Below, piece after piece: positions 1 to 64,000 of a stretch of DNA of 64,000 nt; the stretch's first letter is position 1, and the number at the start of each line of letters is the position of its first letter. The stretch comes from Thermoanaerobaculia bacterium. Lineage in GTDB: Bacteria > Acidobacteriota > Thermoanaerobaculia > UBA5066. The stretch lies in the NCBI GenBank assembly GCA_963816185.1, contig CAWFJJ010000030.1, positions 64,001 through 128,000 on the forward strand. The letters run 5' to 3'. The position numbers were made by a program, and so were the translations under genes. The notes beneath the pieces were generated by a model. It did no database searches. It worked only from the letters and a program-made list of their open reading frames with translations, and had not been told where the DNA came from.

Positions 1-1300
1 GACCACCCTGCCGCTGCTCCTGGTGGTCCTGGCGGGCATCCTGCTCTGCAACCTGCTGGTGGCCGCCGGGGCCATCGACCGCCTGGTCGCCTGGTTCCTG
101 CAGGGGCTGCGCCACCCCCGGCACCGGCATATATTCATCGCCCTGGGCCTCGGCAACTTCATGGAAGGGGCCAGCGTCATCGCCGAGCCCATCGTGGCGC
201 CGATGCTGCGCTCCGCCGGGGTGAGCCCCGCCGGGGCCGCGGCCCTGTCCATCATCGGCTATGCCGGCCTGATGAGCCTGGAACTGGCCGGCATGATCAT
301 CACGGTCCTGGCCCTGGTCACGGGTCTCCCCCTGATGGACCTGGCCGTCGCCACCGCCTGGCTGTCGGTGCCGGCGGTGCTGGCCATGGCCGCCTGTATC
401 CCCTGGTTCCTGCCCCCGGCCGACGGCGGCTGGCGCCTGCTGCCCGAGGCCCTGGGGGCCGGCCTGCTGGTGAGCCTGGTGGTCCTGGCCGCGGTCCTGA
501 CCGTGGGGGTGGCCTTATCCGGCATGCTGGGCGGGCTGGCGCTGATGGGCGTTTTGCTCCTCCTGGGCCCCCGGCGCCATAACTTCAGCCGCCAACTCGG
601 CCGCGACCTCCTGCCCTTTGCCTGCATCTTTGTGCCCCTGCTCCTGGTGAACACGGTGCCCTGGCTCCACGACCTCACCAGCCGCCGCTGGGTGTTGGAC
701 GTGCGCCTGGTGCCCATTCACCAGATCACCCTGACGCCTCTCTTTTCCGCCTATTTATACCTGTTTCTGGCCCTGGGGGTGGCGCTGGCGGTTTTTCGAG
801 ACGTCCAGCGCCAGCCGGTGCTGGCCATCGGCCTGAGCCGGGGCTGGCGAGCCCTTGTCGCCATGGGCCTGTTCGGCGCCATGGGCCAGATCATCGCCTA
901 CTCGGGCTATGCCGAGGGCTTTGTCAGCCTGACCGAGGCCCACAATATCCCCTGGGTGCTGGCCATGGGGCTGAAGGCCTATACCGGCAGCCTCTACCCC
1001 GTGTTCGTGCCCTTGCTGGGCTGGGTGGGCACCTTTCTGACCGGCTACGGCGTGGCCTCCCTGATGCTCTTCGGGAATTTGCAGGTGCACGCCGCCGCCT
1101 TGCTCAACGTCTCGGCGGTGTATCTGGCCGCGGGCCTCACCGTGGGCGCCGCCCTCGGGTCCATCTCCTCGCCTTTCAAGATCGCCATCGCCGCGCCCAT
1201 GTGCGGCGCCCTGGGACAGGAGGGCCGGATTTTGCGGCGCACCATCCCCCTGGGCCTTGCCGCTTCCTGCCTCATCGGCTTGATCCTCTGGGCCTTATAA
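1..1300 (+). CDS. L-lactate permease family transporter (5'-truncated by window edge)
   Basis: Highly hydrophobic ORF; C-terminal motifs GxxGTFLTGxxxxSxxLFGxLQ, GSISSPxKI and GQEGxILR resemble the LctP family. Confidence 0.7.
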   Translation, partial: TTLPLLLVVLAGILLCNLLVAAGAIDRLVAWFLQGLRHPRHRHIFIALGLGNFMEGASVIAEPIVAPMLRSAGVSPAGAAALSIIGYAGLMSLELAGMIITVLALVTGLPLMDLAVATAWLSVPAVLAMAACIPWFLPPADGGWRLLPEALGAGLLVSLVVLAAVLTVGVALSGMLGGLALMGVLLLLGPRRHNFSRQLGRDLLPFACIFVPLLLVNTVPWLHDLTSRRWVLDVRLVPIHQITLTPLFSAYLYLFLALGVALAVFRDVQRQPVLAIGLSRGWRALVAMGLFGAMGQIIAYSGYAEGFVSLTEAHNIPWVLAMGLKAYTGSLYPVFVPLLGWVGTFLTGYGVASLMLFGNLQVHAAALLNVSAVYLAAGLTVGAALGSISSPFKIAIAAPMCGALGQEGRILRRTIPLGLAASCLIGLILWAL

Positions 1301-1582
1301 CGCTGATCCCTGGAAAGCGGGTCATCCCGGCGAGATCGGGTCTGCGGCGCCGTCTTGGCTTTTATTTCCGGCCATAAACTTCGAAAGATCTCCTTAACTT
1401 TAAAGATTCCTCAGTTGCTGCCGATTGACTAGTCAGGCAAATAGGGGCGCGGCCAACGCCGCGCTTTATCCGCTGCTGGCTTCGGCAGTCCGGATATGCC
1501 TGGAGGTTGCGGCAAATAATTTCGGGGCCAGGGGACGGAACTGTTGCAGTTTGGGACGGCAATTGCCCAAATCCGGCCTGGA

Positions 1583-3013
1583 ATGGAGATCATGGTGCCT
1601 GCCAAAAAAAACTACGCCGTTATCCTCATGGCCGTCTTGGTCATGATCGGGGTCGGTGCGGCCTATGTTTTTTGGTCGACTGGCCAGAAAGAATTGCACT
1701 TGACTCCCCAAAAGAGGGCGGTCAGCAAAGCCGGGCCGACTTCGGCCGCCGAGGTGGGCACCGGCTGGAGCGTTAAAGACGCCCCCGGCGAGGCCGTGCG
1801 CCAGGCCCTGGCCATGGCTCTCCAAGGCAAGCCGCAAGCCGCCCCCGATTTTGTCGCACTCTTTGCCACCTCCGGGGCCGATCTCTCGGGCATCCTGGCC
1901 GAGGCTCGAAAAATCCTGGGGGATAAAACCAAAATCTTCGGCGGCACTTCCGACTCCCGGGCCCTCATGACCAATCGGGGCTTTATCCACGCGGGGGAAA
2001 AGCATTATACCGCAACTGGTAATAACCCGGGCCTGGCGATTATGACGGTCTCCTCGCCAGATATCGTCTTCGGCGTGGGTTCGGCTGATTTCTCCCGCTA
2101 CGCCACCCCCAAAGAGGGTGCCAGGGCCGCGCTGAGGCAGGCCCTGGAAAGTTGCGGCAAATCTCCTCAGGCAGCGCCTCAGGCGGTTTTAGCCGTCATC
2201 TCCAGGAACTTTGAAGAGGCAGCCCTCGCGGGCCTCTCGCAAGTGCTGGGCCCCAATGTTCCTCTCTTGGGCGGCACCACCGGAGGCCCCAAGTTTGAGG
2301 TCGTGGGAGACCAAGAAGCTTGGGCGCAGGGCATTTCCTTGGCGGTTATCTACACCAAACTGCCTTTATGCTGGGTATTTGAAGGGGGCTTCGAGGTGCC
2401 GGATACGCAAAGAGGGGTGGTTACCAAAATGGAGGGAGCCGCCGTCTTGCAAATCAACTGGCGCCCGGCCCTGGACGTTTATGATGAATGGTTGGGGGGC
2501 AAAATTTCGAAACTCCAACAAGAAGGTGCAACCCTTGTAGAAATCAGAAACTTAATGACTTTGAATCCCTTTTACCGGCGTTACACCTCTCTGGACGGCC
2601 ATAATTATTTCCTGTTTTCGGTTCCCTGGCCCAGAAATCAGACCCCGCAGGATAAAGCCTTTGTGACGTCCACCGAAATAAGCCTGGGGGACGAAATCCA
2701 CCTGAGCCACGGTACCTGGGAAAGACTCCTGAATCGCGTGGGTAACCTGCCTCTGAGCGCCCGAATCCAATGCGGCATCGCTCCCGAGTGGAAGCCCTTG
2801 CTCGGCATCGGGTTTGTCTGTGCCGGGGTCATGCGGGCCATCCCCGCCGCCGAGCGGGAGAAGATGCCTTTATTGATCAACTACGCCAATGGTCAGGCTC
2901 CATTCATCATCCCTTTCAGTTGGGGAGAACAGGGTTATTTCCCTGGAGTCGGCTACAAACACGGCAATCTGCTCACGTCTTTCCTGGCTATTGGCGAGAA
3001 GGAACCCAGGTAG
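1583..3013 (+). CDS. FIST_N/FIST_C domain signal-transduction protein with N-terminal membrane anchor
   Basis: GTGWS, PDFVALFAT, IFGGTS, PLLGG, VVTKxEGxxVxxIxxRPALDVYxEW, CAG and FSWGEQG motifs typical of FIST proteins; hydrophobic AVILMAVLVMIGVGAAYVFW at the N-terminus. Start ATG 1583 or 1592. Confidence 0.8.
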   Translation: MEIMVPAKKNYAVILMAVLVMIGVGAAYVFWSTGQKELHLTPQKRAVSKAGPTSAAEVGTGWSVKDAPGEAVRQALAMALQGKPQAAPDFVALFATSGADLSGILAEARKILGDKTKIFGGTSDSRALMTNRGFIHAGEKHYTATGNNPGLAIMTVSSPDIVFGVGSADFSRYATPKEGARAALRQALESCGKSPQAAPQAVLAVISRNFEEAALAGLSQVLGPNVPLLGGTTGGPKFEVVGDQEAWAQGISLAVIYTKLPLCWVFEGGFEVPDTQRGVVTKMEGAAVLQINWRPALDVYDEWLGGKISKLQQEGATLVEIRNLMTLNPFYRRYTSLDGHNYFLFSVPWPRNQTPQDKAFVTSTEISLGDEIHLSHGTWERLLNRVGNLPLSARIQCGIAPEWKPLLGIGFVCAGVMRAIPAAEREKMPLLINYANGQAPFIIPFSWGEQGYFPGVGYKHGNLLTSFLAIGEKEPR

Positions 3014-6000
3014 ATGAGGCTGTTCTGGAAAATATTCACCGCCGTTTTCCTTACCATGGTCGGGGCGGTGTTTATCATTGCCTATTTCACTACTCTCAAA
3101 CAGATCAAAGATGCTGAACAGCACCTCGTGGCAAACTATACCACCACCGGAGATTTCATTTCCCGGGAGATCGAGCATTACCAGGTCGAATCCAGATGGC
3201 CGTTTGATAGGCTGAACCGGCTTGCCAAACAGCAGGGCTTCTTGTTCTGGTGGGTGGTCCGGGAGGACGGCGTCATCCACCTGGCCGACCAGACCGCGAT
3301 GATGGGCACCAACGCCAATGACTATTTCCCTCAAGTCACCTCGGGCGCTTCTCGGGAAAAGGTGCTGCTGAACTGGCGGGAAAACTATGGACTATTTATC
3401 ACCCCGCTGGAAATCGGTAAAAAGCAGTGGACCTTCTGGCTCGGTTTTTCCCTGACCCAAATCTGGGAGATCAAGAAAAACATTATCCTTTTGAGTCTGC
3501 TGATCTCCTTGGCTGCCTCCCTCGGACTGGGAACCGTCCTTTACCTCGCCATCGGCCACCTGGTGAAGCCCATCGCGGACCTGACCCTGGCCGCGGCCTC
3601 CATCGGCAAGGGGGATCTGAGCCCTAGGGTGGCGATCAAGTCGAGAGACGAGATCGGGCAACTGGCCGACGCCTTCAATCAGATGGCGGCTGACCTCGAG
3701 ACGACCACGGTTTCCCGGGATTACATGGACAGCATCCTGGAAACCATGCCGGGTGTCCTGATGGTGGTGGACGCCGACGCCAGCATCATCACCACCAACA
3801 GTTCGGCTTGCCGCATCCTGGGTTACGCCAAAGGGGAACTCACCGGTAAGCCTATGACCAAGGTCCTGGGCCGGGACCAGTCCCTCGGGCCTAACCTGGA
3901 GAAGCTTTTCGAGGCAGGCGACTTAACCAATAGGGAGATCAACTACCAAACTAAAGACGGCTGTCAGGTGCCGGTGTTTTTGAGTAGTACGGTGCGGCGG
4001 GATGCAGCCGGACGAATCAGCTATATCGTCTGTGACGCCCTCGATATCACCGAACACAAGAAGTCCGAAGCCGCCCTGGTGGAAAGTGAGCGCCGCTTTC
4101 GGGACCTCGCCGAGAACTCGGCCGAATGGATCTGGGAAGTGGACCCGGACGGCAAATACACTTACGCCTCCCCGGTGGTGGCAGAACTGCTCGGATACCG
4201 GCCCGAAGAAGTGCTGGCCAAACATTTCTACGACCTGTTCCATCCCGAGGATCGGGAAGACCTCAAACAGGGCGCCTTCAGGTTCTTTGCCCAAAAATTG
4301 CCCTTTCGGGATTTTATCAACCGCAATATCAACAAGAACGGGGAAACCGTCTGGATCTCCACCAGCGGCGTGCCGATCCTCGATGAGCAGGGTAATCTGC
4401 AAGGCTATCGCGGCGCCGATATCGACATCACGGCCCGGCGTCAGGCCGAGGACGCCCTGCGGGCCAACGAGCGCTTCCTGACCACGGTTTTCGCCAGTAT
4501 TCAGGATGGCATCAGCATTCTCGACCTGGATTATAACATCGTCAGGGTCAACGCCGCCATGGAGCAGACTTTTCCTCAGGCCATGCCTCTGGTGGCTAAA
4601 AAGTGCTATACCGCCTATCATGGCCGCTCTAAACCTTGTGAAATCTGCCCTGTCCGCCGGACTCTGGAGACGGCGCAAGCTGCCCAGGATGTGGTTATCG
4701 AAAGGGGAGCCGGCGATGAAATTCTCAGATATGTAGATCTCTCTACCTTTCCGCTGATTGATCCGGCCTCGGGAAAGATGAACGGGGTGGTGGAATCAGT
4801 CCGGGACATCACCCCAGAGAAGCAGGCCGAGGAAGCCTTACGCCGTAGCGAAGCAAACCTGCGCCAGTCGCAAAAAATGGAGGCCGTCGGCCGCCTGGCC
4901 GGTGGCGTGGCCCACGACTTCAATAACATCCTGACCGCGCTTATCGGTTACAGTGAACTCTTGCAGGGGAAATTCGAGCCGGGCGATCCGCGCCTCAATG
5001 ATATTGAGGAAATCCACAAGGCCGCGGAAAGGGCCGCTTCCTTGACCCGTCAGCTCCTGGCCTTCAGCCGCAAGCAGATCTTTGCCCCCAAGGTGCTTAA
5101 CCTCAATAATCTGATCCTGGACCTGGATAAGATGCTGCGGCGCCTCCTCAGTGAAGATATTAAACTGGTCACCATTCCGGGGGAGAATCTGGGAGAGGTC
5201 ATGGCCGACCCCGGCCAGATGGAGCAAGTCCTCATCAACCTGGCGGTCAATGCCCGGGATGCCATGCCCCGGGGCGGGGTGATCACCATTGAGACCCAAA
5301 ACGTCTTTCTGGATGCGGCTTACGCCCAAAAGTACGCGGAGGTGCAACCGGGCGATTACGTGATGCTGGCGGTAAGTGATACCGGCAGTGGCCTGGATGA
5401 GGCCTCCCGGGCCCGCATCTTTGAGCCTTTCTATACCACCAAGGAGTTGGGGCAGGGCACCGGGCTGGGGCTCTCCACCGTCCACGGCATCATCAAGCAG
5501 AGCGGCGGGCACATCAATGTTTACAGCGAAGTGGGCCAGGGGGCCACCTTCAAGGTCTACCTGCCGCGCCTCCGCCAGCCGGTGCAGGCGGAGGCCGCTG
5601 CCCCCGTCAGTTGCAACTTCGACCGGGGCGCGGAAACCATCCTGCTGGTGGAGGACGAAGACATGGTGCGCCAGGTGGCCCGGCGCATCTTGGAAATGCA
5701 CGGCTATACCGTGCTGGAGGCTGCCTCTGGCCCTGAGGCCTTGCTGGTGAGCCAGCAGACCCAGGGTCCCATTCACTTAATGCTCACCGATGTAGTTATG
5801 CCCGGGATGAGCGGCGGCCAGACCGCTGAGCGGCTGCAGGCCGAACGGCCGGAACTGAAGGTTGTGTTCATGTCGGGGCACACCGAAAACTCCATCGTCC
5901 ACCACGGGGTGCTGGACCCGGGGGTTGCCTTTATCCAAAAGCCCTTCAGAAGCGACCTGCTGGTCCACAATGTGCGCCTGGTCCTGGACCAACCTCCCAG

Positions 6001-6049
6001 GGCCGACGGTCTGGTCAAACTCCAGAGAAAAAAAACCGCGGTGCTCTGA
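3014..6049 (+). CDS. Membrane hybrid sensor histidine kinase (2 TM, HAMP, 3 PAS, HisKA, HATPase, REC)
   Basis: DEIGQLADAFNQM (HAMP), three PAS/PAC repeats, GGVAHDFNNIL (H-box), NARDAM, DTGSG, GTGLGL, receiver TILLVEDE...LTDVVMP. ATG directly follows the FIST stop codon. Confidence 0.95.
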   Translation: MRLFWKIFTAVFLTMVGAVFIIAYFTTLKQIKDAEQHLVANYTTTGDFISREIEHYQVESRWPFDRLNRLAKQQGFLFWWVVREDGVIHLADQTAMMGTNANDYFPQVTSGASREKVLLNWRENYGLFITPLEIGKKQWTFWLGFSLTQIWEIKKNIILLSLLISLAASLGLGTVLYLAIGHLVKPIADLTLAAASIGKGDLSPRVAIKSRDEIGQLADAFNQMAADLETTTVSRDYMDSILETMPGVLMVVDADASIITTNSSACRILGYAKGELTGKPMTKVLGRDQSLGPNLEKLFEAGDLTNREINYQTKDGCQVPVFLSSTVRRDAAGRISYIVCDALDITEHKKSEAALVESERRFRDLAENSAEWIWEVDPDGKYTYASPVVAELLGYRPEEVLAKHFYDLFHPEDREDLKQGAFRFFAQKLPFRDFINRNINKNGETVWISTSGVPILDEQGNLQGYRGADIDITARRQAEDALRANERFLTTVFASIQDGISILDLDYNIVRVNAAMEQTFPQAMPLVAKKCYTAYHGRSKPCEICPVRRTLETAQAAQDVVIERGAGDEILRYVDLSTFPLIDPASGKMNGVVESVRDITPEKQAEEALRRSEANLRQSQKMEAVGRLAGGVAHDFNNILTALIGYSELLQGKFEPGDPRLNDIEEIHKAAERAASLTRQLLAFSRKQIFAPKVLNLNNLILDLDKMLRRLLSEDIKLVTIPGENLGEVMADPGQMEQVLINLAVNARDAMPRGGVITIETQNVFLDAAYAQKYAEVQPGDYVMLAVSDTGSGLDEASRARIFEPFYTTKELGQGTGLGLSTVHGIIKQSGGHINVYSEVGQGATFKVYLPRLRQPVQAEAAAPVSCNFDRGAETILLVEDEDMVRQVARRILEMHGYTVLEAASGPEALLVSQQTQGPIHLMLTDVVMPGMSGGQTAERLQAERPELKVVFMSGHTENSIVHHGVLDPGVAFIQKPFRSDLLVHNVRLVLDQPPRADGLVKLQRKKTAVL

Positions 6050-6367
6050 AATTTAGTGCCGGGAACGGGCCGAGAGCGACACTGAGGCCCGGAGGCGCCC
6101 CCACCAGCCTGCTCCCGTTTTAGCGGGCTTGTCTCTGCAATGAAATTTCTAATTGCGCGCCTTGACTTTGAGATGCTTGTACTTACATTGAATACAAGCC
6201 TTAGCGGGCATCGCCCTCTCAATCAGGCTCGACCTTCGGCACTTTTTCGGTCGCACCGTAAAACTCAATTTTCTTCGGTAATTAACCGCATCTTCCATGC
6301 CCCAAACGGGTTATAGGTCTGTCCTTCATGCGTTTTCGCCGGTCAATTTAGCCTACAAGGAGAATGT

Positions 6368-6808
6368 ATGAACGTGCAATATGCAGGGAAGCGCCATCAG
6401 GCCATGGATGAAGGTCAACCAGTCGAGGGCCGCGGCCTGAAGCAGCAACCGCTGGCTCAGGTGGGGAAATGGGAATGGCATTTATTGACTAAAAAATTTA
6501 TTTGGTGCGCAGAAATGTATCGGATTTTCAATCTCTCCCCGCAACCAGTACCCCTCCGGACCGGCCACTTTTTCAATGGTGTCCACCCCGAAGATCGGGA
6601 GAGGGTGGTGCGGGCCTTTGGACAGGCCCTGGTCGGCGGCCAGCCTTACCGGATTGAACATCGCATCGTCTGGCCCGATGGCTCGGTGCGCCTCGTGCAA
6701 GGGGAAGCCGAGGTTAAGTTTGATCAGCGCGGCTGCCCGGTCAGCATGTTCGGGACCATCCGGGATATCACCAGCTTTAGTCAGTCCGGAAAGGTCTCCC
6801 GGAAATAG
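6368..6808 (+). CDS. Stand-alone PAS (PAS_3/PAC) domain protein
   Basis: GKWEW...MYRIF...VHPEDRERV...EHRIVWPDG...GTIRDIT; RBS AAGGAG upstream. Confidence 0.85.
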   Translation: MNVQYAGKRHQAMDEGQPVEGRGLKQQPLAQVGKWEWHLLTKKFIWCAEMYRIFNLSPQPVPLRTGHFFNGVHPEDRERVVRAFGQALVGGQPYRIEHRIVWPDGSVRLVQGEAEVKFDQRGCPVSMFGTIRDITSFSQSGKVSRK

Positions 6809-6848
6809 GCTAAACCATGGACCCTGAGCATTTTACTCCCGTGAATGA

Positions 6849-6922
6849 AAATCCCCCCTCCCCCCCTTTTCAAAGGGGGGTTTAAAAGTCCCCCTTTGAA
6901 AAAGGGGGATTTAGGGGGATTT
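6849..6922. repeat. Intergenic palindromic repeat family A (AAGTCCCCCTTT..AAAGGGGGATTTAGGGGGATT)
   Basis: Near-identical copies at ~8942-9014 and ~35540-35575. Confidence 0.85.
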
Positions 6923-7030
6923 TAGTTTTCACGTTAAAAACTTATGAGAGTGATCGGTATACCCCTCGGATTCCGCAAAATCGCTTAGTTTTATCCGGCA
7001 GGTGGCGTCGCCACTAGAACAGGAATCAGG

Positions 7031-7285
7031 TTGATCAGCGAAATTCGTCTCCAGGTCAAGGGCATGATGCAACAAGGGGGCTTCACCTGAGCCGGTTGCC
7101 CCGACGCCGTGCGCGCCGAACTGCTCAATCTGACCGGCCTGCTGGCAGTGCAGTATCACGCCGACCAGGATTTTTTCTCGGTGCGCTTCGAATCCGTCTT
7201 GGTGAACTCGGCAGCCATTTTTGCCGCCGTGGCCGCGGCCGGTAAAAAAATGGGGCGGGATTACCTCCCGGAGGTCATTCCTTGA
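7031..7285 (+). CDS. Putative selenoprotein, heavy-metal-associated (HMA/MerP/CopZ-like) fold with U-x-x-C motif
   Basis: TTG start after AGGA; reads MISEIRLQVKGMMQQGGFT-U(TGA 7088-7090)-AGCPDAVRAELLNLTGLLAVQYHADQDFFSVRFESVLVNSAAIFAAVAAAGKKMGRDYLPEVIP*. The pattern follows the HMA GMxCxxC fold with TGA at the first Cys position. Confidence 0.75.
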
Positions 7286-7389
7286 ACCGCTGTAGGGGCA
7301 CGGCGTGCCGTGCCCAAGCACCGGCTATTAGTCATGAAGGCCGGCAGGGGAGGGGGTCCTATACCGGTCCCCCTCCCTGCCGGAGTGTG

Positions 7390-8883
7390 CTACGGCCTCG
7401 CCCCGATGGTCTTCTTTAAATCGGGCTTGGAGACCTTGCCCATGGCATTCCTGGGCAATTCCTCGATGATCACCGCTTCCTTGGGAACCTTGTAGGTGGC
7501 CAGCCGCTCCTTGCCCCAGGCCCGCAGCGCCTCGGTGGTCAGGGTGGCGCCGCTCCTGAGCACCAGGGCGGCGACGATCCGCTCCCCCCAGACCTGATCC
7601 GGCACCCCCACCACCGCAACTTCCTTGATATCCGGGTGCGTCAGCAGGACCTCCTCGATCTCCAGGGCCGAGACCTTATAGCCGCCGGTCTTGATGATGT
7701 CCACGCTGCTGCGCCCGAGAATGCGAAAGATGCCGTTTTCCACCACGGCCACGTCGCCGGTCAAGAACCAGCCGTCCCGGAAGGCCTTTTTGGTCTCTTT
7801 CTGCCGGCCCCAGTACTCCAGAAAAACCGTCTTCCCCCGCACCACGATCTCTCCCGGGGCCCCGGGTCCCACCGGCTGACCCGCTTCATCCACCACCTTG
7901 GCCTCCACTCCCGGCAACGGCGTGCCGACGCAGCCGGGGTAGCGCTTCCCGAGCAGGGAATTGGACAGGCCCATGCCGATCTCGGTCATGCCGTAGCGCT
8001 CCAGGAGAACCTGCCCCGAGATCTCCTGCCACTTCTCCAGAATGGGGACCGGTAAAGCCGCGGAGCCCGAAACCATGAGCCGCATCCCGCCGCAGCCTGC
8101 CGACATCCGCTGCCGCTCGGCCGGGGCGGCCTTCTCCCAGGCGTCGATCAGCTTCACGTAGACGGTGGGCACAGCCATGAACAACGTCAGACCGCCCCGG
8201 GCGATCCGTTCCCAGACCTTTGGGGCCTCGAAGCGGGGAATAATCTCACACACCGCCCCGACCCAGAGGGCGCAGGCGATGACGTTGACGATCCCGTGTA
8301 TATGGTGCAACGGCAAAAATTCCAGGATGCGGTCAGCCTCGGTCCAGCCCCAGGCCTCCACCAGACTGGTGATCTGGGCGGCGATGTTCTCATGCGTCGA
8401 GACCACCCCTTTGGGCTTGCCCGTGGTGCCGCTGGTATAGAGAATCATGGCCCGCCGCGCCGGCGACACCGCCGGCAGTGGGCCGGGGGCGTGTTCCAGG
8501 GCTTCGGGGCTCGTCCCGAATCTGAGCCCGCGCTCGGCCGCGATGGGTCCGACCAGCTCGGCATAATCCGGATGGGCCACGACCACTGCGGGCTTGGTAT
8601 CATCAATGACGTATTCCAGCTCCGGCCGGGGATGGAACAGGGACAACGGCACGGCAATGCCGCCGGCCCGCCAGATGCCCCACTGCAAGGCGACATAATG
8701 GAACCCCTGCGGCGCCAGAAAGGCCACCGGCCGCTCCTGCAAGTCCTGGCTGCCGTTCAGGAGAAAGGCCGCCACCCGGCCGGAGGCCTCCAGGAGTTGC
8801 CGGTAGGTAAAACTGCCTTCCGTGGCCACGATCGCCGGGCGCTCGCCATATTGTTCGGCCCGTGGCACGAGTAGAATCGACAT
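7390..8883 (-). CDS. Acyl-CoA synthetase, malonyl-CoA synthetase (MatB/ACSF3)-like
   Basis: YTSGTTGKPKG, LPLHHIHG, LFMAVPTVY, LMVSGSAAL, LERYGMTE, DIIKTGGYKVSALEIE, LPRNAMGKV. Confidence 0.85.
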   Translation of the reverse strand: MSILLVPRAEQYGERPAIVATEGSFTYRQLLEASGRVAAFLLNGSQDLQERPVAFLAPQGFHYVALQWGIWRAGGIAVPLSLFHPRPELEYVIDDTKPAVVVAHPDYAELVGPIAAERGLRFGTSPEALEHAPGPLPAVSPARRAMILYTSGTTGKPKGVVSTHENIAAQITSLVEAWGWTEADRILEFLPLHHIHGIVNVIACALWVGAVCEIIPRFEAPKVWERIARGGLTLFMAVPTVYVKLIDAWEKAAPAERQRMSAGCGGMRLMVSGSAALPVPILEKWQEISGQVLLERYGMTEIGMGLSNSLLGKRYPGCVGTPLPGVEAKVVDEAGQPVGPGAPGEIVVRGKTVFLEYWGRQKETKKAFRDGWFLTGDVAVVENGIFRILGRSSVDIIKTGGYKVSALEIEEVLLTHPDIKEVAVVGVPDQVWGERIVAALVLRSGATLTTEALRAWGKERLATYKVPKEAVIIEELPRNAMGKVSKPDLKKTIGARP

Positions 8884-8941
8884 AATGCCTCCACTATTGC
8901 AAGATTTCCCAGATAAATGGTTTGTCGCTAGCCGTTCAACA

Positions 8942-9014
8942 AAATCCCTCCTGCCTCCCCTGTTTCATAGGGAGATCAAGTCCCCCTTTGAAAAAGGGGG
9001 ATTTAGGGGGATTT
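8942..9014. repeat. Palindromic repeat family A copy
   Basis: AAGTCCCCCTTTGAAAAAGGGGGATTTAGGGGGATTTT matches the copy at 6886-6922. Confidence 0.85.
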
Positions 9015-9035
9015 TGTTTTCACGAGTAACACCAC

Positions 9036-9680
9036 TCAATAGCCCAAATCCTCGCCCACCAGTTTGACGTGGATGCGGTTTTCAAAACGGTGGCCCTCGA
9101 TAATCGACCACAGGTTGCAGAGCCGGCCGGGACTGCGGCAGTCGGCGCACTGGCCGGTTTCCGCACAGGGCGTCTCGCGGTTGAGACGGATGGCATTGAT
9201 GGGCGCCGCCAGTTGTTTTACCCGGGCCATGGCGCTCTCCAGATCCGGAGTCACCTTGTTCAGGCCGACCACCAGGATGACCTTTTCCGGTCCAAAACAC
9301 ATGGCGGCCACCCGGTTCCCCGTGGCATCCAGGTTCACCAGCCTGCCGTCCATGGTCAAGGCATTGGAGCTGGTTATCAGAAAATCGGCCGTTAGTCCCC
9401 GGCGCATCAAGGCGTAAGCCTCCTCCGGACCCACCCCGGGGGCAAAGGGATTAAGGATTTCCACCCCGGATTTCTGAGCCAGAGCCTCCCACAACCCCAT
9501 CTCCACCAGGGACATGGAGCCGCAGCGGCTCACCAACGCCCCCGAAGGAATCATGGCGATGACCTCTTCCCTGGCCTGGGCGGCCGTGGGGGCGAAGCTC
9601 GCCGCCATTCTGCGCTTGTTAAGTTTCTTGATCAGGTGTTCGGCCAGCTTTTCCCGGTATTTTATTTGTGGAGCGTCCAT
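9036..9680 (-). CDS. LUD-domain (lactate utilization LutC/DUF162-like) protein
   Basis: GSMSL, ADFLITSSNALTxDGxLVNxDxxGNRVAA, GxNK, TPCAxTGxCxDCxSPxRxCN, GEDLGY. Confidence 0.85.
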   Translation of the reverse strand: MDAPQIKYREKLAEHLIKKLNKRRMAASFAPTAAQAREEVIAMIPSGALVSRCGSMSLVEMGLWEALAQKSGVEILNPFAPGVGPEEAYALMRRGLTADFLITSSNALTMDGRLVNLDATGNRVAAMCFGPEKVILVVGLNKVTPDLESAMARVKQLAAPINAIRLNRETPCAETGQCADCRSPGRLCNLWSIIEGHRFENRIHVKLVGEDLGY

Positions 9681-9693
9681 AACCCCTCTCCTG

Positions 9694-10872
9694 TCAGCAG
9701 ACCGGCTTGGGCGGCTTCAGGGCCAGGCAGCACAGACAACCCAGCAGGGCCGAGGCCGCCAGGACATAAAAGCCGCTCACAAAGGTGCCGCTTAAATCAA
9801 CCAGCCGGCCGATAATCGGCGGCATGATCATGACCCCGGCCGCGCCCCAGGTGTTGACAAAGCCCATGGCCACCCCGGGGGTGGCCGGACAGTTGTCCCG
9901 CGCCCCGTTAAAAATGCCGGCGAAGGGCAAGCCTGCCATGATGCCGGTAAAGATAATGCCCAGAAAGGCCATGGTCAGGGTGGTGGAGAGGCCGATCCAG
10001 ACAAAGCCCAGGGCCAGACCCCCACAGGACAGCACCAGAAGCGGTTTGGTGCCCATCAGCTTTTTCCCCAGGATGAGACCGCCCAGGGGCCGGGAGATGA
10101 TCCCCAGCAGCAACACGGTGGAGCCGATGATGCCGGCGGTCTTCGGGGCGAGATGGATGCTCTTGATCAGCAGGGTATTGACCCAGACCCCGGCCGCGAT
10201 GATGGCGCCGAAACTCCCCATCTGCGCCATGGATAGCAGCCAGATATTGGGGTTGGTGAGGACGTTGGACCAGTTGATCTTGGGACTGGTGGTATGGCTG
10301 GGGGTGTCGGGCGCGAACCAGAACCACAGCACCGCCAGCAGGCCCGCCATGGCGCCGGTGACCATGAAGACGTTGTGCCAACCCACCGCGGCCAGCAATT
10401 GGGGGATGCCGTAGATCACAAAGCCGGACCCCAGCAGGATGGAGCCGCCGTAGACCCCCTGGGCCCTTTGGATCTCTTTGCCGGCAAAAAAAGTGGGCAC
10501 ATACCGGGCCCCGGCGATGAAGGCCATGCCCGTGCCGATGCCGATGATGAATTTCAAGACCAGAATCGCCCTATAAGAGTCGGAAAAACCGATCAAAACG
10601 TTGCCCACGGTAATGATAATGAGGGCCCAGAAGGCTATCTTTTTGGCCCCGAGCTTATCGGCCAGCGCCCCTCCGGGTATTTGCAGGGCGCCGTGGGAGA
10701 GAAAGATGGCCGTGGTCAGAAACCCCGCCAGTGCCAGGGTAATGTGTAAATCCTTGACCAGGGTCGGTACCAGCGGGCCATGGTTGGTATAATTGGCGGA
10801 AAAAACAAACCCCAGTGCCGTCACGAACCACAAAGCCTTCCATCTTTGCGCCCAAAAGGCTTCCATATCCAT
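9694..10872 (-). CDS. MFS transporter
   Basis: About 12 hydrophobic segments; GGALADKLGAKK motif A. Confidence 0.9.
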   Translation of the reverse strand: MDMEAFWAQRWKALWFVTALGFVFSANYTNHGPLVPTLVKDLHITLALAGFLTTAIFLSHGALQIPGGALADKLGAKKIAFWALIIITVGNVLIGFSDSYRAILVLKFIIGIGTGMAFIAGARYVPTFFAGKEIQRAQGVYGGSILLGSGFVIYGIPQLLAAVGWHNVFMVTGAMAGLLAVLWFWFAPDTPSHTTSPKINWSNVLTNPNIWLLSMAQMGSFGAIIAAGVWVNTLLIKSIHLAPKTAGIIGSTVLLLGIISRPLGGLILGKKLMGTKPLLVLSCGGLALGFVWIGLSTTLTMAFLGIIFTGIMAGLPFAGIFNGARDNCPATPGVAMGFVNTWGAAGVMIMPPIIGRLVDLSGTFVSGFYVLAASALLGCLCCLALKPPKPVC

Positions 10873-11198
10873 AAAATTGTTCCCCTTTTAAAATGAAAAA
10901 ATGCTGGCAGGTTGACCTCAATGTCTGGCTCTCGCACCCCGATTCACTGGCTGCATAATCGTCTCAATCTTTCTCACTCACCTCCTATCTATGCTCATTT
11001 GGCTGCCTGGTCGACCTTCACCGCAGGAAACCCCAAAAAAAAAATCCCCAGGCAGCACGCCATATCGAAGGCGCCGCGCAGGGGTAACCTGTAAACCTTG
11101 ACAAGCATGGTCAGAGGACGTAAAGTCTATCACGCGTTGTACCCGGCCCCGGCGGTGTTCTCAGCACCAAAGGGGCATTTTATTTTCCTGGCTCTACT

Positions 11199-11888
11199 TT
11201 AAACTTTGCTTGTTCTGTCTTCCCGCCTCCCGGCTTCCCCGGCATCGTAACAGGCCAGGGCGGCCCGTTGCGCCATTAAATGGTCGTGCATGATCTTCTC
11301 GGCCGCAGCCGGGTTCTGATGGTGAAACGCCGCCATGATCAGCCGGTGTTCTTTCAGGGAAGCCTCCAGGCGGCCGGGCAGCCTCAGCTGCCGCCCCCGC
11401 AGGAGCTTGAGGAATTTGCGCAAATCCCCCACCGTCTTCTGCAGCCAGAGGTTGTCGGCCAGCTTCTGCACCGCCTGGTGAAAGATATAGTTTTGCTCGT
11501 AATAGCGGTCGATATCCCCGGCCGCGGCGAATTTTTCCAGTTTGGCGTGGATCTCGTCCAGGCGTTTGAGGTCGGCGGGCCCGGCCTTGCGCACCGCGTC
11601 GTAAGCACAGCGCCCCTCCAACAGCGCCATGACCGGAAAGATCTCATCCAGGTCCTGTTCGGTCAGTTCGGCCACGAAGCAGCCGCGGCGGGGTTTCAGG
11701 ACCACCAGGCCCTCGCTGTTCAGCACCTTGAGGGCTTCCCGCAGCGGCGTGCGGCTGATGCCGAAAGATTCGGCCAGGGTCTGCTCGTCGATCCACTCCC
11801 CCGGCTTCAGGTCGTAACTGTAAATCCTCTGACGGATGCGCTCGGCGACCTCCTGATAAAGCACGACCGGGGTGATACGGCTGTTCAT
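11199..11888 (-). CDS. GntR/FadR-family (FCD) transcriptional regulator
   Basis: LYQEVAERIR...IDEQTLAESFGISRTPLREALKVL HTH; FHQ...EH...H FCD residues; ATG at 11888. Confidence 0.92.
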   Translation of the reverse strand: MNSRITPVVLYQEVAERIRQRIYSYDLKPGEWIDEQTLAESFGISRTPLREALKVLNSEGLVVLKPRRGCFVAELTEQDLDEIFPVMALLEGRCAYDAVRKAGPADLKRLDEIHAKLEKFAAAGDIDRYYEQNYIFHQAVQKLADNLWLQKTVGDLRKFLKLLRGRQLRLPGRLEASLKEHRLIMAAFHHQNPAAAEKIMHDHLMAQRAALACYDAGEAGRREDRTSKV

Positions 11889-11903
11889 GGCAGCTCCGAT
11901 TGC

Positions 11904-11929
11904 ATTATGCATGCATAATTATGAATTAT
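11904..11929. promoter_or_regulatory. Palindromic operator candidate directly upstream of the GntR gene
   Basis: Perfect palindrome ATTATGCATGCATAAT (11904-11919) overlapping the near-palindrome ATGCATAATTATGAAT (11911-11926). Confidence 0.6.
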
Positions 11930-12196
11930 TATACCGCCCGGCGGCTTCTTTCAAGAGAATTTTACTCCGGCGGGCGCCGCGGGCAAAATATATTTTGGCG
12001 AATAGTGGCACAGGCCTCTGGCCCGTGTTCCTTTAATTACCCTTGCCACCCGCTGGCGGTCGAAGACGGCTGGAAAGGGGGCGTAGGGGCAATCTGGCGG
12101 TGCCTTTCCAACCCGGAGATTTTGGCAACCAAAAAGGCGGCAGGGATATTCCCCAGCCGCCCTGGAATTTTTAAATCCGACCACCTGCCCGTGGGT

Positions 12197-12733
12197 TTAC
12201 TTCTTAAATTCCCGGTGGCAGACGAGCATGCGATCCACCAGCGCCTGCAGTTCCTGTCGCATCGCCTCCCTCTGGCCGCGGTCCACGGCTAGCTGTAACT
12301 TCTCCACGTGCGCCAGATATTCGGCCATCAGCCCTTGCCATTCCGGTTTGGCCAATTTAGCGAAGAGACGGGAATTCTCCACCAAGTCCTGCACCGTCTT
12401 AGTGTCAGGAATGCTCCCTTCCTTAATGAGGCGCTGCAGCTCTTTAAAAGGGACGTTCAACCTGGCTTTGATGGCCTTCAGGGAAACGGACTCCTGGGGA
12501 CTGGCCTCCTTCGCCACCGGTCGGCGGCCTGCACCCGTGGGCCACCGCAACTTGATTTTGGCGACCACCTCGCCCTCTTCTTCCTTGAGGTGCATAGTGC
12601 CCTCCACCTGCTCCGGCACCGTCCAGACGCGGCTCTCGCCCTTTAGCTGGCCGCCTTGCACCTGCTGGCTCAAGTCCGCCAGGAAGTCAGCCAGTTCCTG
12701 CCGGCTGAATCTCTTTTCCACTTTTATTCCCAT
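12197..12733 (-). CDS. Amphi-Trp domain plus XXXCH domain protein (GAK-system type)
   Basis: N-terminal SRQELADFLxxL...KIKLRW (amphi-Trp); helical C-terminal domain ending MLVCHREFKK. Confidence 0.7.
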   Translation of the reverse strand: MGIKVEKRFSRQELADFLADLSQQVQGGQLKGESRVWTVPEQVEGTMHLKEEEGEVVAKIKLRWPTGAGRRPVAKEASPQESVSLKAIKARLNVPFKELQRLIKEGSIPDTKTVQDLVENSRLFAKLAKPEWQGLMAEYLAHVEKLQLAVDRGQREAMRQELQALVDRMLVCHREFKK

Positions 12734-12955
12734 GCCGCTCTCCTAAGCGAATTAATAATCTGGCGAAAGCTAATTTTTCTCAGACCTATTGATAAAATAG
12801 GAATCGGGATTTCAGAGGCAAGGGATTAGGCGCCAGGGAGGGGGAAAATTGCATTGTCGAAAGGTTTATGCTAATTTACCGCAGTTATTGATCTGGAAGA
12901 AATATACCCGAGGCTCCCAAGATTCCTGGGCCCTGAAAATTAAGGCAGGACCGGC

Positions 12956-14376
12956 ATGATTGGGCACATCGAGAACGGGTTACGGTTATCGGCGGTATCA
13001 TCATTGCGGCGTTATTCCTGATTTTGTATTTGGCGATAACTTCAACTAAAATGGGATATACCTGCCCTCCGCACCTCTGAAGGTCTGCCGCTGGCCGCCG
13101 ATTTTGCCATTATTGGTCGGCCTCCCGGCTGGCCCTCTCCGGCCAACCTGGCCTCGGTTTATAACCTTGACGTGCTGCACGAAATGCAACAGCAGTTGCT
13201 CGGAGCCCAGCATCGTTATGGGGTTGGCTGGTATTATCCGCCCAGCTTTTTATTGATGGTGCTGCCCCTGGGGTTTACTGCCTTATCTTCCGGCTTTCCT
13301 TGTCTGGATTATAACAACGCTTATTCTCTATCTCGCTGGTCTTGTCCCGCACCAGCGCTCATCCCATTATCTTGATTTTATGTCTCTGTTTTCCCGGGAT
13401 CTTCGAGAACTTTTTTTTTGGCCAAAATGGCTTCCTTTCCGGCGCCTTATTAGGTGGTCGGCTTGTTGCTCCTGGACGGCTGGCCAATTCTGGCCGGATG
13501 TTTAATCGGCCTCTTGAGTTACAAACCTACCTTGCTGATACTTAGCCTTAGCGGCTTTAATTTTCGGACGTTATTGGAAAACGCTAATCAGCGCCCTGGC
13601 CAGTGCACTAATTTTGGCGCTAGCCAGCGCCTGTGGTATTTGGGGTTCAGGTCTGGACCGCTTACTGGGAGACGATGTCTATTCCCATGAGGCAACTGGA
13701 AGTTGGTATGGCGATTTGGAGCATTATGCCGACCTTTTTTGCCGCCACTCTCTCGGCCGGGTTTGGAATAATGGCCGCTTATCTGGTCCAGGGGGTGGCG
13801 ATGCTGCTGGCGGTCGCCGGGGTGGCCTGGGTCTGGCGCCGCCATACTGGCTTAGCCCTGCGCGGCTCGGTTTTGGTGCTGGGAACCTTCCTGTTCACTC
13901 CCTATGCCCAGATCTACGATCTTGCCCTCCTGGCCCTGCCACTCTGCTGGCTCTGGGAGGAGGGCCGTATCCACGGCAGACTGCCTGGAGAACTGCTCCT
14001 CCTATTTATTGGCTGGCTAATGCCTTTGGCCGAGCAGATACTGTGGAATTGGATAAATATCTTTGATGGAAAATTGCAGATCGCTCCGGTAATTATCCTG
14101 GCCCTGTTCTTTCTGTCTCTGGTAAAGGCAGGCAGGCAATGGGCAGGGACCCGGTTAATCTCTGAGGTCAATCCTCCCGGCGTTTTTCTTCAATATACTC
14201 CCTTCGGCGTTAACCGATCCAGGTCGCTCTCAGCCTCTCTCCCCCCAGTCCTCGATCTCAGCGCCACCATCGCCCCATTCGGTGGGGCGGGCGTCACCCG
14301 CCCGCCAGTTTTGCGGTGCACGCCTGCGCACTCCACCTGCTTGCGCCTTTTTTGGCCACTTTGCGTCTTGGCGTGA
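12956..14376 (+). pseudogene. Glycosyltransferase family 87 (DUF2029)-like membrane protein, multiple frameshifts
   Basis: Fragments in different frames: YWSASRLAL, WYYPPSFLL, GQNGFL, YKP, TPYAQIYDLALL. Probably sequencing indels; true 3' end uncertain. Confidence 0.7.
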
Positions 14377-14742
14377 GAGCTATCTTGCCTGAAAGGTAAG
14401 TTAGCCTGACCAACCACGGTCCTGTCTGGACCTGACCCAGCCCTGGGCCGTTTTTGGGATCGAGGTTTTTCCTTAGGTTGGGGCCATTATCTATCAATAA
14501 ATTCAGGGTTCTCGAAGCTAAAAATCAGGACAACCCTGATTTACCTCCACCTTTAGATAAACCATATTAACCTCACAAGCATGAGAGCACAGCCTGGAAC
14601 CAAAAAACCCGACAAGGAGGATAAGCTCAAACATCAGACCACGAAAAGCCATGGCAAGGGCTGCAGTAAGGTTAATCACCCTCAAAAGAGACTGAAGCTT
14701 TAATTAACTCAGAGCTCGCCATAAAAATACTTGGAGGAATAC

Positions 14743-14927
14743 ATGAACGCTCTCAGAAATTTCGTACAAGATGAATCCGGCGCCAGCGCCGTGGAATATG
14801 GTCTGTTGGTTGCTTTGATTGCCGTGGTCATCATCGGCGCGGTCACCGCCCTGGGGAATCGCTCAGCGGCATGTTCAAGGGTGTGGCCGCCACGATCAGT
14901 GGCGTTTCGACTACTGCTGGTTCGTGA
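14743..14927 (+). CDS. flp: Flp family type IVb pilin, copy 1 (1-nt frameshift near 14858)
   Basis: MNALRNFVQDESGASAVEYGLLVALIAVVIIGAVTALG; adding one base restores SLSGMFKGVAATISGVSTTAGS*. Confidence 0.88.
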
Positions 14928-15062
14928 GTTATGGTTCAGGGGGTAGGCCTGGAGCCTCCCTCTGGAACTGTGACCTTGGAAAATTAGCCAATTATGCAAT
15001 GGCCCATAAACAATGAACGAAGCTGCTTATGGCCCATCTGATAAAAATACTTGGAGGAAATC

Positions 15063-15302
15063 ATGAACGCTCTCAGAAATTTCGTAAAAGATGAATCCGG
15101 CGCCAGCGCCGTGGAATATGGTCTGTTGGTAGCTTTGATTGCCGTGGTCATCATCGGCGCGGTCACCGCCCTGGGGACTTCGCTCAGCGGCATGTTCAAG
15201 GGTGTGGCCACCACGATCAGTGGCGTTTCGACTACTGCTGGTATGATTATGGTTCCAGGGGGAGGCCTGGGGCTAACGCCGGGCCTCCCCCTGGAACTGT
15301 GA
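15063..15302 (+). CDS. flp: Flp family type IVb pilin, copy 2
   Basis: DESG^ASAVEYGLLVALIA motif; the C-terminus runs into a hairpin, so the true stop may be near 15245. Confidence 0.9.
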   Translation: MNALRNFVKDESGASAVEYGLLVALIAVVIIGAVTALGTSLSGMFKGVATTISGVSTTAGMIMVPGGGLGLTPGLPLEL

Positions 15303-15388
15303 TCGTGGGAAATTAGCCAATTATGCAATGGCCCATAAACAATGAAGAAGCTGCTTATGCCCCATCTCTACAAGGAGCGGTTTTTCTC

Positions 15389-15565
15389 ATGATAGGAAAA
15401 TTGTTCAAGGATGAATCTGGGGCCAGCGCTGTGGAGTACAGCCTGCTATTGGGCCTGATTGCTCTAATCGTCATGGTTGCGATAACGGCTCTTGGTCAAG
15501 CACTTTCAACCCTGTACAGCAATTTCGCCACTACAGTAGCACACTGGGACACCACGGGTACCTGA
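15389..15565 (+). CDS. flp: Flp family type IVb pilin, divergent third copy
   Basis: MIGKLFKDESGASAVEYSLLLGLIALIV; RBS AAGGAG. Confidence 0.9.
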   Translation: MIGKLFKDESGASAVEYSLLLGLIALIVMVAITALGQALSTLYSNFATTVAHWDTTGT

Positions 15566-15603
15566 CCCTGGTACTGGCAAGTTACAAAGGGAGGGCGATC
15601 GCC

Positions 15604-15687
15604 ATGGAAACCTCGATACTGTTGCACTTTCTGGCGGTTACGGTCTTAATCGGCCTGGCCTCCAGCTACCTTAAAAGAATCGTTTGA
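15604..15687 (+). CDS. 27-aa single-TM small protein
   Basis: RBS GGGAGG; METSILLHFLAVTVLIGLASSYLKRIV*. Confidence 0.4.
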   Translation: METSILLHFLAVTVLIGLASSYLKRIV

Positions 15688-15788
15688 ACTCAGGAAGTAA
15701 GTCCCTGAGATGCTGATCTCACCGGGGATGGGGACGAAGGGCCTTGGCAAATTCTTCGCCCCCACCCCGCTATTGTAAGGAGACACCG

Positions 15789-16319
15789 GTGCAATTTTAT
15801 TGGCCCGAGGCTCAGACCTGGATCGCTGCTCATGAGAGCCTGATAGCCCCTCTGCTTATTGCCGCCTTGATCTCATGGAGCGACCTGAGGACCAGGAAAA
15901 TTCCCAATTACCTCACCTTGGGCGCGGCCCTGGCCGGCTTGCTTTACAATCTGGCCGTTTTCGGGCTGAGTGGTTTAACCTCAGGTATTCTTGGTCTGTT
16001 GATGGGATTCGGGTTTTTGATCCTGCCTTATATCTTGGGCGGTATGGGCGCCGGCGACGTCAAGGCCCTGGCGGCCTTGGGAGCCTGGCTGGGACCATGG
16101 GGCACTTTAGGTCTGTTTTGTTATATGGCCATCGCCGGAGGGGTCATGGCCCTGGGAGTCTTGATCTGGAAAGGGCTTCTTTGGCAAAAGCTCCTGAATA
16201 TGGTCCTCTGTCAGGATCAAGTGTCGGCTCTGTTACCAACCCAGAAGACGCCGGGTATTCCTTATGGGGTGGCCATGGCTCTGGGCATGCTGGCCCTAAT
16301 GGTGACCGGGGGAATCTGA
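15789..16319 (+). CDS. cpaA: Prepilin peptidase, A24 family (CpaA/TadV)
   Basis: SDLRTRKIPN, GGMGAGDVKALAALGAWLG, IPYGVAM; start uncertain. Confidence 0.9.
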   Translation: MQFYWPEAQTWIAAHESLIAPLLIAALISWSDLRTRKIPNYLTLGAALAGLLYNLAVFGLSGLTSGILGLLMGFGFLILPYILGGMGAGDVKALAALGAWLGPWGTLGLFCYMAIAGGVMALGVLIWKGLLWQKLLNMVLCQDQVSALLPTQKTPGIPYGVAMALGMLALMVTGGI

Positions 16320-16322
16320 CCT

Positions 16323-16799
16323 ATGAAGCCCTGGAAATTACGTCTGCAAAGGATTGCGGCAACTGACGGTCTGGCAGTGGTGGAGTTCGCCATCATCCTC
16401 AGCGTCTTCCTCATGATGCTCCTGGGGATCCTCGAGTTTGGCTACGATTGGTATCTGAAGCACGCCCTGACCAACGCCTCTCGGGATGGGGCCCGTTACG
16501 GGGTGATGTTTAAGACCGACACCGCCACCAACAGCCAGATCTATCCGAGCCAGCTGCCTCACGGCACCTGGAAAACGATACAGGACGTGGTCAAGCAGGA
16601 ATTAAACGGTGAGCTGCCCAGCGCCATTGCCTCCAGCGTCACGGTAGTTCCTTCCGGAACCGCCATGACGGCTCCGGGTCCGGGAGCTCCTCTCACCGTC
16701 ACGGTGACCGCCACCAAGAACTGGTCCGCCCTGGGTGCTTTGATACCCAGCATTAATAACATGACCGTAGCGGTCCAAACCACCATGAATTTAGAGTGA
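16323..16799 (+). CDS. tadE: TadE/TadG family pseudopilin
   Basis: DGLAVVEFAIIL...GILEFG...NASRDGARYG. Confidence 0.88.
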   Translation: MKPWKLRLQRIAATDGLAVVEFAIILSVFLMMLLGILEFGYDWYLKHALTNASRDGARYGVMFKTDTATNSQIYPSQLPHGTWKTIQDVVKQELNGELPSAIASSVTVVPSGTAMTAPGPGAPLTVTVTATKNWSALGALIPSINNMTVAVQTTMNLE

Positions 16800-17614
16800 G
16801 CGCCATGCTAAACTTACCCAAGGGAGTTTCTTATATTTTGATCGCAGTGGTGGCAGGTCTTGTGGCTACTCTAGGTATTCGCAGCTATATCGCCCGTAAG
16901 ACCTATATAGCCCCCATAGCCACCGGCCAGGTGGTCGTAGCTACCGCCGAAGTCGCTCCGGGCAATGCCCTGAACGGCGCCTCCCTCAAGATTGCCACCT
17001 GGCCTCAAGAGCTGATCCCGCCTCAGGCCGCTTCCAATTTAAACCAGGTGGCTGGCCGGGTAGTCTTGAATCCCATTTCCAGCGGGGAGCCTGTCCTGCT
17101 CGGCAAGCTCGCCCCCATAGGCACCGCCGCCGGCTTGAGTAGCTTGATGGAAGAGAACAACCGGGCCTTTACGATCCGGGTCGATGATGTTTCGGGGGTG
17201 GCCGGCTTTATTCATCCCGGAGACAAGGTGGACATCCTGGCGGATATGAAATTGCGCGTCCTCGATGAGAGCTTCTCCAAGACCATCCTGCAAAACGTCA
17301 AGGTCTTGAGTACCGGTCAGACCTGGGAGCAAAAGGGCGGGGAGGCGAAACCCATGCTGGTGAATACCGTCACCCTGGAATTAACCCCTCAGCAGTCGGA
17401 GGTTATGAATCTGGCCAGCAATGAAGGGAAGATTCGCCTGGTGCTCAGAGGCCGCCACAATGACACCATCGTCCAGACTGATGGCGTGGCCACCTCGGCG
17501 CTCTTTGGCGTTGCCAAAAAAGCGGCACCGGAACCAACGGTGAAAGAGGCGAAAAAAGAAGATCGCACCGTCGAGATGATTAAAGGCATGGAGCGTTCCA
17601 AAAGCAATATCTAG
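16796..17614 (+). CDS. cpaB: Flp pilus assembly protein CpaB/RcpC
   Basis: SAF domain, RAFTIRVDDVSGVAGFIHPGDKVDIL, TILQNVKVL, VTLELTP. Confidence 0.93.
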   Translation: MSAMLNLPKGVSYILIAVVAGLVATLGIRSYIARKTYIAPIATGQVVVATAEVAPGNALNGASLKIATWPQELIPPQAASNLNQVAGRVVLNPISSGEPVLLGKLAPIGTAAGLSSLMEENNRAFTIRVDDVSGVAGFIHPGDKVDILADMKLRVLDESFSKTILQNVKVLSTGQTWEQKGGEAKPMLVNTVTLELTPQQSEVMNLASNEGKIRLVLRGRHNDTIVQTDGVATSALFGVAKKAAPEPTVKEAKKEDRTVEMIKGMERSKSNI

Positions 17615-17914
17615 TCATGGGACGCCTATCGGGGAACGCAGGTCCGTCTCATTTTGCGGCCCCCTTAGCTGCGTAATTAGAGATATTGACTTCTCCGTAG
17701 TCTCCGGTACGCCCAGGCAATTAATTTAGAGGCCAGGAGTGTGCCGTATGCTCGCAAGCAGAAGAACACCGCTGGCGTTCTTCAATGATCTCGGCCCTGA
17801 CACCCGTGGTCAGTTAGCCACCTGGAGCACTGGGTTTTAAGGGCGAGGCCAAGAAATCTTCGGATCTGCCGGGTGCCGGTTAATTTCGGCAGAGTCCACC
17901 TAAGGGAGTGCAAG

Positions 17915-19108
17915 GTGCAGTCTGAAAATTTAACCATTTCAGTACTATTTGGGACTGGCGTCCAACGGCCGGAGATCCAGCAGGTTCTGGAAAGCTTCCC
18001 GCAACTGAAATTGTTGGAGCAGACTTGCGATCCTAAGAATTACTCTAGTCGGCACCAGGGGATCTGGCCGGATCTGGTCCTGGTGGAGATGGATGGGGAA
18101 AATACCATTCCCGCCTGGTTGGAGAAGCTGCCCCAAGACCTGCCGAAGACCCCCGTTTTGCTCTGTTCCCACAACCGGGAACCGGAGTTTTTGATCAAGG
18201 CCATGCAGGTGGGAATCAGAGAATTCCTGCCGCTCCCCATGACTCTCGTCGATTTGGAAGCCGCGGTAAACCGGGTATGGCTGTCCCGACGGCGGCAGCA
18301 GACGGCAGAAAAAACCGATGGGCAAGTGATCGTGGTCACCGGACACAAGGGTGGCTCGGGGAGCACCACGGTGGCGGTTAGCCTGGCTATCGCCCTGTCG
18401 GAGCTGAATACGGGCAACATAGCTCTGATGGATTTGGGCAGGCCCTTCCCGGATGTGGGAAATTTTCTGGACGTGGACCCAAACTATACCATCCTCGATT
18501 TAGCCCAAAATCTGGCCGACCTGGACCAGTCTTTCCTGCAGCGGATCATGCAACCCTATGGGACTAACCTCTTTGTTTTGCATGGGATTCAGGATTTTCG
18601 CGAACAGGAGAGCGTCGAATTGGAGGCCTTAAGCAAGATCTTCAAACTGCTGCGCAGCCTTTACCGCTATGTCATCGTTGATCTGAGCCACTGGCTGGAC
18701 GAGTTTTTCCTCCAGGCGGTCATGGAAGCAGACTTGGTGCTGATGCTCACCGGGCTCACCGTCCCGGATCTGCGCAACCTGAAGAGGTTGTGGCCGTCGT
18801 TGTTGGAATGGTATCCTGAGCGCCGCAAAATCAAACTGGTGGTGAACCGGTTCGATCGCGCCAACGGCTTGCAGCTGAAGGATCTGGAGCAGTTGCTGCA
18901 GCAGAATGTCTTTGCTACCCTGGCCAGCGATTATGCCGTCATGATGGAAACGCTGAACTGCGGGACGCCTCTGGGCCTCACGGCGCCGCGCTGCAAGCTG
19001 TGGAAGGGCATCCAGACCCTGGCTGAACAAGTGACCCGGGAATTGCCGGGAGAATTACAAGAACAGGCCCTGGAAGCCTCATCCAAGCGAAAATTCTGGA
19101 TTTTTTAG
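17915..19108 (+). CDS. cpaE: Pilus assembly protein CpaE/TadZ (atypical receiver plus MinD-like ATPase)
   Basis: AMQVGIREFL, KGGSGSTTVAVSLA, YVIVDL, KLVVNR; start uncertain (GTG 17915 or 17873). Confidence 0.88.
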   Translation: MQSENLTISVLFGTGVQRPEIQQVLESFPQLKLLEQTCDPKNYSSRHQGIWPDLVLVEMDGENTIPAWLEKLPQDLPKTPVLLCSHNREPEFLIKAMQVGIREFLPLPMTLVDLEAAVNRVWLSRRRQQTAEKTDGQVIVVTGHKGGSGSTTVAVSLAIALSELNTGNIALMDLGRPFPDVGNFLDVDPNYTILDLAQNLADLDQSFLQRIMQPYGTNLFVLHGIQDFREQESVELEALSKIFKLLRSLYRYVIVDLSHWLDEFFLQAVMEADLVLMLTGLTVPDLRNLKRLWPSLLEWYPERRKIKLVVNRFDRANGLQLKDLEQLLQQNVFATLASDYAVMMETLNCGTPLGLTAPRCKLWKGIQTLAEQVTRELPGELQEQALEASSKRKFWIF

Positions 19109-19122
19109 GGGAGTGAACCTCA

Positions 19123-20550
19123 GTGAGTTGGATGGGTTATAAAAAAGATAAGAAAGGGATAAATCCGGTTAAATCGGCAGGCACAGTACCGTCTGCGGTT
19201 AAAGCCCCGGCGGTTCCGGAACCAACTGAACTGAAGGTAGTGCCAGTTCCCAAGAAGGACGCCGCTCGGGAAACCAAACTTTACGAAGTCAAAAGACGGG
19301 TCCACCATGTATTGCTGGAACGGTTGGACCTGAGCGCCCTCGAGGATTTGGATGAGCAGGTGCGCGCCCGGGAGATCCGGCAAGCCCTGGGGATGCTGCT
19401 CTCGGAAGAAGAAGAGCCCCTCAACATGGGGGAAAAGAGCCGCCTGGCCCGGGAACTGGAATTTGAAATCCTGGGTCTGGGTCCCCTGGAGCCACTCCTC
19501 GATGATCCCACCATTTCGGATATCCTGGTCAACCGCTACGATCAGGTCTATGTTGAACGGCGGGGCTGCCTGGAGATGACCGATATCAGGTTTCAGGATA
19601 ATGACCATCTTCTGAAAATCATCAACAAGATCGTCAGTAACGTCGGCCGCCGCGTCGATGAATCCGTGCCGATGGTGGACGCCCGTCTCCCCGACGGCTC
19701 CCGGGTCAACGCCATCATCCCACCCCTGGCCCTCGACGGCCCGATGCTCTGTATTCGCCGCTTTTCCGTCTCCCGCCCCTCGCTGGAGGATCTGGTCGAG
19801 AAAGGCAGCCTCACGGCCCAGATCGGCGAGGTTCTGAAGGCCATTGCGATCTCGAAGTTGAATGTCATCATCTCCGGCGGCACCGGGTCCGGCAAAACCA
19901 CCATGCTCAACATCCTCTCCGGTTATATTCCTGCCCAGGAACGCGTCATCACCATTGAGGACTCCGCCGAACTCCAACTCCAACAGGAACACGTCTGCCG
20001 CCTGGAGACCCGGCCGGCCAACGTGGAGGGTAAAGGGGAAATTACCGCCCGGGACCTGGTGAAGAACTGTCTGCGGATGCGGCCCGACCGGGTGGTCGTC
20101 GGCGAGGTGCGGGGCGCCGAAGTCATCGACATGCTCCAGGCCATGAATACCGGCCATGAGGGCTCCATGACCACCATCCATGCCAATACCGCCCGGGACG
20201 CCATGCTGCGCTTGGAGACCATGATCTCCCTCTCGGGCATCTCCATCCAGGAAAAGGCCATGCGCCAGATGGTCTCCTCCTCTGTCAACGTGGTCATTCA
20301 GTTGGTCCGCCACAGCGACGGCGGCCGTCGCATGATCTCCCTTTCGGAAATAACCGGAATGGAGAGCGGCGTGATCAGCATGCAGGATATCTTCGTTTTC
20401 GAACGCCACGGCATGAATGAACAGGGGATGATTATGGGACGCTTTGTGGCCACCGGGGTTCGTCCCAGGTTCGCAGACCGCTGCCGGCTCTTCGGGGCGC
20501 CACTCATGGATGGGATCTTCAACCCCCCACCCCGTGCCGTGGGCGGCTAA
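19123..20550 (+). CDS. cpaF: Pilus assembly ATPase CpaF/TadA
   Basis: [59 protein letters not shown]. Confidence 0.97.
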
Positions 20551-20580
20551 TGCCCAACGACCAGCCTGAGGAGAAGGTCA

Positions 20581-21582
20581 ATGCCGGATAAAAGCCTGCT
20601 TAGTATGGGCGGCCTGGATTTCACGTTGGTCCTGGGACTCGTAGGGGCTTTTGTGGGGGTTTGCTTCTTAATCACCTACATCAATTTATCGATCATCGAA
20701 CCCATCCGTAATCGGCGGCTAATCCAGAAGCGGCTCCGGAGCAATAAGAGAGAACAGGAGTTCCGAGCCCAAATTTTTAAGGCCTATCAGGACACCAGAA
20801 ATAGCCCGGTTATCACCATTTTGCAGAAATTGACCGGTTGGGGCAAGGTGGATAACCTGCAGCGCCTGCTCCTTCAGGCCGATATCTATCTGGCTCCCGG
20901 CGTTTTCATCTGCACCATAGGCATCATGGCTTGCCTGGGTTTTATTGGCGGCATGCGGCTAGGCGGCTTTTGGCCCTGGGGTCTGGGGGCAGCCATGGGG
21001 TTCCTGCCTATCCTGGTCTTGCGCTGGAAAAAGAAACGCAAGACCATGAAGTTCGAGAAACAGATGCCGGAGGCCATGGAACTTCTGGCCCGGTCGCTCC
21101 GGGCCGGACACACCTTACAGTCCACCCTGGAGTTGGTGTCCCATGAAATTCCGGCCCCGCTGGGGAAGGAGATGCGCATCACCTATGAAGAACAGCGCCT
21201 GGGGCTGAGCGTCTCCCAGGCCCTGCGGCGCATGTCGGACCGGGTGGCCAGCCAGGATCTGCGCTACTTCGTCACTGCGGTCTTGATCCAGGCGGAGACT
21301 GGCGGCAATCTCGCCGAAATTTTGGATAATATCGGCACCCTCATCCGGGAACGGCTGAAATTGAAAGGTAAGGTCATAGCCCTGACGGCCGAAGGCCGGT
21401 TTTCGGCCCTGGTCCTGATTGGCTTGCCCATTGTGACCTTCATGTTCCTCTACCTGATTAACCGGTCCTATGTCATGGTGTTGTGGACTGATCCCATTGG
21501 CACCAAGATCTTGACCGCAGGAATTTCCCTGGTCGTCTTTGGGGCTCTAATCATGAAAAAAATGGTTAATATCAAGGTCTGA
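20581..21582 (+). CDS. tadB: TadB (T2SS F family)
   Basis: FEKQMPEAMELLARSLRAGH, IQAETGGNLAEIL, ALTAEGRFSA. Confidence 0.93.
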   Translation: MPDKSLLSMGGLDFTLVLGLVGAFVGVCFLITYINLSIIEPIRNRRLIQKRLRSNKREQEFRAQIFKAYQDTRNSPVITILQKLTGWGKVDNLQRLLLQADIYLAPGVFICTIGIMACLGFIGGMRLGGFWPWGLGAAMGFLPILVLRWKKKRKTMKFEKQMPEAMELLARSLRAGHTLQSTLELVSHEIPAPLGKEMRITYEEQRLGLSVSQALRRMSDRVASQDLRYFVTAVLIQAETGGNLAEILDNIGTLIRERLKLKGKVIALTAEGRFSALVLIGLPIVTFMFLYLINRSYVMVLWTDPIGTKILTAGISLVVFGALIMKKMVNIKV

Positions 21583-21592
21583 GGAGGAGTTC

Positions 21593-22540
21593 ATGGAAGC
21601 CCTCGATTGGCTCATCTGGGTCGGCACTTTTCTGGCCGGAACTTGTCTGGCTTACGGCCTCATGCACTATGTCGGCACCCGGCGGCTGTTAAAAACCCGA
21701 TTCAGAAGAGCCACCGAAGCGGCGATGCCCCTTTATCAGGGCGGCAATGATACCACGAAGAAGCGTTTCCTGGAATGGGTCTCCTCCTTCGGCAAATTTG
21801 CCATGTCGAATAAAGAAGGGGCCTCGAAACTCAGGTTTGCCCTGCTACAGGCCGGTTTTCGGCATCCCAAAGGCACCGCCATCTTCTATGGTCTTAAGGC
21901 CCTGGGGGCATTGATCCTGCCCTTGCCCTATCTGCTGTTCAACGCCATGAACGGCAAGATGACCTCCGGCAGCTTGGGGATTACCCTCCTGCTGGCGGGG
22001 GCGGGATTTTATCTACCCCAATATATCCTGAAGTTTAAGACCTCCCGGCGTCAGGACGGGATTGACAAGGCCCTGCCGGACGTCCTGGATCTGCTGATCG
22101 TGCTGCTGGAGGCCGGCCTCTCCTTGCAGTCGACGCTCAACCGGGTGTCAGACGAGGTGCGCCCCATTTCCATAGAGCTCTATCATGAACTGCACCTCAC
22201 CAACGCCGAACTGCGCACCGGGATTAGCCGGGAGTTGGCCTTAAAGAATTTGGGGGAGCGCACCGGGGTGCAAAGCGTCAACTCCCTGGTGGGTATGATG
22301 ATTCAATCGGAAAAGATGGGGACCAGCATGTCCCAGGCATTACGGGTTCATTCCAACTTTCTCCGGGTGCAGCGGTCCCAAAAGGCTGAGGCGATAGCCG
22401 CCAAATTGCCGGTAAAAATTATGTTCCCGATGATGGGCTTTATTTTCCCGGCGATCTTCATCGTGGTCCTGGGACCGGCGGTGATTAGTCTGCTGCATAG
22501 TTCCTTTTTCGCAACCATGGGCGGAGGCCCCAAGTTTTAG
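21593..22540 (+). CDS. tadC: TadC (T2SS F family)
   Basis: LPDVLDLL..EAGL, QSEKMGTS, AAKLPVKIMFPM..FIFPA. Confidence 0.93.
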   Translation: MEALDWLIWVGTFLAGTCLAYGLMHYVGTRRLLKTRFRRATEAAMPLYQGGNDTTKKRFLEWVSSFGKFAMSNKEGASKLRFALLQAGFRHPKGTAIFYGLKALGALILPLPYLLFNAMNGKMTSGSLGITLLLAGAGFYLPQYILKFKTSRRQDGIDKALPDVLDLLIVLLEAGLSLQSTLNRVSDEVRPISIELYHELHLTNAELRTGISRELALKNLGERTGVQSVNSLVGMMIQSEKMGTSMSQALRVHSNFLRVQRSQKAEAIAAKLPVKIMFPMMGFIFPAIFIVVLGPAVISLLHSSFFATMGGGPKF

Positions 22541-23096
22541 CAGGCCACAGAAACCCCTGCAAGATGCCCGGATTTAGAAGCATTTCCTACCGGGAATCCC
22601 TTTCGACCAGAATTCTTCTTGCCGCTGAACAGCAGGTGGACCGGCGCGGATTACGAGCAGCCGCGCCTCCCTCCGCCCGGCAGTCATTCATGGGCCTGCG
22701 CCCACCCATAAATAATGCAAGCCTCTTGATGGTGTGTGGAACTCGCCCCACATTTCTCCTTGGCGGTTTTTACTGACCACTGAGCACTGACCCCTGGCCA
22801 CTGACTAAACCCTCTCCCGCCTCGCTGTCCCGTTATTTCCTGGACAATAGAGTTTCGTAGGGCGGGAAAGCGAAGCGCATCCCGCCTTTCGTATTTATAG
22901 ACAAAAATAGTTGTTCATCAGGGTCCTTCACGGCTAAACAGAGCAGTCATTGCCTGACTATCTCCTCCTATTTCCTGGACAATGCGCCTCTTCTCAGATA
23001 AAATCCGCTAAAAGCGTAGCCTGCTCCGTGGCGGGGCTTGCACCGCGCCCGCCGTCCGTAACAATATGGAGTTATGCGGCTTCTCAAGAGGCAACC

Positions 23097-24554
23097 ATGA
23101 AACGTACTTTGTTACTCAACCCGCCATCATTCCAGGATTTTGACGGCGGCGCCGGCTCGCGCTATCAGGCCACCCGGGAGGTCACCTCCTTTTGGTATCC
23201 TACCTGGCTGTGCTATCCGGCCGGGCTCATCCCGGAAAGCCGGGTGGTGGACGCCCCGCCGGAGAACCTGACGGTGGCCCAGGTGGCGGACCTGGCCGGC
23301 GATTTTGAATTGGCGGTGCTCTTCACCTCCAGCCCCTCCTTCCATCACGACCTGGAAACGGTCAGCCGTCTCAAAGCCAAGAATTCCCAACTGCTGGTGG
23401 GCCTGGTGGGCCCGCAGGTGTCCATTCTCGCCCAGGAATCCCTGGCTGCCGGTCCCCAGGTGGATTTCGTGGCCCGCCGGGAATTCGACTATGCCGTCAC
23501 CGAAATCGCCCAGGGACGCCCCTGGAAAGATATTCTGGGCATCAGCTACCGGGAAGGGGATCGCATCCATCACAACCCCGACCGGCCCTATATCGAGGAT
23601 CTGGACGCCCTGCCCATGGTCACCGAGATCTACCATCGGGACCTGAAGATCGGCAACTACCATATCCCTTATCTGCGCGACCCCTATGTCTCCTTTTATA
23701 CCGGGCGGGGCTGCCCGGCCCATTGCGTTTACTGCCTCTGGCCCCAGACCTTCACCGGCCACCGCTTCCGGGTCCGGAGCGTGGCCAACGTGGTGGCCGA
23801 AGTGCGCCGCAGCCTGGAGCTCTTCCCCCAGGCCGCCGAGATCTTCTTCGACGACGACACCTTCACCGCCGACGGCGAGCGGGCCCGCCAGTTGGGCCGG
23901 GCTTTCCGCGACCTGAAGTTCCTCTGGTCCACCACCGCCCGGGCCAATACCTCTTACGAGACCCTGAAGGCCATGAAGGAAGGTGGGCTCCGGCTGCTGG
24001 TGGTGGGCTTCGAAACCGGCGACCCCCAGGTCTTGAAAAACATTCGCAAGGGCGTCACCCTCGACCTGGGCCGCCGCATGGTCAAGTGGTGCAAGGAACT
24101 GGGCATCCAGGTGCACGGCACCTTTATGGTCGGCCTGCCGGGGGAAACCCGGCAAAGTCTCGAGGCCTCCATGCGCTTTGCCTGCGAACTGGACCCGGAC
24201 ACCATCCAGGTCTCCCTGGCCACCCCTTACCCGGGCACCGAGTTCTACGACTTTTGCCGGGACCAGGGCTACATGCAGGACGACGCCCTGGGAGTGCACG
24301 GCCAGACCGGCTATCAGCAGTGCGTGGTCGATTACCCCGGCCTGGCCGCGGCGGAAATCTTCGCGGCGGTCCCCAAGTTCTACCGGCGCTTCTATTTCCG
24401 TCCCAGCTACATGGCCCGGGCGGCCCTGATCATGCTGCGGGACCCCGGGGAGCGTAAGCGCTTGCTCAAGGAAGGCCGGCAGTTTTTGAGCTTCATGTTC
24501 AAGCGTCGCCAGGGCGCGGCTGCCCAGGCGAAGGCCGGCTCGAGTTGCCAATAA
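23097..24554 (+). CDS. hpnJ: Hopanoid biosynthesis-associated radical SAM protein HpnJ
   Basis: N-terminus TLLLNPPSFxDFDGGAGSRYQATRE..SFWYPTWL; GRGCPAHCVYCLWPQT; FFDDDTF. Confidence 0.9.
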   Translation: MKRTLLLNPPSFQDFDGGAGSRYQATREVTSFWYPTWLCYPAGLIPESRVVDAPPENLTVAQVADLAGDFELAVLFTSSPSFHHDLETVSRLKAKNSQLLVGLVGPQVSILAQESLAAGPQVDFVARREFDYAVTEIAQGRPWKDILGISYREGDRIHHNPDRPYIEDLDALPMVTEIYHRDLKIGNYHIPYLRDPYVSFYTGRGCPAHCVYCLWPQTFTGHRFRVRSVANVVAEVRRSLELFPQAAEIFFDDDTFTADGERARQLGRAFRDLKFLWSTTARANTSYETLKAMKEGGLRLLVVGFETGDPQVLKNIRKGVTLDLGRRMVKWCKELGIQVHGTFMVGLPGETRQSLEASMRFACELDPDTIQVSLATPYPGTEFYDFCRDQGYMQDDALGVHGQTGYQQCVVDYPGLAAAEIFAAVPKFYRRFYFRPSYMARAALIMLRDPGERKRLLKEGRQFLSFMFKRRQGAAAQAKAGSSCQ

Positions 24555-25624
24555 CGGTCAAGGAGATGCTGCACCTCATCCTTCAGGGCGGTCCCGGCTT
24601 CTGTCAGATCGCCCTGACCAACGCCTGCAACGCCCACTGCCGCTTCTGCAATTTTCCCCAGGTGCCGCCCGCTTCCCGGGTCATGGCTGATACCGCGCGG
24701 CTTTTCCAGGGGCTGGCGGCCTTGCACCAGGCGGGGGTGCAATATCTCTGCTTCACCGGCGGCGAACCCCTGCTCCACCCGGACCTGTTGCCGGTCCTGG
24801 AGCGCGCCCGCCAGTGCGACATTAACACCATCCTCTGCACCAATGGCTCCTTGCTCAGCCCCAAGCGCCTGCAGGAACTCAAGGCCGTCGGCCTGGAAAC
24901 CCTCATCATTTCCATGGATGCCCCTTCGGCGGACCAACATGATCGCCACCGGGGCTTGCCGGGCCTGACGGATCATATCCGGGACCTGCTGCCCCTCATG
25001 CGGCAATACCACCTCAACCCGGTGGCCTCGGTGACCCTGAGCCGTCTGGTAGACGACCTGGAGGGCATGATCCAGTTCCTGGACCGCCTCGGTTTCCAGC
25101 GGGTCACCTTTTCTTATCCCGTCACCCGGCTGCACTCCTCCTACCTGGGGTTTGCCGACCACTACTCCGTGGACTTCACTGAGGCCGAGCTGTACCGCTG
25201 GTTTGGCCGCATCAAAGACCTGAAGGCCACCTCGTCCCTGACCATCCTCAACCCCAAGCTGGGGCTTACCGACCTGCAACGTCAGCTGGAGCAGCGCCCC
25301 GGCCGCTTTCCCTGCCTGGCGGGCTACAAGTACTTTTTCGTGGATTGGCATCTGCAGGTCTCCCGCTGCCACTACCAGGCCGAGACCCTGGGCCCCCTCG
25401 AGGAAATCCACCGGCTCGCCCCCATCCGGGACGACTGCCAGGCCTGCACCATCGACTGCTACCGGGACCCCAGCGTCTATCAGTACCTGGCGGTGTCGGT
25501 GGCCGACGGCCTGGCGGCCCTGCGCCAGGGCAAGTGGCTCAAGGGCCTGGGCACCCTGCTGCATCCCTATAATTTCCTCTCCCTGGCCGCGCTGCTGGAG
25601 GGCCGCCATTGGGTGCGGGGGTGA
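24545..25624 (+). CDS. Radical SAM protein with C-terminal Cys-rich (SPASM/twitch-like) region
   Basis: CNAHCRFC, TGGEPLL, TNG; CLAG...SRC...CQACxxxC. Overlaps the hpnJ stop. Confidence 0.85.
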   Translation: MPITVKEMLHLILQGGPGFCQIALTNACNAHCRFCNFPQVPPASRVMADTARLFQGLAALHQAGVQYLCFTGGEPLLHPDLLPVLERARQCDINTILCTNGSLLSPKRLQELKAVGLETLIISMDAPSADQHDRHRGLPGLTDHIRDLLPLMRQYHLNPVASVTLSRLVDDLEGMIQFLDRLGFQRVTFSYPVTRLHSSYLGFADHYSVDFTEAELYRWFGRIKDLKATSSLTILNPKLGLTDLQRQLEQRPGRFPCLAGYKYFFVDWHLQVSRCHYQAETLGPLEEIHRLAPIRDDCQACTIDCYRDPSVYQYLAVSVADGLAALRQGKWLKGLGTLLHPYNFLSLAALLEGRHWVRG

Positions 25625-25708
25625 TGAAGAAGTTGCCGGTTGCCAGTGGTCAGTAGTCAGTAAAAGCCAGCAATGAACAACTCAGGAAAATGAATTCTGC
25701 AAGAATTG

Positions 25709-25804
25709 GTAGCACAGGCTTTCCAGCCTGTGCCTGGTGTAGGGTGGGCACTGCCCACCAATTCCTTAGATAAGACCCTGGTAGCACAGGCGTCTCGCCT
25801 GTGC
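25709..25804. repeat. Cluster of three GTAG-type REP-like palindromes
   Basis: GTAGCACAGGCTTTCCAGCCTGTGC, GTAGGGTGGGCACTGCCCACC, GTAGCACAGGCGTCTCGCCTGTGC. Confidence 0.8.
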
Positions 25805-25847
25805 AGGCGTAGGCTGAACCTGCGGCTACATTTTGTATAATAATTTC

Positions 25848-26802
25848 ATGGGCCAAAGACGAAACCTGCCACCAATTCAGGGGACAGAGGACGGAGGACC
25901 GGGTTTTGACTCCCGTCTCCCGTCTCCCGTCTCCCGTCCTCCCCGCACCGTCATCTTCACCGCCGATGACTTCGGCCTCTCCCCCGCCTTGAATGGCGCC
26001 GTGGCCCTGGCCCATCGCCGGGGGTTGCTGCGTTGCGCCAGCCTCATGGCCGCGGGGCCGCACTTTTCAGAAGCCCTGCCGGCTGGCCCGGGACCTTCCC
26101 GACCTCTGCCTGGGCGTCCACCTCACCCTGATCCAGGGCCGGGCCGTTTTGCCGCCCGCCAGGCTTCCCCATCTGGTGGATAGCCAGGGTCGCTTTCTTC
26201 ATGATCCGGTCAAGACGGGTTGGCGCTATTTCTGGGAGCCCCGGTTGCTGCCGGAGATCAAACGGGAACTGCGGGCCCAGATCGAAACGGTGCTGCAGGC
26301 CGGATTTACTCCCTGGCATCTGAACGGCCACGTCAACCTGCACCTGCACCCCAGGATTTTCCCCCTGGTGCTGGACCTGGCCCGGGAATACCGCATCCCG
26401 GCGGTGCGCCTGGCCCGGGAGGACTGGCGCACCACCCTGGCCCTGGCCCCGGACGGTCCCCTCCCCAAGGTGGCCCAGGGGATCATCTTCACCCTGCTCT
26501 GCCGCCGGGCCGAGCGGCTGGCCCGGGCCGCGGGGCTCATTTATAACGACCAGCTTTTCGGCCTCTTGAATGACGGCCGCATGACCGAAACCTATCTCCT
26601 CGGGTTGGTGCCGCGCCTTCAGCCCGGGGTTACCGAGATTTACTGCCATCCCGGGCTCTATGCCGATGCGGAGTTGCAGCATTGGGCCCCGGCTTACCGC
26701 CGCCAGGCCGAGCTGGCCGCCCTCCTCAGCCCCCGCCTCCGGGACGCCCTGGCCGCGGCCGCTATCGAACTGAGCGACTTCCGAGCCCTTTCTCAGTCAT
26801 AG
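25848..26802 (+). CDS. hpnK: Hopanoid-associated HpnK (YdjC/ChbG deacetylase family), frameshift near 26075
   Basis: IFTADDFGLS...ASLM in one frame; LGVHLTL, HLNGHVNLHLHP, EIYCHP in the next. Confidence 0.85.
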
Positions 26803-26974
26803 TGGCACAGGCCTCCGGCCTGTGATCTTTTAACGCCTCTTGCCGGTGGGGCGGGCCTCTGTGCCCGCCCGTTCTTAATCTCTATATCCTCCATCAAGTT
26901 TCCATTCCCTTCCTTGACGCCGCCGCCCCGGATTCTTATTTTCTAGGCAAGAAATCCGGAGGAGGAAATTTCTC

Positions 26975-27313
26975 GTGGCCGAAGCAACCAAGCCCAAGTG
27001 CGATGTGGATCCGGTGTGCAATCTCGACCTGAACGCCATGCACGGCCAGTTTGCCTATGACTTTGAAGATCAAACCTACTGGTTCTGCTCGGAGGCCTGC
27101 AAGGACCAGTTCGCGGCCCAGCCGCAGAAATTTATCCAGGCCGGGGCCAGGCCCGTCTGTAAAGTGGACCCGGTGTGCAACCTGGACCTGAAAGCCATGC
27201 ACGGCAAGTTCGCCTATGATTTTGAAGACGAAACCTACTGGTTCTGCTCGGAGGCCTGCAAGGAGGAGTTCGCCGCCCAACCGGACAAGTATCATAAGAA
27301 AGCCGGGAAATAA
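26975..27313 (+). CDS. Tandem two-YHS/TRASH domain metal-binding protein
   Basis: Two near-identical units VDPVCNLDL...TYWFCSEACKxxFAAQP; RBS GGAGG. Confidence 0.88.
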   Translation: MAEATKPKCDVDPVCNLDLNAMHGQFAYDFEDQTYWFCSEACKDQFAAQPQKFIQAGARPVCKVDPVCNLDLKAMHGKFAYDFEDETYWFCSEACKEEFAAQPDKYHKKAGK

Positions 27314-27521
27314 GCCAGGCTTCAGCCTGGGTCATGCAAACAATTTGGCCGGTCGTGAAACGCAGCAGGGTAGGGGCGGTGCGCCAACCGCCCCTACTTT
27401 TTTTCACTTGATTTCAGCAAAAATAGGGGCGACCCAACGGGTCGCCCCTTCTGATATGGATTAATAGGGGGTGGGGAGGCAGGGCCCTTACGAAAGTCCC
27501 TGGCCCTCCTGCTACATTTCC

Positions 27522-28613
27522 TCACCCTGTCGCCGCGATGGCGTCGCCCCGGAGCCGGGCCCGCATGGCTTCGCTTTCCTGGACGATCTTCTCCAGATCG
27601 GGGTTATTGGACAGGTAAAGATTGAAGATGTGCCCCTGCAGGCCGATGGCGATGGGCTCGATCATCTCCTCCGGCAGCACCAGGGCCCTTGATTTAGCCC
27701 GAGTCTCCGGAGCGGCTATCTCGACCACCCCTTCCTTGCCCCATTGCCGGAAGATGGCAGTGAACAGCGCGATGGGCCAGGCGCAATCCGACACCACCAC
27801 GACTTCGGCGGCCTTCACGGCGTCGCGGTTGCCGTTGAAGGAGACGGCCAGGCCGCCGCCGGTCCGCACCGCTGCCAAGGCCTGGACGTCGGTGCTGCCG
27901 TCGCCCACGTAGATGGTGTCCGCCAGGGTGAAGCCGGTTTGGGCCAGGCCGTCGGCCACGGCCTTGGCCTTTTCCGCCCCGCCCACCGGGTTGACCTCCC
28001 GGTAGATGGCGCCGATCTCCATCTGCGGCAGACGCTCGAAGAAGATGCGGTCCAGCAGGGTGATAGCCTCCTGCACCGGTCCGGGGAAATCAGTCAGCGC
28101 CGCGGCCCCCGCGGGCAACTCGATGGCCGGGGCCGCCAGGATTTCCTCTTCCAGGCGGCGCAATTCTTCCGCTTCCGCCGGGGCCAACTGGTAGCGGTCC
28201 AGGTCCAGCTCGGTGCAGAAGATATGCGCGGCGTCGAACCCCAGCTTGGTCCCCACCGCTTCGGCAAACTGGCGGTAGCTGGTGCTGATCTCGAAGATGG
28301 GAAACTTGAAGCCGTGCAGAAACCGGTAGGCCTCCTCCGCCCCGGGCACCAGCCGGAGGTTTTGGCTGGAAAAATCCCGGATCATGGCATTGCTGACGCC
28401 GTGCGCCTTGAGAAACGGCAGGATGAGCTTCAGGGTGTCGCCGGCCTGGTATTCCGGCTGCTTGGCAATATCCGCCAGGTAGTCGCCATAACGGCTCACC
28501 TGGGTAAAGAAGCGGTCGCCGTGCGGTTTGATAAACTCCCGGCAGAGCTCGAAGGCATTGTCATTGAGGGCCAACGGCCCTTCGCAGTCCGTATTTAACT
28601 GGATTTGGAGCAT
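27522..28613 (-). CDS. HAD-superfamily hydrolase, COG4030/EhaR-like
   Basis: DCEGP..NDNAFEL, GDTLKLILPFL, ISTSY, YVGDGSTD, SFNGN. Confidence 0.65.
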   Translation of the reverse strand: MLQIQLNTDCEGPLALNDNAFELCREFIKPHGDRFFTQVSRYGDYLADIAKQPEYQAGDTLKLILPFLKAHGVSNAMIRDFSSQNLRLVPGAEEAYRFLHGFKFPIFEISTSYRQFAEAVGTKLGFDAAHIFCTELDLDRYQLAPAEAEELRRLEEEILAAPAIELPAGAAALTDFPGPVQEAITLLDRIFFERLPQMEIGAIYREVNPVGGAEKAKAVADGLAQTGFTLADTIYVGDGSTDVQALAAVRTGGGLAVSFNGNRDAVKAAEVVVVSDCAWPIALFTAIFRQWGKEGVVEIAAPETRAKSRALVLPEEMIEPIAIGLQGHIFNLYLSNNPDLEKIVQESEAMRARLRGDAIAATG

Positions 28614-28758
28614 GTATTCTCCTTAGGTTTATGGCACACGGAAAGTGACACAAAGACGCCAGAGAACTCAAGAATTATTCTAACATGTCTGTGCGCCTCT
28701 GTGCCTCTCGTCTTTGCGTGAAATATCCATTGTCATTCTCCCGTCTCCTCGGTCTTCG

Positions 28759-29734
28759 TTACTCACTCAATCGGGCGATAATCCTTTCCAGCACCCTCTT
28801 ATCCGGGTAACCCTCCCGTCCGGCCCCGCCCAATTTATAGGCCGCGGCGTACTCCGCCAGGCGCACCGCCTGGGGCAGATTGAGGCCGGTCAGCAGCCCG
28901 GCGAGATAGCCGGCCGCGAAGACGTCGCCGGCCCCCAGGGTATCCACCGGCTGCCCCTCGAACGAGGCCGGAATATCCAGATACCGCACCGGGGTGAGCA
29001 GCCTGGCCCCCAGGGGACCCCGTTTGATCAGGATGATGGGCGGGGCCCAGACGGGGTGGCTCTGCAAGCCGCCCCCCAGGAGGGCCCATTCCGCCTCGTT
29101 CACCATCAGGGTCTCGACGTTGTCCAGCAACTCTTCCAGGACGCCCCGGCCGCGGCGGGCGTAGAGTTCCCCCGGGTCGAAGGTCAGCCGCGGGCCGCCC
29201 TCCAGGCGCCGGGGGATCTGCCCCTGCACCGCCAGGGGGCCGTCGCCCGCAAAAGAGGTGAGGTGGAGAAACCTGGCCTGCTGCAACTCTCCCCAGGGCA
29301 GATCACTTTCCCGCAGTTCGTCGTTGGTGTTGGGCGCCACCAGGATGGTGCGCTCGCCCTCCGGGTCCACCAGGATATAGGCCCGGCCGCTTTCGCCGGC
29401 CTGCACCACGTAGTCCAGGTTAACCCCAGCGCAGGCTCTCTCTGATAAAAATCCCGTCCTCGTCGGCCCCCAGCCGCCCCACCAGGGCCGCCGGGAACCC
29501 CAAACGGGCCAGGGCATAGGCGGTATTGGCCGCCTGGCCGCCGCCGAAGCGGCCGGTCGGCCGGCCAAAGCGGCCCAGCAAGTCCCGGAGCCGGGCCTCA
29601 TCTTCCCCGGACAGCGCCTCTTCCCCGCCCCGGGTCAAGCCGGTGCCCCAATTTCGCAGGAACCCGGCCAGGTCATCCACCCGATAAACCAGATCGACGT
29701 TGATGGCCCCCAGGCAAAAAACTTGCGGCTGCAT
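28759..29734 (-). CDS. PfkB family carbohydrate/nucleoside kinase, frameshift near 29430-29450
   Basis: GAINVD, GGGQAANTAYALARLG, GRLGADEDG; FDPG, VNEAE, VDTLGAGDVFAAG. Confidence 0.88.
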
Positions 29735-30046
29735 CCAGGAAAACTATCAGGATTTCCCCTGCCGGTCAAGGCGCGGCTCTGGTAGGGGCGGCTCTCGAGC
29801 CGCCCCAGTTTTGCGATTCTCGTTCCCAAGCTCCGCTTGGGAATGCCAATTTCAGCCCAAGCTCTGCTTGGGCTCCCTCGCCCCAGTCCGTAGAGCGGGA
29901 AAGCGCCGCGCCTCCCGCCGTTAACCTTACTGTTGCCTTCGATGCCGATTAATTTTTCCCTCATTGCCGCAAGAATCTCCCACCCCCTGGATTTTCGCTT
30001 CGGAATTACTAAATTATAAAATTAGTGAAATTATCGAGGGAGAGCG

Positions 30047-30488
30047 ATGCACCGTCTCATCAAGATCAGGATCATCCGGGACTTTGAACATCTGGAGGAA
30101 CGCTGGCGCTGCCAGCCGGACCAGCGGTTCGAGTCCACCCGCACCCAGGTCCACTTTCAGCCGGCGGCCGATTTCTACGAGACCACCGAGGGTCTGGTGG
30201 TGCGCCTGGAACTGGCCGGCGTCAAGCCGGACAGCCTCTCCCTCTCCCTGGCCGGCCAGGAACTGGTGGTCCAGGGACACCGGCAACCGCCGCCGCCGGC
30301 AGGCCTGCGGCGCTTCATCCACCTGGAGATGGGCTTCGGCGCCTTCGAGCGTTGCTTCATCCTGCCCATCCCCATTGACCCCCAGGGCGTCCAGGCCCGG
30401 TTTCCTGGACGGCATCCTGGAGATTACCCTGCCCCGGAAGGCGCCTCAAACTCGCCAGATTCCGGTGAAGCAGGCAGACCCGGACTAA
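30047..30488 (+). CDS. Hsp20/alpha-crystallin small heat-shock protein (frameshift near 30400)
   Basis: PAADFYET...ELAGV...EMGFGAFER; C-terminus DGILEITLP...IPV lies in the other frame, stop 30486-30488. Confidence 0.85.
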
Positions 30489-30505
30489 ACCTTCACGGAG
30501 AACCC

Positions 30506-32875
<2,370 letters not shown>

Positions 32876-33077
32876 ACTGGTGGGGCGGGCGGAGATGTTG
32901 CCAGCCCTAGGGGCGACCTGCTGCGTCGCCTGTTGGTAGCGCAGGCTTCCCTCGCCCTGCCGGTTCTGCTTTAAAGGGGGAGAGTGCTTAAGTGTGAGGT
33001 GGGAAGTAATCTCTTTTTCTCCCGCTAATCAATCTCGGTCCTTTCGGTGGGCTGGGGTGGGGGTGGAGTCTTTCCCC

Positions 33078-33636
33078 ATGAACAATTTAAGCTATGCTAT
33101 TCTCGGGGGCCTGCTCCTGGGAATGGTCCTTCTGGCGGTCCCCATCTCCCTGGGATACAATTCCGCCGCCAAGTGGTTCCAGGTAAACTGGCTGGGCCTG
33201 ACCATCACCAGGCGCCTGGGGCGGGAGCAACCGCTAACCGCTGGACGGAAAACCAGCCAAAAACCCGGAAAAATTAAACGCCGGCGCCATCTTGCCGCGC
33301 CTGTGGCGACAGCGGGAACTCGCGACGGCATTAATCACCCGGTTGGGGCGCTTTTTCTGGGAAGTATGTCGGACTCTGAGCTTTCGGGACTCCGAGGCCA
33401 GCTTCTCTCTGCCCGATCCCATGTGGAACGGCGTGCTCTATGGGGTTCTGACTAATATCCGGCTCAAGAATGTCAAATTGTCGGTGAATTTCGAGAACCG
33501 CAATTATGCCAAAATGTGGGTCACGGCCTATCCTTACCGGGTGGCCTGGAAACTGGCGGTCCTGCTGCTCCGGTTGCCCTATCTCCACCTGCTGAGGTTC
33601 GCTTGGGACCTCAAACATCCAGTTAGAGAGGTTTAA
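33078..33636 (+). CDS. DUF2953/YtfI-like membrane protein, frameshifted near 33280
   Basis: N-terminal TM ending LAVPI, later DPMWNGVLYG..VNFE; directly upstream of the YtfJ-like gene. Confidence 0.55.
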
Positions 33637-33640
33637 TGAC

Positions 33641-34045
33641 ATGACCACCGTTGCCACCGAGATTATCGGCAAATTGATGGAGGAACTGCGGACCGTTGCC
33701 AAAACCGAGACCATCATGGGGAAAGAAATCCAGGTGGGGGATGTTACCCTGATCCCGGTTTCCCGAATTTCCCTGGGGATCGGCGCCGGCGGCGGCCAGG
33801 GCAGCGACAACAAAAGAACGGGAGAGGGCGGCGGCGGCGGCGGGGGAGTCATGGTCACTCCCATTGCCTTTATTGCCGTCAAAGCCGGCGAGATCACCTT
33901 CCATGGCCTGAGAAGAGGCGGCTTTTTTGAGGGACTCTTTGGGCAAATGGCGGAATTGACCGAGAAAATTCTGGCTAAGGTGCAGGAACCTGAGACCAAG
34001 CAAGCAGAACCTGAGGCAAAAAAAGCCGAACCCGAGGCCGGTTAA
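33641..34045 (+). CDS. GerW/YtfJ family protein
   Basis: TETIMGxxI..GDVTLIPVSRISLGIGAGGG...GGGGGG..VTPIAFI. Confidence 0.88.
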   Translation: MTTVATEIIGKLMEELRTVAKTETIMGKEIQVGDVTLIPVSRISLGIGAGGGQGSDNKRTGEGGGGGGGVMVTPIAFIAVKAGEITFHGLRRGGFFEGLFGQMAELTEKILAKVQEPETKQAEPEAKKAEPEAG

Positions 34046-34059
34046 TTCTGACACTTAGG

Positions 34060-35420
34060 AAAAATGGTGGGGCGGGGCAAAATGGTGGGGCGGGCGTCCC
34101 CGCCCGCCGGTCCACGTAGCCGCAGGCTTTAGCCTGCGTCTTTTTTGATCGGTCAGCCCCTGGCTGCCATAAAATTCTCTATTCTGGTGGCACCGGCGTC
34201 TCGCCTGTGTTCCGGATGTCTAGGCCGTGGGCCTGAATTTAATCTACGGTGCGTCCCACGCCCGACGACTTTTCGAACCTTGACCTTGACCTTAAACTTT
34301 AACCTTGAACTTTGAACTATCTCTTTAATCGGAGGAAAATCCATGGCCACCTTTACCTGTGAAAAATGCGGCAGCAACGTCGAAACCCGCTGCAAACCCA
34401 AGAAGTGCACCGCCTGCGGCGAATCCGGCACCATGTGCAAAGAGGTAACCGCCCCCCCTCCCCAGAAGGACAAGAAATAGCCGAATCCGCATAGTGGCGC
34501 CGGCGTCTCGCCGGCGCCCCCAGGCAGCCCGGGCCTTCCAGCCTGTGCAGGTTTACCTTTTTATGGCTCCTTCGGCCCAGGCGCAAATTATGCAAAAGCT
34601 CTGGTGGGGCGGGCCTCCGGGCCCGCCCTGTAGGGTGCGTCCCACGCACCCTCAACCACAACTTTATTGCTTTAACCCTCTCTCCACCCCTGATGCGGGA
34701 GAGGCCTGGGGTAAGTGAGGCGTAGGGGTACCGCTTGCTATGTCCTGACGCACAGAAGCAAGGCGCTCCCCTAGGTATTATCATTTAGTGGCACCGGCCT
34801 CCGGCCGGTGATTGACCCTGGCCAGAAGCCGCTGCCGCAAAATCTAGGGTGGGCACTGCCCACCTTATTCCCTAAGAACAGTTTTCTAGGCCGGGCCGCG
34901 CCCATCCCTTCCTGGCGGCCCCGGCCTGTCTTATCCCCGGACGGTGGCCCGGCGTCTCGACCAGGGGCTTCGGTAGCGCCGGCCTCCGGCTTTTGATTGA
35001 CCTCGGCTGCAAGCCTGTTTCACCATATATCAATATGACCCCGGAAAGAGTCCCTGCTTTATCCCCTCTCCCCCAATGGGGAGAGGGTTAGGGTGAGGGG
35101 GAAGTAATCTCTTTCCCGCTCCGCTTAAGCATCAACAGAGCCGCCTATAGGGCGGGCCGTGCCCGCCGCTTCCCGCCTGCGCACCCTGGTAGCCCAGGCT
35201 TTCCAGCCTCTGCCTGCTGCCGGCTGCGCCCTGCGCTCCATGAATCAGCCTAATTCCTCTCCACTGGCGCCGGCCTCCGGCCGCTGATGATTTTAGCCCC
35301 AATCCGGCAGCCGGTGCCGCCAGAAATTAATCAAAGCCGGAAAACAGCCCCATCCTTCACTCCCTCCCCCTTAGCGGGAGGAGGGCCGGGGTGGGGGTGA
35401 GTGGCTTTACTTTGTCGCCC
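34060..35420. repeat. Mosaic of many short REP-like palindromes
   Basis: e.g. GTGGGGCGGGCGTCCCCGCCCGCC, GTAGCCGCAGGCTTTAGCCTGCG, GTGGCACCGGCGTCTCGCCTGTG, GGTGCGTCCCACGC, TAGGGTGGGCACTGCCCACC, CCCTCTCCCCCAATGGGGAGAGGG. Confidence 0.8.
34343..34480 (+). CDS. RCKP-type rubredoxin-like zinc-ribbon small protein
   Basis: RBS GGAGG; MATFTCEKCGSNVETRCKPKKCTACGESGTMCK... (CxxC...RCKP..CxxC). Confidence 0.85.
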   Translation: MATFTCEKCGSNVETRCKPKKCTACGESGTMCKEVTAPPPQKDKK

Positions 35421-35745
35421 GGACTCATCACCGCCGCCACCGGCTCTTCCACATTTCCTTCCTTTCTCCGCCAAGTTATGGCATCATTAGCCATAATCTT
35501 TCCATATCTTAGGTCAAAATGCTGGGATACGGAGGTTTTAAGTCCCCCTTTCCTAAAGGGGGATTTAGGGGGATTATCAAGCGGTTATTTAATCTCACCT
35601 GCCACCCTTTAGCCAAGGCGTGATTCTTTCCAAGCTTAAAACCCCTTGGATAGATTCAAGCTGACGTCGAAAATCGGTTTTGCCATGACTTCTAAAGACT
35701 TCTTTTGCCTTTTAACTAGAAATCAGCAAACTGAAAACCGCCCTT

Positions 35746-36130
35746 ATGATTTACGGCATCGGAGTCGATCTGGTCAAGGTAGCCCGCCTCGCCGCCGCCA
35801 TCGAGCGCCACGGCGAGCGCTTCCTGAACCGCGTCTTCACCCCCCGGGAAATCGCCTATTGCCAGCGCCAGACCCGCGGCCGCGACTCCGCCTTCGCCCT
35901 GCGCTTCGCCGCCAAAGAGGCCTTCTCCAAGGCCCTGGGCGTCGGCCTGCGCCAAAACGGCATCCGCTGGCGGGAGGTGGAGGTAGTCCCCAACCCCCTG
36001 GGCAAACCCGAACTTCCGGTCACCGGCCGCGCCGCCGACCTCTGCGCCGCACGCCGGCATCACCCACATGCACCTCTCCCTCACCGACGAAAACGACCAG
36101 GCCCTGGCCGTAGTGATTTTGGAGAAGTAA
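35746..36130 (+). CDS. acpS: Holo-[acyl-carrier-protein] synthase (frameshift near 36050)
   Basis: MIYGIGVDLV, RFAAKEAFSKALG, GKP; shifted frame gives GITHMHLSLTDENDQALAVVILEK*. Confidence 0.9.
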
Positions 36131-37498
36131 TGTCTGAAGATACCCCCACCTGCCAAATCCATAAGAAATATGACTGGATTGAATGTGCCAATCCCGCCCT
36201 GCCCGGGGACCCCGAAGGCTTCTGCATCCTCCATTCCCAGGATAAGGAAAAAGACCCAGCAGCCTTTCGGGAAGCGCTGCTGTGCCCGGTGGAACCAGGA
36301 AGACCGGAATATTATGATTTTCGCGGTGTCTTTTTCCCGGTCACTTTTGACCCTCAAGATTTTTCGGAATCCCGGAAATTTACAAAAGCCGTAAATTTTT
36401 CCTAGGCCACCTTTACGAGAATGCCGATTTTTCGAGGCCACCTTTAAAGAGAGGCCGATTTTTTCGAGGCCACCTTTACGAGAGATGGCCTGATTTTTCC
36501 AGGGCCACTTTTACTGAAGGAGGCCAATTTTTCCGGATGCCACCTTTACGAGGATGGCCGATTTTTCGAGGCCACCTTTACGAAGGAGGCCGATTTTTCC
36601 GAGGCCACCTTTCATGGAGAGGCCGATTTTTCATGAAGCCACTTTTACGGAGGATAGCCGATTTTTACCGAGGCCACCTTTATGAAGGATGCGAATTTTT
36701 CCGAGGCCAGAATTCGAGGGCTGGTCGTCTTTCAGAGCCTCAATCCGCCAAGGAGAGGAGAACCGCCGCCCGCTTTTCAGGGTGATTTCAAGTATTTGGA
36801 ATTAAGCCCGGAGGCGGTGCTGCGCTTTCAGGACCTGTCCCTGGCTCAGGTGCAATTTACAGGCACCGATTTGCGCCGGGTGGAATTTCACCACGTGCAG
36901 TGGCATCCTTACCGGGGCCGCCAGGCCGTTTATGATGAGGTATTATTAAGGCAAGAAGAAAAGCAAAATCCCTGGTTCTGGACCTGGCTCTTATACGCTG
37001 AGCCCCATGCTGATCCTCCTTCCTCCTGGACAGATAAATATGGCGAAGTGGAGCGCCTCTATCGCGAACTCCAGGAAAATTATGAAAAGGCCAGGAGACT
37101 ACAAGAAGATGGGGGACTTCCACTACGGCGAAATGGAGATGCACCGCCGGGCCAACAAATGGCGCTGGTTTCCCTTCTACTGGTATAATCTCTACTGGGC
37201 CTTGAGCGGCTACGGCGAGCGCCCTTCCCGGGCCTTTATCTGGCTGGCCGCCTTTCTGGCGGTCTTTACGGGCTTGCTGGCCTGGGCCGGCCTGGAAATC
37301 CTGGACCCCAAACATAGCGCCAGTTTCGGCAATCCCTTCTTTTATCTCTTGCAAAAGGTCACCCTCCAGCGCCCCACCTGGGCCGAACCGCTGGGCTTTG
37401 GGGGCAAGCTGGTGGCCGGCCTCAGCGTCCTGCTCATCCCCGGCCAGGCGGCCCTCTTTCTCCTGGCCCTGCGCAACCGCCTGGGCCGCCGCCGCTAA
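36130..37498 (+). pseudogene. Pentapeptide-repeat protein with C-terminal membrane region; multiple frameshifts
   Basis: FCILHS...FRGVFFP, ~33-nt repeats encoding EATF..ADFS (36404-36710), YWALSGYGERPSRA, TM helices. Confidence 0.75.
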
Positions 37499-38061
37499 AG
37501 CTCGCTCAATCCCCCCTCCCCATGGTGGGAGGGGGCTAGGGGAGGGGGCGTAGGGGCGGACCCAGGTGTCCAGCCCTGATTCTGGCCGCACCCGCTAACC
37601 AGGCGGCCCTGCCACCTTTTCCCTTGGCGTCTTTTGCGCCTTGGCGCCTTTGCGTGAGCTATCTTATTTTTTCGCCCTCGACACCCAAATGCGGGTCAAC
37701 TGTCCATACCCTTCTGGAAATTTCCCTCACCTATAATAAGGTTATCCTTAATATGGAAAATATGAAATTAACCGCTCCCCCACCGCTCCACCCGGCCGCC
37801 AAGCGGCACAATAGCGGTACAACCGCGGCATTTCACCGCTGCCGGAACGGTAAACCAGCGCCTCACCAGCGGCATAAAGTTAGTACAATAAGGTACTTAT
37901 CCGAACCAAATTGCGGTAATTTTAAAACTGCCGGAACAATATTGACCGCTGGAGGCTCTAAAAGGTGCACTGAAGACGTGCAAATTCCAGCTCCCGGAAC
38001 GCCTATCCTATTGATTTTCCTGGCGATCTCTATGTGTGCACCTTAGCAAGTTGGTATCTTA

Positions 38062-38400
38062 ATGAAATCAATGGATAATCCGGACCAAAGACTGATCGTC
38101 TACGGCACCCTGGTGCCCGGAGGCCTGTATCATTATCTGCTGGCGGACCTGCCGGGCACCTGGGAGCCGTGCCTCATCCGCGGCCATATGGGCGAATATT
38201 GGGGCTTCAAGGCCTTTCACTACGACGAGCACGGCCCGGAGCACCCGGCCTGGCTCTTCACTTCCCCGGCCCTGCCCCAAAAATTCCCGGACCTGGACGC
38301 CTTCGAAGGCGAGGGCTACCGCCGCCTCATCATCCCGGCCCGTGTAGGTCTTCGCCGGGTCCGGGCCAATATTTATGAGCCCGGGAACGCACCTGAAAGA
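38062..38400 (+). CDS. Gamma-glutamylcyclotransferase (AIG2-like) family protein
   Basis: LIVYGTL, LDAFEGEGYRR, ANIY; 3' end uncertain (ORF runs on to 38592). Confidence 0.8.
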
Positions 38401-38458
38401 ACTGGGCGAATTGACTTGTTATTTCCTGGCCGCAACCTATCTTTGGAGAAAAGGAGGA

Positions 38459-38965
38459 ATGGCCATGAAAAAAACCTGGATAGGAATCGCGCTCGTGCTG
38501 GCGGCGAGCCTGGCCTGGCCGCCGCGGCCCTGGCCCAGCAGCGCGCCGCCCACCACCTCCGGCGGCTCGGGCATGGCCCTGCTCAATCTTGAAAACACCG
38601 TGGCCCTGCACGGCTACGACCCGGTCTCCTATTTTGAGCGGGAGCAGCCCAGGCAGGGCAACAAGAGAATCCTGGAAAGGGTAGGGGGGGCCACCTACTA
38701 CTTTGCCTCCCGGGCCAGCCGCTATACCTTCCTGGGGAACGCCCCGGCGTATCAGCCCCAGTTCGGCGGCTACTGCGCCACCTCCATGGCCCAGGGCCGG
38801 CTGGAGGATATCGATCCCGAAATCTTTACCATCTTTGACAACAAGCTTTATCTCTTCAAAGACGACGCGGCCCGGGCCCGGTTTCTGAGCGATCCGAGAG
38901 GGACCATTGCCGCCGCGGCGCACAACTACTTCGAGAAGGCCCAGAGCCAGCGGAGATATTATTAG
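38459..38965 (+). CDS. Secreted YHS-domain protein of the (seleno)protein-associated type, Cys form
   Basis: Signal peptide; ALHGYDPVSYF, YYFAS, YQPQFGGYCA (TGC at 38774), KLYL. Confidence 0.82.
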   Translation: MAMKKTWIGIALVLAASLAWPPRPWPSSAPPTTSGGSGMALLNLENTVALHGYDPVSYFEREQPRQGNKRILERVGGATYYFASRASRYTFLGNAPAYQPQFGGYCATSMAQGRLEDIDPEIFTIFDNKLYLFKDDAARARFLSDPRGTIAAAAHNYFEKAQSQRRYY

Positions 38966-38966
38966 G

Positions 38967-40110
38967 ATGGCGGCTGCCACGGGCCGCCCCAACCCTGGCT
39001 CGGTCGCGGCGCTGGCCTTCATCCGACTGTTATGCTGTTTAATGGTAATGTTAATTCCCCGCCGGAGCCGGGGCTGAGGAGGCCTTTCAAAAGCCGCAGC
39101 CGGGCCGCGTCTGGCAGTTCCCCGCCGACCACGGCTCCCACCCGGAGTACAAAACCGAGTGGTGGTATTGGGTGGGGCATCTCAAGTCCGCGGCAGGCGA
39201 GACCTTCGGCTACCAGCTCACCTTCTTCCGGGTGGCCTTGCGCCAACCGGACCCCCAGGCCCGTTCGGCCTGGCGCCTGAACACCGTCTATTTCGCCCAC
39301 CTGGCCGTCTCCGATCCGGCCCGAGGCCGCTTTCACTTCCGGGAAAAGGCGGGCCGGGGCGCCCTGGGGCTTTCCGGCGCGGAAGCCGGCCACCTCCGGG
39401 TCTGGATCGACGACTGGCAGGCGGAGCAGGTGGGGGAGGCCATGCACCTCCAAGCCCGGGACGAGGGCCTGGGGCTGGACTTGACCCTAACGCCCCTTAA
39501 ACCCCCGGCCTTGCACGGCGAAGGCGGCTTCAGCCGCAAGTCGGCCAAATCTGAGGCGGCCAGTTACTACTATTCCATCACCCGTCTGGATACCAAAGGT
39601 CATCTGACCCTGAATGGCCGCACCTTGGAGGTCAACGGCGCCAGCTGGATGGACCACGAGTTTTTCAGCCGCGCCATGGCCCCCGGCTTGGTGGGCTGGG
39701 ACTGGTTCGCCCTGCAACTGGACGACGGCCGGGAGGTGATGCTCTATCTCCTGCGGCATCAAGACGGCAGCCTGGACCCGGCCTCCTCCGGCACCCTGGT
39801 GGATGCTGCCGGGAAAACGCGGCATCTAAAGTTAAGCGATTTTCAGGTAAAGACCACCGGCGTCTGGAAGTCGCCCCATTCCAAGGCGGTGTATCCGGCG
39901 GGCTGGCAGATTAACCTTCCCGGGGCTGGTCTCAGTCTCACCCTGGCCCCCACCCTGGCCGACCAGGAGGTCCGGGCCGGCGCCCCGGCAAAGGTGAGCT
40001 ACTGGGAAGGGCAGGTAAAAATCCAGGGCCAGCAAGAGGGCAGCCCCATCAGCGGCTGGGGCTACGTGGAACTCACCGGATATGCGGGCGCCATGGGAGG
40101 AAGGTTTTAA
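38967..40110 (+). CDS. AttH/CrtC-like lipocalin-fold secreted hydrolase (frameshift near 39058)
   Basis: FPADHGSHPEYKTEWWY, GYQLTFFR, SYYYS, WMDHEF, GWDWF, YWEG, GYVELTGY. Confidence 0.85.
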
Positions 40111-40129
40111 GAACTGGACTTAAGAAAAA

Positions 40130-40160
40130 AAGGGGGCAGCCGCGGCCGGCCCCCCCTTAT
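40130..40160. terminator. Hairpin between convergent genes (bidirectional terminator candidate)
   Basis: A-run, GGGGGC...GCCCCCC, then T/A-rich sequence. Confidence 0.5.
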
Positions 40161-40192
40161 ATTCTATATATAAAATCCCTTTTAATCGGGCG

Positions 40193-41561
40193 TTAGCGCG
40201 TCAGCCAGCGGTCGTTGCGCACCGTCAGAAAGGCCCAGGGCTGGATCCAGTTGAGGAAGAAGAAGGCGAAGTAGGAGTAGAGGATGCCGTAGATGAACTC
40301 CAGGTCCCGCTCCTGGTGAATGTAGTAGTACATCCACACCAGGGTGAAGACCCCCAGGCCGGCAAAGAATTTCACCATGACGATGGGGTAGATGACAAAG
40401 GAAACCAGCAGCATCCCCAGAAAGAGGTAGGTCAGGGGAAACTCGATCTGGGTCATGAAGAAGTCGAGGATGGGCAGCAGCCAATGTCTTTTGCCGGTAG
40501 TTGCCGAAGATGAACTTCACCTGAACCCAGTTTTCCCGGAAGTTGCTGCGATCCCAGCGCAGGTACATGCGCACCAGGCCCCGGTAGGTTTCCGGCACCT
40601 TGGTGTAGACCAGGGCGCTGCGCTGGTAGACGGTGTAGAATCCCTGCCGCAGCACCAGATTGGTGAGGGCCCGGTCTTCGCCGATGTTGGCGGGCAGGCC
40701 CATGAAGGTCTGTTGGCGCCATTCTTCCAGAATGGGTTTGACGGCGCTGCCCCGATAGGCGGACAGGGCGCCCGGGGTGCAGGTGACGAAGCCGTACATG
40801 CTTTGTGAGGCCCGCAAAAAATCGAAGGCCAGGACGAAACGCACCGCCAGCATCCGGGCCATGAGGCAGCGGCCCCGGTTGAAGACCTTGACGTTGCCGG
40901 CCACCGCGCCCACCCGGGAGTCCTGGAGCATGGGGGCGATGACCTGGCGTACCGTGTCCGGTTTGATGATGCTGTCGGAGTCGATGGTGACGAAGAACTC
41001 ACCCTTGCCCTGGGTAAAGCCGGTATAGAGGCCCTCTTTCTTGCCCCGGTTTTTGGGGAAGCGGATGGCCTTGATGAGTTTGGGATAACGCTTCTGAGCC
41101 CGTTCGATGTAAGTCCAGGTGTCGTCCTTGGAGCCGTCATCGATGCAGATAATCTCCAGCCGATCGGCCGGATAGTCGGAGGCGGCCGCGGCGTAAATGG
41201 ACTTTTCCACCATGGCCCCTTCGTTGTAGGCCGGGATAATGACCGTCACCCGGGGCAGGTGCCCTTGGGGCAACGCATAAGGTTTATAGCGCCACCAGAG
41301 GACGGTGCGGACCAACTGGAAACCCAGGTAGGCCAGGGTAAAGCCGGCCCCCAGGCCCATCAGGGGCGAGCCGAAGCTCTTGCTGCTCAGCAGTTGGAGA
41401 TAGCCGTTGAACGAGCCGACCTTAAAGGCCACGACGAAGCAGACCGACAAGATCAAAGGGACCAGGATCTTGAGGACCAGGTCCAGAACCTGGATCCGCT
41501 GCTCTTCTTTGGACCGCCATTTGCCCTGGGGCCAGGGAAAGGCGAAAGTGGTGGTGCGCAT
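40193..41561 (-). CDS. Processive GT2 glycosyltransferase (hyaluronan synthase/NodC-like), frameshift near 40480
   Basis: IPAYNE, IDDGS, TIDSDS, CTPGALSAYR, GEDRALT, RMYLRW; C-terminal TM region ending WLTR. Confidence 0.88.
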
Positions 41562-41610
41562 ATAGCGAAAACCTCAGTATGGACAATTAGATTCTATCGG
41601 ATAGCTATTA

Positions 41611-41627
41611 TGCAAATGACTTGCCAA
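41611..41627 (-). promoter_or_regulatory. Sigma54 (-24/-12) promoter candidate for the GT2 gene
   Basis: Minus strand TTGGCAAGTCATTTGCA matches TGGCAC-N5-TTGCW, ~50 nt upstream of the ATG. Confidence 0.65.
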
Positions 41628-42007
41628 TAAAAAGCGAATAATTAACTCACTGGAATAACGATTGAATTGGTTGAGACAATTTTGTTCCAAGTTTTTGACC
41701 TGCCGATATTTCTCTACTTGAGAGAACGACCGGGAAGCATGATAAATTTTTCTCAAATTGATAATGGAACCAGCCGCGAACCGAAAAAGCTCCCGGCAAC
41801 CGCCTAAAACCCCCGGAGCCCGGGAGGGTAGGGGTAAAATTATTTTGCCGTGACGAAAATCCGGACAAAAATGAGCATTTTCTGCAGACAATAAAAGGTG
41901 CGGTTCACTTCTCAACTATCTTATGGTAAAAAGGTTTGGGAATATGGTTAGCTTATTGGATCAATCGCTGGGGCAGCGTCCCGCATTTTAAGAGATTAGG
42001 TAAACCT

Positions 42008-43447
42008 ATGGTAAATAATCAGGCACCACCGACATCGGAAGAAGCCAGCGGGCTGAAGCTCTGCGAAATAGGGCAGGAGTGCGTTGTCCCTCCCGGAACC
42101 CGCATCGTCAGCCAGGGAGAAACCCCGGAATTTTTCTATGTGATTCAGTCCGGTCGAGTGCGGGTCTTTCGGGAGACGGCAGACGGCATCCGGACCCCGT
42201 TGACGGAATTGAGCGCCGGCACTTATTTCGGCGAAGTGGCCCTGGTGACCGGCCAGCCTCGCACCGCCTCAGTGGAGTCCATAGAAGAATCCGTCCTGAT
42301 CAAGGTCTCCAAGGAAGAATTCGACCGGCTGTTGGACGATAACCCCAGACTGGCCCGCCATATTATCAATCAATTGGCCAATTGGTTGGTGACCGGGGAT
42401 AGGCGCCTGGAAAAAGAGGTGGTGCACCAGGTGAAGCTGCGCCAGATCTCCTGGTTCGACTATGCCCTCATGATCGGTTTGAGTATTATTTTTGGCGTGG
42501 TCTTTAACATTTACAACGACAATAAAATCCCGCTCATTTACGGCTGGGGCGAAAAGAACGTTATTCCCGAGATTTCTCTGACCCAGGCCCAGGAAGAGTA
42601 CCAGAAGAACCAGGTCATTTTCGTCGATGCCAGGAAAAGCGCCTTCTTTGAACAGGAGCATATCAAGGGCGCCATGAACTTGCCGCTGGTTCTGTATGAT
42701 TTGATGTTTCCCATGTTTCAGTTCACCCTGGAGCAGACCCCGGGGACCAAGGACAAGACCATTATTGTCTACGGCGGTTCGTTTAGCCGGCGGTTCGACC
42801 TCGAACTGGCCCGCCTGTTGAAAAACAAGGTTGCGAACAAGGTGGTGGCATTAAAAGACTACTCCGGCTGGGAGCACACCTTTCCTTTGGAAGAGAAGCC
42901 GCCCAAAGAAGGCGCCGCCATCTCGCTGGGTCTGGCGGGTCTGCTCGAATCGCTGCCGTTGTCCATTTTCCTGCTCATCCTAATTCCTCCCATCCGCCGC
43001 AGCCCTTACATGTCAATGGTTTGCCGACTGCTTCTGGGGGCTATCTTTATTTCCTTTGCCTTGAGCAAAATTTTGCGGCCGGCGGTCTTTGCCTTGAACA
43101 CGGTGGATTATGGCATGATGCCCGCCTGGGGGGTGAATCTCTGGGCCCTCGCCTTGCCGTGGGCCGAACTGGTGGTCGGGTTGTTCCTGGTTCTGGGCAT
43201 CCGGACCCGGGCGGCGGCTACCCTGATCGGGACCATGGAAGTTATCTTTATCGTCGGTCTGGTCAACGCCATTTTTCACCATCTGCCGATTAACTGCGGC
43301 TGTGTCGGTGAAGTGGGTGAGCCGGTTAACTGGTTGAAAGTCCTCAAAAATACCGGAGGGTTAATCATGTGCATCCAAATTTTCTTCTACGATCGTTTTT
43401 TCGTCTTGGATCGTGGAGGCTTCACCTTGCGGGATAGATCGATATGA
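42008..43447 (+). CDS. Fusion: cNMP-binding domain, TM, rhodanese-like domain, MauE/DoxX membrane domain
   Basis: YFGEVAL..QPRTASV; FVDAR...HIKGAMNLP; ALPWAELVVG...INCGC. Confidence 0.85.
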   Translation: MVNNQAPPTSEEASGLKLCEIGQECVVPPGTRIVSQGETPEFFYVIQSGRVRVFRETADGIRTPLTELSAGTYFGEVALVTGQPRTASVESIEESVLIKVSKEEFDRLLDDNPRLARHIINQLANWLVTGDRRLEKEVVHQVKLRQISWFDYALMIGLSIIFGVVFNIYNDNKIPLIYGWGEKNVIPEISLTQAQEEYQKNQVIFVDARKSAFFEQEHIKGAMNLPLVLYDLMFPMFQFTLEQTPGTKDKTIIVYGGSFSRRFDLELARLLKNKVANKVVALKDYSGWEHTFPLEEKPPKEGAAISLGLAGLLESLPLSIFLLILIPPIRRSPYMSMVCRLLLGAIFISFALSKILRPAVFALNTVDYGMMPAWGVNLWALALPWAELVVGLFLVLGIRTRAAATLIGTMEVIFIVGLVNAIFHHLPINCGCVGEVGEPVNWLKVLKNTGGLIMCIQIFFYDRFFVLDRGGFTLRDRSI

Positions 43448-43821
43448 AGAGAGAACTGCTGACGATAGCCGCGGTCCTTGGGTTGCTCCTGGTTTGCCTG
43501 GGCCTGGGAGGTTGCGGGGAGTCTCGCTCTCCCTTCGCCGGGACCTATCGGTCTGAGGAGACCTTTGCCGGGAATAAATACATCGACCTTGACCTGAAAG
43601 AGGATGGCAAGGGGACTTGGAGTCTGGCGGGGAAAACCGTGGAATTCACCTGGGTGGTGAACGAGGGCAAGGTCTGGATGTATCTCAGGACCGGGGGCAT
43701 CGTCATCGCCACCCCCAGCGACGAGGGCAAGAAGTTGTCGCTGGACATGACCGGCGACTGGCATCCCGGTTGTCCGCCCAATGCCTGTGTGACCTTTAAG
43801 CGGATCAAGGAAGGAGGATAA
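43444..43821 (+). CDS. Putative lipoprotein
   Basis: Lipobox LGGC; FAGTY; C-terminal WHPGCPPNAC; overlaps the upstream stop. Confidence 0.7.
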   Translation: MKRELLTIAAVLGLLLVCLGLGGCGESRSPFAGTYRSEETFAGNKYIDLDLKEDGKGTWSLAGKTVEFTWVVNEGKVWMYLRTGGIVIATPSDEGKKLSLDMTGDWHPGCPPNACVTFKRIKEGG

Positions 43822-43864
43822 GGCAATATTTAATCTGGCAACCCCGGGGGCGAAAATCAAGACG

Positions 43865-45031
43865 TTGAGCCTCCTGGGGATTTTTGTACTGGCCGTGGGA
43901 AGTCTTCTCAGTCCCAGGATGGGGTGGGGAGCCGCTACTGTGGAAGTTCGCCGCCTGGGTTTGAGCCGGGTGGGAGAAAACACCTTGTTGACCATCGTCC
44001 TGGATCGGACGGCGGAGCCGCAAATCACTGCCGCCAAGACCTCGGGAAAACCCCAATTGGTGGTGGAATTCCCCCAGGCCCGGGCTGGGAACCTGCCGAG
44101 CCGCCTGGAAGGGGATGATATCTTGGTGGAGCAAGTGGAAACCCAGTCCGCTGCCAGGGGGGTGAGGATCACCCTTGACCTGTTCCCGGACCAACCCTAT
44201 TCTTACTGGCGACAGAGTCGACCCGGCCTCGGAGGCCAGACCCTGTTCATCCTGGGTCTGAAGCCCGACACCTCGGGCCGCGGCCTGACGCAGATGCGGC
44301 CACCGGCGGGACCGGCGCCGACGCCTTCCGCCAGCCCTTCACTACCGGCGAGGGAGCCGGAGTACGCCACCCCGCCTCCGACGGAGCCTCCTGTGGAGGA
44401 GTACAAACCAGCGGCGCCCTCCGGGAACGTGGTTCCCGGCAGCTTTGCCGATTTGCGCCAACTGATACCCCGGGCCGGGGCGCTGCTGCAAAGCCTGGAA
44501 AACGAGGGCTGGAGCGTCGGCGAATCCCATAATTATAACCGGCCGGGCCAACGCAATTTTCGGGATTTTACTCTGTCAAACCGGAAGTACCCGGAATTGG
44601 CGGTGAAGATTGTGTATATGCCGTCTAATTCGCCCGGAACTCCCAATATCGGCATTGTCAGCCTGACTACCGACAATTGGTCGAGTGAGGCCGCCACCAA
44701 ATATCAGAGCCTGCGCCAGTGGAGTTTCGGCCGTATTAAGAAGGACTATGAAGATATCGGCGATTTCTTCGAGGATGCTTTGAAACCCCTGCGGGTGACT
44801 CTGCGGGAAGAGACCAAGTCTCTGGTGCTCAAAGATGCCGTGGTCTTCACGAATTTTGTGCAGGCCGCCTCCGGCAACCCCCAGGTGGCCGAGAAAGTCA
44901 TGAGCCACGTGCGGGAGAAAGTGAATCCTCGATTCGAAGGGGTGCAATACACCGTCTCGGAAAACCCCCTGATCATTCTCAATCAGGTGGATTTTCTTTA
45001 TGTGAAGGTCTATTTTCTGGATTCCAAGTAA
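43865..45031 (+). CDS. Secreted protein with AMIN-like N-terminal domain and Pro-rich linker
   Basis: Signal-like N-terminus, LTIVLD...PQLVVEFP...VRITLDL; function unknown. Confidence 0.6.
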   Translation: MSLLGIFVLAVGSLLSPRMGWGAATVEVRRLGLSRVGENTLLTIVLDRTAEPQITAAKTSGKPQLVVEFPQARAGNLPSRLEGDDILVEQVETQSAARGVRITLDLFPDQPYSYWRQSRPGLGGQTLFILGLKPDTSGRGLTQMRPPAGPAPTPSASPSLPAREPEYATPPPTEPPVEEYKPAAPSGNVVPGSFADLRQLIPRAGALLQSLENEGWSVGESHNYNRPGQRNFRDFTLSNRKYPELAVKIVYMPSNSPGTPNIGIVSLTTDNWSSEAATKYQSLRQWSFGRIKKDYEDIGDFFEDALKPLRVTLREETKSLVLKDAVVFTNFVQAASGNPQVAEKVMSHVREKVNPRFEGVQYTVSENPLIILNQVDFLYVKVYFLDSK

Positions 45032-45042
45032 GGAGGTGGACC

Positions 45043-45267
45043 GTGGCTAAGGAAATTACCATCTTCGGCAAGCAGTCCTGACCCTTCACCCTCAAGGCCC
45101 GGGAGGCCAAGAGTAAAGAGGGTTTTACCGTAATTTATAAGGATGTGATCCAAAGTTCCCAGGCCATGGAGGAGATGCAGGGCCTCATCCCGGGCAATCG
45201 CCGGGTGCCGGTGCTGCTGGAAGACGGCCAGGTGAGCATCGGCTTCGGCGGCGCCTGAAAGGCTTGA
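45043..45267 (+). CDS. UXX-star family glutaredoxin-like selenoprotein with two Sec codons
   Basis: RBS AAGGAGG, GTG start; MAKEITIFGKQS-U(45079)-PFTLKAREA...RRVPVLLEDGQVSIGFGGA-U(45256)-KA*; a hairpin follows each TGA. Confidence 0.85.
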
Positions 45268-45775
45268 GTCACCCACGGTCGTGGGTTTTTTTGCACAAAT
45301 CTGAGTAATCGGCTGGATCAAGGGCCGGGAGGTGGTAGCAAACCACCCCCGGCTTTTTTTCCACTATCTCCCGCCGGATTGCTTCGCAAGATTTCTTAAT
45401 GCCCTTGTACCGGCTTACTGGGAACGGGAAGAGGGCGTAGATGCTGGCCGAAACCACAATTTTTGCCAGAAGTCGGGTAGAAAGGAGCCCGATGGCTAAC
45501 TAAAATAAATAAAATAATTAAAGATTGAGTAACATATCTTAATTATTATTAAAATAGGTATAAAAAACGCATTAATAAAAATTCAGTTTTATGATTATAA
45601 AAAATGTCCCACTCTGAAGCATAAAATGAGCTTAAATGCTGGAAAATAACCCCATTATTGGGAAAATGGACGCGCTTTTTGCCACAGAAATTGTCAGGGA
45701 GGCGTGGGCAAATTTATTTATGGCGATTATTATTTAAGATTATCTGATGGTTATCAATATTGGTGAAATTTTTTC

Positions 45776-45804
45776 TTGACAGGCCGATCAATTGGCCATA
45801 AGAT
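45776..45804 (+). promoter_or_regulatory. Sigma70-type promoter
   Basis: TTGACA-N17-TAAGAT downstream of a ~300-bp AT-rich tract; the spacer holds the inverted repeat GGCCGAT/ATTGGCC. Confidence 0.7.
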
Positions 45805-45810
45805 GGTTCA

Positions 45811-46030
45811 AACAATCACAAAGGTCCTTTGGGTCGTGCGCTAGTGCACTTAACCAATGGCTTTTGGGGATAGGAACCTGAGACCGGGCGGCCGTCAATA
45901 CCGGGGATGTTCCCCGGCGAAGCGACCCTAGGCTGAAGGCGTCAAATTACTACCAAGAAATCCGGGGCTGCGGCCCCAATTTTTTCCTGGCGGTTCCTTT
46001 TTTCAAGTTATTCCCCAGCCATCGAAGCAA
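45811..46030 (+). ncRNA. Unidentified structured RNA / 5' leader candidate
   Basis: Several hairpins and long-range complementarity between the promoter and the 3D-domain gene; no Rfam family recognised by eye. Confidence 0.4.
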
Positions 46031-46059
46031 GCCTGAACTGTCTGCAAAGGGAGGGAGCC

Positions 46060-46422
46060 ATGAAAACGATGGCTTTAGTTTGCCTGATCGGGGTTGGGGT
46101 CTTCTGTGCCCCCCGACCTACCATGTGCGTCACCATGTCCATCGTGACGGTCACCGCTTATCACCATTGCCCGGGCTCCAGAGGCATCACGGCCTCCGGG
46201 GAACGGGTCAGGACCGGGATCATCGCGGTCAGCCGGGATCTGGAGAGAAATTTGAGTCTCGATTTTGGCGATCGAGTCTTACTGCATGGCTATGGGGTAT
46301 TCCAGGTTCAGGACCTCATGGCCCCCCGTTGGAACAGAAGAGTAGATATCTACCTGGATAACCAGAGAAAAGCCTGCGATTTCGGGTTGCGGCGCTATGT
46401 AGTCCTGGTCAAACTCGTCTGA
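46060..46422 (+). CDS. 3D (Asp-Asp-Asp) domain protein, secreted; peptidoglycan-lytic type
   Basis: VTVTAY, ITASG, IIAVSRDL, VQDLM..R...VDIY; signal peptide; RBS GGGAGG. Confidence 0.8.
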   Translation: MKTMALVCLIGVGVFCAPRPTMCVTMSIVTVTAYHHCPGSRGITASGERVRTGIIAVSRDLERNLSLDFGDRVLLHGYGVFQVQDLMAPRWNRRVDIYLDNQRKACDFGLRRYVVLVKLV

Positions 46423-46434
46423 CGACGCCTGCCC

Positions 46435-46995
46435 TTATTTAACTCGCTCAATATAAGCGCCGGTGCGGGTGTCCACCTTGACCCGGTCCCCTTCATTGAT
46501 AAACAGGGGCACCTGGACGGTGGCGCCGCTTTCCAGGGTCGCGGGTTTGGTCCCCCCCGCGGCGGTGTCGCCCTTGACCCCGGGTTCGGTCTGGGCTATG
46601 GCCAGTTCCACGAAGTTGGGCAGCTCCACGGTGATCGGCTGTTTATTATAGAACAGGACCTCGACGTTCAGGTTGTCAATCAGGTAGAGGCGCCCGTCCC
46701 CCATCTGCTCTTCGGTGAGCATGATCTGTTCATAAGTCTCGTTGTCCATCATGCAGTAGCGGTCGCCTTCCCGGTAGAGATACTGCATCTCCTTTTCCTC
46801 TAGGTCCGGCTTCTCCACCTTTTCTCCGGAGCGGAAGGTCTGGTCCACCACCCGGCCATTGAGCAGGTTCTTCAGCTTGGTGCGGACGAAGGCGCCGCCT
46901 TTGCCGGGTTTGACGTGTTGAAAGTCCACGATGACATATGGAATACCGTCTATTTCGACCTTGAGGCCTTTCTTGAATTCAGCAGTGGAATACAT
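46435..46995 (-). CDS. efp: Elongation factor P
   Basis: [24 protein letters not shown]...VDTR. Confidence 0.98.
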
Positions 46996-47117
46996 GTCTA
47001 ACTATCCTTTCTTAAAATGAAATAAGATGAAATTTCTCCCCCAAGGCGCCTTTAGGCAGACCAACCATGCTTCGGCCAATCCCAGTCGCGGGGAAATTTA
47101 GCAGATAACCTTCAGGG

Positions 47118-47594
47118 CTACTGAACGTTGTTGGAGCCGGGTTTGGGCGCCCCCTCCAGGAAATGCCAGGCCCACGACTGTTGGCGGGCCTTCGGCGGCT
47201 CTCCGGGTTTGGCCTGGGGTTCAACTGCAGGGGCCACACTGGGCGCGGCGGCTGGAGAGGTCTGCTTGCTTTCCCGGCCGGGAGGCAACTGAAAGATTAT
47301 TTCGTTTTTTTTGACGAAATTCAACTCCCGCCGGATGAATTCCTGGATCATTTCCGGATCGTTCCGCAAGCGATCAATGGTGCGGGTCAAGCGGGCGTTT
47401 TCTTCCGCCAGGCGGGCGTTGTCCTGATCCAGCCGGACCCGGTCGTGACGGAAACGATAGATCTGATAAAGGCCGCGGTGGCTGAAAAGTACCAAGGCAA
47501 CCACCAGCAGCCCCAGGGCAACGGCCACCCCGGCGAGCAGTTTATGGCTACCCTTGGCCTCGAGGCCCTCGACCTGAGTAGTCGACGAAGTCAT
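47118..47594 (-). CDS. ftsB: Septum formation initiator FtsB/DivIC
   Basis: TM then coiled coil ENARL..IDRL..DPEMI...RRELNFVKKNE. Confidence 0.8.
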   Translation of the reverse strand: MTSSTTQVEGLEAKGSHKLLAGVAVALGLLVVALVLFSHRGLYQIYRFRHDRVRLDQDNARLAEENARLTRTIDRLRNDPEMIQEFIRRELNFVKKNEIIFQLPPGRESKQTSPAAAPSVAPAVEPQAKPGEPPKARQQSWAWHFLEGAPKPGSNNVQ

Positions 47595-47746
47595 GTTCTC
47601 CCCCCAAACCAGACTTCTTGACTGAATAATGCCTGAAAAACCTGACAGATGCAAGCAAAAACGGCTGTTTTAGAGGACTTAGCCCGGCGAAAGCGTTTTT
47701 TTTACCGATGGGGGGAACATGGTCAGGGCGGTTCTCGAACCGTCCT

Positions 47747-48299
47747 TTACTCTGGCCCCTGATCCCTGACCCCTGACCCCGGCCTTTCCTGGGCCGCCCG
47801 AATCTGGTCCAGAATGGCGTTGACAAAGCCGCCGGAGTCTTCGCTGCCGTAACGCTTGGCCAGTCTATGGCCTCGTTGATCACCACCTTGGGAGGAATTT
47901 TGGGGATATAAAGGAGTTCAGAGGCGGCCAGTCGCAGAAGATTGAGATCCATCACGGTCATGCGTTCCAGTCGCCAATGCTCGGAATAGCGGGCGATAAG
48001 GGCATCCAACTCCTCCCGGTGAACCGCCACCTCCTGCACCAGATTCCTGCAGATAAGCGGGAGGCGCATAATTTATGAGACTTATCTGGGTGAGTCGGCG
48101 CACCGGGCCGACTCTGAGGCCGATATTCTTAAATGGAATTAATTTGGCACGGCCCTTTCTGGCTCGAATAATTAATAAAGGTCCAAAGTGGCTCCAGAAA
48201 CGCTCCAGGTCCTCCCGGCCAGCGACCCCCGACAAAATCGGCCTGATAAAGAAATTTCAGCGCCCATTCCCGGCACTGGCTGCGGGAATAAGCCGCCAA
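47747..48299 (-). CDS. nusB: Transcription antitermination factor NusB (frameshifted, with internal insertion)
   Basis: REWALKFLYQ; SEHWRLERM..D..LLRLA; PPKVVINEA; LAKRYGSEDSGGFVNAILD, spread over several frames; directly after ribH. Confidence 0.85.
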
Positions 48300-48302
48300 A
48301 AA

Positions 48303-48770
48303 TCAGGCCCCCAGGCCTTTCAGGAGATTGACCATTTCAATGGCGGCCTCCGCCGCGGCAAAGCCCTTGTTGCCCGCCTTGCTGCCGGCCCGCTCGATGG
48401 CCTGCTCCAGGGTGTCGGTGGTGAGAATCCCGAAGGAGATGGGCATGCCGGACTCCAGGCTCACCATCGCGATGCCTTTGCTCACTTCCGCGGCCACGTA
48501 ATCGAAATGGGGCGTAGAACCCCGAATCACCGCGCCCAGGCAGATCACGCCATCATAAGCCTTGGACTGCGCCAGGCGTTTGACCACCACCGGAATCTCC
48601 CAGGCCCCGGGCACCCGCGCCACCATGAGGTCGTCTTCCGCCACTCCCTGGCGCCGCAGGCAATCCAGGGCGCCCTCCAGCAGGCGCTCGGTAATAAAGG
48701 AATTGAAGCGGCTGACCACCAGGGCGAATTTCAGGCCTGCACCGCTGAGCTTGCCTTCGACTGTACGCAT
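48303..48770 (-). CDS. ribH: 6,7-dimethyl-8-ribityllumazine synthase
   Basis: [30 protein letters not shown]. Confidence 0.97.
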
Positions 48771-48923
48771 CCTTCCCCCTTTTTGGTGTACAATTGTTCT
48801 CGTTCCGAGCTTGCTTGTGAGGCAAATTTTAAACGAGGCTAGCTGCGTAATCCAAAGACCAGGTTGAGAACTAAAGGCTCTTTCTCCGGTTACCCTTTTC
48901 CCCTTTCGCCTTTTCCCCCTGCT

Positions 48924-50132
48924 TTAACTTTCCACCAGTTTCAACATATGCCCCATCTTTTGGCATTTGGTTTTCAGGTAATTGCGATTCACCCGGTTGG
49001 GCGGGATCTCCAGGGCCACCCGCTCTACCATGTTGAGGCCGTAGCCTTCCAGGCCGATGATCTTCTTGGGGTTGTTGGTCATCAGGCGCATCTTGCGCAC
49101 CCCCAGGTCCCGGAGGATCTGGGCTCCGATGCCGTAATCCCTGAGGTCCGCCTTGAAGCCCAGGGCCTCGTTGGCTTCCACCGTATCGGCGCCCTGGTCC
49201 TGCAGTTCATAGGCCCGCAGTTTGTTGACCAGGCCGATGCCCCGGCCCTCCTGGTGCATATAGAGGATGATGCCTTTGCCTTCGCATTCCACCAGTTGCA
49301 TGGCGGCTTCCAACTGGTCGCCGCAGTCGCAGCGCAGCGAATGGAAGACGTCGCCGGTGACGCACTCGGAATGGACCCGCACCAGGACCGGCTCGGCGGG
49401 GTCGATCTCCCCCTTCACCAGGGCCATGTGCTGGTTGTCGTCCACGTCATTGTCGTAAGCCACCGCAGTGAACTCACCATAGTAGGTAGGCAGCTTGACC
49501 ACGGCCCGGCGGTGTACGAAGGACTCGTGGCGCAGCCGGTACTCCACCAGGTCGGCGATGGTGGCGATCTTGATATTATGCTCGACCGCGAATTTTTCCA
49601 GGTCCGGCATCCGGGCCATGGTGCCGTCGTCCTTCATGACCTCGCAGATGACCGCGGCGCCCTTCAGCCCCGCCAGGCGGGTCAGGTCCGTGGAGCCCTC
49701 GGTCTGGCCGGTGCGCACCAGCACCCCGCCCTTGCGGGCCCGGATGGGAAAGACGTGGCCGGGGCTCACCAGGTCATCCGGCCGGGTGTGATCCGCCACC
49801 GCGGTGAGGATGGTGGTGGCCCGGTCTGCCGCGGAGATGCCGGTGGTCACCCCCCGGCGGGCCTCGACGGAGACGGTGAAGGCCGTCTTGAAGCCCGACT
49901 GGTTGTCGCGCACCATCTGGGGCAGTTGCAGGCGCTCCACCAGGGGCGGATCCAGGGCCAGGCAGACGAGGCCCCGGCCGAAACGAGCCATGAAATTGAC
50001 GGCCTCCGGGGTCACCAACTCCGCGGCCATGGTCAGGTCACCTTCGTTTTCCCGGTCTTCGTCGTCCACCAGGATGATCATCTTCCCCTGGCGCATATCT
50101 TCGATGGCTGCTTCAATAGGTGCTATCGACAT
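48924..50132 (-). CDS. ribBA: Bifunctional DHBP synthase / GTP cyclohydrolase II
   Basis: [33 protein letters not shown]. Confidence 0.97.
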
Positions 50133-50208
50133 AATTAAATTCCTGTTTTCCGTTTCTTATATTATTTCGGTGGCACAGGCCTCTGGCCTGTGATTCTCTT
50201 CTTACTGC

Positions 50209-50871
50209 TCACTGCTCACTGCTCCTTACAAAAACCCGTGCCGGGCCAGCAGCTCCGCCGTGACCCCCTCCTCCTGCGGACGCCTCTCGCCCCAGCATCC
50301 GGGCCACGTACTTGCCGATGAGGTCCGTTTCCAGGTTGACCCGGTCCCCCACCTTCAAGGCGGCCAGGGTGGTTTCCTGGGCGGTATGGGGGATGATGTT
50401 CACCGTGAAGGTGTTGCCCTGCACCGCGTTCACCGTCAGGGAAACCCCGTCCACCGCGATGGAGCCCTTCTCGATGACGAAGCGGCTCAAGGCTTCGGGC
50501 AGCTCGATGTGTAATTGAAAATAGGCCGGTCCGTCCCGGCGCTGCCGCACCGCGCCGGCCGCGTCCACGTGGCCGGTGACCAGGTGGCCGCCCAGACGGT
50601 CGCCAAGTCTAAGTGATCTTTCTAAGTTTACCCGGTCGCCCACCTTTTTCAAGGGGAAAGTGGTGCGGGCCAGGGTCTCGGGCGACACCTCGAAGCTGGC
50701 CGCGGGCGGATTAATGGCCACCACCGTCAGGCAGGCCCCGGCCACCGCCACTGACTCCCCCAGGACCAACTCTGCGGCTGGAAAGGCAGTCTTGACCACA
50801 ATCCTGAGCCCTTCCGCCTGGGGCGTGAGCCCGACGATCTCTCCCACCCCTTCCACTAAACCGGTAAACAT
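50209..50871 (-). CDS. ribE: Riboflavin synthase (possible frameshift in the last codons)
   Basis: MFTGL, GACLTV, NLERSL, GGHLVTGH, DGVSLTV, VNLETD. Confidence 0.95.
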   Translation of the reverse strand: MFTGLVEGVGEIVGLTPQAEGLRIVVKTAFPAAELVLGESVAVAGACLTVVAINPPAASFEVSPETLARTTFPLKKVGDRVNLERSLRLGDRLGGHLVTGHVDAAGAVRQRRDGPAYFQLHIELPEALSRFVIEKGSIAVDGVSLTVNAVQGNTFTVNIIPHTAQETTLAALKVGDRVNLETDLIGKYVARMLGREASAGGGGHGGAAGPARVFVRSSEQ

Positions 50872-51103
50872 GTATGAATTTCCTGAATGGCGAATTTATT
50901 TTGTAATTTTACAATTATTACGGCGAAAGCGCAAACGCCTTTCTCCAGAAAAAACGGCGCCTATTCGAGGCGCCGCTTTTTACAATATGATGCGACTGGT
51001 GGGGCGGGCCTCCGTGCCCGCCTTCCGGTGGGCGGCCAGAGACGGCTGCCCCACCTGTCTTAGTGGAACCGCCCAGGGCGGCGGTGCCACCTTTACTCGT
51101 CCC

Positions 51104-52159
51104 TCAAGCCACCGTCACTTCCTTGCTCAGGAAGACATCCTGGATGGCGTTGAAGAGCTCCACCCCTTCCTTCATGGGGCGCTGGAAGGTCTTGCGCCCG
51201 GAGATCAGCCCCATGCCGCCGGCCCGCTTGTTGATCACCGCGGTGCGCACCGCGTCGGCCAGGTCGTTTTTCCCGGAGCCGCCGCCGGAGTTGATCAGGC
51301 CCGCCCGGCCCATGAAGCAATTGGCCACCTGGTAGCGCACCAGGTCGATGGGGTGGGCGCTCGTCAGCTTGGTGTAGACCAGCTCGTTGGTCTTGCCGAA
51401 CTTGGGGATGGCCTTGTAGCCGCCGTTGCACTCCGCCATCTTCTGTTTGATGATGTCCGCCTCGATGGTCACGCCCAGGTAATTGGCCTGGCCGGTGAGG
51501 TCGGCGGAGGCGTGCATGTCCCCCTGCTCCGTCTTGAAGGCGGGGTTGCGCAGGTAGCACCAGAGGATGCAGGCCATCCCCAGTTCGTGGGCCAGCTTGA
51601 AGGCCTCGCTGATCTCCTGGATCTGGCGCCGGGACTCAGCGGAGCCGTAATAGATGGTCGCCCCCACCGCCACCGCCCCCAGATCGAAGGCCTGCTCCAC
51701 GCTGGCGAACAGGGTCTGGTCGTAGAAATTCGGGTAGCTCAGCATCTCGTTGTGATTGATCTTGACGATGAAGGGGATCTTGTGGGCGTATTTCCGGGCC
51801 ACCGAGCCCAGCACCCCGAGGGTGGAGGCCACGGCGTTGCAGCCCCCTTCCAGGGCCAGCTTGATGATGTTTTCCGGGTCGAAATAGATGGGGTTGGGGG
51901 CAAAGGAGGCCGCGGCGGAGTGCTCCACCCCCTGGTCCACCGGCAGGATGGAGAGGTAGCCGGTGCCGGCCAGGCGGCCGTGGCCGAACAGAGACGCCAG
52001 GGAACGCAGCACCCCGGGCGAGCGGTCGCTCACCACGCAGACCCGGTCGATGAAGTCCGGACCCGGCAGGTGCAGGCTCTCCTTGGGGAAGCCGGTGCAT
52101 TTATGACTCAGCAGGTTGTCGGCCTCAGAACCTAACAATGATTGAATTTTTTTGATCAT
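51104..52159 (-). CDS. fbaB: Class I fructose-bisphosphate aldolase (DhnA/FbaB type)
   Basis: [34 protein letters not shown]; ATG at 52159. Confidence 0.95.
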
Positions 52160-52349
52160 CGCCACCTTGCCACCTCCTGAAAACGGTTTTCGGTTTTCAG
52201 TTTTTTTCTGTTCCCAAGCTCCAGCTTGGGAACCCGTTTGATGCAAAGCTCCAGCTTTCGAGGATGGCAGAAATATTATGATTGCCAAAAAACGGACCCT
52301 TATTTAATAATAAGATGCCCCTAAACGTAGGCAAGGGCAAATATTTTTT

Positions 52350-53549
52350 CTATTTTTTATCCCCAGCTGCCAACTCCAGGGCCACCTGGGCCGCCCGGGC
52401 CGAGGCGCCGGGGCCCTGCAAGCGGGTGATGACCCGGGCCAGGCCCTGAAAGATGGACTTCAGACGCTCCCGGTCGGCAATCAAGTCCAGGACCTCCTGA
52501 GCCAGCCGCTCCGGGGTGAAGTCATCCTGGAGGAGTTCCGGGAAAAGACGTTCGCCGGCCAGGAGGTTGGCCATGCCCACGTGGTCCACCCGGACCAGGC
52601 TGCGCGCCACCCGGAAGGTCAGGGGCGACACCCGATAGACGATCACCGTGGGCGTGCCGGCCAGGGCCGCCTCCACCGTGGCCGTGCCCGAGGCCACCAC
52701 CGCCAGGTGGGCCGCGGCTAAGGCCTCGTAAGACTGGCCGGAGATAATTTTTAGATGCAGCCCTGGCGCCCCCGCCGGTCCCTGCCCAGCCGGGCGCGGC
52801 TGCTCTCCATCTCCTGCGGCCACCATCTCCTTGACCAACGCCACCGGGGCCGTGGAGGCCAGGGGCAGGAGGAACTGGGCCTGCGGGATGGCTGCCTGGA
52901 TCAATCGGGCTCCGGCCAGCATCATCGGCAAGTGGCGCTCAATTTCACTGGCCCGGCTGCCGGGGAGCAGGGCCAGGGTGAGGCGCTCGGGGTCCAGGCC
53001 CCATTGGGTCAACAGGCCGCGGCGGTCCACCCGGGGCGGCAGGCCCTCCAGCATCGGGTGCCCCACGTAAGTCACCGGCACCCCCCGCTGCCGGTAAAAT
53101 TCTTCTTCAAAGGGAAAGATCACCACCATGCGGTCCACCAGGCGGGCAATGGTGCGCACCCGGTAGGTGCGCCAGGCCCAAACCTGGGGACTGATGTAGT
53201 ACATCACCGGCACCCGGTAAAATTTGGCCAGCCGGGCCACCCAAAAGTTGAAGTCCGGGAAATCCACCAGGATGACCAACGCCGGGCGCTCGGCCTTCAG
53301 GGCCCGGCCCACGTCCCGCAAAGCCCGCAGCACCGCGCCCAGCCGGCCCACCACCTCCGAGAGGCCCATTACCGCCAGCTCCGAGGCGTGGCAGAGGAGA
53401 CGCACCCCCTGGGCGGCCATGGCCTCGCCGCCGATGCCGAAAAACTCGGCTCGGGGCTCTTTCGCCTTGATGGCCGCCACCAGGCGGGCCGCATGCTCGT
53501 CTCCGGAGGCCTCCCCGGCGACGACGAGAATTTTTTTATGCTCAGCCAT
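52350..53549 (-). CDS. lpxB: Lipid-A-disaccharide synthase
   Basis: AGEASGD, DFPDFN, SPQVWAWR, LLPGSR, ASGTAT. Confidence 0.96.
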   Translation of the reverse strand: MAEHKKILVVAGEASGDEHAARLVAAIKAKEPRAEFFGIGGEAMAAQGVRLLCHASELAVMGLSEVVGRLGAVLRALRDVGRALKAERPALVILVDFPDFNFWVARLAKFYRVPVMYYISPQVWAWRTYRVRTIARLVDRMVVIFPFEEEFYRQRGVPVTYVGHPMLEGLPPRVDRRGLLTQWGLDPERLTLALLPGSRASEIERHLPMMLAGARLIQAAIPQAQFLLPLASTAPVALVKEMVAAGDGEQPRPAGQGPAGAPGLHLKIISGQSYEALAAAHLAVVASGTATVEAALAGTPTVIVYRVSPLTFRVARSLVRVDHVGMANLLAGERLFPELLQDDFTPERLAQEVLDLIADRERLKSIFQGLARVITRLQGPGASARAAQVALELAAGDKK

Positions 53550-53825
53550 ATATTCTATCGAAAAAAAAAGCCGGTATGGCGGCCCTCATGGGAATTAGGG
53601 GCGGTTCACGAACCGCCCTCGGCTAGTAGTCTCTTCCCCTTTTCGCCTTTTCGCCCTTCTTTTCATCCCTTAGCTTTTTTCGTTGCCGCCATGATCTCCA
53701 GTAAAGCGTAGGGCGGGAAAGCGCAGCGCATCCCGCCTTCGGCCATTCAGGTTAGACCTTACTTATGCCTCAATATATTCGCTTGGGCAGCAGATGATCA
53801 TCATGGGCTTCCCCTTTTCCCCTTT

Positions 53826-54773
53826 TTACCCCTTGGCGATCTTCATGGCCGCCATGATCTCCAGGGCCAGATTCAGCGCCTCGCGCCCGGCTTCACCGCT
53901 GATCGGGGGCTCCTGGCCGGTCTTGACCGCCTGCACGAAGGCGATGATTTCCTTATTCAAAATATCTTCCTGGGGGAAGCGCCGGGTTTCCAGGGCCACC
54001 CCGGGGATGGGGCCCATGGCGCCCGCCTTCTTGAAGGCCACGGTCAGTTCCCGGTTCTCAAAATCCACGGCCAGATAGGCGTCACTCTGGAACAGGCGAA
54101 ACTTGCGCATGCTCTTGAAGGACATGCGGGAGGCGGTGAGGTTGGCGATGCAGCCGTCGGCGAACTCCAACCGGGCATTGGCCAGGTCGATGCGGTCGGT
54201 GAGCACCGAGATGCCCGCGGCCCGGATCTCCTTCACCGGCGACGGCGCCAGGCTCAGGACATGGTCCAGGTCATGAATCATCAGGTCCAGGACCACGTCC
54301 ACGTCGGTGCCCCGCTCTTTGAAAAACGCCAGGCGGTGGCTTTCGATGAAGCGGGGTCGGTTCGCCTTGGCCTTCAGCTCTTCCATGGCCGAGTTAAAGC
54401 GCTCCAGATGACCCACCATCAGGATGCGCCGGCGCTCCCGGGCCAGGCGCACCAGTTCGTCGGCTTCGGCCACGGTGACGCTGATGGGCTTTTCCACCAA
54501 CACGTGACAACCGGCCGCCAGCGCCTCCTGCACCACCCCAAAATGACCGGAGGTAGGCACCGCCACACTCACCGCCGCGACCTCCGGCAAAAGCTCCTGA
54601 TAATCGGTGTAGGCCCTGGTCCCTAAAGCCTGGGCCACCTCGACGGCCCGGGCCTGGTTGAGGTCGGCCACCCCCACCAGTTCCGTGTCTTGCAGATGGG
54701 CGTACTTCTCGGCGTGGAAGCGGCCCAGGTAACCGACGCCGACGACCCCGACCTTGATGGGAGCCTCGTCCAT
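53826..54773 (-). CDS. Gfo/Idh/MocA oxidoreductase, GnnA-like (UDP-GlcNAc 3-dehydrogenase candidate)
   Basis: GVGYLG.FH, VEKP, VGHLERFN, RGTDVDVVLDLMIHDLD, LTASR; upstream of lpxB. Confidence 0.85.
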   Translation of the reverse strand: MDEAPIKVGVVGVGYLGRFHAEKYAHLQDTELVGVADLNQARAVEVAQALGTRAYTDYQELLPEVAAVSVAVPTSGHFGVVQEALAAGCHVLVEKPISVTVAEADELVRLARERRRILMVGHLERFNSAMEELKAKANRPRFIESHRLAFFKERGTDVDVVLDLMIHDLDHVLSLAPSPVKEIRAAGISVLTDRIDLANARLEFADGCIANLTASRMSFKSMRKFRLFQSDAYLAVDFENRELTVAFKKAGAMGPIPGVALETRRFPQEDILNKEIIAFVQAVKTGQEPPISGEAGREALNLALEIMAAMKIAKG

Positions 54774-55019
54774 GATGAAAAAATTCCTCTGTTTAAGAAT
54801 ATCTTAATTAAAAGAAAATTGTTTTCCGCCGGAGCTGACCTGTTATCCTGCTAATTCCAGGCGCATCCCGGGTGTGCCTTGGCTGGCAAAAGCTTGGCAA
54901 GCCAGCCCCATCATACCGGAAAAGGAGACCCTTAGGCAACGAAAACTGCGGGAAACCATTTGACAAGCGCCCTGTGAAGCGATAAAAAATCTTCAAGCTA
55001 CTTTCTGGAGGCAGGATAA

Positions 55020-55949
55020 ATGGTGGAAAAGGCGAAATTTATCTGGCTGGACGGCAAGTTCATTCCCTGGGACGAAGCGCACGTGCACATCATGACCCAT
55101 AGCCTGCATTATGGCTTGGGAGTCTTCGAGGGCATCCGGGCGTACCATTGCCAGGACGGCCGGACCGCCATCTTCCGTCTGAAGGAACATGTCCGGAGAC
55201 TGTTCGACTCCGGCCATGTCATGCAAATGGAAATTCCTTTCTCCCGGACCCAGATCGAAGAGGTTTGCTGTGATATCCTGCGGCGCAACGGTCAGAAGTC
55301 GGCCTATCTGCGTCCCCTGGTGTTCGTGGGCGACGGCGTCATGGGCCTGCATCCCCAGGACAATCCCATCCGGACTACCGTCATCAGCTGGGTTTGGGGC
55401 GCCTACCTGGGGGACGAGGGTTTGGCGAAGGGCATCCGGGCCAAGATTTCGTCCTTCTCCCGCCACCACGTCAACGTCATGATGACCAAGGCCAAGACCA
55501 CGGCCAATTACGTCAACTCCATCCTGGCCAAGCGGGAAGCCACCTCCCTGGGCTACGACGAGGCCCTGATGCTGGATACTGACGGCTACGTGGCTGAGGC
55601 CTCCGGAGAAAATATCTTTATCGTCTCGGACGGGGTGCTGCGCACCCCGCCGATAACCGCGGTGCTCTCCGGTATCACCCGGGCCAGCATTATTACCCTG
55701 GCTCAGGATTTGGGCATTCCGGTGCGGGAAGACATCTTCTCCCGGGATGAGCTCTACCTGGCCGACGAGGCCTTCCTCACCGGCACCGCGGCGGAGGTCA
55801 CCCCCATCCGGGAAGTGGACGCCCGGATCATCGGTCCGGGGAAACCCGGCCCCATCACCCAGAAATTGCAGGCCGCCTTCTTTGACATAGTCAAGGGCAA
55901 GAACCCGCAATACCAGGAGTGGTTGACTTATATAATTAAAAAAATCTAA
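55020..55949 (+). CDS. ilvE: Branched-chain amino acid aminotransferase
   Basis: HSLHYG..VFEG, AK...YVNS, GENIF, LSGITR, TGTAAE; TTGACA-N17-TAAAAA at 54960-54988. Confidence 0.96.
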   Translation: MVEKAKFIWLDGKFIPWDEAHVHIMTHSLHYGLGVFEGIRAYHCQDGRTAIFRLKEHVRRLFDSGHVMQMEIPFSRTQIEEVCCDILRRNGQKSAYLRPLVFVGDGVMGLHPQDNPIRTTVISWVWGAYLGDEGLAKGIRAKISSFSRHHVNVMMTKAKTTANYVNSILAKREATSLGYDEALMLDTDGYVAEASGENIFIVSDGVLRTPPITAVLSGITRASIITLAQDLGIPVREDIFSRDELYLADEAFLTGTAAEVTPIREVDARIIGPGKPGPITQKLQAAFFDIVKGKNPQYQEWLTYIIKKI

Positions 55950-55954
55950 AATGC

Positions 55955-56088
55955 AGTTTTCAGTTTTCAGTTATCAGTTTTCAGCAAAAGAAAATCAAAC
56001 GGGGCCTCGGGAAGGAATTCCCCAAGCCCCGTTCGCATTGCAATTTCTTTGCTTTTACAGAAAACCGAAAACCGAAAACTGAAAACCG
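55955..56088. repeat. Inverted heptamer arrays flanking a hairpin between convergent genes
   Basis: (GTTTTCA)n at 55956-55983 and (GAAAACY)n at 56060-56087 around AACGGGGC...GCCCCGTT. Confidence 0.65.
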
Positions 56089-56090
56089 TC

Positions 56091-56504
56091 TTATTCGGCG
56101 CCGCAGTCCTTGAGATATTGCAGCATGATATCGGTTTCGGTAATCAGGCCCACCAGGTGTTCGCCCTCCACCACCGGCAAACAGCCGATCTTCTTGTCCA
56201 TCATGAGCCTGACGGCCTCACATAACTTGGCGTCCGGAGAGATGGTGGTCACCGCTTTGACCATGATGTCCTTAATGCGCAGGGTCTTCATCAGGTCCCG
56301 GGAGGCCTGGCCGCCGTAACCCAGGGCCTGGGCCAGGGAACTGCGGAACAGGTCCCGCTCCGAGATGATCCCCGCCAGCCGGCCGCCGTCCACCACCGGC
56401 AGATGGCGAATCCTGCCCAGGCGCATGATGTCATTGGCCAGACTCAGTTCATCATTGACATCCAGCGTGGCTATTTCCTTGACCATTACTTCCTTGACCG
56501 TCAT
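56091..56504 (-). CDS. CBS-domain pair protein
   Basis: IRHLPVV..GIISERD; IGCLPVV..GLITETD. Confidence 0.93.
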   Translation of the reverse strand: MTVKEVMVKEIATLDVNDELSLANDIMRLGRIRHLPVVDGGRLAGIISERDLFRSSLAQALGYGGQASRDLMKTLRIKDIMVKAVTTISPDAKLCEAVRLMMDKKIGCLPVVEGEHLVGLITETDIMLQYLKDCGAE

Positions 56505-56699
56505 TCATTATCTCCCGGAGGTGATTCTTGCCTGCTGAGCAAATCTGATGGATTTGTCTAGTTCAGCCTTCTGGTAATGTACGAAATTATCCCGCGGGAG
56601 GCAAATCATTTGGTGGCGGAGGCTTGCCAACCCGGAGCTGCGCAGGCTGAAGCCTGCGGCGACATTTTTCTCAGCGCCAACCGCAAGCCGCCAACTGTC

Positions 56700-57400
56700 T
56701 TACAAGGAGGCCAGCCACTCCTGGCCCCGAACGCTCAGGTCCGCCAAAACCTGAAAACCGCGGCGGGCTTCGTCCGGGCTCAGATACCCCATGCCGCAGG
56801 CCGGGGTGAGCAGGGCCCGGCTCAGGATTTCTTTGAGGCCGGTTTTTTGATCCTGGGCCAGTTGCGCCACCTGTTGGGTAAACCGCGGCCAGAGGCTGTC
56901 GGCGGTTTCCTGGCGAAAATCTGCCGCCCCGGTGGGCACCAGGCCCCAGGCCAGCCAACCGCCCCGGGCGAAAAATTTTGCCACCGCCTGATCATAGAGA
57001 CGCAGACTATCAAAGTAACCGTAGGAGTCGAAACTGAGGATATCGATGGGGGCGGACAAAAGCAGGCCCCAATCGGTGTTGCCGCAGCAGTGCATCCCGA
57101 CGGCCACCGGCCCGGGGGCGGCCTGCCGCAATTCATCTATGGTCTGCCCGATGATCTCCAAAACCTCTTCCCGGGAGATGGGCAAATAGGCGGAGCCGAA
57201 GCCGGTGAGGAAAGGTTCGTCCAGGAAGATGACCGGGTCTTTGCCCAACTCCCTGAACTTCCGGGCCTGCCAGGCGGCCTTGCGGGCCAGGCCCAGGCAG
57301 GCGGCCTGGGTCAGCTCCCGGTCAAACAACATGGCCTTGCCTTCCCGGTCCTTGACCATGCCGGCGAAGGTCACCGGTCCGGCCAGTTGGCCCTTCAGGG
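56700..57400 (-). CDS. MetE/UROD-fold (cobalamin-independent methionine synthase-like) protein, N-terminally truncated at the junction
   Basis: KGQLAGPVTF, FLDEP, GMHCC, ILSFD, AWGLVPT, TPACGMG; the upstream ~20 codons do not resemble the family. Confidence 0.75.
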
Positions 57401-57493
57401 GAAGTCTTCGGCGCGACCAAAGCCGCGACAAGCGCAAGATAGGCGTAAATACTTGATCCGTCAAGGGCAGAAAAGACCTAAACTCCTCGGGCT

Positions 57494-57937
57494 TTGCCGG
57501 AAGAAAGCGCCACGAAGCGACCGAGAACCCTGGGCCGTCGCATCCTGCGGGCAGCTCTCTTCGTCGTCATCGTCGCATTCCTGCTTTTCGCCGGCACCGT
57601 CTTCCTCTTCAACCGGCCGTTCAGCGACAACCCGGATCTGGTCCGGGCTTCGCGCCTGACGACCTCGAATCAGCTCTTCCCGATGCAGGTCGTGGTCTTT
57701 CCCGAACGGATTGCGCGTTATAAGCCTCGTTTCTTCGGCCACATGGAGGACTCGATCTCGACCGACCAGATCGCGTCCGTGAAGATTCAGGCCGGCATGG
57801 CGTTCGCGGATGTCGTGATCGACACGACGGGAGGCTCTCCGCCGATCGTGATTCACGGGCTCTGGAAGAGGGACGCCGAGCGCCTGCGCCGTCTTATCAG
57901 CACCGCGCAGGAGGCCCGCCGAAAGCGGGCGCCGTGA
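57494..57937 (+). CDS. Membrane protein with bacterial PH-like domain
   Basis: N-terminal TM, RASRLT..N.LFP, IASVKI..G..FAD..I.T.GG. Confidence 0.6.
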   Translation: MPEESATKRPRTLGRRILRAALFVVIVAFLLFAGTVFLFNRPFSDNPDLVRASRLTTSNQLFPMQVVVFPERIARYKPRFFGHMEDSISTDQIASVKIQAGMAFADVVIDTTGGSPPIVIHGLWKRDAERLRRLISTAQEARRKRAP

Positions 57938-58026
57938 ACGGACCGTGAAAGGACTCGTCCATTTGAAGTTCGGGCGGTTTGCGGAGAGAATCCGCCGAAC
58001 CCAAAGGCAAATGATCGACAGGGAGG

Positions 58027-58671
58027 ATGCGAATGAAGAACGGTTTCAGAATCACCGCCGTGGCCCTCTGCTGCGTGGCGCTCGTCGCCTGCAGCCAGAA
58101 GGGCCCCGCAGAAGCTGCCCTCAAGGCCGCCGAAACTTCCGTGAACGAGGTCAAAGCCGAAGGAGCGAAGTACGCGGCCGAGCAGACGAAGGGCGTCCTG
58201 GCGTCGTTCGCGTCCGCCCAGGACGCCTTCAACAAGGGCGACTACAAGGCCGCGATGGAGATCGCGCAAGGCGTCCCCGCCAAGGCCAAGGACGTCGTCG
58301 CCGCCATCGCCGCCAAGAAAGGCGAGCTCACGAAATCGTGGAATGAGCTCAGCGCCTCCGTTCCCGGCATGGTCGAGCAGGTCAAGGCGAAGGTCGATGC
58401 CTTGAGCGCGATGAAGAAGCTGCCCAAGGACATGGATAAGGCAAAGCTCGAAGCCGCGAAGGCAAGCCTGGCCGACATCGAGAAGTCGTGGGGCGAGGCG
58501 TCCGACGCTTTCAAGTCGGGCAATCTGATCGACGCCGCCGCCAAGGGAAGCGGCGTCAAGACGAAAGTCACCGACGAGATGGCCACGCTCGGCCTCACGC
58601 CCGGCGCACCCCCGGCCGCCGCTGCTCCTGCTCCCGCAGCGCCCAAGGCCAAGCCGACCAAGAAAGTCTAG
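58027..58671 (+). CDS. Ala/Lys-rich helical lipoprotein
   Basis: Lipobox LVAC; RBS GGAGG; followed by a terminator. Confidence 0.75.
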   Translation: MRMKNGFRITAVALCCVALVACSQKGPAEAALKAAETSVNEVKAEGAKYAAEQTKGVLASFASAQDAFNKGDYKAAMEIAQGVPAKAKDVVAAIAAKKGELTKSWNELSASVPGMVEQVKAKVDALSAMKKLPKDMDKAKLEAAKASLADIEKSWGEASDAFKSGNLIDAAAKGSGVKTKVTDEMATLGLTPGAPPAAAAPAPAAPKAKPTKKV

Positions 58672-58695
58672 GTCCCCCGAATCCTGGAAACCTCT

Positions 58696-58725
58696 GGCCC
58701 GCGGCGAACCGCGGGCCTTTCTTTC
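58696..58725 (+). terminator. Rho-independent terminator
   Basis: GGCCCGCGG-CGAA-CCGCGGGCC followed by TTTCTTT. Confidence 0.75.
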
Positions 58726-58865
58726 GCCCAGGAGCTCGTCTGAGTAGTTGCACGGGTCTCCGGAGGGAGGAAGGGGTTTGGGGGAACCCGATCGGGTTCC
58801 CCCAGGACGTGAGAGCCGCCAGCGCGCCCTACCCCGTGGCGCGCGAAGCGCGCGGCGCGCTGGGC

Positions 58866-60047
58866 CTAGCTCCTATAGTCGGCGTTCAACGACACGTAGT
58901 CGTGCCCGAGGTCCGCGGCCAGCTTCGAGGCCGTCGCCGTCCCGGCCCCGAGATCCACGAAGACGGGAACGCGCTCTTTCCGGAAGATGCGCACCGCGTC
59001 CTTCTCGCGGTACGGGGCGGGAACTCCGTCCTTGACGAGCGTCAGCGAGCCGAGCTTGAGCGAGACGCGCTTTTCCGAGAAGCGGGCCCCGCTCCGGCCC
59101 ACAGCCGCGAGGATCCGCCCCCAGTTCGGATCGCCGCCGTGGAGGGCGGTCTTCACGAGCGGCGACGTCGCGACGGCATGCGCCGCGGCTCTTGCCTCGG
59201 CCTCGGTCCGCGCGCCGGTGACGGTGAGGTCGAGGACGCGCGTCGCCCCTTCCCCGTCGCGCACCATCATCCACGCGAGCGTGCGGCAGACTTCGGCGAG
59301 CGCTTTTCGGAACTCCGGTCCGTCGTCCTTCTCCGCGAGCTCCGGCCCTGAGAGCGCCCCGGAGGCCATCAGGAGAACCGTGTCGTTCGTGGAGGTGTCG
59401 CCGTCCACGGAGACGAGGTGGAAGCTCTCGTCGGCCGCCTCGCGAAGCACCGTCTTGAGGTAGGCAGGCGTGGCAGGGATGTCGGTCATGACGAACGCGA
59501 GCATCGTCGCCATGTTCGGATGGATCATGCCGGCGCCCTTGGCGATTCCCACGACGCGGCCCCGGCGGCCCATCCAGGCGAACGAAGCCTGCGCGACCTT
59601 CGGGCCCACGTCGGTCGTGAGAATGGCGTGCGAGGCGGCGTCGAGACCCGAGGGCGAAAGTCGGTACTTGGCGTCGGGAAGCGCGGCGCGGATCTTTGCG
59701 TCCGGCAGGACCACCCCGATGACGCCCGTGGACGAGACGATGACCTCCTCTTTCGGAAACCCGAGGAGCGCTGCCGCGTGGTTGCGCACGCGTCGCGCGG
59801 CGTCGAGACCCGGCTTCCCGGTGACGGCGTTCGCGCAGCCCGCGTTCACGACCACGGCGCGGACACGGCCGCCGCTACGCCGGAGATCCCGCCTGCCGAG
59901 AATCACGGGCGCGGCCTGGAAACGGTTCTTCGTGAACAGGCCCGCGGCATTCGCGCCTTTCTCGACCACGATGAGCGCAACGTCGGGGCGCTTCTTCCGG
60001 ATGCCCGCGCGCACGCCCGACGCCAGAAAGCCCTTCGGGAGCTTCAT
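58866..60047 (-). CDS. argJ: Glutamate N-acetyltransferase / ornithine acetyltransferase
   Basis: KGAGMIHPNMATML, DGDTSTND, DGEGA, DPNWGRI, NADYRS. Confidence 0.96.
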   Translation of the reverse strand: MKLPKGFLASGVRAGIRKKRPDVALIVVEKGANAAGLFTKNRFQAAPVILGRRDLRRSGGRVRAVVVNAGCANAVTGKPGLDAARRVRNHAAALLGFPKEEVIVSSTGVIGVVLPDAKIRAALPDAKYRLSPSGLDAASHAILTTDVGPKVAQASFAWMGRRGRVVGIAKGAGMIHPNMATMLAFVMTDIPATPAYLKTVLREAADESFHLVSVDGDTSTNDTVLLMASGALSGPELAEKDDGPEFRKALAEVCRTLAWMMVRDGEGATRVLDLTVTGARTEAEARAAAHAVATSPLVKTALHGGDPNWGRILAAVGRSGARFSEKRVSLKLGSLTLVKDGVPAPYREKDAVRIFRKERVPVFVDLGAGTATASKLAADLGHDYVSLNADYRS

Positions 60048-61417
60048 CCCGCACCTCCTGCGAGACGCCTGATCGCGGCCTTCGCGGCGCGTGCCACCTG
60101 CCGCGGCGCCGTGCCGCCCGTGATGTCTCGCTTGGCGAGCGCACGCCTCACGTCGAGCGCCTGAAGATCCTGGGCGGTGATCTCCTTCGAGGGCCCGAGA
60201 GCCGTGAGCGTCGTCCCGAGCGTCTCGGCCTCCGCGATGCGGCGGCCGACGATTTCGTGCGCATCGCGGAACGTCATGCCCCTCTTCGCGAGCGCGTCGG
60301 CGAGCTCGGTGGCGAGGAGGCGGTCGTCCGAGGCCGCCTGAGCCATCCGCTCGCGATCGAGCCGAAGCCCCTCGACGACGCCCGTCAGCGCCGGCAGCGC
60401 GGCCGCGAGAACGCCCCGCACGCGGAAGACCGGCTCCTTGTCGAGCTGGAGGTCCTTGTCGTAGGCGAGCGGCAGCCCCTTGAGAACCGCGAGCAGCCCG
60501 GTCAGGTCGCCGATCGCGCGCCCGGCATGGCCGCGCGCGAGCTCGAGCACGTCCGGGTTCTTCTTCTGCGGCATCCGCGACGAACCCGTCGCGAGCGCGT
60601 CCGGCAGCGTGGCGAAGCCGGACTCGTCGGACGTGAAGGCGATGAGGTCCTCCCCGAGGCGCGAGAGGTGGACGAGGAGAAGCGCGGCCGTGAAAAGGTA
60701 CTCGGCGGCCGTGTCACGATCGGAGACGGCGTCGAGGGAGTTCGCCGTGGGCCTGAGGAACCCGAGGCTCCGCGCGAGGGCCTCGCGATCGATGGGCAGG
60801 GGCGTCCCCGACAGCGCGCCCGAGCCGAGCGGGCACTCGTCCGCACGGGAGGCGGCGTTGTCGAAGCGGCTCGCGTCGCGCCGCAGCATCTCGACGTAGG
60901 CGAGGCACCAGTGGCCGAACGTGACCGGCTCGGCGCGCTTCACGTGCGTGTAGCCCGGCATGGGAGAGGCGGCCTCCGCCTCCGCGCGGCGTGCAAGCGC
61001 GAGCGCGAAGGCGCGCGCCCCCGCCGCTCCCTCGGCGAGGGCCTCTTTCAGGTAGAGGCGGAAGTCGGTCGCCACCTGGTCGTTCCGCGAGCGGCCCGTG
61101 TGGAGCTTCCCCGCGAGAAGCCCCACTTTCGCCGCGAGGCGCGCTTCCACGAACGAATGTACGTCCTCGTCGTCCGCGTCGGGGGGCACGCCCGTCCTAG
61201 ACACCTCGGTGCCGATCTCCTCGAGGCCTGAGGCGAGCTTCTTGACCTCGGTCGGCGAGAGGACGCCGGCCCTGCCGAGGGCCTGTGCCCAGGCGATCGA
61301 CCCGCGGACGTCCTCCGCGAGGAGCGCCTGGTCGAACCAGAACGAGTCGTTGAAGGTTCGAAGAGCCTGGGCTGGAGGCTCGGAGAACCGGCCTCCCCAG
61401 AGCTGGCGCCGGGCCAA
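60044..61417 (-). CDS. argH: Argininosuccinate lyase
   Basis: LWGGRF, LHTGRSRNDQV, TGSSRMPQKKNPD, KDLQ.DKE. Confidence 0.96.
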   Translation of the reverse strand: MARRQLWGGRFSEPPAQALRTFNDSFWFDQALLAEDVRGSIAWAQALGRAGVLSPTEVKKLASGLEEIGTEVSRTGVPPDADDEDVHSFVEARLAAKVGLLAGKLHTGRSRNDQVATDFRLYLKEALAEGAAGARAFALALARRAEAEAASPMPGYTHVKRAEPVTFGHWCLAYVEMLRRDASRFDNAASRADECPLGSGALSGTPLPIDREALARSLGFLRPTANSLDAVSDRDTAAEYLFTAALLLVHLSRLGEDLIAFTSDESGFATLPDALATGSSRMPQKKNPDVLELARGHAGRAIGDLTGLLAVLKGLPLAYDKDLQLDKEPVFRVRGVLAAALPALTGVVEGLRLDRERMAQAASDDRLLATELADALAKRGMTFRDAHEIVGRRIAEAETLGTTLTALGPSKEITAQDLQALDVRRALAKRDITGGTAPRQVARAAKAAIRRLAGGAG

Positions 61418-61420
61418 GGA

Positions 61421-62656
61421 TCACCCTTCCCCGGATACGACGGCCTGATAGGTCGTTCCGGCCTTCAGGCGCAGGCGTCCCTTCGTGGGCAGGCCGAAGA
61501 GGCGGATGAAGCCGGCGGCGTCGGCGGGCGTGTAGCCGCGCATGTCGAACGAGGCCAGGTGCGCCGAGTAGAGCGCGTGCGGCGACGTTCGGCCGACGAC
61601 CGAGGAGGAGCCCTTGAAGAGCTTGAGCGTGACGTCGCCCGTCACGGTCGGCATGAGCGCGTTCATGAAAGCGTCGAGCGCCTCCCGAAGTGGCGAGAAC
61701 CATTGCCCGAAGTACACGAGCTCGGCGTAGCGCGCGGCGAGCTTCTCCTTCTCGTGGACGCTGTCGCGGTCGAGCGTGAGCGTCTCGAGCGCTCGGAGCG
61801 CCTGGACGAGCAGCGTCCCGCCCGGCGTCTCGTAGACGCCGCGCGACTTGATTCCGATCAGCCGGTTCTCGACGATGTCCACCCGGCCGACGCCGTGCCC
61901 GCCGCCGAGTTCGTTGAGCTTCTGGATGAGTGGAACGGGCGCGAGCCTCTGGCCGTTCACGGCCACGGGCAGGCCGGCTGCGAAGGAGATCGTGACGCGC
62001 TCGGGGGCATCCGGCGCCTTCTCGGGATCGACCGTGAGCTTGAACATGGAAGGCTCGGGCTCGAAGCCGGGCTCCTCCAGCGGGCCGCCCTCGTGCGAGA
62101 GATGCCAGAGGTTGCGGTCGCGCGAATAGGAATCCTTCTTCGTCGCGGAGACGGGAATGCCCCGCGCCGCGGCATAGTCGATGGCGTCCTCGCGCGACGT
62201 GATGTTCCACTCGCGCCACGGCGCGATGATCGCGAGCTCCGGCGCGAGCGCCATGTACGCGAGCTCGAACCGGACCTGGTCGTTGCCCTTCCCGGTGCAG
62301 CCGTGCGCGAACGCGTCGCAGCCCGTCGCGAGCGCGACCTCGACCTGTTTCTTGGCGATGAGGGGGCGCGCAGTCGCGGTGCCGAGGAGGTAGTCGTGCT
62401 CGTATGCGGCACCCGCTTTGAGGACCGGGAAAAGATAATCCCTCGCGAACTCGTCCTTCGCGTCGACGAGGAAGAACTCGGAGGCGCCGGTCTTCTTCGC
62501 CTTCTCCTCGAGGCCGGAGGTCTCCTCGGCCTGGCCGACGTCGACGGCCACGGCAACGACCTCACAGCCGTAGTTCTCCTTGAGCCAGGGAATGATGATG
62601 GATGTGTCGAGCCCGCCCGAGTAGGCGAGCGCGACCTTCTTGACCTTCGGTTTCAC
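61421..62656 (-). CDS. argG: Argininosuccinate synthase
   Basis: [34 protein letters not shown]; GTG start at 62656. Confidence 0.97.
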
Positions 62657-63867
62657 GAGACTCTCTCCTTCGGCGGCTCGTGGAGGGTCTCCTCGAGCGC
62701 CTTGATGAATCCGGACAGGGCCGGGCGCGGCACGACATACGGAGGCAGCAGGCGCAGCACCTTCGCCCGGGACGTCCCGACGACGAAGCCCTTCGTCAGG
62801 AGCGCCCTCTGAGCCTCGACGGCGTCCCGGTCCAGCTCCACGCCCCACATGAGGCCGCGACCGCGGACGTCCACGATCGCGCCCTTGCTGCGCTTCTTCG
62901 CGCTCCGGAGCTTCTTCCCGAACCACTCCCCCGTCTCGCGGATCCTCTCGAGGAGGCCGCCGTCGACGATCTCGGAAAGCGTCTCGAGGCCGAGGCGGCA
63001 CGCGATCGGGTTGCCGCCGAACGTCGTCCCGTGGTGCCCGGGCTTGACGAGCGGCGCGATCCGCTCGCCGACGAGGACGGCTCCGAGAGGAAGGCCGCCG
63101 CCCAAGGGCTTGGCGAGGGTCACGAGATCGGGTGCCGCTCCCATCTCCTGGAAGACGAAGAGGTGGCCCGTGCGCCCGAGGCCCGACTGGATCTCGTCGA
63201 ACACGAGCGCCGCGCCCACGCGGTCCGCCGCTGCGCGCGCGGCCCGTGCGTACTCGACCGTCAGGGGAACGATGCCTCCCTCGCCGAGGATCGGCTCGAG
63301 AAAGATCGCGGCCACCTCCGGCGTGGCGGCGCGCTCGAGGGCCGCGACGTCGTTCGGGGGAAGGAAGATCGTCTCGCCCACGAGCGGCTCGAACGGCTTG
63401 CGGTACGCCTCGTTGCCCGTGAGCGCGAGCGCTCCCATCGTGCGCCCGTGAAAGCCGCCCTCGAGCGCGAGCATCCGGCTTCGCCCCGGCGCGGCGAGTC
63501 GCGTGAACTTCACGGCGGCCTCGACGGCCTCCGTGCCGCTGTTACAGAAGAAGACGCGGGGCATCCCGGAGAGGTGCGTGAGGCGCTCGGCGAGAAGACC
63601 CTGGGCCGGGTGGTAGAAGAGGTTCGAGACGTGGAGAAGGTGGTTCGCCTCCTCGCGGAGAGCCTTCACGAGGCGCGGATGCCGGTGACCGAGCGCGTTC
63701 ACGGCTATCCCGGCGAGGAGATCCCAGTAGACCTTTCCCTCGGCGTCGACGATCTTCGCGCCCTTTCCCGCGCGGGGATGAAAGGACGTGCGTTTGTACG
63801 TGCCGAGGATGTTCTCGGCGTCCCGCTTTTCGACGAGCGACGGGGATTCAGGCGGCGGCTGCTGCAA
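62653..63867 (-). CDS. argD: Acetylornithine aminotransferase
   Basis: [48 protein letters not shown]. Confidence 0.94.
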
Positions 63868-64000
63868 GGCGGGTCCCTCCGATGCCGTCGGTCAGAGCCG
63901 AGGCGTGGCCGTTCGGTCCAGCGATGACGACCTGTGAGACGCCCGCCTTCACCGCTTCGAGGCAGGCGACGAGCTTCGGGCGCATTCCCCCGGCCACGGC
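63848..64000 (-). CDS. argB: Acetylglutamate kinase, C-terminal fragment (runs off window)
   Basis: AGGMRPKLVACLEAVKAGVSQVVIAG...GGTRL*, upstream of argD. Confidence 0.75.
   Translation of the reverse strand, partial: AVAGGMRPKLVACLEAVKAGVSQVVIAGPNGHASALTDGIGGTRLAAAAA

Follow-up and report, generated by a model that had tools for sequence, protein, structure and literature searches.

The window analysed here, a stretch of 64,000 nucleotides, holds on its plus strand a small reading frame that conventional ORF calling recovers only in part. The table-11 listing contains merely the 58-aa fragment 7109–7285, while the frame as a whole extends over positions 7031–7285 and is interrupted by one single in-frame TGA. 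The next Cys codon downstream is a TGC, so that reading the TGA as selenocysteine (Sec, U) yields the motif T-U-A-G-C. The first-pass annotation had described an 84-codon frame of this kind with a ribosome binding site, missed by ORF calling, and each of these elements was found again. We regard it as very likely that positions 7031–7285 constitute a real gene for a Sec-containing protein of the HMA fold. The product of this small gene, which gene callers cut in half, is very probably a metal-binding protein that carries Sec at its binding site. The locus comprises the following features:

7021–7024, plus strand: Shine-Dalgarno-like AGGA, 6 nt upstream of the TTG, read directly from the sequence
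7031–7285, plus strand: predicted selenoprotein gene of 84 codons with TTG start, Sec at codon 20, TGA stop at 7283–7285 and a predicted HMA fold
7067–7084, plus strand: insertion of six codons (M-Q-Q-G-G-F) that separates G-M from T-U-x-G-C in the predicted metal-binding loop
7088–7090, plus strand: in-frame TGA, read as Sec (U20) from a conserved column and a Cys homologue; putative first ligand of the U-x-G-C site
7091–7118, plus strand: region of suppressed synonymous change with the candidate SECIS hairpins A (7102–7118, loop CGUGC) and B (7094–7117)
7097–7099, plus strand: TGC, Cys23, putative second ligand at the N-terminus of helix 1
7296–7383, no strand assigned: two strong hairpins, 7296–7315 and about 7341–7383, terminator-like, with no T run

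The proposed start is shared by related loci. TTG or ATG occupies the start column in 10 of the 12 homologous genome loci, and an eleventh (L021) agrees within one codon. Several homologous loci carry GGAGG- or AGGAGG-like sites upstream of the start at the same spacing as in the window.

The central evidence for Sec decoding is the conservation of the TGA. Among 93 loci fetched, one was spurious (L025) and one ends at a contig edge (L086); the remaining 91, which range from independent to partly redundant, cover the site, and all of them carry TGA at the identical column. By source, TGA was found in 12 of 13 genome loci and in 79 of 80 metagenome loci. Because these 91 loci carry TGA and none has TGC or TGT at this position, a sequencing error, which had been named as a possible refutation, is excluded. 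Contig matches from four sequencing runs (word shares 0.07–0.35) reveal no other letter at 7088–7090 among the matches listed. One RNA library contains a 343-nt contig that covers 7020–7290 and shows 25 differences; as DNA may be present in libraries of this type, the contig was not counted as expression. Altogether, contigs from two RNA libraries cover the gene, which does not demonstrate transcription or translation.

The TGA column is embedded in the conserved block V-K-G-M-x-Q-x-G-G-F-T-U-x-G-C-P-D-A-V. All 81 loci typed encode the second ligand by TGC or TGT, and Cys is present in 10 further loci. Conservation at the protein level is found on both sides of the TGA, with a like pattern of entropy over the three codon positions upstream (0.75/0.50/1.30) and downstream (0.70/0.57/1.19). 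Homology continues past the TGA, and its absence there was one of the refutations named in the first-pass annotation. Each of the 72 database homologues spans at most 74% of the 84-codon frame. Of the 19 that were fetched, 18 have their first residue either directly behind the TGA column or at V27, and the remaining one (P0063) has an unrelated N-terminus. A Cys homologue, P0074, consists of 83 aa, contains F-T-C-V-G-C and shares 54% identity over 82 residues; it is the sole Cys form among the 10 representatives fetched of 56 matches. The distant representatives P0097 and P0098 show W-x-G-W, which may reflect TGA read as Trp, i.e., a UxGU site. Use of Sec would be nearly obligate in this family, given a single observed Cys form and 91 loci with TGA.

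The host is equipped for Sec decoding, and selA, selB, selC and selD, proposed earlier as a check, were all found. SelA (366 bits), SelB (290 bits, or 321 bits together with a C-terminal piece) and SelD (340 bits) score above their curated cut-offs, and SelD has one in-frame TGA of its own. Two tRNA-Sec genes with the anticodon tca also lie above curated cut-offs.

Structure prediction assigns the product to the HMA fold. The AlphaFold model (pLDDT 87.4, pTM 0.77) has the order E-H-E-E-H-E with the elements E2–10, H23–32, E37–43, E48–54, H60–73 and E79–83, in agreement with the helix and strand pattern that had been guessed from the sequence. Confidence is lowest at the loop, where residues 11–20 have a mean pLDDT of 63. 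The top Foldseek matches in the PDB are HMA7, MerP, ATP7B and CopZ (probability 1.00, query-normalised TM 0.67–0.80; matches at this probability include 3dxs, 1osd, 6a71 and 2qif). Compared with solved HMA domains, the family profile reaches E-values down to 3e-9 (isolated domains) and places U/C20 and C23 on the CxxC, such that U20 aligns with the first Cys of GMTCxxC. Forty of 43 family members match the Pfam HMA model (PF00403) at E ≤ 0.01, with a best value of 1.9e-9; the window protein stays under the gathering cut-off (16.6 vs 24.8 bits, E 0.01). It also remains below the curated NCBIfam cut-offs of the CopZ models NF033795 (25.8/91 bits) and NF033794 (18.1/95 bits), of the MerP model TIGR02052 (15.7/92.55 bits) and of NF045683 (12.6/375 bits), and no model of Pfam or NCBIfam claims it. 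Taken together, the conserved TGA, the homology that runs through it, the Cys homologue, the Sec machinery, the family profile, the predicted structure and a conserved loop insertion bear out the earlier suggestion of a hidden Sec-containing HMA-fold protein.

The predicted binding site itself differs from that of known HMA domains. The contiguous motif G-M-T-C-x-x-C is absent; instead, six extra residues after G-M precede T-U-A-G-C throughout the family, with G11, M12, G16, G17 and F18 conserved. An extra loop at this point had already been noted as unusual, and it turns out to be a family-wide trait. With CopZ, MerP and the N-terminal domains of Cu/Zn P-type ATPases (PF00403; 1osd, 3dxs, 2qif, 1p6t) the window protein shares the beta-alpha-beta-beta-alpha-beta fold and a ligand pair at the junction of loop and helix 1, aligned to GMTCxxC. 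It deviates from them by Sec in place of the first Cys and by the six conserved residues between G-M and T-U. In contrast to MerP, it has no signal peptide, as judged by eye from the N-terminus. Unlike the P-type ATPases, it stands alone and is not fused to a transporter; no longer or fused family forms were found among 1729 candidates, which is weak evidence.

Among known selenoproteins, the closest in kind is NF041115 (UxxU_metal_bind), also a small free-standing protein of HMA type with Sec at the metal site. The similarity is weak but real: the window protein reaches 19.5 bits and its relatives 16.8–28 bits against a cut-off of 95, and 63 residues align to 57 profile positions. NF041115 has a double Sec (UxxU), whereas the window protein combines one Sec with one Cys (U-x-G-C) and has the six-residue loop insertion, and the context of our family is arsenic-related rather than mercury-related. 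The MerT-CopZ fusion selenoprotein NF045683 and the Sec-containing ATPase are membrane-transporter fusions; here, in contrast, we deal with a stand-alone protein of 84 residues. In the known selenoprotein ATPase, the Sec presumably lies in the HMA domain. UxxC-type Sec in proteins with HMA/CopZ-type metal sites has precedents (Table 1, PMC13188914). The family itself was not found in a 2026 table of 119 selenoprotein families and would add a Sec-dominant HMA-fold member to the known prokaryotic selenoproteome.

The gene neighbourhoods of the relatives point to arsenic. Members of the main branch adjoin genes for arsenite methyltransferase, for ArsP or ACR3 and for an ArsE-like thioredoxin. Neighbouring ArsM proteins score 314 and 308 bits with NF008823 (cut-off 263), a neighbouring ACR3 scores 455 bits, and an ArsR-type regulator, an ArsP_1 permease and a thioredoxin of the MTH895/ArsE family occur as well. 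At least one ars marker is present in 41 of 91 loci and ArsM in 29 of 91; where the upstream sequence reaches 2.7 kb or more (38 loci), ArsM is found in 21 and any ars marker in 25. The window copy lies outside an ars cluster, flanked by a PAS-domain gene and a convergent gene for an AMP-binding enzyme, and its two closest relatives share these flanks. The ArsM genes of the host are located on a different contig from the selenoprotein gene. In a quick tree (81 columns, SH-aLRT support, midpoint root; L019, L020, L022, L024, L079 and L082 were left out for frameshifts, deletion or cut ends, as were duplicates), all 36 ars-linked rows and the window copy fall into one clade of 56 rows with 99% SH-aLRT. 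The window copy and its two closest relatives lie outside a subclade of 39 rows that holds most of the ars-linked members.

The distribution of the family is patchy. Protein search yielded a homologue in none of 28 genomes of the same genus, and among 60 relatives only a weak HMA match of 30% identity in G036 (E 0.0055). A DNA search of the same 28 genomes found none that shares the locus; only a conserved part of the AMP-binding gene matches. A 37-nt match over the TGA region in G025 is not a homologue.

From these observations we derive the following scheme. Sec would actually be inserted at UGA codon 20 by the SelA, SelB, SelD and tRNA-Sec of the host, and an RNA element in the roughly 30 nt after the UGA, whose exact form as a SECIS is likewise putative, would assist decoding. 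The product would be a cytoplasmic protein of 84 residues with the ferredoxin-like beta-alpha-beta-beta-alpha-beta HMA fold. Where CopZ and MerP have their CxxC, a selenolate (Sec20, in a loop that six conserved residues lengthen) would be paired with a thiolate (Cys23, where helix 1 begins). At U-x-G-C the protein would bind a thiophilic metal or metalloid, which it would pass to a partner by ligand exchange. Because main-branch genes adjoin those for ArsM, an ArsP-type permease, ACR3, ArsR and an ArsE-like thioredoxin, the cargo would most likely be As(III) or methylarsenite, bound for methylation or export.

To this explanation as a whole, i.e., a Sec-decoded HMA protein in metal(loid) trafficking with arsenic as cargo, we assign a probability of roughly 0.6. 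Binding or trafficking of a metal(loid) by the family protein is, taken by itself, probable; that the metal is arsenic is an assignment somewhat short of even odds. More tentative again is the specific picture of an HMA-type arsenic chaperone that depends on selenium, in which Sec20 and Cys23 would capture As(III) or methylarsenite and pass it to ArsM or to ArsP/ACR3 exporters. The window copy, with its differing neighbours, would presumably do the same job as the ars-linked relatives. An arsenic or soft-metal chaperone is our best guess for the function. The Se-dependent metallochaperone or sensor of the first-pass annotation is retained as a plausible reading, with relatives whose neighbourhoods point to arsenic and not to Cu or Hg. 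In its proposed working mode the protein resembles ArsD, the small cytosolic As(III) metallochaperone of ars operons, which has soft ligands and passes As(III) to a partner. ArsD is thioredoxin-like with three Cys and is not a selenoprotein; fold and sequence are unrelated, and we claim no homology. HMA domains are, to our knowledge, known for Cu, Hg, Cd and Zn, and not for arsenic. As a rule, As(III) favours coordination by three sulfurs; one protomer offers two ligands, which counts against arsenic as cargo.

The strongest competing explanation regards the protein as an ordinary chaperone or buffer for Cu(I) or Hg(II)/Cd(II) in the manner of CopZ or MerP, with the ars neighbourhoods being general "soft metal" islands. 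The best family matches are indeed CopZ (25.8 bits) and MerTP (24.7 bits) models, yet at scores far under cut-off. Solved domains of Cu-ATPases, MerP and CopZ rank among the best matches, JGI names some of the truncated homologues "copper chaperone CopZ", and the known HMA relatives with Sec are classified as mercury or cation transport proteins (NF041115, NF045683; Table 1, PMC13188914). However, the conserved loop insertion distinguishes the family from Cu and Hg sites of HMA domains. As for neighbours, no ars genes lie near the window copy, but a Pfam scan of 72 neighbours revealed no Cu or Hg transporter, CopA, CsoR/CueR, MerA, MerT or MerR, and the recurring neighbours are ArsM, ArsP, ACR3, ArsR and ArsE-like proteins. 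A neighbouring flavoprotein of 463 aa is a dihydrolipoyl dehydrogenase above cut-off and falls below the cut-off for MerA. We consider this explanation unlikely.

Clearly less probable is a redox function, in which U-x-G-C would cycle between selenol/thiol and selenenylsulfide in a relay with thioredoxin, DsbD-like, OsmC and lipoamide-dehydrogenase proteins. Redox selenoproteins most often carry UxxC (PMC13188914), but the predicted fold is HMA and not thioredoxin-like, and the CxxC of HMA domains is a metal site, with solved Cu, Hg and Cd complexes among the structure and profile matches. Some relatives adjoin genes for thioredoxin, DsbD_TM, Thioredoxin_3, OsmC, dihydrolipoyl dehydrogenase (488 bits), lipoyl synthase (LipA) and lipoate ligase (LplA); these neighbours would also fit a redox role, and none of them lies near the window copy.

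Returning to the arsenic chaperone, if it is true, a metalloid would for the first time have an HMA-type metallochaperone, and selenium and arsenic detoxification would be linked at the protein level in anaerobic bacteria of the Desulfobaccales type. Methylarsenite is far more toxic than As(III), and the family would provide a concrete, testable candidate for the handling of arsenite and methylarsenite by anaerobes beside ArsM. The loop insertion together with the Sec/Cys pair constitutes a natural experiment on why selenium is used over sulfur at a soft-metal site. Genes for selenoproteins are systematically mis-annotated; in this family all 72 database homologues are truncated and lack the first beta-strand and the Sec, and recognition of the family would correct annotations in many genomes from sediment, soil and groundwater.

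At the RNA level, constraint is visible directly after the TGA. Fourfold-site entropy is 0.18–1.01 bits at six codons in 7091–7118, compared with 1.03–1.86 bits at 13 other conserved codons. As criteria for a bSECIS we used a loop of 3–9 nt, an upper stem of 4–16 bp, a G in the first two loop positions, a spacing of 16–37 nt and an MFE ≤ -7.5 kcal/mol (Fig. 2 legend, PMC13188914); no candidate 3' of the TGA satisfies every one of them. Hairpin A has its G at loop position 2, five pairs and a spacing of 17 nt, with an energy of only -4.6 kcal/mol; the local MFE structure after the TGA reaches -8.0 kcal/mol at a spacing of 13 nt. RNAalifold returns two different small hairpins for inputs of 12 and 80 sequences. 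Compensatory changes in the candidate pairs were seen in neither of these family alignments, because the paired columns barely vary. The fold of the whole stretch 7080–7150 (-20.2 kcal/mol, z 0.66, equalled by 147 of 200 shuffles) is uninformative in this G+C-rich region. A SECIS-like stem of GCCGGT (7091–7096) and ACCGGC (7133–7138) had been proposed earlier. The two segments are indeed reverse complements, but as a conserved element the stem was rejected, with five of the six pairs kept in only 14–43 of 80 distinct relatives.

The SECIS result also bears on the reading of the TGA as a true stop, either at the end of a conserved upstream ORF of 19 codons with a coupled ORF downstream or in a broken gene. 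In addition to the incomplete SECIS candidates, it draws on the codon after the TGA, which is ATG in about 51–55 of 80 distinct family sequences, exactly where gene callers start. The window copy and its clade, however, carry GCC there, and the first in-frame start, GTG at 7109, would drop both ligands. Moreover, protein-level conservation extends to the 19 residues ahead of the TGA, which provide strand 1 of the model, a contiguous Cys form exists in P0074, and the host makes other selenoproteins, such as the SelD with its in-frame TGA. A pseudogene would not retain TGA at one column in 91 loci under purifying selection on both sides. A true stop is thus highly improbable. Negligible is the idea that the minus-strand table-11 ORF 6929–7321 (130 aa) is the real gene: although no other uninterrupted ORF over the region is as long, it matches no Pfam family, 77 relatives differ most at third codon positions of the plus frame, and tblastn homology, ribosome site and start codon all follow that frame. 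Long antisense ORFs are common in G+C-rich regions such as this one.

Downstream of the Sec-containing frame, a consensus terminator scan of the plus strand listed no terminator. The pair of hairpins at 7296–7383 is located between the convergent selenoprotein and AMP-binding genes, and the fold of 7284–7392 has an energy of -65.6 kcal/mol (z -4.74), equalled by none of 200 shuffles.

Window positions 7031-7285 very probably hold a real, mis-annotated selenoprotein gene, whose family is a distinct branch of the HMA domains with a lengthened metal loop and an almost constant use of selenocysteine (Sec). The elements of the gene are:

7021-7024, + strand: AGGA, 6 bases 5' of the start
7031-7033, + strand: start codon TTG
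7031-7285, + strand: selenoprotein frame of 84 residues (TGA shown as U), with TGA stop at 7283-7285
7088-7090, + strand: in-frame TGA, the sole internal stop
7097-7099, + strand: TGC, three codons past the TGA, giving F-T-U-A-G-C-P-D-A-V

Translation and the table-11 ORF list bear out the first-pass annotation, which had described an 84-codon frame with one TGA, hidden from ORF calling. Over the gene, the list contains just a 58-codon remnant (7109-7285) and an antisense ORF (6929-7321), and the selenoprotein gene is thus missed by ordinary ORF calling. Ten of the 12 homologous genome loci have TTG or ATG at the start column, and an eleventh (L021) is off by at most one codon; GGAGG-like sites precede it in several relatives. 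In L018, a stop lies two codons 5' of the start column.

Among 5.8 billion predicted proteins, 72 homologues of 48-79 residues were found, each spanning at most 74% of the query. Of the 19 homologues fetched, 18 have as their first residue either the one right behind the TGA column (M/V-G-C-P-D-A-V...) or the later V27, and the remaining one has an unrelated N-terminus. Gene callers that take a Sec codon for a stop and begin again past it would leave this pattern; the NCBI and JGI records are truncated entries named 'hypothetical protein' or 'copper chaperone CopZ'. For the DNA comparison, species-representative genomes supplied 13 loci and metagenomes another 80, the best of 91 confirmed ones. 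TGA occupies the same column in 12/13 and 79/80 of these, respectively, within the strongly conserved V-K-G-M-x-Q-x-G-G-F-T/V-U-x-G-C-P-D-A-V, while the two loci without it are a spurious match (L025) and a locus cut at a contig end (L086). No Cys codon occurs at this column among the fetched genome and metagenome loci, throughout which the second-ligand codon is TGC or TGT. Some loci represent one contig in two collections: a 105-nt slice yields 80 distinct of 92 sequences, and the fetched loci encode 74 distinct full-length proteins.

Across 77 sequences, mean column entropies by codon position are 0.75/0.50/1.30 bits for the 17 codons 5' of the TGA and 0.70/0.57/1.19 bits for the 63 codons 3' of it. 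Since the two sides are alike, we conclude that one frame is under the same kind of purifying selection 5' and 3' of the TGA. Homology therefore runs past the TGA in genome and metagenome loci, as the first-pass annotation had anticipated for a Sec codon; a true stop, with a second ORF coupled to it downstream, is very unlikely, and so is the antisense ORF as the real gene. HMMER, run exhaustively over 1.84 billion representatives, gave 56 matches, and the ten fetched include P0074 (83 aa), a contiguous Cys form with F-T-C-V-G-C and 54% identity over 82 residues. The homologue P0077 has W at the Sec site; P0097 and P0098 show W-x-G-W, where the W residues are probably TGA codons rendered as Trp by a pipeline. 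Five related loci are disrupted 3' of the TGA, four by frameshifts (L020, L022, L024, L079) and one by a 9-codon in-frame deletion (L019).

The host can decode Sec, as all four genes selA, selB, selC and selD were found in the window's genome (G000; 5.09 Mb, 30 contigs, 94.9% complete). SelA scores 366 bits, SelB lies above its cut-off, and SelD reaches 340 bits against TIGR00476 (L114, G000:C8:373999-374967); one in-frame TGA in the latter implies that SelD is itself a selenoprotein. Two tRNA-Sec genes with anticodon tca, G000:C14:29778-29872 (L005) and G000:C24:155246-155340 (L006), have identical Rfam scores on different contigs and could reflect duplication either of selC itself or in the assembly.

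None of the Pfam and NCBIfam models reaches its own cut-off on the window protein. NCBIfam CopZ gives 25.8 bits (cut-off 91), MerTP 24.7 (180), the UxxU metal-binding (seleno)protein model NF041115 19.5 (95) and the MerT/CopZ fusion selenoprotein model 12.6 (375); the relatives likewise stay below threshold in NCBIfam. Comparison with Pfam HMA (PF00403), suggested earlier, agrees for the family, with 40 of 43 members at E <= 0.01, but not for the window protein, which matches weakly at 16.6 bits against a cut-off of 24.8. The profile of the 43 members matches solved HMA domains (B. subtilis CopA domains, E 3e-9; MerP, E 3e-7) and places U/C20 and C23 on their CxxC. AlphaFold2 on the family alignment (pLDDT 87.4, pTM 0.77) predicts the elements E2-10, H23-32, E37-43, E48-54, H60-73 and E79-83, and the top Foldseek matches in the PDB are exclusively HMA domains (HMA7, MerP, ATP7B, CopZ). 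Profile, model and structural matches uphold the HMA-fold reading. In the lengthened metal loop, the canonical G-M ending strand 1 is followed by six conserved additional residues (x-Q-x-G-G-F) and then by T-U-x-G-C; model confidence is lowest here, with a mean pLDDT of 63 over residues 11-20. Conserved TGA, Cys form P0074, host Sec genes and fold together support the earlier proposal of a hidden Sec-containing HMA-fold protein.

An RNA-level signal exists 3' of the TGA, at about 7091-7118. It was measured at fourfold-degenerate third positions, taking only residues that 85% or more of the sequences share. Six codons at +2 to +9 after Sec show 0.55, 1.01, 0.99, 0.41, 0.19 and 0.18 bits, compared with 1.03-1.86 bits for 13 codons elsewhere in the gene; synonymous change is therefore suppressed specifically in this zone. 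Folding of the whole stretch around the TGA is not more stable than that of shuffled sequence (z 0.66). Within the zone, pairing allows three small hairpins, only one of which could form at a time:

7102-7118, + strand: candidate hairpin A, five pairs, loop CGUGC, 17 nt from the UGA, -4.6 kcal/mol
7094-7117, + strand: candidate hairpin B, seven pairs, two bulges, -3.9 kcal/mol
+ strand: candidate hairpin forming the local optimum, -8.0 kcal/mol, loop just 13 nt from the UGA

Hairpin A also shares its geometry with the minimal fdhF element of E. coli, in which a 17-nt hairpin begins 11 nt after the UGA. Hairpin B has few variable positions, with transitions preserving G-U pairs. The bSECIS model, as worded in the legend of Fig. 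2 of PMC13188914, asks for a loop of 3-9 nt, a G in the first two loop positions, a spacing of 16-37 nt and at most -7.5 kcal/mol. By that legend, hairpin A agrees in everything except energy, and the local optimum in energy but not in spacing. The putative SECIS is placed within this zone, with all three hairpins as candidates for it. The first-pass annotation had instead proposed a long-range stem. Its hexamers, 7091-7096 and 7133-7138, are indeed reverse complements, but for five of the six pairs, retention is limited to 14-43 of the 80 sequences, and this rules the stem out as a conserved element.

Selenocysteine at HMA-type sites is already known as a kind. NCBIfam has Sec-bearing HMA-type models (NF041115, UxxU; NF045683), and reviews from 2022 and 2026 name a UxxC cation-transporting ATPase, a MerT-type transporter and a UxxU metal-binding protein (PMC9312934, PMC13188914). 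A free-standing UxxC HMA family is absent from the 119 families and subfamilies in Table 1 of PMC13188914. Full-text searches on selenoproteins together with heavy metal-associated domains, CopZ or arsenite methyltransferase gave no description of the family; an earlier one in Haft and Tolstoy 2025 or the BSepDB family tables is possible. The novel element is the arsenic link, an unproven proposal from gene context.

Two gene orders recur on one strand among the relatives: thioredoxin, DsbD-like, ArsP_1 permease, ArsM, [HMA-Sec], ArsE-like thioredoxin and a 130-aa protein without family; and ArsM, unknown, DGC, DGC, [HMA-Sec], OsmC, dihydrolipoyl dehydrogenase, LipA, LplA and ArsE-like thioredoxin. 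L043 shows ArsR, ACR3, x, ArsM, [HMA-Sec], ArsP. ArsM neighbours score 314 and 308 bits against NF008823 (cut-off 263), and an ACR3 neighbour 455 bits. By tblastn (E <= 1e-8), at least one ars marker occurs in 41/91 loci and ArsM in 29/91; of the 38 loci whose upstream flank reaches 2.7 kb or more, 25 have any marker and 21 have ArsM. All of these are minimum figures, because short contigs are common in the set. In a quick maximum-likelihood tree (76 distinct rows, 81 columns, midpoint root, six defective loci left out), one 56-row clade (SH-aLRT 99) takes in all 36 ars-linked rows and the window. A 39-row subclade (SH-aLRT 95) has 31 of the ars-linked rows, and the window's three-row clade lies outside it.

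In the proposed mechanism, the mRNA would be translated through UGA-20 as Sec and the protein would fold as an HMA domain. Sec20, as a low-pKa selenolate exposed in the loop, would bind a thiophilic metal(loid) together with Cys23 and pass it to a partner by ligand exchange, like CopZ or MerP. In the main branch, the most likely cargo, judged by the neighbouring genes, is As(III) or methylarsenite, which would be handed to ArsM or ArsP/ACR3. The window's copy may have the same role, judging from its 63-77% identity to ars-linked members and not from its own context. Rival to an arsenic cargo is a Cu/Hg chaperone, for which the CopZ and MerP matches are to be set beside the ars neighbours. Another rival is a redox-active UxxC protein that cooperates with the Trx, DsbD, OsmC and Lpd products of the recurring neighbours.

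Further features of these neighbourhoods are as follows. At L018:3289-5985, L035:4289-7823 and similar loci, genes for an OsmC-like peroxiredoxin, dihydrolipoyl dehydrogenase, lipoyl synthase and lipoate ligase lie 3' of the HMA-Sec gene on the same strand, within an otherwise arsenic cluster; they look like a lipoyl-dependent peroxidase module, with the lipoyl carrier not among the identified genes. Two tandem DGC-domain (PF08859) genes, for which NCBIfam has no model, stand directly 5' of HMA-Sec at L018:2174-2994, L035:3175-3995 and about 30 other loci. ArsE-like Thioredoxin_3 (PF13192) neighbours of 170-209 aa confine the domain to their C-terminal end (L033:2412-2921, L072:4274-4810, L063:3281-3907); PF13192 includes known Sec forms (PMC13188914, Table 1). 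Their long N-terminal parts and the family-less 130-aa and 121-aa neighbours may hold further unrecognised features.

In the window itself, the gene is flanked by:

3014-6049, + strand: upstream, hybrid histidine kinase of 1011 aa (HAMP, several PAS, HisKA, HATPase, receiver)
6368-6808, + strand: upstream, separate gene for a PAS protein of 146 residues
7390-8883, - strand: downstream, convergent gene for an AMP-binding enzyme

The gap separating the selenoprotein gene from the convergent gene contains two strong hairpins (z -4.74). The closest relatives, L013, L014 and L020 (about 90% identity), share this context, and gene and locus are absent from all 28 same-genus genomes searched. A palindromic C-run/G-run element of ~75 nt at 6848-6928 and 8938-9020 brackets the selenoprotein and AMP-binding genes, its 43-nt core being repeated 2092 nt apart at 95% identity. 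Genome-wide, five copies of a 24-nt core (0-3 mismatches) occur, all on contig C30. Contigs with diverse flanks from four public runs, of which two are RNA libraries, stack on 6872-6919, where the summed depth ranges from hundreds to 17,500-fold; the element therefore resembles a small, very widely distributed repeat of the REP/MITE kind or similar.
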